Positions 1 through 22,694 of a DNA stretch of 22,694 bases are shown one piece after another. Position 1 is the stretch's first letter; every line of letters begins with the position of its first letter. A program made the position numbers and the translations under genes. The DNA is from Bdellovibrionota bacterium (GTDB lineage Bacteria; Bdellovibrionota_C; UBA2361): contig JBILDU010000043.1 in NCBI GenBank assembly GCA_044352465.1, positions 1 through 22,694 on the forward strand, written 5' to 3'. A model generated the notes under the pieces. That model saw only the letters and a list, made by a program, of their open reading frames with translations, searched no databases and was not told the DNA's origin.

Positions 1-675
1 GCGATATCCTGTGCTTGGGGCTGACGCGTAAAAGATGCCGTCGTAATTACAAGCAAAAAAACGATGGATATGACCGAAAAAAACTCCACGTATTGAGACT
101 CCCTGAGCCTCTTTGAGCACTCGGTGGAGCGCCTCTCCGTTCGTCAGAACCATCTGGCGGTCCGCCCATGGAGAAACTGCTGAGAAGGGCGGATAGTGGA
201 TGAAGACGGTTAGAAAACGCGGACCTGCCTTGAGTTCCTCCCGTAGAAATTGAAGCTCTGTCTCTTCAACTCGCCCACACCACTCGGGGGTAGCTTTCTC
301 TGAATCAAGAACGACGAAGTGTTCATCGCCGCGGCTAAAAGCGTAGGTTTGTCGTCCTGCTACTCCACACCGCTTGCGTGGCCCGAAAGGGAGCAGTTTG
401 TCCATAAGCGCCGTATCGTCGTAGTTGCCCCTGACGAAGTACCACGGGGCTTTGATCTTCGCGGTTAGCTCCGCGACTCTTGGGTAGGCATCAAGTGAAT
501 CCTTATGAACGATATCACCCGAGTGTAGGATGAAATCGAACTCTCCCTCGTTTTGGACCAGAAACTCGATAGCCTGAGCGAACCCCCGGTACACGTTGAT
601 CCCGTGGATCTCACCTTCTGGTTGCAGGAGAAGGTGAGAGTCGCTCACATGTGCGAACGTAAGCCGTTGAGTCAT
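1..675 (-). CDS. Calcineurin-like metallophosphoesterase, CpdA/Icc (3',5'-cyclic-nucleotide phosphodiesterase)-like; 3' end truncated by the window edge
   Basis: Manual translation from ATG at 675 (AAGGTG about 8 nt upstream) is open to position 1: MTQRLTFAHVSDSHL...FDFILHSGDIVH...WYFVRGNYDD...FVVLDS...VFIHYPP...GVFFGHIHR...APST. The DxH, GD, GNxD, HxP and GHxH motifs occur in canonical order. Confidence 0.88.
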   Translation of the reverse strand, partial: MTQRLTFAHVSDSHLLLQPEGEIHGINVYRGFAQAIEFLVQNEGEFDFILHSGDIVHKDSLDAYPRVAELTAKIKAPWYFVRGNYDDTALMDKLLPFGPRKRCGVAGRQTYAFSRGDEHFVVLDSEKATPEWCGRVEETELQFLREELKAGPRFLTVFIHYPPFSAVSPWADRQMVLTNGEALHRVLKEAQGVSIRGVFFGHIHRFFACNYDGIFYASAPSTGYR

Positions 676-1013
676 TTGAAAAACACCTTATGACGGAACC
701 ACTGACTCATTGAGATTACTCTCTCTGAGGTGCTCCGTAAATGTAAAAAGATCGGGGGCTTAAGGGGGGCTGACTGCTAGAATCTTGTTAAATTTAGTCG
801 GGCTAGTTGAGTAGCGCCGCAGTGTTCCCTAAAATTTGGGTGCAGTCTCAAAAATGGCTGCCTGAGAGATTCCAAAAAGGTCCCAAGGTGGATCCTCGTT
901 CAGTACATTCCGCGTAAGCCTCTGGCCTTAGGGGGAAGCGCAGCGTAACTGCACGAAAGGGAGCGTACGCCGCTCCCCGACAATTATATCGGTGGTTTGA
1001 AAGTGAAGTTGTT
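676..1013. promoter_or_regulatory. Divergent promoter region shared by the metallophosphoesterase and the kinase-NTase fusion
   Basis: 338-bp gap between head-to-head start codons (675 minus, 1014 plus), visibly richer in A/T runs than the flanking CDSs. No exact promoter boxes assigned. Confidence 0.5.
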
Positions 1014-3011
1014 ATGAGTGAATACGAGCGTTGTCTTGATCCTAAGCTTGGGTCTGGGTCGAGCGGTCCAGCTGATATCGGTCTGGCGCAGAAGGCGCTC
1101 GACTTCGCAGACGCCACTCTCCGGGCACCGCTGACAGGGCGGGATGGTCTCCTCCATCGCCAAGTAAAGGGAGAGCAGCCCCCGATTATTCTCGTTGCGG
1201 GCCTGTCTGGAGCCGGGAAAACTACTCTTATTCGTTTCCTCGGGGACGCCGGGATCGAATCCGCTGAGCGTCTCCTCCCACGGCCGCGGCGGGCAGATGA
1301 CACCGCCGGAGACAAGACTTGGGTCATTGAGCGTGAGGAGTCCCGAACCGGTAAACCCGTCGACCGATACTCCGAACGGTCGGTCGTTCTAAGTGATAAT
1401 AAATACACCGGGTACATCGGTTTTCGGGGCGTTCCGTTGGTGGCTCGACTCCTTAAATCGGAGGATTGCAAGGGAGTCGCGGTGATTCTCGGTCGGGGCG
1501 TCGAGGTCGCGCCAGCGATCGAATCTTTCCAAAGGATCTTGCCGAACCAGCCGATCGTCGTTGTTCGTGTCGACGCTCCAACCGCGGTCATCGCCAGCCG
1601 ACTGCAAACCCGACCAGGGGCGACGCCTCAAGAGCGTGATTCGCGGCTCGCGAAACTTGAGCCGATGAACAGAGAGGATGTTCCCCAACTTGAAGCGCTT
1701 TCTCAGTCGTGGGGTCTGACATCGATTCTTAATGTTACTGAGAGCGAACTCGCGGCGATGGGGCTGTCGGCGGGGCAGGTACGGGCTGCCACGCGTGAGA
1801 ATCTCACGGGGTGGGTTCAGACAGCGATAGATCAGGTCAAGGCGCGCTCGTCGGTGGTCGCGCGTGATATCCTTACCCCCCGTTCGATTGAATACGGCAA
1901 CCGCTTCATTCCCGACTCGGTGCTCGATGTGCTTGAGAACACTTTGGTGCCAGCTTTCAATGCGTACGGTTCGGGGCGGGGCGAATCGCGCTGGCTCTTA
2001 AAGGGGGGACTCGCGGTGGCGATCTACCTCCCGGAGTCGCGACCGGTGTCTCCTGATATCGATTTTGCGGTAACCAACTCTCCCGCGGCGGAGCAGTTTC
2101 TAGGGAAAGTGATCCAGTCGATCCTCGCTGACGATGCAAAGTTCACCCCGGCGAGTCCGAAGCCGGTTTATCACGATCGCAAATACTACGGCGAGGTTCT
2201 CAGCGCGCCTTTTAATCAAAAAGTAGAGCTCGACGCCTTAAGTGCAACTCGCATTCAGCCGGATGAGCGGAGCTTTTGTTACAAGTTCGATCTCGATTCG
2301 TATCTCAACTATTTTCGCCGTTCGGTCACCCTCCCAAACGGGGGAACGGTCGACCTGTGTCCGCCGGAGCAGATTATCACCGAGAAGCTGATCGCAGGTC
2401 GTGGGGTTGAGCTCAACAAGTTTGACCTGTTCGATTCGGCAGGACTCCTCGCCTCGGTGCCGACGCAACCGGCTTTATTTCGCCGATTATTTGAGATGCA
2501 GGCGTTTGACCCGGGATGCGATGCCGCCGTGGAGAAGAGTCTCGGGCGGTGGTCCCTGGTAAAAACTGCAAGCGTACTTGAGATACTCGGATACGATCCG
2601 AAAGATCCCCTTGTAGAGATGATCGCCCAGCGGTTGCCTGACACAGTGGTCTCGGGCAAACCTCCGCAGATGCCGAGTCCTATTCGAGTGATGACTCTGA
2701 ACGAGTTGAAACGGTTCTGTATGGCTCATCGGGCGATCAGCTCTTTAAATCGGATCGTTGAGTCGATCGAAACCCCGGTTAGGGCTGGGGAAGAGCTTAC
2801 CTCAATCGCCGAGCGGTTCGGTCGCGAGCCGGTGCTTCGTGCGGTTCAGGTTCTTAAGCTTCAGCTTACCCACTATCTGGAATTCGAGCTCGGAAACCGG
2901 GATATCTTTGTCCGGCGTGACCCAGCCCAGAGCAAGGTTGTTGCACCTGTATTCTTCGAAGGGCTCGAGGCGCAAAGAGAGCGCTTCTCCGCTCCCCCCA
3001 CAGGCGGGTGA
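1014..3011 (+). CDS. Fusion protein: N-terminal guanylate-kinase/PhnN-like P-loop kinase plus AbiEii/MenT (DUF1814-like) nucleotidyltransferase domain and a C-terminal helical region
   Basis: Walker A ILVAGLSGAGKTT (GLSGAGKT at aa 63-70), GK-like PRPRRADD and LID-like RLQTRPGATPQERDSRL. Then LLKGGLAV...RPVSPDIDF (K330, D348/D350), KVELD and EQIITEKL...KFDLFD, matching AbiEii-family motifs. Start codon uncertain (weak RBS). Confidence 0.75.
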   Translation: MSEYERCLDPKLGSGSSGPADIGLAQKALDFADATLRAPLTGRDGLLHRQVKGEQPPIILVAGLSGAGKTTLIRFLGDAGIESAERLLPRPRRADDTAGDKTWVIEREESRTGKPVDRYSERSVVLSDNKYTGYIGFRGVPLVARLLKSEDCKGVAVILGRGVEVAPAIESFQRILPNQPIVVVRVDAPTAVIASRLQTRPGATPQERDSRLAKLEPMNREDVPQLEALSQSWGLTSILNVTESELAAMGLSAGQVRAATRENLTGWVQTAIDQVKARSSVVARDILTPRSIEYGNRFIPDSVLDVLENTLVPAFNAYGSGRGESRWLLKGGLAVAIYLPESRPVSPDIDFAVTNSPAAEQFLGKVIQSILADDAKFTPASPKPVYHDRKYYGEVLSAPFNQKVELDALSATRIQPDERSFCYKFDLDSYLNYFRRSVTLPNGGTVDLCPPEQIITEKLIAGRGVELNKFDLFDSAGLLASVPTQPALFRRLFEMQAFDPGCDAAVEKSLGRWSLVKTASVLEILGYDPKDPLVEMIAQRLPDTVVSGKPPQMPSPIRVMTLNELKRFCMAHRAISSLNRIVESIETPVRAGEELTSIAERFGREPVLRAVQVLKLQLTHYLEFELGNRDIFVRRDPAQSKVVAPVFFEGLEAQRERFSAPPTGG

Positions 3012-3129
3012 TCTCGGCGCAGCTAAGGTGAACCAAGTGGTTGCGGCCGATCTTTTGGAGGCCGATTGAGCTCGTTGCATCCCGCCCGAGAGAGCACCGA
3101 CAGGTGAAAGAACTTGATGGGCGAGTGAA

Positions 3130-3164
3130 GACCGACCTTCAAACGAGCCTTTGAAAAATCGGTC
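3130..3164. terminator. Imperfect hairpin between convergent genes (possible bidirectional terminator)
   Basis: GACCGA(3130-3135)..TTCAAA(3138-3143)-loop-TTTGAA(3150-3155)..TCGGTC(3159-3164) lies between the stops at 3011 (+) and 3189 (-). No clear U-tract. Confidence 0.35.
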
Positions 3165-3188
3165 GGCGCCTTATATTGGAGTCACACG

Positions 3189-4826
3189 CTAAGATGTCGC
3201 GGCCATTCGCGGGGCTTCCGACAGGGGCGATAAGCCCATGAGCGCCCTAAGCTGCGTCAGTCGCTCCTGATAGCGGGCCGCTTCCCCATCGAAGGATCGT
3301 CCCGGACGCAACCTCGTCATCAGTTTCACGATCTGCGGCAGCGCTTCCAGGCCGTGGCCGGTCAAGTATTCGAGGTTGAGCCGTCGGCGCATAACGTCTT
3401 CAACGGTTTCCGCTTGCTCAAGGTTAAGCGCCAGAGCTACCTCGCCAACTCTCGTGTCTGCCCCAAGGGATGCGAGTTGCTCGACATCGAATCGGCCCAC
3501 ATCTCCACCGTAGCGGTGAATCAAGCGTTGAATCTGCTCTTCCGAGAGCCCGCTGCGGCGAGCATCAAGGCTAAACTTCTCAATTGTCGCTGCAGGTACG
3601 TTCGCTCGGGGCATCGTTTCCCGCCGCACAGACCGGAAAGTTTTTCCCGGAGCGATGTGTCCGAGCACTTTTTGAACCCCTTCTTCGGCCGTCCACGTCG
3701 CGGTCGTCAGCTTTCCTCCCACGAGGGAGAGAACGCGGCCACCACCGTGCCAGATGTGTTTTCGGGATAGCCGGGTGGTTCCGGCTTTGGAGTTCGGTCG
3801 CAGCGGTAACGTCCTAACGCCCGCGAAGCAATAGTGGAGCGAGGTTCTATCAAGGCCGCTTTCGGGGAGGTCCTTTTTGAGCCGAGCTAAAATCTCATCG
3901 ATCTCATCGACTGAGGGAAAGGGATCCAGATCGAGGGAGTCGGTTTCGCGCTCGGTGGTGCCAACCATCGTGCCCGCCGCGTGAGGCCAGACAAAGTAAT
4001 ACCGCGCTTTCCCCTCCATGGGGAGAAACAGGGAAGGGCCCTTCCACGGGCGATTAAAAATAAGATGAGTGCCACGGCTCAGCCGCACTTCAGGGCGTGT
4101 TCCGGCCGGAACAAGAAACGGAGCCCAAGGGCCGGCGCAGTTAAGCACCGCTGCGGCGGTCGCACGATGCGTCGTGCCGCTTAACTCATCTGTCCAAGCG
4201 ACCTCAACACCGGTTGGGCGCTCATCGAGGGAGGTAACTCCGGCGTAATTCAAGCAAATCGCTCCGTGTTGGCGCGCTGCCAGCACGTTCTCTAAAGTTA
4301 AAAGGCCGTCGTTGAGGAGTCCGTCGGTGTAGCTGTAACACCCGATGAGATCGTGACGACGCTCGTAGAAGCCTGTTTCCTGGAGTTGGTCCGAGGTTAA
4401 AAAGCAATGTTTCCGGCCTTTCTCGCGCACCATCAGGTCGTACAGATACAGACCGAGCCCTAGCTTAAGCTTGAAAAATAGCTGGCCCTTGGGGATCGGA
4501 ATCAGGAAGCGGGTCGGGCTCACGATGTGCGGGGCAGATGCAAACAGGTCTTCGCGGGCCTTGATCCCTTCAAATACCTGCTCAAAATCAAACATCTCAA
4601 GGTAGCGCAGCCCTCCGTGAGCCATCTTGGAGCTGCGGGTTGAAGTGGCGGCCCCATAATCCGCCTTTTCGAGAAGGAGGGTTCGGAGCCCTTGGGTCGC
4701 AGCACTTCGAGCGCATGCAGCGCCGTGTATGCCGCCGCCAATAATGAGTACATCGAAGTGGGCGCCGTCGGTTCGCGATAAGAGCTCACCGCGTGGTGTT
4801 GTCAGATCAATTTCCGCCGTTACCAT
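3189..4826 (-). CDS. glpD: FAD-dependent glycerol-3-phosphate dehydrogenase/oxidase
   Basis: FDVLIIGGGIHG FAD motif, TSTRSSKMAHGGLRYLE signature, NCAGPW, RGTHL, VGTTE, FAGVRTL, GGKLTT and C-terminal DVMRRR. Confidence 0.93.
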   Translation of the reverse strand: MVTAEIDLTTPRGELLSRTDGAHFDVLIIGGGIHGAACARSAATQGLRTLLLEKADYGAATSTRSSKMAHGGLRYLEMFDFEQVFEGIKAREDLFASAPHIVSPTRFLIPIPKGQLFFKLKLGLGLYLYDLMVREKGRKHCFLTSDQLQETGFYERRHDLIGCYSYTDGLLNDGLLTLENVLAARQHGAICLNYAGVTSLDERPTGVEVAWTDELSGTTHRATAAAVLNCAGPWAPFLVPAGTRPEVRLSRGTHLIFNRPWKGPSLFLPMEGKARYYFVWPHAAGTMVGTTERETDSLDLDPFPSVDEIDEILARLKKDLPESGLDRTSLHYCFAGVRTLPLRPNSKAGTTRLSRKHIWHGGGRVLSLVGGKLTTATWTAEEGVQKVLGHIAPGKTFRSVRRETMPRANVPAATIEKFSLDARRSGLSEEQIQRLIHRYGGDVGRFDVEQLASLGADTRVGEVALALNLEQAETVEDVMRRRLNLEYLTGHGLEALPQIVKLMTRLRPGRSFDGEAARYQERLTQLRALMGLSPLSEAPRMAATS

Positions 4827-4839
4827 ACATCGCTAAATT

Positions 4840-6195
4840 TTAATGCAGATGGGGGAAGGGGCGGTCGACGAACGGATCGTCCGTACCTCCAAAATTGGGG
4901 CTGTCTTGATTCTGCTTGAAGAAGACATCAATTATCCGACTGGGCTTCTGATACTCTTGTACGATGTCGATGAGCGCGTTCGTGAGATCCATTCTAATCC
5001 CCGGTACCCAGCCATCGCCAACGCGGCGCGGATCGGTCAGTCGCTTTGCTCCCCACGCCGCGTAAATGCCTTCGGCGGTCTGACCGAGCTGCGCTACAAT
5101 ATCCAATAACTTACCGCCCGCTGCAAGCTCTCGCCCCAGACGATTGTTGCGGCTATCGGTGCTCGCTGTGGTGAGGTTCAGATCCGCCCAGCCAGCAAAT
5201 GTGTGGAGTGTTCGATATCTCCCACCAAAGTGCTTCGAAAGGCGCATCATCTCTTCCATTCCTTTCGCCTTTACGAACTCAATCTCTTCAATGCCGTACC
5301 GGGGGGAGCCATCTTGGTTCTTGAGCCCCTGGACAACTCCGATCGCGATGGCGATGACATTTTTCATCGCCGCCGCTATCTCCACACCCACCGGGTCAAG
5401 AGACGTCTGCACCCGCAGGTTATCCCCGGTCAGAAGATACGAGGCTCGCCGAGCGGCCTCTTCAGAGTGCGACGCCGCGGTGAGACCAAATCGGCAACCG
5501 GATAAAATATTCTTGGCAAAGCCCGGTCCTGCGACGGCAACGACGTTTTTGACGTCCGACCATCCCTCGAGAGTTTTATAGTACTCCATCGGCGTGAGCA
5601 CGCGCGCCCCTTCCGGTGGGCCGGTAAGGAGTTGGTGAGGATCTTTTTGTGGGTCCCAGCCTTCGATGATGAAACCCTTCGTGAGGCTAATAATCAACGA
5701 GTCTGGGTGGGGGCGGAGATGAGGCAGCACCTGAGGCAAAGCCTGAGAGGGGAGCGCGACGACGATGATGCCACGGTCCAGCATTCCAACCTTGAGGCTC
5801 TGCGTCGCGCGCAGCGACTCCGACAACAGGAAGTTTTTTAGATAGCGGGGGTTCGTGTGCTGCGTATTGATTGAGTGAACAGATTCACCGTTCCGATCCC
5901 ACATCAAAACATCGACGTCATCGCCGGCGAGACGGTGGGAGATGGCCGTACCGTAGCTGCCCCCGCCGAGCATGAGCACTTTGTTGCCCCACTCCGGGCT
6001 GATCGGAAGATTGTTTACCGGTGTTTTTGGGGCACAAAAAGGCGGGAAAGGTCGGGAAGTCGCTGTCTCTACTGCTGGTATTGGCGGGAGGTTCCCGGAA
6101 AGATCAAACGATTGATCCCCACTCGGCTTAGCGCCTTTTTCCGGGTCGTGCTCGCGGGGGGCTTCTCCGTTTGGATCGATCGGATTTGGGGTCAT
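4840..6195 (-). CDS. gpsA: NAD(P)H-dependent glycerol-3-phosphate dehydrogenase with a long N-terminal extension
   Basis: LGGGSYGTA Rossmann motif, HTNPRYL, ALPSQ, LTKG, GPGFA, GVEIAAAMKNVIAIAIG (catalytic Lys), ADLNLT..SRN, AEG. ATG at 6195 preferred over TTG at 6204 because of AGGAA spacing. Stop lies 13 nt before the glpD start. Confidence 0.9.
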   Translation of the reverse strand: MTPNPIDPNGEAPREHDPEKGAKPSGDQSFDLSGNLPPIPAVETATSRPFPPFCAPKTPVNNLPISPEWGNKVLMLGGGSYGTAISHRLAGDDVDVLMWDRNGESVHSINTQHTNPRYLKNFLLSESLRATQSLKVGMLDRGIIVVALPSQALPQVLPHLRPHPDSLIISLTKGFIIEGWDPQKDPHQLLTGPPEGARVLTPMEYYKTLEGWSDVKNVVAVAGPGFAKNILSGCRFGLTAASHSEEAARRASYLLTGDNLRVQTSLDPVGVEIAAAMKNVIAIAIGVVQGLKNQDGSPRYGIEEIEFVKAKGMEEMMRLSKHFGGRYRTLHTFAGWADLNLTTASTDSRNNRLGRELAAGGKLLDIVAQLGQTAEGIYAAWGAKRLTDPRRVGDGWVPGIRMDLTNALIDIVQEYQKPSRIIDVFFKQNQDSPNFGGTDDPFVDRPFPHLH

Positions 6196-6740
6196 AGGCA
6201 CCAATTTCCTCGTACTGCTCAGCGACCTGAGGCGTTGTTTGCTCTTCCAAGATGGGCTGATTGCGCTTCCAAAGCAACAGATCCAAGGTTCAGATATCGT
6301 TAGTTTTTAGTAGCTCGGCAGGGGTGGAAAAGGCGTTTGAATTTAGGCGTTTAGGCCAGCTTGGACGCCGGAGGGCTGTGCCTCAAAAGCGGCTTCTCAC
6401 ATCCACGAATTCATCTGTCTGTGGAGCGTCTCATCTCAAGTGGGAATCAGATTTCGATAACGTTAATGGTGGGGCCGCGCCGCGGGGGCGGCACGGATTC
6501 TGCTAGTAATTCGTATGTCCCACCGAAGGGCAGGCCGAGCCTCTTGGCGGGGCCGACGCAACGGTGTGGAGGGGTGTGAATGGCTGTGGGGTGTTTTTCA
6601 AGGTCTTTCGCGGCACCTCTTCATCGAAACCCGTTCTTTCGAAATCAAAAAATTTTGCCGCCAGCCGCTGGCTGCGGCGCATGATCTCCTCCCCCACAGG
6701 GAGCCGGCTATTTTTGTGACGTCTAAGTAAGGGTGTTTCT

Positions 6741-7496
6741 ATGGTGGAAAAGATGGAGAGAGCGTTAGGGATGGCTTTGGCGACGTTGTTGCTCGGGGGA
6801 GGCGCGTCTGCTTCACCACCAGGCGCACTAGAGATCAAGGGTCCGTTGGCAGCTCTCTCGGTTGAGAGCATAACCGTTGGGGATATTACCTGTCAGGTGA
6901 CGGCGCAGACCAAGTTCGAAAAAAACGACCAACATGTCACTGCAGCTGAGTTTGCGCTGGGTGACTTGGTCGAGCTCAAGTATCTCGAGGGTCTCTGTCT
7001 CGAGCTTGAGGACGAGCGTCCTAAAGGCACTGGGGGGAGCGTCGGCAACGGTTCGGGATCTCCTAAAGAGCGTCTCACCGCGAAACTAGTGCCGATCGCG
7101 GGCGGTGCAACCGGCGGCAGTGGTAAGGTCAAGGCCGAGAAGCAAAACTCGAAGTCAAAGGTTGAAGTTGAAGCGAAGATACCCCGAGCAGGCGATAGCG
7201 GTGGTGATGTCGTCGTTTCGGTGGAAAGTGGCGGTAAGGTCTGCGAGCTGAAGGTAAGAGGGGATCGTCGGTCCCGACGCGGAGCCGCGCAGTCTGGGAG
7301 GATTCAAGCCAAACTGGAGCTTGAACAACGCTCACGAAACGGAACCGTCACCACGAAGATTAAGCAAGGTAAGTGTGCGAGTGGTCCGATCGAAATCACG
7401 GCAGGCCAGGCGGTCGTGGTGAAGCTCAATGGGGCCGTGGTGCTTTCCGGTACTCCTGCGCTACGAGCGACGCCGAGCCCGACTCCGACGCCGTAA
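6741..7496 (+). CDS. Secreted protein with a DUF5666-like beta domain, Gly-rich linker and Pro/Thr tail
   Basis: Signal-peptide-like ALGMALATLLLGGGASA, then EIKGPLAALSVESITVGDITCQVTAQTKFE...LGDLVELK resembling DUF5666, and a C-terminal ATPSPTPTP. The start could be a downstream Met (6753 or 6771). Confidence 0.6.
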   Translation: MVEKMERALGMALATLLLGGGASASPPGALEIKGPLAALSVESITVGDITCQVTAQTKFEKNDQHVTAAEFALGDLVELKYLEGLCLELEDERPKGTGGSVGNGSGSPKERLTAKLVPIAGGATGGSGKVKAEKQNSKSKVEVEAKIPRAGDSGGDVVVSVESGGKVCELKVRGDRRSRRGAAQSGRIQAKLELEQRSRNGTVTTKIKQGKCASGPIEITAGQAVVVKLNGAVVLSGTPALRATPSPTPTP

Positions 7497-7592
7497 GGAC
7501 CGCTCAACGGCTTGCGTTTAAAAATAATGAGAGAGACGAGCTGCCCGGGCTGTGGGGAGACATCTCCTCAGCCCGGGTGGCTCTCTGCCCCG

Positions 7593-8609
7593 CTACGTCT
7601 CGGGCGTATGGTGACGTCGAGTCGAGCGCCATGCCTCGCGGAGTTCGCGCCCCGCTACGGCAAGGCCTATCGTGACGAGGACGATAATCGACAGAATCCG
7701 CAGCTCCGCCGAGATCAGCAGGCCCTTCGACATGCCGATGTGGGCCTGAGCGCACAGGAGCCCGTACGCGATCTCCCGTATCCCGATGTTGCCTGGGGTG
7801 ACGTTGATATGGAAGGTCAGTCGATAAAGCGCGTAAAAGACGGCCAAAGTTGCAAAGTCCACCTCGGCACCGATCGCCCCCAGGAGTATGCGAAAGACGT
7901 GGGTCATGAGTAAGAACGAAGCAATGGCGATGGCGGTTGTCGCCGCCATGTAGCGTGGCTGACGAAGGCCTCGAGTGAGCTCCTCAGCTACTTCGGCAAG
8001 CTTACGAACGATCTTCGCGGGGGTGGGAAGTGCTCTCAGGAGACGCTGCGCCAAAAAAGGTGCGGCTATAAGCACGGCTGACGCTAGTCCGAGAAAGGTA
8101 TCTGCGGATAACCCGAAGAGCTCGAGCGTGGTATCGCCGAGGGTAAAAAGAAGAAACGCAAGGAGAAAATTAAGGAGCGTGTCGCTCCATACAAAGAAGA
8201 TGTTTGCCGCGATGTAGTCGGTGTAGGTCACCCCAAAGTCGCGCTTGAGAGCGATTCCTCGGTGGACACTGCCCATCTGCGGCACGAGGTTGTTCATAAA
8301 GCGGACAACGACGAGCATGCGTATCCAGTCGAGCAGCGGAATGCGACAGCCACAGTGTTGCTCGATGAGGAGTACAAACCGCTGGGCATGGAGAACGAAA
8401 TAGAGGATCAGAATCGCCACGATCGAGAGAATGTCGAACGGAGCGATCTCCTTGGCTTCGAGGAGGATATCTTTGTCCCGGGCAAGCGACCAAACAACAA
8501 AGATGACACTGATAGCGGCGATCGTTCCTTGGACAAGCTTATACCAATGAGGGATCGTCTTTGAGGACGGGGACGTCTCGGGCGGCGGGAGAGGGGTCTG
8601 GTGATTCAC
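7593..8609 (-). CDS. Lysylphosphatidylglycerol-synthase TM-region (flippase-like, UPF0104) membrane protein
   Basis: Multiple TM helices with the family-typical patterns HAQRFVLL, FMNNLVPQMG and TPGNIGIRE. Confidence 0.8.
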   Translation of the reverse strand: MNHQTPLPPPETSPSSKTIPHWYKLVQGTIAAISVIFVVWSLARDKDILLEAKEIAPFDILSIVAILILYFVLHAQRFVLLIEQHCGCRIPLLDWIRMLVVVRFMNNLVPQMGSVHRGIALKRDFGVTYTDYIAANIFFVWSDTLLNFLLAFLLFTLGDTTLELFGLSADTFLGLASAVLIAAPFLAQRLLRALPTPAKIVRKLAEVAEELTRGLRQPRYMAATTAIAIASFLLMTHVFRILLGAIGAEVDFATLAVFYALYRLTFHINVTPGNIGIREIAYGLLCAQAHIGMSKGLLISAELRILSIIVLVTIGLAVAGRELREAWRSTRRHHTPET

Positions 8610-8630
8610 CTGGGCAGCTCGTTCTTACCT

Positions 8631-9353
8631 TCAACGCCAGTCGCTTGCGAACTGCTCCAGAGTCCGGGCGAGTCGGGTTTGATCGATCGCGCTGCGCGGA
8701 CGAAACACCGCCATTCGCCCGACCATCTCCGTGAGTTCGAGGAAGTCTTCAACAATCCGGTAGTGCGGCCGCCCGATGTAATCATCAAAGAGAATTGTCC
8801 AGTCGGTGCGATGGATAAGACGAGCCGCCGCTTCGAGAGTGCAGGCTACCCTAAAACGTCCATCGACGAGAATCAGGTCGGGGGCGAAATCGGGTGCCCC
8901 TTTCGCCCAAGGAGCCGTGAAGTAACGCCTCCAGCGCTCTCGCCGAGCCGCGGTGGGCTTACGGAATACCGGTTTTCCCCAGGCCTCCGTCAGTCCGATG
9001 TCGATGTGCATGAGGCGTTGCCGTGAGGGGTCGATGGAGTGCCCACGTGAGCCGATCTTCGCGGCAACTGCGTTGAGAAAGTATCGATCAGACTCTATGG
9101 TTACAAAGCTCTTTCCCAGCGCGGCGGCGAGGAACGTCGAGCCCCCGGAGCCGAATTCAAGGTAGCTCCGCGCCTGCTCGAGGCGTTCGATAAAGAAGGG
9201 AGTACTCACCGCATCAAAGTGGGGGGCGCTCGGAACAGGAAAGCCAACGACGCGTTGCATGTAGAGGGAATGGACGATGCGGCCCCACCGTCGTAACTCT
9301 TTGGGGAGAGAAGCTCGGGGGGTGGGGTTGGGGTCTACTTTTTCAGCGTCCAT
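8631..9353 (-). CDS. Class I SAM-dependent methyltransferase-like protein (glycan-cluster associated)
   Basis: YLEFGSGGST motif I, TIESD, DLILVDGRFRVAC, ILFDDY..RPHY. Lies 21 nt upstream of the flippase-like gene on the same strand. Confidence 0.65.
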   Translation of the reverse strand: MDAEKVDPNPTPRASLPKELRRWGRIVHSLYMQRVVGFPVPSAPHFDAVSTPFFIERLEQARSYLEFGSGGSTFLAAALGKSFVTIESDRYFLNAVAAKIGSRGHSIDPSRQRLMHIDIGLTEAWGKPVFRKPTAARRERWRRYFTAPWAKGAPDFAPDLILVDGRFRVACTLEAAARLIHRTDWTILFDDYIGRPHYRIVEDFLELTEMVGRMAVFRPRSAIDQTRLARTLEQFASDWR

Positions 9354-9616
9354 AACTTCATGTCAGCCTTCGGTTTTTTGAGCGCAGCTCGGGCATCCTA
9401 CCTGAGGGGGCACGGTGGAGTAAATCACCTGTCGTTGTGATTTCCGGGAGGTACCCTGTCTGCCGTATCCCCCGTTGCTACCTGCGTCGTTGCGGATACC
9501 TTGCCCCGCCGAGGATATGTTTTGGCGCACTTTCTACCCGCAAACTCAGGCGGTTATGCAAAATGGAGAGAGGCGTGCTAAGGTTCGTTGGTCAGCTCAT
9601 TTGCACGCCACGCCCT

Positions 9617-10489
9617 ATGGAGCCCCTCGTTTCAATTATTGTGCCGCTTAAAAACGAGGAGAAACGCCTTCCAATTCTCCTCGAGGCACTTCAGATGCTC
9701 GACTATCCGAGAGAGCGCTACGAGATCCTTGTGGCTGATAATGGTTCGACCGATGGCTCGGTAGCGGTGGCGCAGAGCTTCCCGGGGGTAGCCGTGTGCG
9801 TGGAGCCGCGCGGCGGTTCATATGCGGCGCGAAACGCCGGGATACGTTTGGGGCGGGGGGAAATATTCGCCTTCACTGATGGTGATTGTACACCCGAGGT
9901 TGGGTGGCTTCGAGCGGGAGTGGCACGGCTGGAGAGCGGTGCCGATCTTGTGGCGGGGGCGATCAATTTTGAGCTCTCGAAGCCCTCGCTAGCTCACCGC
10001 TTCGATCGGAAGTTCTTCCTTCAACAAGAGCGGTGGGTGGCGGAGAAAAATGCCGGCGCCACGGCGAATCTCTTTGTTCGGCGTTCAGTAATCGAACGGG
10101 TTGGCGGATTTTCGGAGGAGCTCACCTCAGGGGGAGATTTCGCTTTTTGCAAAAAGGCGACCGCGGGGGGTTTCGAGTTGGTGTATGAGCCGATGGCGAT
10201 TGTGCGTCATCCGACCCGGGGATTAGGGGCGCTTCTGCGGAAGGCCCGACGTATCGGTGGGGGGAAGGTGGAACGTTTACGCCATACAACGACGAAGTCT
10301 CGCGATGTCGTTCCCCAGCGCCGTCAGATCGTGAAGCTTTTGGAGGGCGAGTCGTTCAGGGTGAAAGTGGGGTTTCTCGGGATATACGGGGCAATTTGCG
10401 GTGCCGGTATTGTGGGAGCGATCGGGTATCTGTGGCGGAGCCGCCGACGCGTCGCGGTGATGCCAAATCCCACCTCTGATCGTCGTTGA
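9617..10489 (+). CDS. Glycosyltransferase family 2 (GT-A fold)
   Basis: VSIIVPLKNEE, EILVADNGSTDGS, AARNAG, FAFTDGDC (DxD), GGFSEEL..GGDFAF. Start placed at ATG 9617 (MEPLVS), where the GT2 fold begins, not at 9437. Confidence 0.9.
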   Translation: MEPLVSIIVPLKNEEKRLPILLEALQMLDYPRERYEILVADNGSTDGSVAVAQSFPGVAVCVEPRGGSYAARNAGIRLGRGEIFAFTDGDCTPEVGWLRAGVARLESGADLVAGAINFELSKPSLAHRFDRKFFLQQERWVAEKNAGATANLFVRRSVIERVGGFSEELTSGGDFAFCKKATAGGFELVYEPMAIVRHPTRGLGALLRKARRIGGGKVERLRHTTTKSRDVVPQRRQIVKLLEGESFRVKVGFLGIYGAICGAGIVGAIGYLWRSRRRVAVMPNPTSDRR

Positions 10490-10526
10490 GTCTTCGACCG
10501 CACGGCGAGAATCGGTGAGGGGAGGA

Positions 10527-11084
10527 CTAGGGTAACTCGACGTACCGGATACCCACGATCTCGATCTCTTGAGGGCCCTTCGGAGAGCGAAAAGTAACGA
10601 TATCTCCCTCGCGGGCTTTAAAGAGCGCCGAGGCGAGAGGCGATATCCAACTGATGCGGCCCTGAGATAAATCGGTCTCGTCGATACCCACGATTGAATA
10701 GGTCTTTTCCCGGTCCTCTTCGTCTCTGATCGTCACCGTTGCGCCGAACAAGACCTGATCAGAATTCACCTTTAGGGGGTCAACGATCTCGACAATATCC
10801 AGGCGCTTCGAAAGGAAACGGATCCGTCGGTCGATCTCACGGAGCCGTTTTTTGCCGTAAAGATAGTCTCCGTTTTCCGAACGGTCGCCGTTGCCAGCTG
10901 CCCACGCAACCGTTTGGGTTACCTCGGGGCGAATCTTATACCTGAGCTCTCTGAGTTCGTCTTGAAGTTTCTTGGCCCCCGCAGGCGTCATGTAATTCTT
11001 GCCGGTCGGCGTGACCGGAGCGGGCAAGTCATCCTCATCGAGATCGTCTTCGGTGTCGTGTTCTTTGGTGAATGCTTTACTCAT
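10527..11084 (-). CDS. greB: Transcription elongation factor GreB
   Basis: NYMTPAG...RPEVTQTVAWAAGNGDRSENGDYLYGKKRLREIDRRIRFLSKRL and ISWISPLA. Confidence 0.95.
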   Translation of the reverse strand: MSKAFTKEHDTEDDLDEDDLPAPVTPTGKNYMTPAGAKKLQDELRELRYKIRPEVTQTVAWAAGNGDRSENGDYLYGKKRLREIDRRIRFLSKRLDIVEIVDPLKVNSDQVLFGATVTIRDEEDREKTYSIVGIDETDLSQGRISWISPLASALFKAREGDIVTFRSPKGPQEIEIVGIRYVELP

Positions 11085-11087
11085 CTC

Positions 11088-11405
11088 TCACCCTTCCTCG
11101 AGCAGGCAAAGTGCGTCCGCAAGCTCGGACAGCGCGTGGTTCTCGCCGCTCTCGCGTGCGCGCTCAATACCCTCAGCGTAAATTCGCCGGGCACCGGCTT
11201 GATCCCCGTTTTCTTGGAGGAGTCCGCCGTAGTGTAGATACGTGGCAACGTACGCGGGGAAGCGGGTGTAGACCTCTTTAAAGTATCGCTCCGCTTCGCC
11301 GAGACTTCCTTCGTTTTTGTACTCGATGGCGAGAGCATACACGACGAAGGGATCGTCGGGTCGAAGTGCAAGGAAGTTTTGTAACTGTTGAATTCGGCTA
11401 CTCAT
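11088..11405 (-). CDS. Small tetratricopeptide-repeat protein
   Basis: PDDPFVVYALAIEY...AERYF...FPAYVATYLHYGGLL...ARRIYAEGI TPR-like helix pairs. Ends 3 nt before the greB start. Confidence 0.8.
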   Translation of the reverse strand: MSSRIQQLQNFLALRPDDPFVVYALAIEYKNEGSLGEAERYFKEVYTRFPAYVATYLHYGGLLQENGDQAGARRIYAEGIERARESGENHALSELADALCLLEEG

Positions 11406-11505
11406 AGAACACCGAGAATCGCGACTATATCACAAGTTCAGAGCTGACTTCCAGGTTGGGTTCATTTCGTCGGGGAACCAATCGAGTCGAAAATCAGGAG
11501 AGAGG

Positions 11506-11961
11506 CTATTTCCCAGCGAGGACCGGGATTGCCTTATCATGAGGCGCTGCCGGCTCAACTATCGCCTTGGCGAGGACGGTCACGAGGTCCTCCCCTTTAA
11601 AAGGCTTCGGCATGAACCATGCCTTGCGCTGCGCGCAGAGCTGGGTAATTTCGGGTGGAGGATTAAGGCCGGAGAGAAAAACCACCTTTGTCGTTGGCGC
11701 AAGTGCATGAATCCGTGAAAAAACCGAAAGGCCGTTCTCTTTGCCGATATGCATATCGAGAAGAATGACATCCACTGGGCACGGGGGATGAGATATCGCG
11801 CGGACGACCTCATCGCCGTTAGTTGCGACAGAAACGCTGAACCCATACGGTTCGAGAAGGAGTTGAATCATCCCCCGAATGAGGTCGTCATCATCGACGA
11901 TGAGGACATGGGGCAGTGGCGCGGCGCCGGTCGGGTCCGCAAATGTTTTGGTCGTGTTCAT
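11506..11961 (-). CDS. Stand-alone response regulator receiver (CheY-like) protein
   Basis: VLIVDDD, DVILLD (phospho-acceptor), VFLSG and KPF motifs. No output domain. Confidence 0.9.
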   Translation of the reverse strand: MNTTKTFADPTGAAPLPHVLIVDDDDLIRGMIQLLLEPYGFSVSVATNGDEVVRAISHPPCPVDVILLDMHIGKENGLSVFSRIHALAPTTKVVFLSGLNPPPEITQLCAQRKAWFMPKPFKGEDLVTVLAKAIVEPAAPHDKAIPVLAGK

Positions 11962-12106
11962 AGCTGCTCTATCCGGGACTTCGCCGTCAAGTTGCTCACG
12001 AGGAAGAGAGAGTCAATTCGCACGGGTAGATATCTCAAGCCTCACTCCAATCGATATATCGGCCGTTGGTGAGACGCAGTTGAGAGGTGTTTTTGGGGCT
12101 TGGCTG

Positions 12107-12958
12107 TTACCCCCGTCCCTCCCCCCGCACCCCGGTTGCGGCGATCGGGATATCCCGGACTGAACCATCGGCAAATGTGACCCGTGCAACCGAGCCGGGG
12201 GGGAACCCCTCCCCGGTTCGGGTAAAGCGGAAGTGTGCTCTTCCACCGTTCCCGATGCCGGCGGCTCTCCCTTGTTCGTAGACCGTTTCACCATCGGAAG
12301 AGCAGATCTGAACTCCCACCGCTGAGTCGGTCCAGCTCTCAGGCAAGAGTATCGCCAGAAGACCATCGGAGTCGGAGAACGGCTTCCACAGGAATCCGAG
12401 CGGCGCATCGAGGGATACCGTGGGGCCTTTCGGCGAAGCTCCGGGCGATAGGCTGGACGGGGCGTGTGATGTCTCAGCAGTCCTACCGGCACGGTTTCCG
12501 ACATCATCCTGTCGCGAATCCGGCTTTGCGTCTCGAGGTTGGGTGCCCTTTAGTGCCCGCGCGGAGATCGTGGTAGCGAATCGCTTCGAGATGAGACCTT
12601 CGTGCACCATATCTCGCAGAGCATCCGTGGTGGATCTGATGAGACGCTCTCCTCGCAGGTCCCCCGGGTGGAGCTGCCTCTTCTCGCCAAGCCGGTGCCG
12701 AAGCTCCTCCCCAAGCTCGGGGGATCGGCGGGACAGCTCGAAATGAACGAGGGTCGCGAATCGCTCGCCTCGTCGAATCCGTGAGTCGCTGACGTCGTCC
12801 CTATTTCCGCGTCGAGAGAGCTCTCGGATCACGCTCGCTGAGTTTGTAAGCGAAGCTCGGTGGCGGGCTCGGCCGATGCCCGATGGTGGGGTAATACCGC
12901 CAGGTGGTTCCTGCCTACCGATTGATGAAGGTTGTTGATGAGTGATTCGGGATGTCAT
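12107..12958 (-). CDS. Hypothetical protein (low-complexity N-terminus, helical middle, beta-rich C-terminal domain)
   Basis: Long ORF filling the gap. ATG at 12958 has GGAG 7 nt upstream. The C-terminal GFLWKPFSDSDGLLAILLP...GNGGRAHFRF segment looks folded. Confidence 0.6.
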   Translation of the reverse strand: MTSRITHQQPSSIGRQEPPGGITPPSGIGRARHRASLTNSASVIRELSRRGNRDDVSDSRIRRGERFATLVHFELSRRSPELGEELRHRLGEKRQLHPGDLRGERLIRSTTDALRDMVHEGLISKRFATTISARALKGTQPRDAKPDSRQDDVGNRAGRTAETSHAPSSLSPGASPKGPTVSLDAPLGFLWKPFSDSDGLLAILLPESWTDSAVGVQICSSDGETVYEQGRAAGIGNGGRAHFRFTRTGEGFPPGSVARVTFADGSVRDIPIAATGVRGEGRG

Positions 12959-13052
12959 AGGTAGCTCCACTTAAAATAGCGATAATGGGTATAAAACCGT
13001 CCCTTGATAGGTATCGGTGGACACGTTACAAAGTTGCCAAGAGGTTTTTCAT

Positions 13053-14279
13053 ATGCCCCCTTTTTCCTTTCCCAAAGAAAAAATTAAGATCCTGCTCCTT
13101 GAGGGTGTGCACCCTGCCGCAGTGGAGCGGCTTCAGGAGGCGGGATATACCGCCGAGACTGTCTCCCGTGCACTTCCCGAGCGAGAGCTTATCGAGGCGC
13201 TTCGTTCGGTTCATATCCTTGGGATTCGCTCTGCCACTCAGGTGACGCCGGCAGTGCTTGAAAATGCCAAACATCTCATCTCGATCGGGTGTTTCTGTAT
13301 AGGAACAAACCAGGTCGCATTAGAGGAGGCTGCTCGGCGGGGCATCGTCGTCTTTAACGCACCTTTTAGTAACACCCGTAGCGTTGCCGAGTTGACGATG
13401 GCGGAGATCGTCATGCTCGCTCGACGAGCCGCGCAGAAGAGTATGGAGGTTCACGCAGGGCGGTGGGATAAGTCGGCGAAGGGGTGCTTTGAGGTACGCC
13501 ACAAGACGATCGGCATCGTCGGGTATGGGCATATTGGGCCGCAAGTCGGGCTTCTCGCCGAGGCTTTCGGCATGAAGGTTTATTACTACGATATCGTCCC
13601 GAAGTTGCCCCTTGGTAACGCTGAGCCGGTGAACTCGCTACGCGAGCTTCTTGGAAAGGTTGATGTCGTGACGCTTCACGTTCCGGAGACGCCGCAAACG
13701 CGAAACATGATCGGCGCGACGGAGTTGGCGGGGATGCGGCGGGGGAGTTTTCTTCTGAACCTCAGTCGTGGTTCCGTTGTAGACGTCGATGCGTTACGCG
13801 CGGCGCTCGTTGCCGGGCATCTGGGGGGCGCGGCGATCGATGTTTTTCCTGTGGAGCCGAAGTCGAACGATGAAGTGTTTGAGAGTCCCCTGCGAGGGCT
13901 TGAGAACGTCATTCTGACCCCTCACATTGGGGGAAGCACCTTTGAGGCCCAGCGAAATATCGGTCTCGAGGTGGCGAACGCTCTTATTAAATACTCAGAC
14001 ACCGGAAGTAGCACAGGCGCGGTAAATTTCCCTCAGGTTGAGCTACCAGTCCTTACCGATAGCCATCGGATTTTAAATATTCATCGCAACGTGCCGGGCG
14101 TACTGCGTGATATCAATCGCCTCATCGCCGAGATGGGGGGGAATATTAAATCGCAGTATTTGAGTACCACGACTGAGATCGGATATCTTATCACCGACGT
14201 CGATCGGGGGGTCTCAGTGGCGGTGAAAGAGAAGATCGAATCGCTTGAGACAAATATTCGCACTCGGCTGCTTTTTTAG
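13053..14279 (+). CDS. serA: D-3-phosphoglycerate dehydrogenase (E. coli type, C-terminal ACT domain)
   Basis: KIKILLLEGVH, GIRSAT, GCFCIGTNQV, NAPFSNTRSVAE, GIVGYGHIG, DVFPVEP, TPHIGGST, ACT HRNVPGVL. ATG 13053 with GAGG at 13041-13044. Confidence 0.96.
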   Translation: MPPFSFPKEKIKILLLEGVHPAAVERLQEAGYTAETVSRALPERELIEALRSVHILGIRSATQVTPAVLENAKHLISIGCFCIGTNQVALEEAARRGIVVFNAPFSNTRSVAELTMAEIVMLARRAAQKSMEVHAGRWDKSAKGCFEVRHKTIGIVGYGHIGPQVGLLAEAFGMKVYYYDIVPKLPLGNAEPVNSLRELLGKVDVVTLHVPETPQTRNMIGATELAGMRRGSFLLNLSRGSVVDVDALRAALVAGHLGGAAIDVFPVEPKSNDEVFESPLRGLENVILTPHIGGSTFEAQRNIGLEVANALIKYSDTGSSTGAVNFPQVELPVLTDSHRILNIHRNVPGVLRDINRLIAEMGGNIKSQYLSTTTEIGYLITDVDRGVSVAVKEKIESLETNIRTRLLF

Positions 14280-14426
14280 GGAGAGCGGGTCTCCGCGCGC
14301 CATTGGGAGTGAACACAAACGCCGGAAGTGTTGAGATGGACGTTCCCCACTCCAATAGACCTTCGTAAGTCATAGAGAGAGGACGGCGCGGTTTCGCCCA
14401 CTCATGGGCGGTCACGCTCGGTCGCA

Positions 14427-14464
14427 CGAGTGAGCCTTCCGGCTCAAGCCCCCCGGCTCACTCG
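14427..14464. terminator. 10-bp inverted repeat between convergent serA and sodA
   Basis: CGAGTGAGCC (14427-14436) and GGCTCACTCG (14455-14464) are perfect complements. An alternative inner hairpin TGAGCC-TTCC-GGCTCA is possible. No adjacent U-tract. Confidence 0.4.
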
Positions 14465-14494
14465 ATTCTCTCGGGGAATATTAAAAAAGACGAA

Positions 14495-15106
14495 CTACCG
14501 ACGTCCCTTATAGAGGTCCGCTACCACATCCCAGTTCACCACGTTCCACCACGCGTCGAGGTAGTCGGCGCGACGGTTCTGGTAGTGTAGGTAGTAGGCA
14601 TGCTCCCAGACGTCACACCCAAGGATCGCGCATTTCCCCTCCATGAGGGGGTTGTCTTGGTTTGGAGTCGATACCACTTCAAGCGCGCCGTCCGATTTGG
14701 CGATAAGCCACGCCCAGCCTGAACCGAAGCGCCCGAGCCCCGCCGCCTTAAATTTCGCCTTGAATTCGTTGAAATTGCCGAACGCTGTATCGATAGCTTT
14801 GCCAAGCTCTCCGGTCGGAGTAGTGCTGCCGCCCGGCGTCATAAGCTTCCAGAAAAGATCGTGGTTCCAGTGCCCCCCGCCGTTATTACGCACCGCTGTC
14901 CGGATGCCATCGGGGAGCGCATTAAGGTCCTGAAGAAGCGCCTCGAGCGGGCGATCGGCAAGGGCCCCATGGTCTTTGAGCGCATTGTTGAGATTTGTCA
15001 CGTATGTGGCATGGTGCTTCCCGTGATGGATCTCCATCGTTCGTGCGTCGATGTGAGGTTCGAGTGCGGTCGGTGCATACGGAAGGGGAGCAAGTTCGAA
15101 AGCCAT
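14495..15106 (-). CDS. sodA: Superoxide dismutase, Mn-type
   Basis: [10 protein letters not shown]...[46 protein letters not shown] and NQD are Mn-type signatures. Strong RBS GAGGAGG upstream of ATG 15106; the ORF-track start at 15274 is too long. Confidence 0.95.
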
Positions 15107-15274
15107 AGGGATCCTCCTCGGGAAAATAAATTCAGCCCATCCGTTTCCGTGATGTGGATTCGATGGTGTTGTCTGATTGATCAATATCTCGCTTAATCGC
15201 AGAGTGCAATATAAACGGCTCAGGTCAGGCAACTCTGTTCGTCGTTGAACTGAAACCGATGGTTCCAGAAGCAA

Positions 15275-17467
15275 CTACGGCTCTACTTCGTTTGTCACCG
15301 CGGAGATCGAGGGTTCAAAGCGGTGTAATGTTGCTCGTTGTTTCCCCGCCCGAAATACGGTTGGCATAATGGCTCCTTCGCGAGCAACGAGCGAGCCGAG
15401 GAAGAATTCAAATGAGTCCACTCGGAGTAGAAACGGTAGGGTAGACCCCCGGTCCTTCTCACTGAGAAGATATACCGTGTACCCGAGTGCCTGAGCTTCT
15501 GCCATGAGGGCGCGCAGTGGCTCTCCGGTCAGGTTGCGACGCGAATAGGTAATCGTGGGAATACCAAATGATATTTGGAGCGGTGTCGTGAGTTCGACCC
15601 GGGCAAAGTTCACTTCATCAACGAAGATGAGCGACCTTGGGCCCACGGTCGCGGCGAGCCGCTTTAACTCAGCATAGAGCTCGCCGGCCTCAGTGGCGCG
15701 AGCCTGCGCCCAGGAGAAGGGCAGCATACAGGCGAGGGCGAGAGTGACGAGGGCACCACGGAGGGCCGCGGACGCTTTCCCTTGACGAAGTTGCACCGTC
15801 TCGAGCCCGAGGGCTCCGAGGAGGATCGCGACAGGCACCAACGTTGGTACCAGGTAGCGCCCAAAGTAGTAGAGATACGGCGCGGTAGTTTGCTTTCCGA
15901 CGAGCGCGAGGGCGAGCCCCATCGCGGTGAGGCAAAGAAGCGCCGCGCGTGGGGATGTTGGCGCCCGGCGGAGGCAACGAATCCACCCGAGAGCGGCTAG
16001 GAGGACGACGACGGGCGAGACAAAGAAGGTGAGAACAATCGACGTAAGGTGTTTGAGTGACCATACCCCGTGACCGGAGAGGTTCCACCGTTGCCCGATC
16101 CATCGGTTCGCAGCGTAGTGGTCGGTATACCCCAAGCGCCATCCTTTGAGCGCGAGGTAGCTCCCAAAAGCCCCCAACGCGAGTATTCCGCAGGTCGCGA
16201 GCAACCGCTTCGTCGGGCGGAAGTTTAGTATGCAACGCGGGAACTTGCCGTTGATCCGTGGGGTGAAGATAAGGGGTAGGATTGAAGCGAATAGCACCGC
16301 GCTACTCAGCAGCGTTGGATGGTCGACAACAAGGTCGAGCGCGGTGTTGGGGAGTCCGATTTTCGACCATATCGCCATTGAGTACGGCCGGCTCCAGGTT
16401 AGTCCGTGGTAAAGGCTCCACAGAAAAAGGGTAAGTGTGACGACCCACCCAACAAGAGGGATCCGGTATCCTCCCCGATACGCGGCGAGGAACAGCGCGG
16501 GATAGAGGGGGATGAGGAAGATAAAGCCGGTGATATGGGTGAAGAAGAACAGTCCGGCGAATACAGCCCCGAAGATTACCTCTGGAAGACGTGAGAGCCG
16601 GCCGAATGAGAAAAAATAGAGTGAGCTCAAAAAGAAGAGCGATGTCGTGACCTCCGACACCGGAAACCGCGCAAAATAGGCATAGGCGGGACTTACGGCA
16701 AGCAGAAGGGTTCCGACGAAGGGGGTCCACTTTCCCCTCGAGATATCAACGAGCAGGAGGTAGAAAACCGCGAGGCAGAGAAGCCCAAATATGAACAAGA
16801 TACTCGTAGTATTCTCGCCGCCAAGAGTAAGATTGCTGAACGCCATCCAGATCGAATGGAGGTGGTAAAACTGCGGCGTGATTTCCGAGGGTGCTATCCC
16901 GCGGAGATAGAAGCCCGGCTGAAAGGATCCGCGGCAGCCCCCATCGGGCTTACACGCCATCGCTCGATACGACTCCTTGAAGTAAAGCTTTCCAAGGGCC
17001 GTATCTCTTTTCGACAGCGGCTCAGCGAGAGGGTCGACGATGGTGAGCTCCCCACGAAGCGCCAGGGAATTAGCGATGTTGACGTAGACACCTGGGTCTT
17101 GCCCGCCACGCACATAGTTCATCGTGGGATAGCGGAACGCGGCCCCGATGGCGAGGCAAACGAGTAACGGAATAAGTTGGACCTGGTGGGGCTGATGAGA
17201 GGAGGCGGTAACGGCAGTGCGTCTTTCGACGAGCACAAGGAGCCCTAAGAGAGCCGCAATTCCTCCGCTCAGTCCAGCGACGATCCACTCGACGCGAAAG
17301 TGATTGCTCTCGACCAAGACTATTCCGACAAAGGAGGGCAGGATGAGTGCGAGGAGAGCGATCTCAATAACGCCACGGGGGGAGAGCAGGGGGACGCCCC
17401 GTCGGGCGAGGCGTGCCAAGAGCGCGCCGCTGAGCAGGGATAGAAATGCGAATGCGACGAAAACCAT
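15275..17467 (-). CDS. Multi-TM GT-C-like (ArnT/PMT family) membrane glycosyltransferase
   Basis: Many TM helices, a first large loop with GGQDPGVY, PQFYHLHSIW, LLAVSP..YFARFPVSE, RYLVP, and a soluble C-terminal domain. Confidence 0.7.
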   Translation of the reverse strand: MVFVAFAFLSLLSGALLARLARRGVPLLSPRGVIEIALLALILPSFVGIVLVESNHFRVEWIVAGLSGGIAALLGLLVLVERRTAVTASSHQPHQVQLIPLLVCLAIGAAFRYPTMNYVRGGQDPGVYVNIANSLALRGELTIVDPLAEPLSKRDTALGKLYFKESYRAMACKPDGGCRGSFQPGFYLRGIAPSEITPQFYHLHSIWMAFSNLTLGGENTTSILFIFGLLCLAVFYLLLVDISRGKWTPFVGTLLLAVSPAYAYFARFPVSEVTTSLFFLSSLYFFSFGRLSRLPEVIFGAVFAGLFFFTHITGFIFLIPLYPALFLAAYRGGYRIPLVGWVVTLTLFLWSLYHGLTWSRPYSMAIWSKIGLPNTALDLVVDHPTLLSSAVLFASILPLIFTPRINGKFPRCILNFRPTKRLLATCGILALGAFGSYLALKGWRLGYTDHYAANRWIGQRWNLSGHGVWSLKHLTSIVLTFFVSPVVVLLAALGWIRCLRRAPTSPRAALLCLTAMGLALALVGKQTTAPYLYYFGRYLVPTLVPVAILLGALGLETVQLRQGKASAALRGALVTLALACMLPFSWAQARATEAGELYAELKRLAATVGPRSLIFVDEVNFARVELTTPLQISFGIPTITYSRRNLTGEPLRALMAEAQALGYTVYLLSEKDRGSTLPFLLRVDSFEFFLGSLVAREGAIMPTVFRAGKQRATLHRFEPSISAVTNEVEP

Positions 17468-17601
17468 TCTACTTTAACTGTCCGTGAGGAGCCGGAGTCC
17501 GAGCCGGGTCCGGTAGTAGGATCGGGGGAGCCATTTCCCCGTCTCCCAGTGTTTCCCGGGGGATACGGGGAGTCAAGCGGGTAGGCGCGGCGGGGGGCTT
17601 T

Positions 17602-17630
17602 TTGCCCTGGGGCGGTTTCCGAGCTATTAT
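17602..17630 (+). promoter_or_regulatory. Putative sigma70 promoter for the GT4-GT2-DASS-HAD operon
   Basis: TTGCCC (17602-17607), 17-nt spacer, TATTAT (17625-17630), about 60 nt upstream of ATG 17692. Confidence 0.45.
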
Positions 17631-17691
17631 CCGCCTCGGCTTCAGGGCCGGGGCGGTAGCCCTCTTTTACTCGACTCAACACGGGAGTTCG

Positions 17692-18837
17692 ATGTCGCGC
17701 ATTCTCTTTGTCCTCGATGAGCTGTTCCCGGTTCGTGGGGCACCCCAGGTGAGGATAAAGAATCTCATGGCCGCTTTGCCCGACTGGACAGTCCGTGGAG
17801 TCGGCGGCCAGCATGCGCCCGGAGATGCGCCGTCGGAGTTTTACCTCCTCGATCGTCCAGCGGAGCGTCGCCCACTGGCGTTCGTGCTGTTTCTTCGACG
17901 GTTAGGGGCGGCAGCAGTTCGAGTTGCCCGTCAAGAACGCCCTGACGTCGTTGTAGTCTCAGTGCCGAAGTACGAGATGCTCGCGATAGCTCCGCGTCTC
18001 AAGAGGAATACGGGGCGGCTTATCCTTGACTTCCGCGACTCGCTTGCTTTTCTTGATTATGGTGCCTACCTCGCCCATTTCCTGCCGACGTTCGTAGCTC
18101 ATCCAGTGGGGCGTATTTTCTCTCGGCTCAATCGATTGCTCCAGCGCAGAGCGATCGCCGCGGCCGATGTCGTTACGGTAGCCAACGAGGGAATTAAAGC
18201 GACGGTGGATCATCCGCAGGTGGTCGTCGTACCCAATGGGGTCGACACGGAGTCGTTTCGCCCAGAGGGCAAGCGGTGGTTCGATGGGACTCGCCCGTTG
18301 AGGCTCGTCTATCTCGGAAATTTCGCGGAGAAAGATCGCTTTGAATGGCTAGAGGCCTTTGAGGGGCGCACGGACATTGAGCTGCATCTCATCGGAGATG
18401 GGCGAAATCGTGAGAGGGTCGTCGCCAATCTGGTTGGTCTGAATGTGGTTGTCCACGGAGTCGTCCCCCATGAGAAGCTTCCTGCGCTTCTCGCTCAGAT
18501 GGATCTGGGGTTTATTTTTCGCGACAAGGGGGTCGATCAGTCAATTCCCGTTTGCCTCTTTGAGTTCACCGCGATGAATATCCCCTCGATCTGTAACGAC
18601 ACTGGTCTCATGGCGCATTTTGTGCGGGAACGTGATATAGGCTTTGTCGTTGAGGGGGTTGATGAGCTCAAAGGGCTCATCAACCGTATCGTTCGGGACC
18701 CCCGCGATTTTAGCCGGTATCGGTGCCTTCACGAAGTTGCTGAAAGATCGTTCTCGCTCAGCGCTAGCCGCGAGATTTTTCGGCAGTTGATTGCAGGGAA
18801 TGCGGCGACTACAGCTCAAGCGGAGAACGGGGCGTGA
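17692..18837 (+). CDS. Glycosyltransferase family 4 (GT-B fold)
   Basis: MSRILFV, ILDFRD, VVPNGVDTESF, LVYLGNF..KD, LHLIGDG, IPVCLFEFTAMNIP. ATG 17692 with GGGAG RBS at 17683-17687. Confidence 0.88.
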   Translation: MSRILFVLDELFPVRGAPQVRIKNLMAALPDWTVRGVGGQHAPGDAPSEFYLLDRPAERRPLAFVLFLRRLGAAAVRVARQERPDVVVVSVPKYEMLAIAPRLKRNTGRLILDFRDSLAFLDYGAYLAHFLPTFVAHPVGRIFSRLNRLLQRRAIAAADVVTVANEGIKATVDHPQVVVVPNGVDTESFRPEGKRWFDGTRPLRLVYLGNFAEKDRFEWLEAFEGRTDIELHLIGDGRNRERVVANLVGLNVVVHGVVPHEKLPALLAQMDLGFIFRDKGVDQSIPVCLFEFTAMNIPSICNDTGLMAHFVRERDIGFVVEGVDELKGLINRIVRDPRDFSRYRCLHEVAERSFSLSASREIFRQLIAGNAATTAQAENGA

Positions 18838-19874
18838 AACTTATCATTCAGATACCGTGCTTTAACGAGGAAAAGACGCTGCCGTCTGTTTTTGAGGGGA
18901 TGCCCCGCTCAATCCGGGGCATCGATACGATCGAGTATCAGATTATCGACGACGGTTCGACCGATCGTACGGTGGAGGTCGCACAGGCTCTCGGAGTTCA
19001 CCATGTGGTGACTGCCGGACGCCGTAATCGTCGCTGGCTCGGTCGAGCATTTCGGCTTGGGGTTGATAATGCCTTGGCACACGGTGCTGATATCGTCGTG
19101 AACACCGACGGTGATAATCAGTATCCTTCACATCTGATTGATTCGCTCGTACGGCCGATCCTCGAGGGGAAGGCTGATATCGTCATCGGTGACCGCGCTC
19201 CCGGTAAGGTCAAAGAGTTTTCATGGCTGAAGCGGAAACTCCAGGTTTTCGGCAGCGGAGTTATTCAGTTCCTCACCGGTTCGGAAGTGCGCGATGCGGT
19301 GAGCGGATTTCGCGCCTATAGCCGCGAGGCGCTGCTGAAGATCCACGTGCTCACGAACTACACCTATACGGTTGATACGCTGATTCAGGCCCACAAGAAG
19401 GGACTCGATATAGAGTGGGTGCCGATTACGACGAATCCCAAGACGCGCGAGTCCCGGCTCATTAAGAGTCTTTTTTCGAAGGTGCGAAAATCGGGCGCGA
19501 CGATCGTCCGACTGGTGACTCTCTACGATCCGTTTCGGACCTTTTTGTGGTTCTCGCTGGTTTTCGCGATCCCTGGATTGTTTCTCTTGGCGCGATTTTT
19601 CTTCTTTTACGTCGTCTTGAGCGGCGTAGGCACGGGGCTTGTACAATCAGTTGTCGTGGGTGGAGTTTTGCTCGTCATCGCGGTGCAGATGTTTGTGCTA
19701 GGAATACTGGCCGATCTGCTTTCGGCGAACCGCACCCTTATAGAGGATCTTCTCGGGAGGATTCGTAAGCTTGAGCTACGTGGTTTAAGAGGTGAGGACT
19801 CCCCCATAAAAGCAGATTCTCAGGAGGGGCCCCGCTCGGACTGTCCCCCAGGTAAGATCGATGGCGGGAGCTGA
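18834..19874 (+). CDS. GT2, DPM1/GtrB-like polyprenol-phosphate glycosyltransferase with two C-terminal TM helices
   Basis: LIIQIPCFNEE, IDDGSTDRT, NTDGDNQY, DIVIGDR, DAVSGFRAYSR and two C-terminal hydrophobic helices. GTGA start/stop overlap with GT4. Confidence 0.9.
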   Translation: MKLIIQIPCFNEEKTLPSVFEGMPRSIRGIDTIEYQIIDDGSTDRTVEVAQALGVHHVVTAGRRNRRWLGRAFRLGVDNALAHGADIVVNTDGDNQYPSHLIDSLVRPILEGKADIVIGDRAPGKVKEFSWLKRKLQVFGSGVIQFLTGSEVRDAVSGFRAYSREALLKIHVLTNYTYTVDTLIQAHKKGLDIEWVPITTNPKTRESRLIKSLFSKVRKSGATIVRLVTLYDPFRTFLWFSLVFAIPGLFLLARFFFFYVVLSGVGTGLVQSVVVGGVLLVIAVQMFVLGILADLLSANRTLIEDLLGRIRKLELRGLRGEDSPIKADSQEGPRSDCPPGKIDGGS

Positions 19875-21330
19875 GTCCCTCGAGGGGCCGCTCCTCACCC
19901 CGCGAAAGCTACTCCTGGTTGTTGGCATTATTATTGGCCCGTATCTTGGCCTTAGCGCCTTGGGTGTCCCCCTGGCTGGTCCCTTTGGAGTTGCTCTAAC
20001 GACGGTCGCCCTCTGGATGACCGAGCTTTTGCCTGTTCCCGTCACCGCGCTCTTGGTGCCACTTCTCTCGATTCTGCTGGGCGTCTCAACGGTCAAACAG
20101 GCCTTTGCCCCCTTCGGTAATGAGATACTTGCCCTTTTCCTGGGCTGCTTTCTTTTGAGTGAGGCGATGCGGCGGCATGGCTTCGATAAGCGCCTGGCGG
20201 CCGCTATCATTGGAGGATATGCCGGCCGACTCTCCGGACGGTCGCTCAGTGTCCTTATGACTGGGACGGCGTTTCTCCTCAGTATGTGGATGTCCAACAC
20301 GGCGGCGACTATTATTGTGGTCGCGATAATTGGCGGCTTTATGAGTGAGGTCGCCGCCCGCATCGCTGACGACGGCATCGTCCGAACGCTGCGGCTGCGC
20401 CTGCTTCTCGGGGCGGCTTTTGGTGCCAGTGTGGGCGGAATCGCCACGCCGATAGGTTCTCCCCCTAACCTTATCGCCGTGGAGCAATTAAAAGCCATCG
20501 GAATCGAGGTTGCTTTTCTCGACTGGCTGATGACACTTGGGCCCCTGGCAGTTCTGATCTTGTTCTTGTTGTTGTTGATTTTCGAGATACGCTTTCCCCT
20601 CCCAACGCTCGATCTATCGTGGGCACGGGAGGAGTTTCGTCGGGCGCTCCGGATTCGTGGTCCGATGTCGGGAGCTGAGTGGATTGTTGGGGCAGCATTT
20701 GTGGCCGCGGTGATTCTTTGGATCGTGCCCGATGGGCTTGCTGCGCTTTTTCCCGAAAGCGCCTTCATTGCGGAGGCGAAGAGGCGCCTGTCTTTAGGAA
20801 CTGTGGGCTTATTGGCGGGCCTCCTCCTATTTCTGATTCCTTACCGTCGTGAGGGGCGGTGGCGCCCCACGTTACGATGGAACGAGACGCGCGGTATCGA
20901 GTGGGGGACGATCCTCCTTTTCGGTGGGGGGCTCGCCTTGGGTGAGATGCTTGAGCGCACCGGTGCTGCCAGGGCGGTAGGTGAGTTCATCGTCGGGCTC
21001 GGGCTGACTGACCCAGTGGTGGTACTGTTCGTCTTTGTTTTGCTCGCGGTGGTGCTCTCGGAATTCGCGTCTAATACCGCAGCGGCGGCTATCGTCCTTC
21101 CGCTCATCGTCGGATTTGCCGAGAGCTTCCCCGCGATGCAGGGGAGCGAGCGTGATTTTATCCTGGCGGCGACCGTAGGGGCGAGCTTCGGTTTTATGTT
21201 GCCGGTATCAACTCCCCCCAATGCGATTGTTTTTGCGACCGGCCATGTGCCGGCGCGTGTGCTGATGCGCACGGGAGTATGGTTTGATCTCTTGGGGATT
21301 CTCCTCGCGGTCGGTTATTTTATCCTGTAG
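19861..21330 (+). CDS. DASS/SLC13 family divalent anion:Na+ symporter
   Basis: LWMTELLP, SMWMSNTAAT and SEFASNTAAA (two SNT motifs), TPIGSPPN, WGTILLFGGGLALG, MLPVSTPPNAIVF. Overlaps the GT2 stop by 14 nt. Confidence 0.92.
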   Translation: MAGAESLEGPLLTPRKLLLVVGIIIGPYLGLSALGVPLAGPFGVALTTVALWMTELLPVPVTALLVPLLSILLGVSTVKQAFAPFGNEILALFLGCFLLSEAMRRHGFDKRLAAAIIGGYAGRLSGRSLSVLMTGTAFLLSMWMSNTAATIIVVAIIGGFMSEVAARIADDGIVRTLRLRLLLGAAFGASVGGIATPIGSPPNLIAVEQLKAIGIEVAFLDWLMTLGPLAVLILFLLLLIFEIRFPLPTLDLSWAREEFRRALRIRGPMSGAEWIVGAAFVAAVILWIVPDGLAALFPESAFIAEAKRRLSLGTVGLLAGLLLFLIPYRREGRWRPTLRWNETRGIEWGTILLFGGGLALGEMLERTGAARAVGEFIVGLGLTDPVVVLFVFVLLAVVLSEFASNTAAAAIVLPLIVGFAESFPAMQGSERDFILAATVGASFGFMLPVSTPPNAIVFATGHVPARVLMRTGVWFDLLGILLAVGYFIL

Positions 21331-21339
21331 AATCGAGGT

Positions 21340-21975
21340 ATGCAAAGGTTTGACGCAGTCCTTTTTGATTTAGGTGGGGTGCTGATCGATCTCGACTGGG
21401 CGGGAACAACCGCAGCCTTTCGAGCGCTCGTGCCGTCTGAGTCTCGTGACCGAGCTGACCGGGTCTTCGCGGAGATTTTTCAGTATCCTGCCCTCCATCG
21501 CTACGAGCGAGGAGAGATAGCCTGGGAGGATTTCCGTCAGCAGCTTGCGTCTGATACCGGTCTTATCGCCAACGAAACGGATTTCTTGGCGGCATGGAAT
21601 CAGATGATCGGAGATTTTCCGCGTCAGCGGATCGAGCGATTGGCTGAGCTTAAGCAGCGGTATCGCCTCGGGCTCCTCAGCAACACCAACGAACGCCACG
21701 TCGATTGTGTGAACGGATACCTGCGTGAAAAACATGCGATTCAGAGTCTTGATTCACTCTTTCACGTGCCGCTCTATTCCCACCTGGTGGGGATGCGAAA
21801 GCCTGAGCCCCGCATTTATCGCCATGCGGCTCAAGCGCTCGGAGTCGATCCGGAGAGAATTTTGTTTATCGATGATGTCGAAGGGAACGCCGGGGCTGCG
21901 ACCGCTGCTGGTCTCCACGGTTACCACCTGGACTTGGAGCGAGAGACTCTGTTTGAAGTTTTACGGGGATTATAG
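21340..21975 (+). CDS. HAD-superfamily phosphatase (YihX-like, subfamily IA)
   Basis: FDLGGVLID motif I, LLSNTN motif II, GMRKPE motif III, LFIDD motif IV. GAGG upstream. Confidence 0.9.
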   Translation: MQRFDAVLFDLGGVLIDLDWAGTTAAFRALVPSESRDRADRVFAEIFQYPALHRYERGEIAWEDFRQQLASDTGLIANETDFLAAWNQMIGDFPRQRIERLAELKQRYRLGLLSNTNERHVDCVNGYLREKHAIQSLDSLFHVPLYSHLVGMRKPEPRIYRHAAQALGVDPERILFIDDVEGNAGAATAAGLHGYHLDLERETLFEVLRGL

Positions 21976-21982
21976 GACGGGC

Positions 21983-22474
21983 GTGAGCCGTGATGTTTCC
22001 CTACGCCCTTCAGCGCGGTGCGTTCCTCTGAGCTTACTCGCGGGAGCGGTGCTGGCTCTCGGCTGTGTTGTTCCGTGGGCTGCATTCGCCGAATGCGTCG
22101 GGGATAATTGTGCGGCGAGCCTCGAGGCGATACAGGGGTGTTGTCATTGTGTGGATGAACCGTGCTCCACCGGGGTGTTAATGAGCGCCTTTTGCGGAGC
22201 CCCTGATGGTGTTCGTTGCGCGAGCGGTGGGTGTGATGGGTGCGTCATCTCCAAGCCGATCCCGTTTCGATGCGATGACCTCTGTTCTCGGCTCGGCGTG
22301 ATCGCGATGCAACTTTGCGACCAAGGTGTTCTGGGGGGATGCCCCCCAGCGAAGAAACGAGTTTGTCGTCCCGCAGTTGGTGAAGTTGGATGTAGCAGTC
22401 GGCGTGCCTTTGTTCAGGGTTGCCCGGTGGCGGTTGAATGTCGGTGTCCACGGGTGACCGTAACGTGCGAATAG
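21983..22474 (+). CDS. Secreted cysteine-rich hypothetical protein
   Basis: GTG at 21983 with AGGA at 21974-21977, 7 nt after the HAD stop. Signal-peptide-like LSLLAGAVLALGCVVPWAAFA, then a 127-aa mature region with 20 Cys. The upstream part of the tracked ORF (from 21725) overlaps HAD and is rejected. Confidence 0.65.
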   Translation: MSRDVSLRPSARCVPLSLLAGAVLALGCVVPWAAFAECVGDNCAASLEAIQGCCHCVDEPCSTGVLMSAFCGAPDGVRCASGGCDGCVISKPIPFRCDDLCSRLGVIAMQLCDQGVLGGCPPAKKRVCRPAVGEVGCSSRRAFVQGCPVAVECRCPRVTVTCE

Positions 22475-22694
22475 ATGAGGCTCGGGGTTGTCGCCTGGCG
22501 CGAAGGGTATCTTGAGGGGGGCTGATTAAGGTCTCCTATCCATGAGATACTGTTGAGGTAGGGGGGCGAGCGACTGGCTATTCCTTCTCGGTTTAGCCCG
22601 GCACCTCGTTCGCAGCCCCCAGAGTTTGAAGGCGAATAAGCCGGCCCGGTTTTTCAGGTGAATTGAGTCATGCACAGCTCTCCTCTATCGTTTT

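Follow-up and report, generated by a model that had tools for sequence, protein, structure and literature searches.

The window, a 22,694-nucleotide stretch of a Bdellovibrionota contig, encodes a protein in which a domain derived from guanylate kinase (Gmk) is joined to a DUF1814 nucleotidyltransferase (NTase; Table 1). This fusion is conserved and apparently undescribed: no account of the architecture was found in the open-access literature, including the accessible parts of PMC10435456 and PMC9503650 in keeping with the initial annotation, which knew of no such protein. The folds, motifs, selection, and gene neighborhood are established, and from them we infer every reaction. We assign a probability of roughly 45% to the reading that the fusion is the writer of a writer-eraser module and not an AbiE toxin; it would phosphorylate and nucleotidylate a small phosphorylated metabolite, probably linked to glycerol-3-phosphate.

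Table 1. Features of the fusion and its neighborhood (positions refer to the window unless a locus is named)
Feature	Position	Strand	Remarks
Calcineurin-like phosphodiesterase, GpdQ/CpdA/Rv0805 group	1..675	-	Divergent from the fusion; truncated by the contig end
Gmk-like kinase/DUF1814 nucleotidyltransferase fusion (P0001)	1014..3011	+	665 aa; one open frame
Guanylate-kinase-derived domain	1173..1853	+	aa 54-280
DUF1814 catalytic head	1893..2513	+	aa 294-500
Helical lobe of the DUF1814 fold with family-specific insertion	2514..2936	+	aa 501-641
GlpD-type FAD glycerol-3-phosphate dehydrogenase	3189..4826	-	Convergent with the fusion
Second, long GpsA paralog (NAD(P)H glycerol-3-phosphate dehydrogenase)	4840..6204	-	454 aa
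Four-gene operon beside NTase-only paralogs	L072:2796-8393		
Four-gene operon beside NTase-only paralogs	L073:3014-8482		
Four-gene operon beside NTase-only paralogs	L074:3146-8257		

The gene is a single uninterrupted reading frame, as first described, and its motifs lie at the positions originally given: Walker A (nt 1200-1223) and LID-like arginines, then KGG (nt 2001), S-x-D-x-D (2049-2063), E..TEKL (2367), and DLFD (2424-2435). Profile and fold comparisons upheld both domain calls of the initial annotation (a Gmk/PhnN-like kinase and an AbiEii/MenT-type NTase), and the C-terminal helical tail of about 180 aa that it had left unassigned is mostly the helical lobe of the DUF1814 fold. Residues 1-40 are a variable tail of low confidence. 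A chimeric assembly, raised as a concern, was ruled out by metagenome contigs. Four public runs were compared over the fusion; X12 yielded short pieces only, and contigs from the three others (X5, X6, and X9), none of them flagged as a possible source, spanned the junction between the kinase and NTase halves. Those of X5 and X6 had zero differences across it, and X9 represented a distinct strain. This strain was <85% alike to the window over 1075-1453, a stretch that takes in the N-terminal tail and the portion of the kinase that binds NMP, and ~96% alike over 1453-6400. The 20 matching public runs were chiefly lake and freshwater metagenomes.

Our searches gave 18 matches in the 90% sequence collection and 65 among the 50% representatives; 98 proteins were gathered, 63 of them of 540-730 aa, and 42 were left below 75% identity. 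The fusion was present in 15 of the 91 genomes of the host's order (the kinase site being intact in 12 and lost in three), three genomes of the order had an NTase-only paralog, and no fusion was found in the remaining 33 of the 124 genomes of the phylum searched. Two named outliers are a protein of the planctomycete Rubripirellula reticaptiva (P0069, WP_146534041.1) and one from a Peribacteraceae genome (P0082), alignable over both domains (probability 99.9). A clade of stand-alone NTases of 225-261 aa (P0080, P0084, P0086, P0087, and P0090-P0096) has the same signature as the family, RPxS-x-D-x-DF and AGRG..GKYDL.

The best profile and fold matches of the kinase domain were Gmk. The window protein retains the Walker A lysine K69 and the arginines R90, R93, R196, R200, and R211, which in the 34 rows outside the kinase-dead class are conserved in 31, 34, 32, 34, 32, and 34 rows, respectively. 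In an alignment with the Gmk proteins of related genomes, the guanine-site Glu is replaced by S127 and the D-x-D motif by I-x-G160; the Glu column holds A, S, or G in 30/34 rows, the second Asp column holds G in 30/34, and the D-x-D equivalent across the family is hydrophobic-x-Gly. In Gmk, the arginines bind phosphate, and the Glu and the D-x-D specify guanine. The domain thus shares with Gmk and PhnN the P-loop, the arginines of the NMP-binding domain, and the LID arginines, whereas it differs from Gmk in lacking the guanine-site Glu and D-x-D and in scoring far below the curated cut-offs (20.4 bits vs. 263 for PRK14738; 12.2 vs. 160 for TIGR03263). The match to PhnN was weak (TIGR02322, 20.6 bits vs. 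156), and no phn genes were among the annotated neighbors of the family loci. A separate canonical gmk is encoded in the host genome (C125), where it is the sole PF00625 match. The kinase half is derived from Gmk and is not itself a Gmk.

Eight of the 42 relatives form a clade in which the kinase site is lost, and in two of the 42 rows (P0057, P0075) the NTase aspartates are missing; the two activities are therefore separable. The two-step enzyme proposed in the initial annotation is plausible for the kinase-intact majority.

The C-terminal half belongs to the DUF1814/AbiEii-like superfamily, as indicated by profile, fold, and motifs. P0001 scored 27.8 bits against PF08843 (gathering threshold 22.5), and many relatives scored below the threshold. 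The structure model (pTM 0.92) predicts a two-lobed architecture, a Pol-beta head and a helical lobe, and the seven top fold matches were MenT1, TM1012, Pb27, MenT4, MenT3, JHP933, and ANT(2''). The residues of the catalytic head in P0001 are G331-G332, R343, S346, D348, D350, D407, E452, K458, R463, K469, D471, and D474; G332, R343, D348, D350, D407, K458, K469, D471, and D474 are found in 40 of the 42 rows, E452 in all 42, and S346 in 39.

These matches give substance to the main alternative, which is possible, if less than likely: a toxin of the MenT type, acting by nucleotide addition at tRNA 3' ends, with the kinase-like domain as an in-cis switch (through nucleotide sensing or phosphorylation of S346) and the phosphoesterase as an antidote that repairs the target. 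MenT1, MenT4, and MenT3 are within the five best folds. In MenT3, D80, K189, and D211 are needed for toxicity and S78 is a phosphoserine, according to the accessible part of PMC7450476. Their counterparts, mapped at the level of motifs, would be S346 (for S78), D348, K458, and D474 (or D471), kept in 39-40 of the 42 rows; by this mapping, S346 would occupy the position of the MenT phospho-acceptor. A recent preprint (bioRxiv 10.64898/2026.01.19.700257) shows that the antitoxin silences AbiEii by inducing it to phosphorylate itself at T65, the matching position, and places ANT(2'')-Ia in the same superfamily. The fusion differs from MenT1, MenT3, MenT4, and AbiEii in its N-terminal kinase, the insertion in its helical lobe, and the signature K-L-x-A-G-R-G..K-x-D-x-x-D, and in its context, which has a phosphodiesterase and metabolic genes and no AbiEi/MenA neighbor. 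ANT(2'')-Ia and LnuA match more weakly than MenT, lack a fused kinase, and have antibiotics as acceptors.

The context argues against a tRNA toxin. No AbiEi/MenA antitoxin gene adjoins the fusion among ORFs of at least 80 aa, the flanking genes being the phosphodiesterase and glpD, although the same search detects a canonical AbiEi-AbiEii pair in the host genome at C141, the only place where AbiEi_4 was found. AbiEi_2 had no match in that genome, and searches with AbiEi_1 and AbiEi_3, both run without a positive control, gave no match adjoining the fusion. The host genome has five further PF08843 genes (C141, C116, C5, C7, and C4), and a match to any of the four AbiEi families occurs only beside that of C141. 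In this respect the locus departs from AbiE/MenAT systems, in which the cognate antitoxin gene is adjacent. No defense genes were recognized among the annotated neighbors of the family loci, viral, phage, and plasmid collections contained no family match, and the catalytic head is more acidic than basic (22 K+R vs. 27 D+E, a crude proxy). The single-gene defense or effector protein suggested at first is unsupported, because the gene belongs to a module of several genes that includes a phosphodiesterase and lies in metabolic, not defense, neighborhoods.

The phosphodiesterase was found beside the fusion in 10 of the 12 kinase-intact genomes, adjacent in nine and one gene away in the tenth; the two remaining loci end at contig breaks. 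Of two metagenome loci, one had no phosphodiesterase within 7 kb and the other was cut by the contig end. A profile built from 12 partners and homologs best matched 2dxl/2zo9, followed by Rv0805; we take 2dxl to be GpdQ. To our knowledge, GpdQ/CpdA-like enzymes do not act as tRNA exonucleases, a further point against the toxin. The phosphodiesterase of the window carries GNYD where GNHD is usual and HYP instead of HHP; among ten aligned partners, GNYD is common only to this protein and those of L009 and L010. Loss of the GNHD histidine may push such enzymes toward diesterase activity. According to PMC3535393, GpdQ and Rv0805 are closely homologous but differ in their substrates. The partners fall into two subfamilies, ~20% identical, and the second best matches 2nxf, an ADP-ribose/CDP-alcohol diphosphatase (PMC3407115, in part).

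The association is one-way, which speaks against a tightly coupled pathway: the fusion nearly always occurs with a phosphoesterase and the reverse does not hold. In G001, of the same genus, the long gpsA, glpD, and the phosphodiesterase are present, and ~270 bases lie where the fusion would be; glpD is followed directly by the phosphodiesterase (L078:38-2792), with no fusion remnant between them. G055 has kept the long gpsA, glpD, and a phosphodiesterase of the second type, and the fusion is absent. Close homologs of the phosphodiesterase and of the RNase Z-like hydrolase described below were without any family NTase in 10 of 10 loci examined. Such loss of the fusion where its partner remains, together with the patchy spread and allele swapping, resembles a toxin and its antidote.

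It is also conceivable, though very improbable, that an orphan AbiEii-like gene fused to a gmk copy and hitchhikes beside metabolic genes, in which case the neighborhood would be functionally meaningless. In its favor, glpD-like genes occur anyway in 78 of the 91 genomes of the order, and shared ancestry inflates the counts, since most loci belong to a single order and many to a single genus. Against it, the fusion has re-associated with the two phosphodiesterase subfamilies, which are unrelated, in layouts that may be divergent, convergent, or co-directional, and the identity and tree shape of the partner follow the fusion and not the long gpsA or glpD. Purifying selection acts on both domains in the pair comparisons with estimable dS (two; another two pairs were saturated). 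Moreover, the NTase of P0082 is nested among the stand-alone NTases (FastTree, support 0.988, midpoint root), which suggests a second, independent fusion event.

An extra gpsA paralog and glpD lie beside the fusion in 8 of the 12 kinase-intact genomes. The ordinary GpsA of the host genome is encoded at G000:C85, and the long one is additional to it, extended at the N terminus and bearing a conserved insertion; in genus g11, its nucleotide-binding segment is altered. The long gpsA occurs in 10 of the 91 genomes of the order (nine, and G012 with a contig-end fragment beside its fusion) and adjoins the fusion in 8 of these 10 (table 8/2/4/77), with a nominal p of 2e-7 that overstates the association because kin are not independent. 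Genes for HAD-IIA, GlpK, glycerate kinase, and PfkB proteins are recurrent near the fusion. Farther along the window, 6741-7496 (+) encodes a protein with one DUF5666 domain and a likely signal peptide, and 7593-10489 and 15275-19874 hold glycosyltransferase-like and membrane genes of surface-polysaccharide type, judged by visual inspection of their translations.

The conserved, insertion-bearing GpsA that travels with the locus, as well as the pairing of a writer with an eraser, would also suit a regulatory enzyme with the logic of GlnE/MntA, in which the Gmk-like domain is the sensor of a phosphometabolite, the NTase nucleotidylates a protein (e.g., GlpD or the extra GpsA), and removal of the mark falls to the phosphodiesterase. 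A role as sensor or scaffold would fit the kinase-dead clade. We consider this unlikely: the long GpsA is found without the fusion in G001 and G055 and is absent from 4 of the 12 loci, and nucleotidylation of another protein is not known for any DUF1814 member.

Other members of the family have other partners. At three loci of kinase-dead fusions (L048, L049, and L071; two families), a phosphomannomutase and an RNase Z-like hydrolase adjoin the fusion, with a HAD protein also in two. Three NTase-only paralogs are convergent with a four-gene operon for a 2H protein, an HD protein similar to the HD region of CCA enzymes, an APH-like kinase, and an ATP-grasp protein (weak matches; one genus). In L074, a small P-loop kinase and a glycerophosphodiesterase come close after the operon. 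The RNase Z-like hydrolase, 2H, and CCA-type HD proteins speak for the tRNA toxin, since such folds serve RNA end healing (PMC9503650, in the part available). RNA end-healing sets (P-loop kinase, HAD, 2H, HD or calcineurin-like phosphoesterase, and nucleotidyltransferase or ligase) comprise the same classes of folds as those beside family members; the kinase of the fusion differs in being built for a phosphomonoester, like Gmk, and not for a 5'-OH. No RNA ligase was recognized beside kinase-intact loci.

For the metabolite-modifying writer that we prefer, three steps can be proposed. In the first, the Gmk-derived domain would use ATP to convert a phosphomonoester that is not GMP to the diphosphate, whether to prime the substrate or to recycle the released NMP; PhnN offers an analogy, as it acts on a sugar phosphate. 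In the second, the DUF1814 domain would move NMP from an NTP to a hydroxyl or phosphate of the metabolite, much as ANT(2'')-Ia, of the same superfamily, nucleotidylates aminoglycosides. In the third, the neighboring phosphodiesterase, with the HAD phosphatase where present, would dismantle the product. The likeliest substrate pool would be glycerol-3-phosphate, which the extra GpsA and GlpD would fill and drain, and the next candidate a nucleotide that becomes a signal. NadR, another fusion of a kinase and a nucleotidyltransferase, likewise phosphorylates and then nucleotidylates a metabolite (PMC9503650, in part), whereas its transferase is of the HIGH superfamily and its kinase is different, so the likeness is an analogy only. 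A more specific version, a new nucleotide-metabolite system, is doubtful: the DUF1814 enzyme, fused to its retargeted Gmk, would produce a signal or regulatory metabolite in the form of a nucleotidylated glycerol-phosphate (or of a diphosphate-bearing dinucleotide related to it), which a dedicated phosphodiesterase would erase, and sister modules would swap suppliers (phosphomannomutase, PfkB, APH-like kinase) and erasers (MBL, HD, 2H).

In the literature found, as far as the accessible texts go, the bacterial DUF1814 enzymes whose activity is known are tRNA toxins under antitoxin control or an enzyme that modifies antibiotics. If the fusion is a toxin, it would represent a new type of control, with a kinase-like switch in cis and an enzymatic antidote. 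The relative in R. reticaptiva, a cultured species, makes the family testable. With its full active site, its own kinase, no usual antitoxin, and phosphodiesterases of several folds, the family therefore allows a direct test of whether the DUF1814 fold also performs housekeeping or signaling chemistry.
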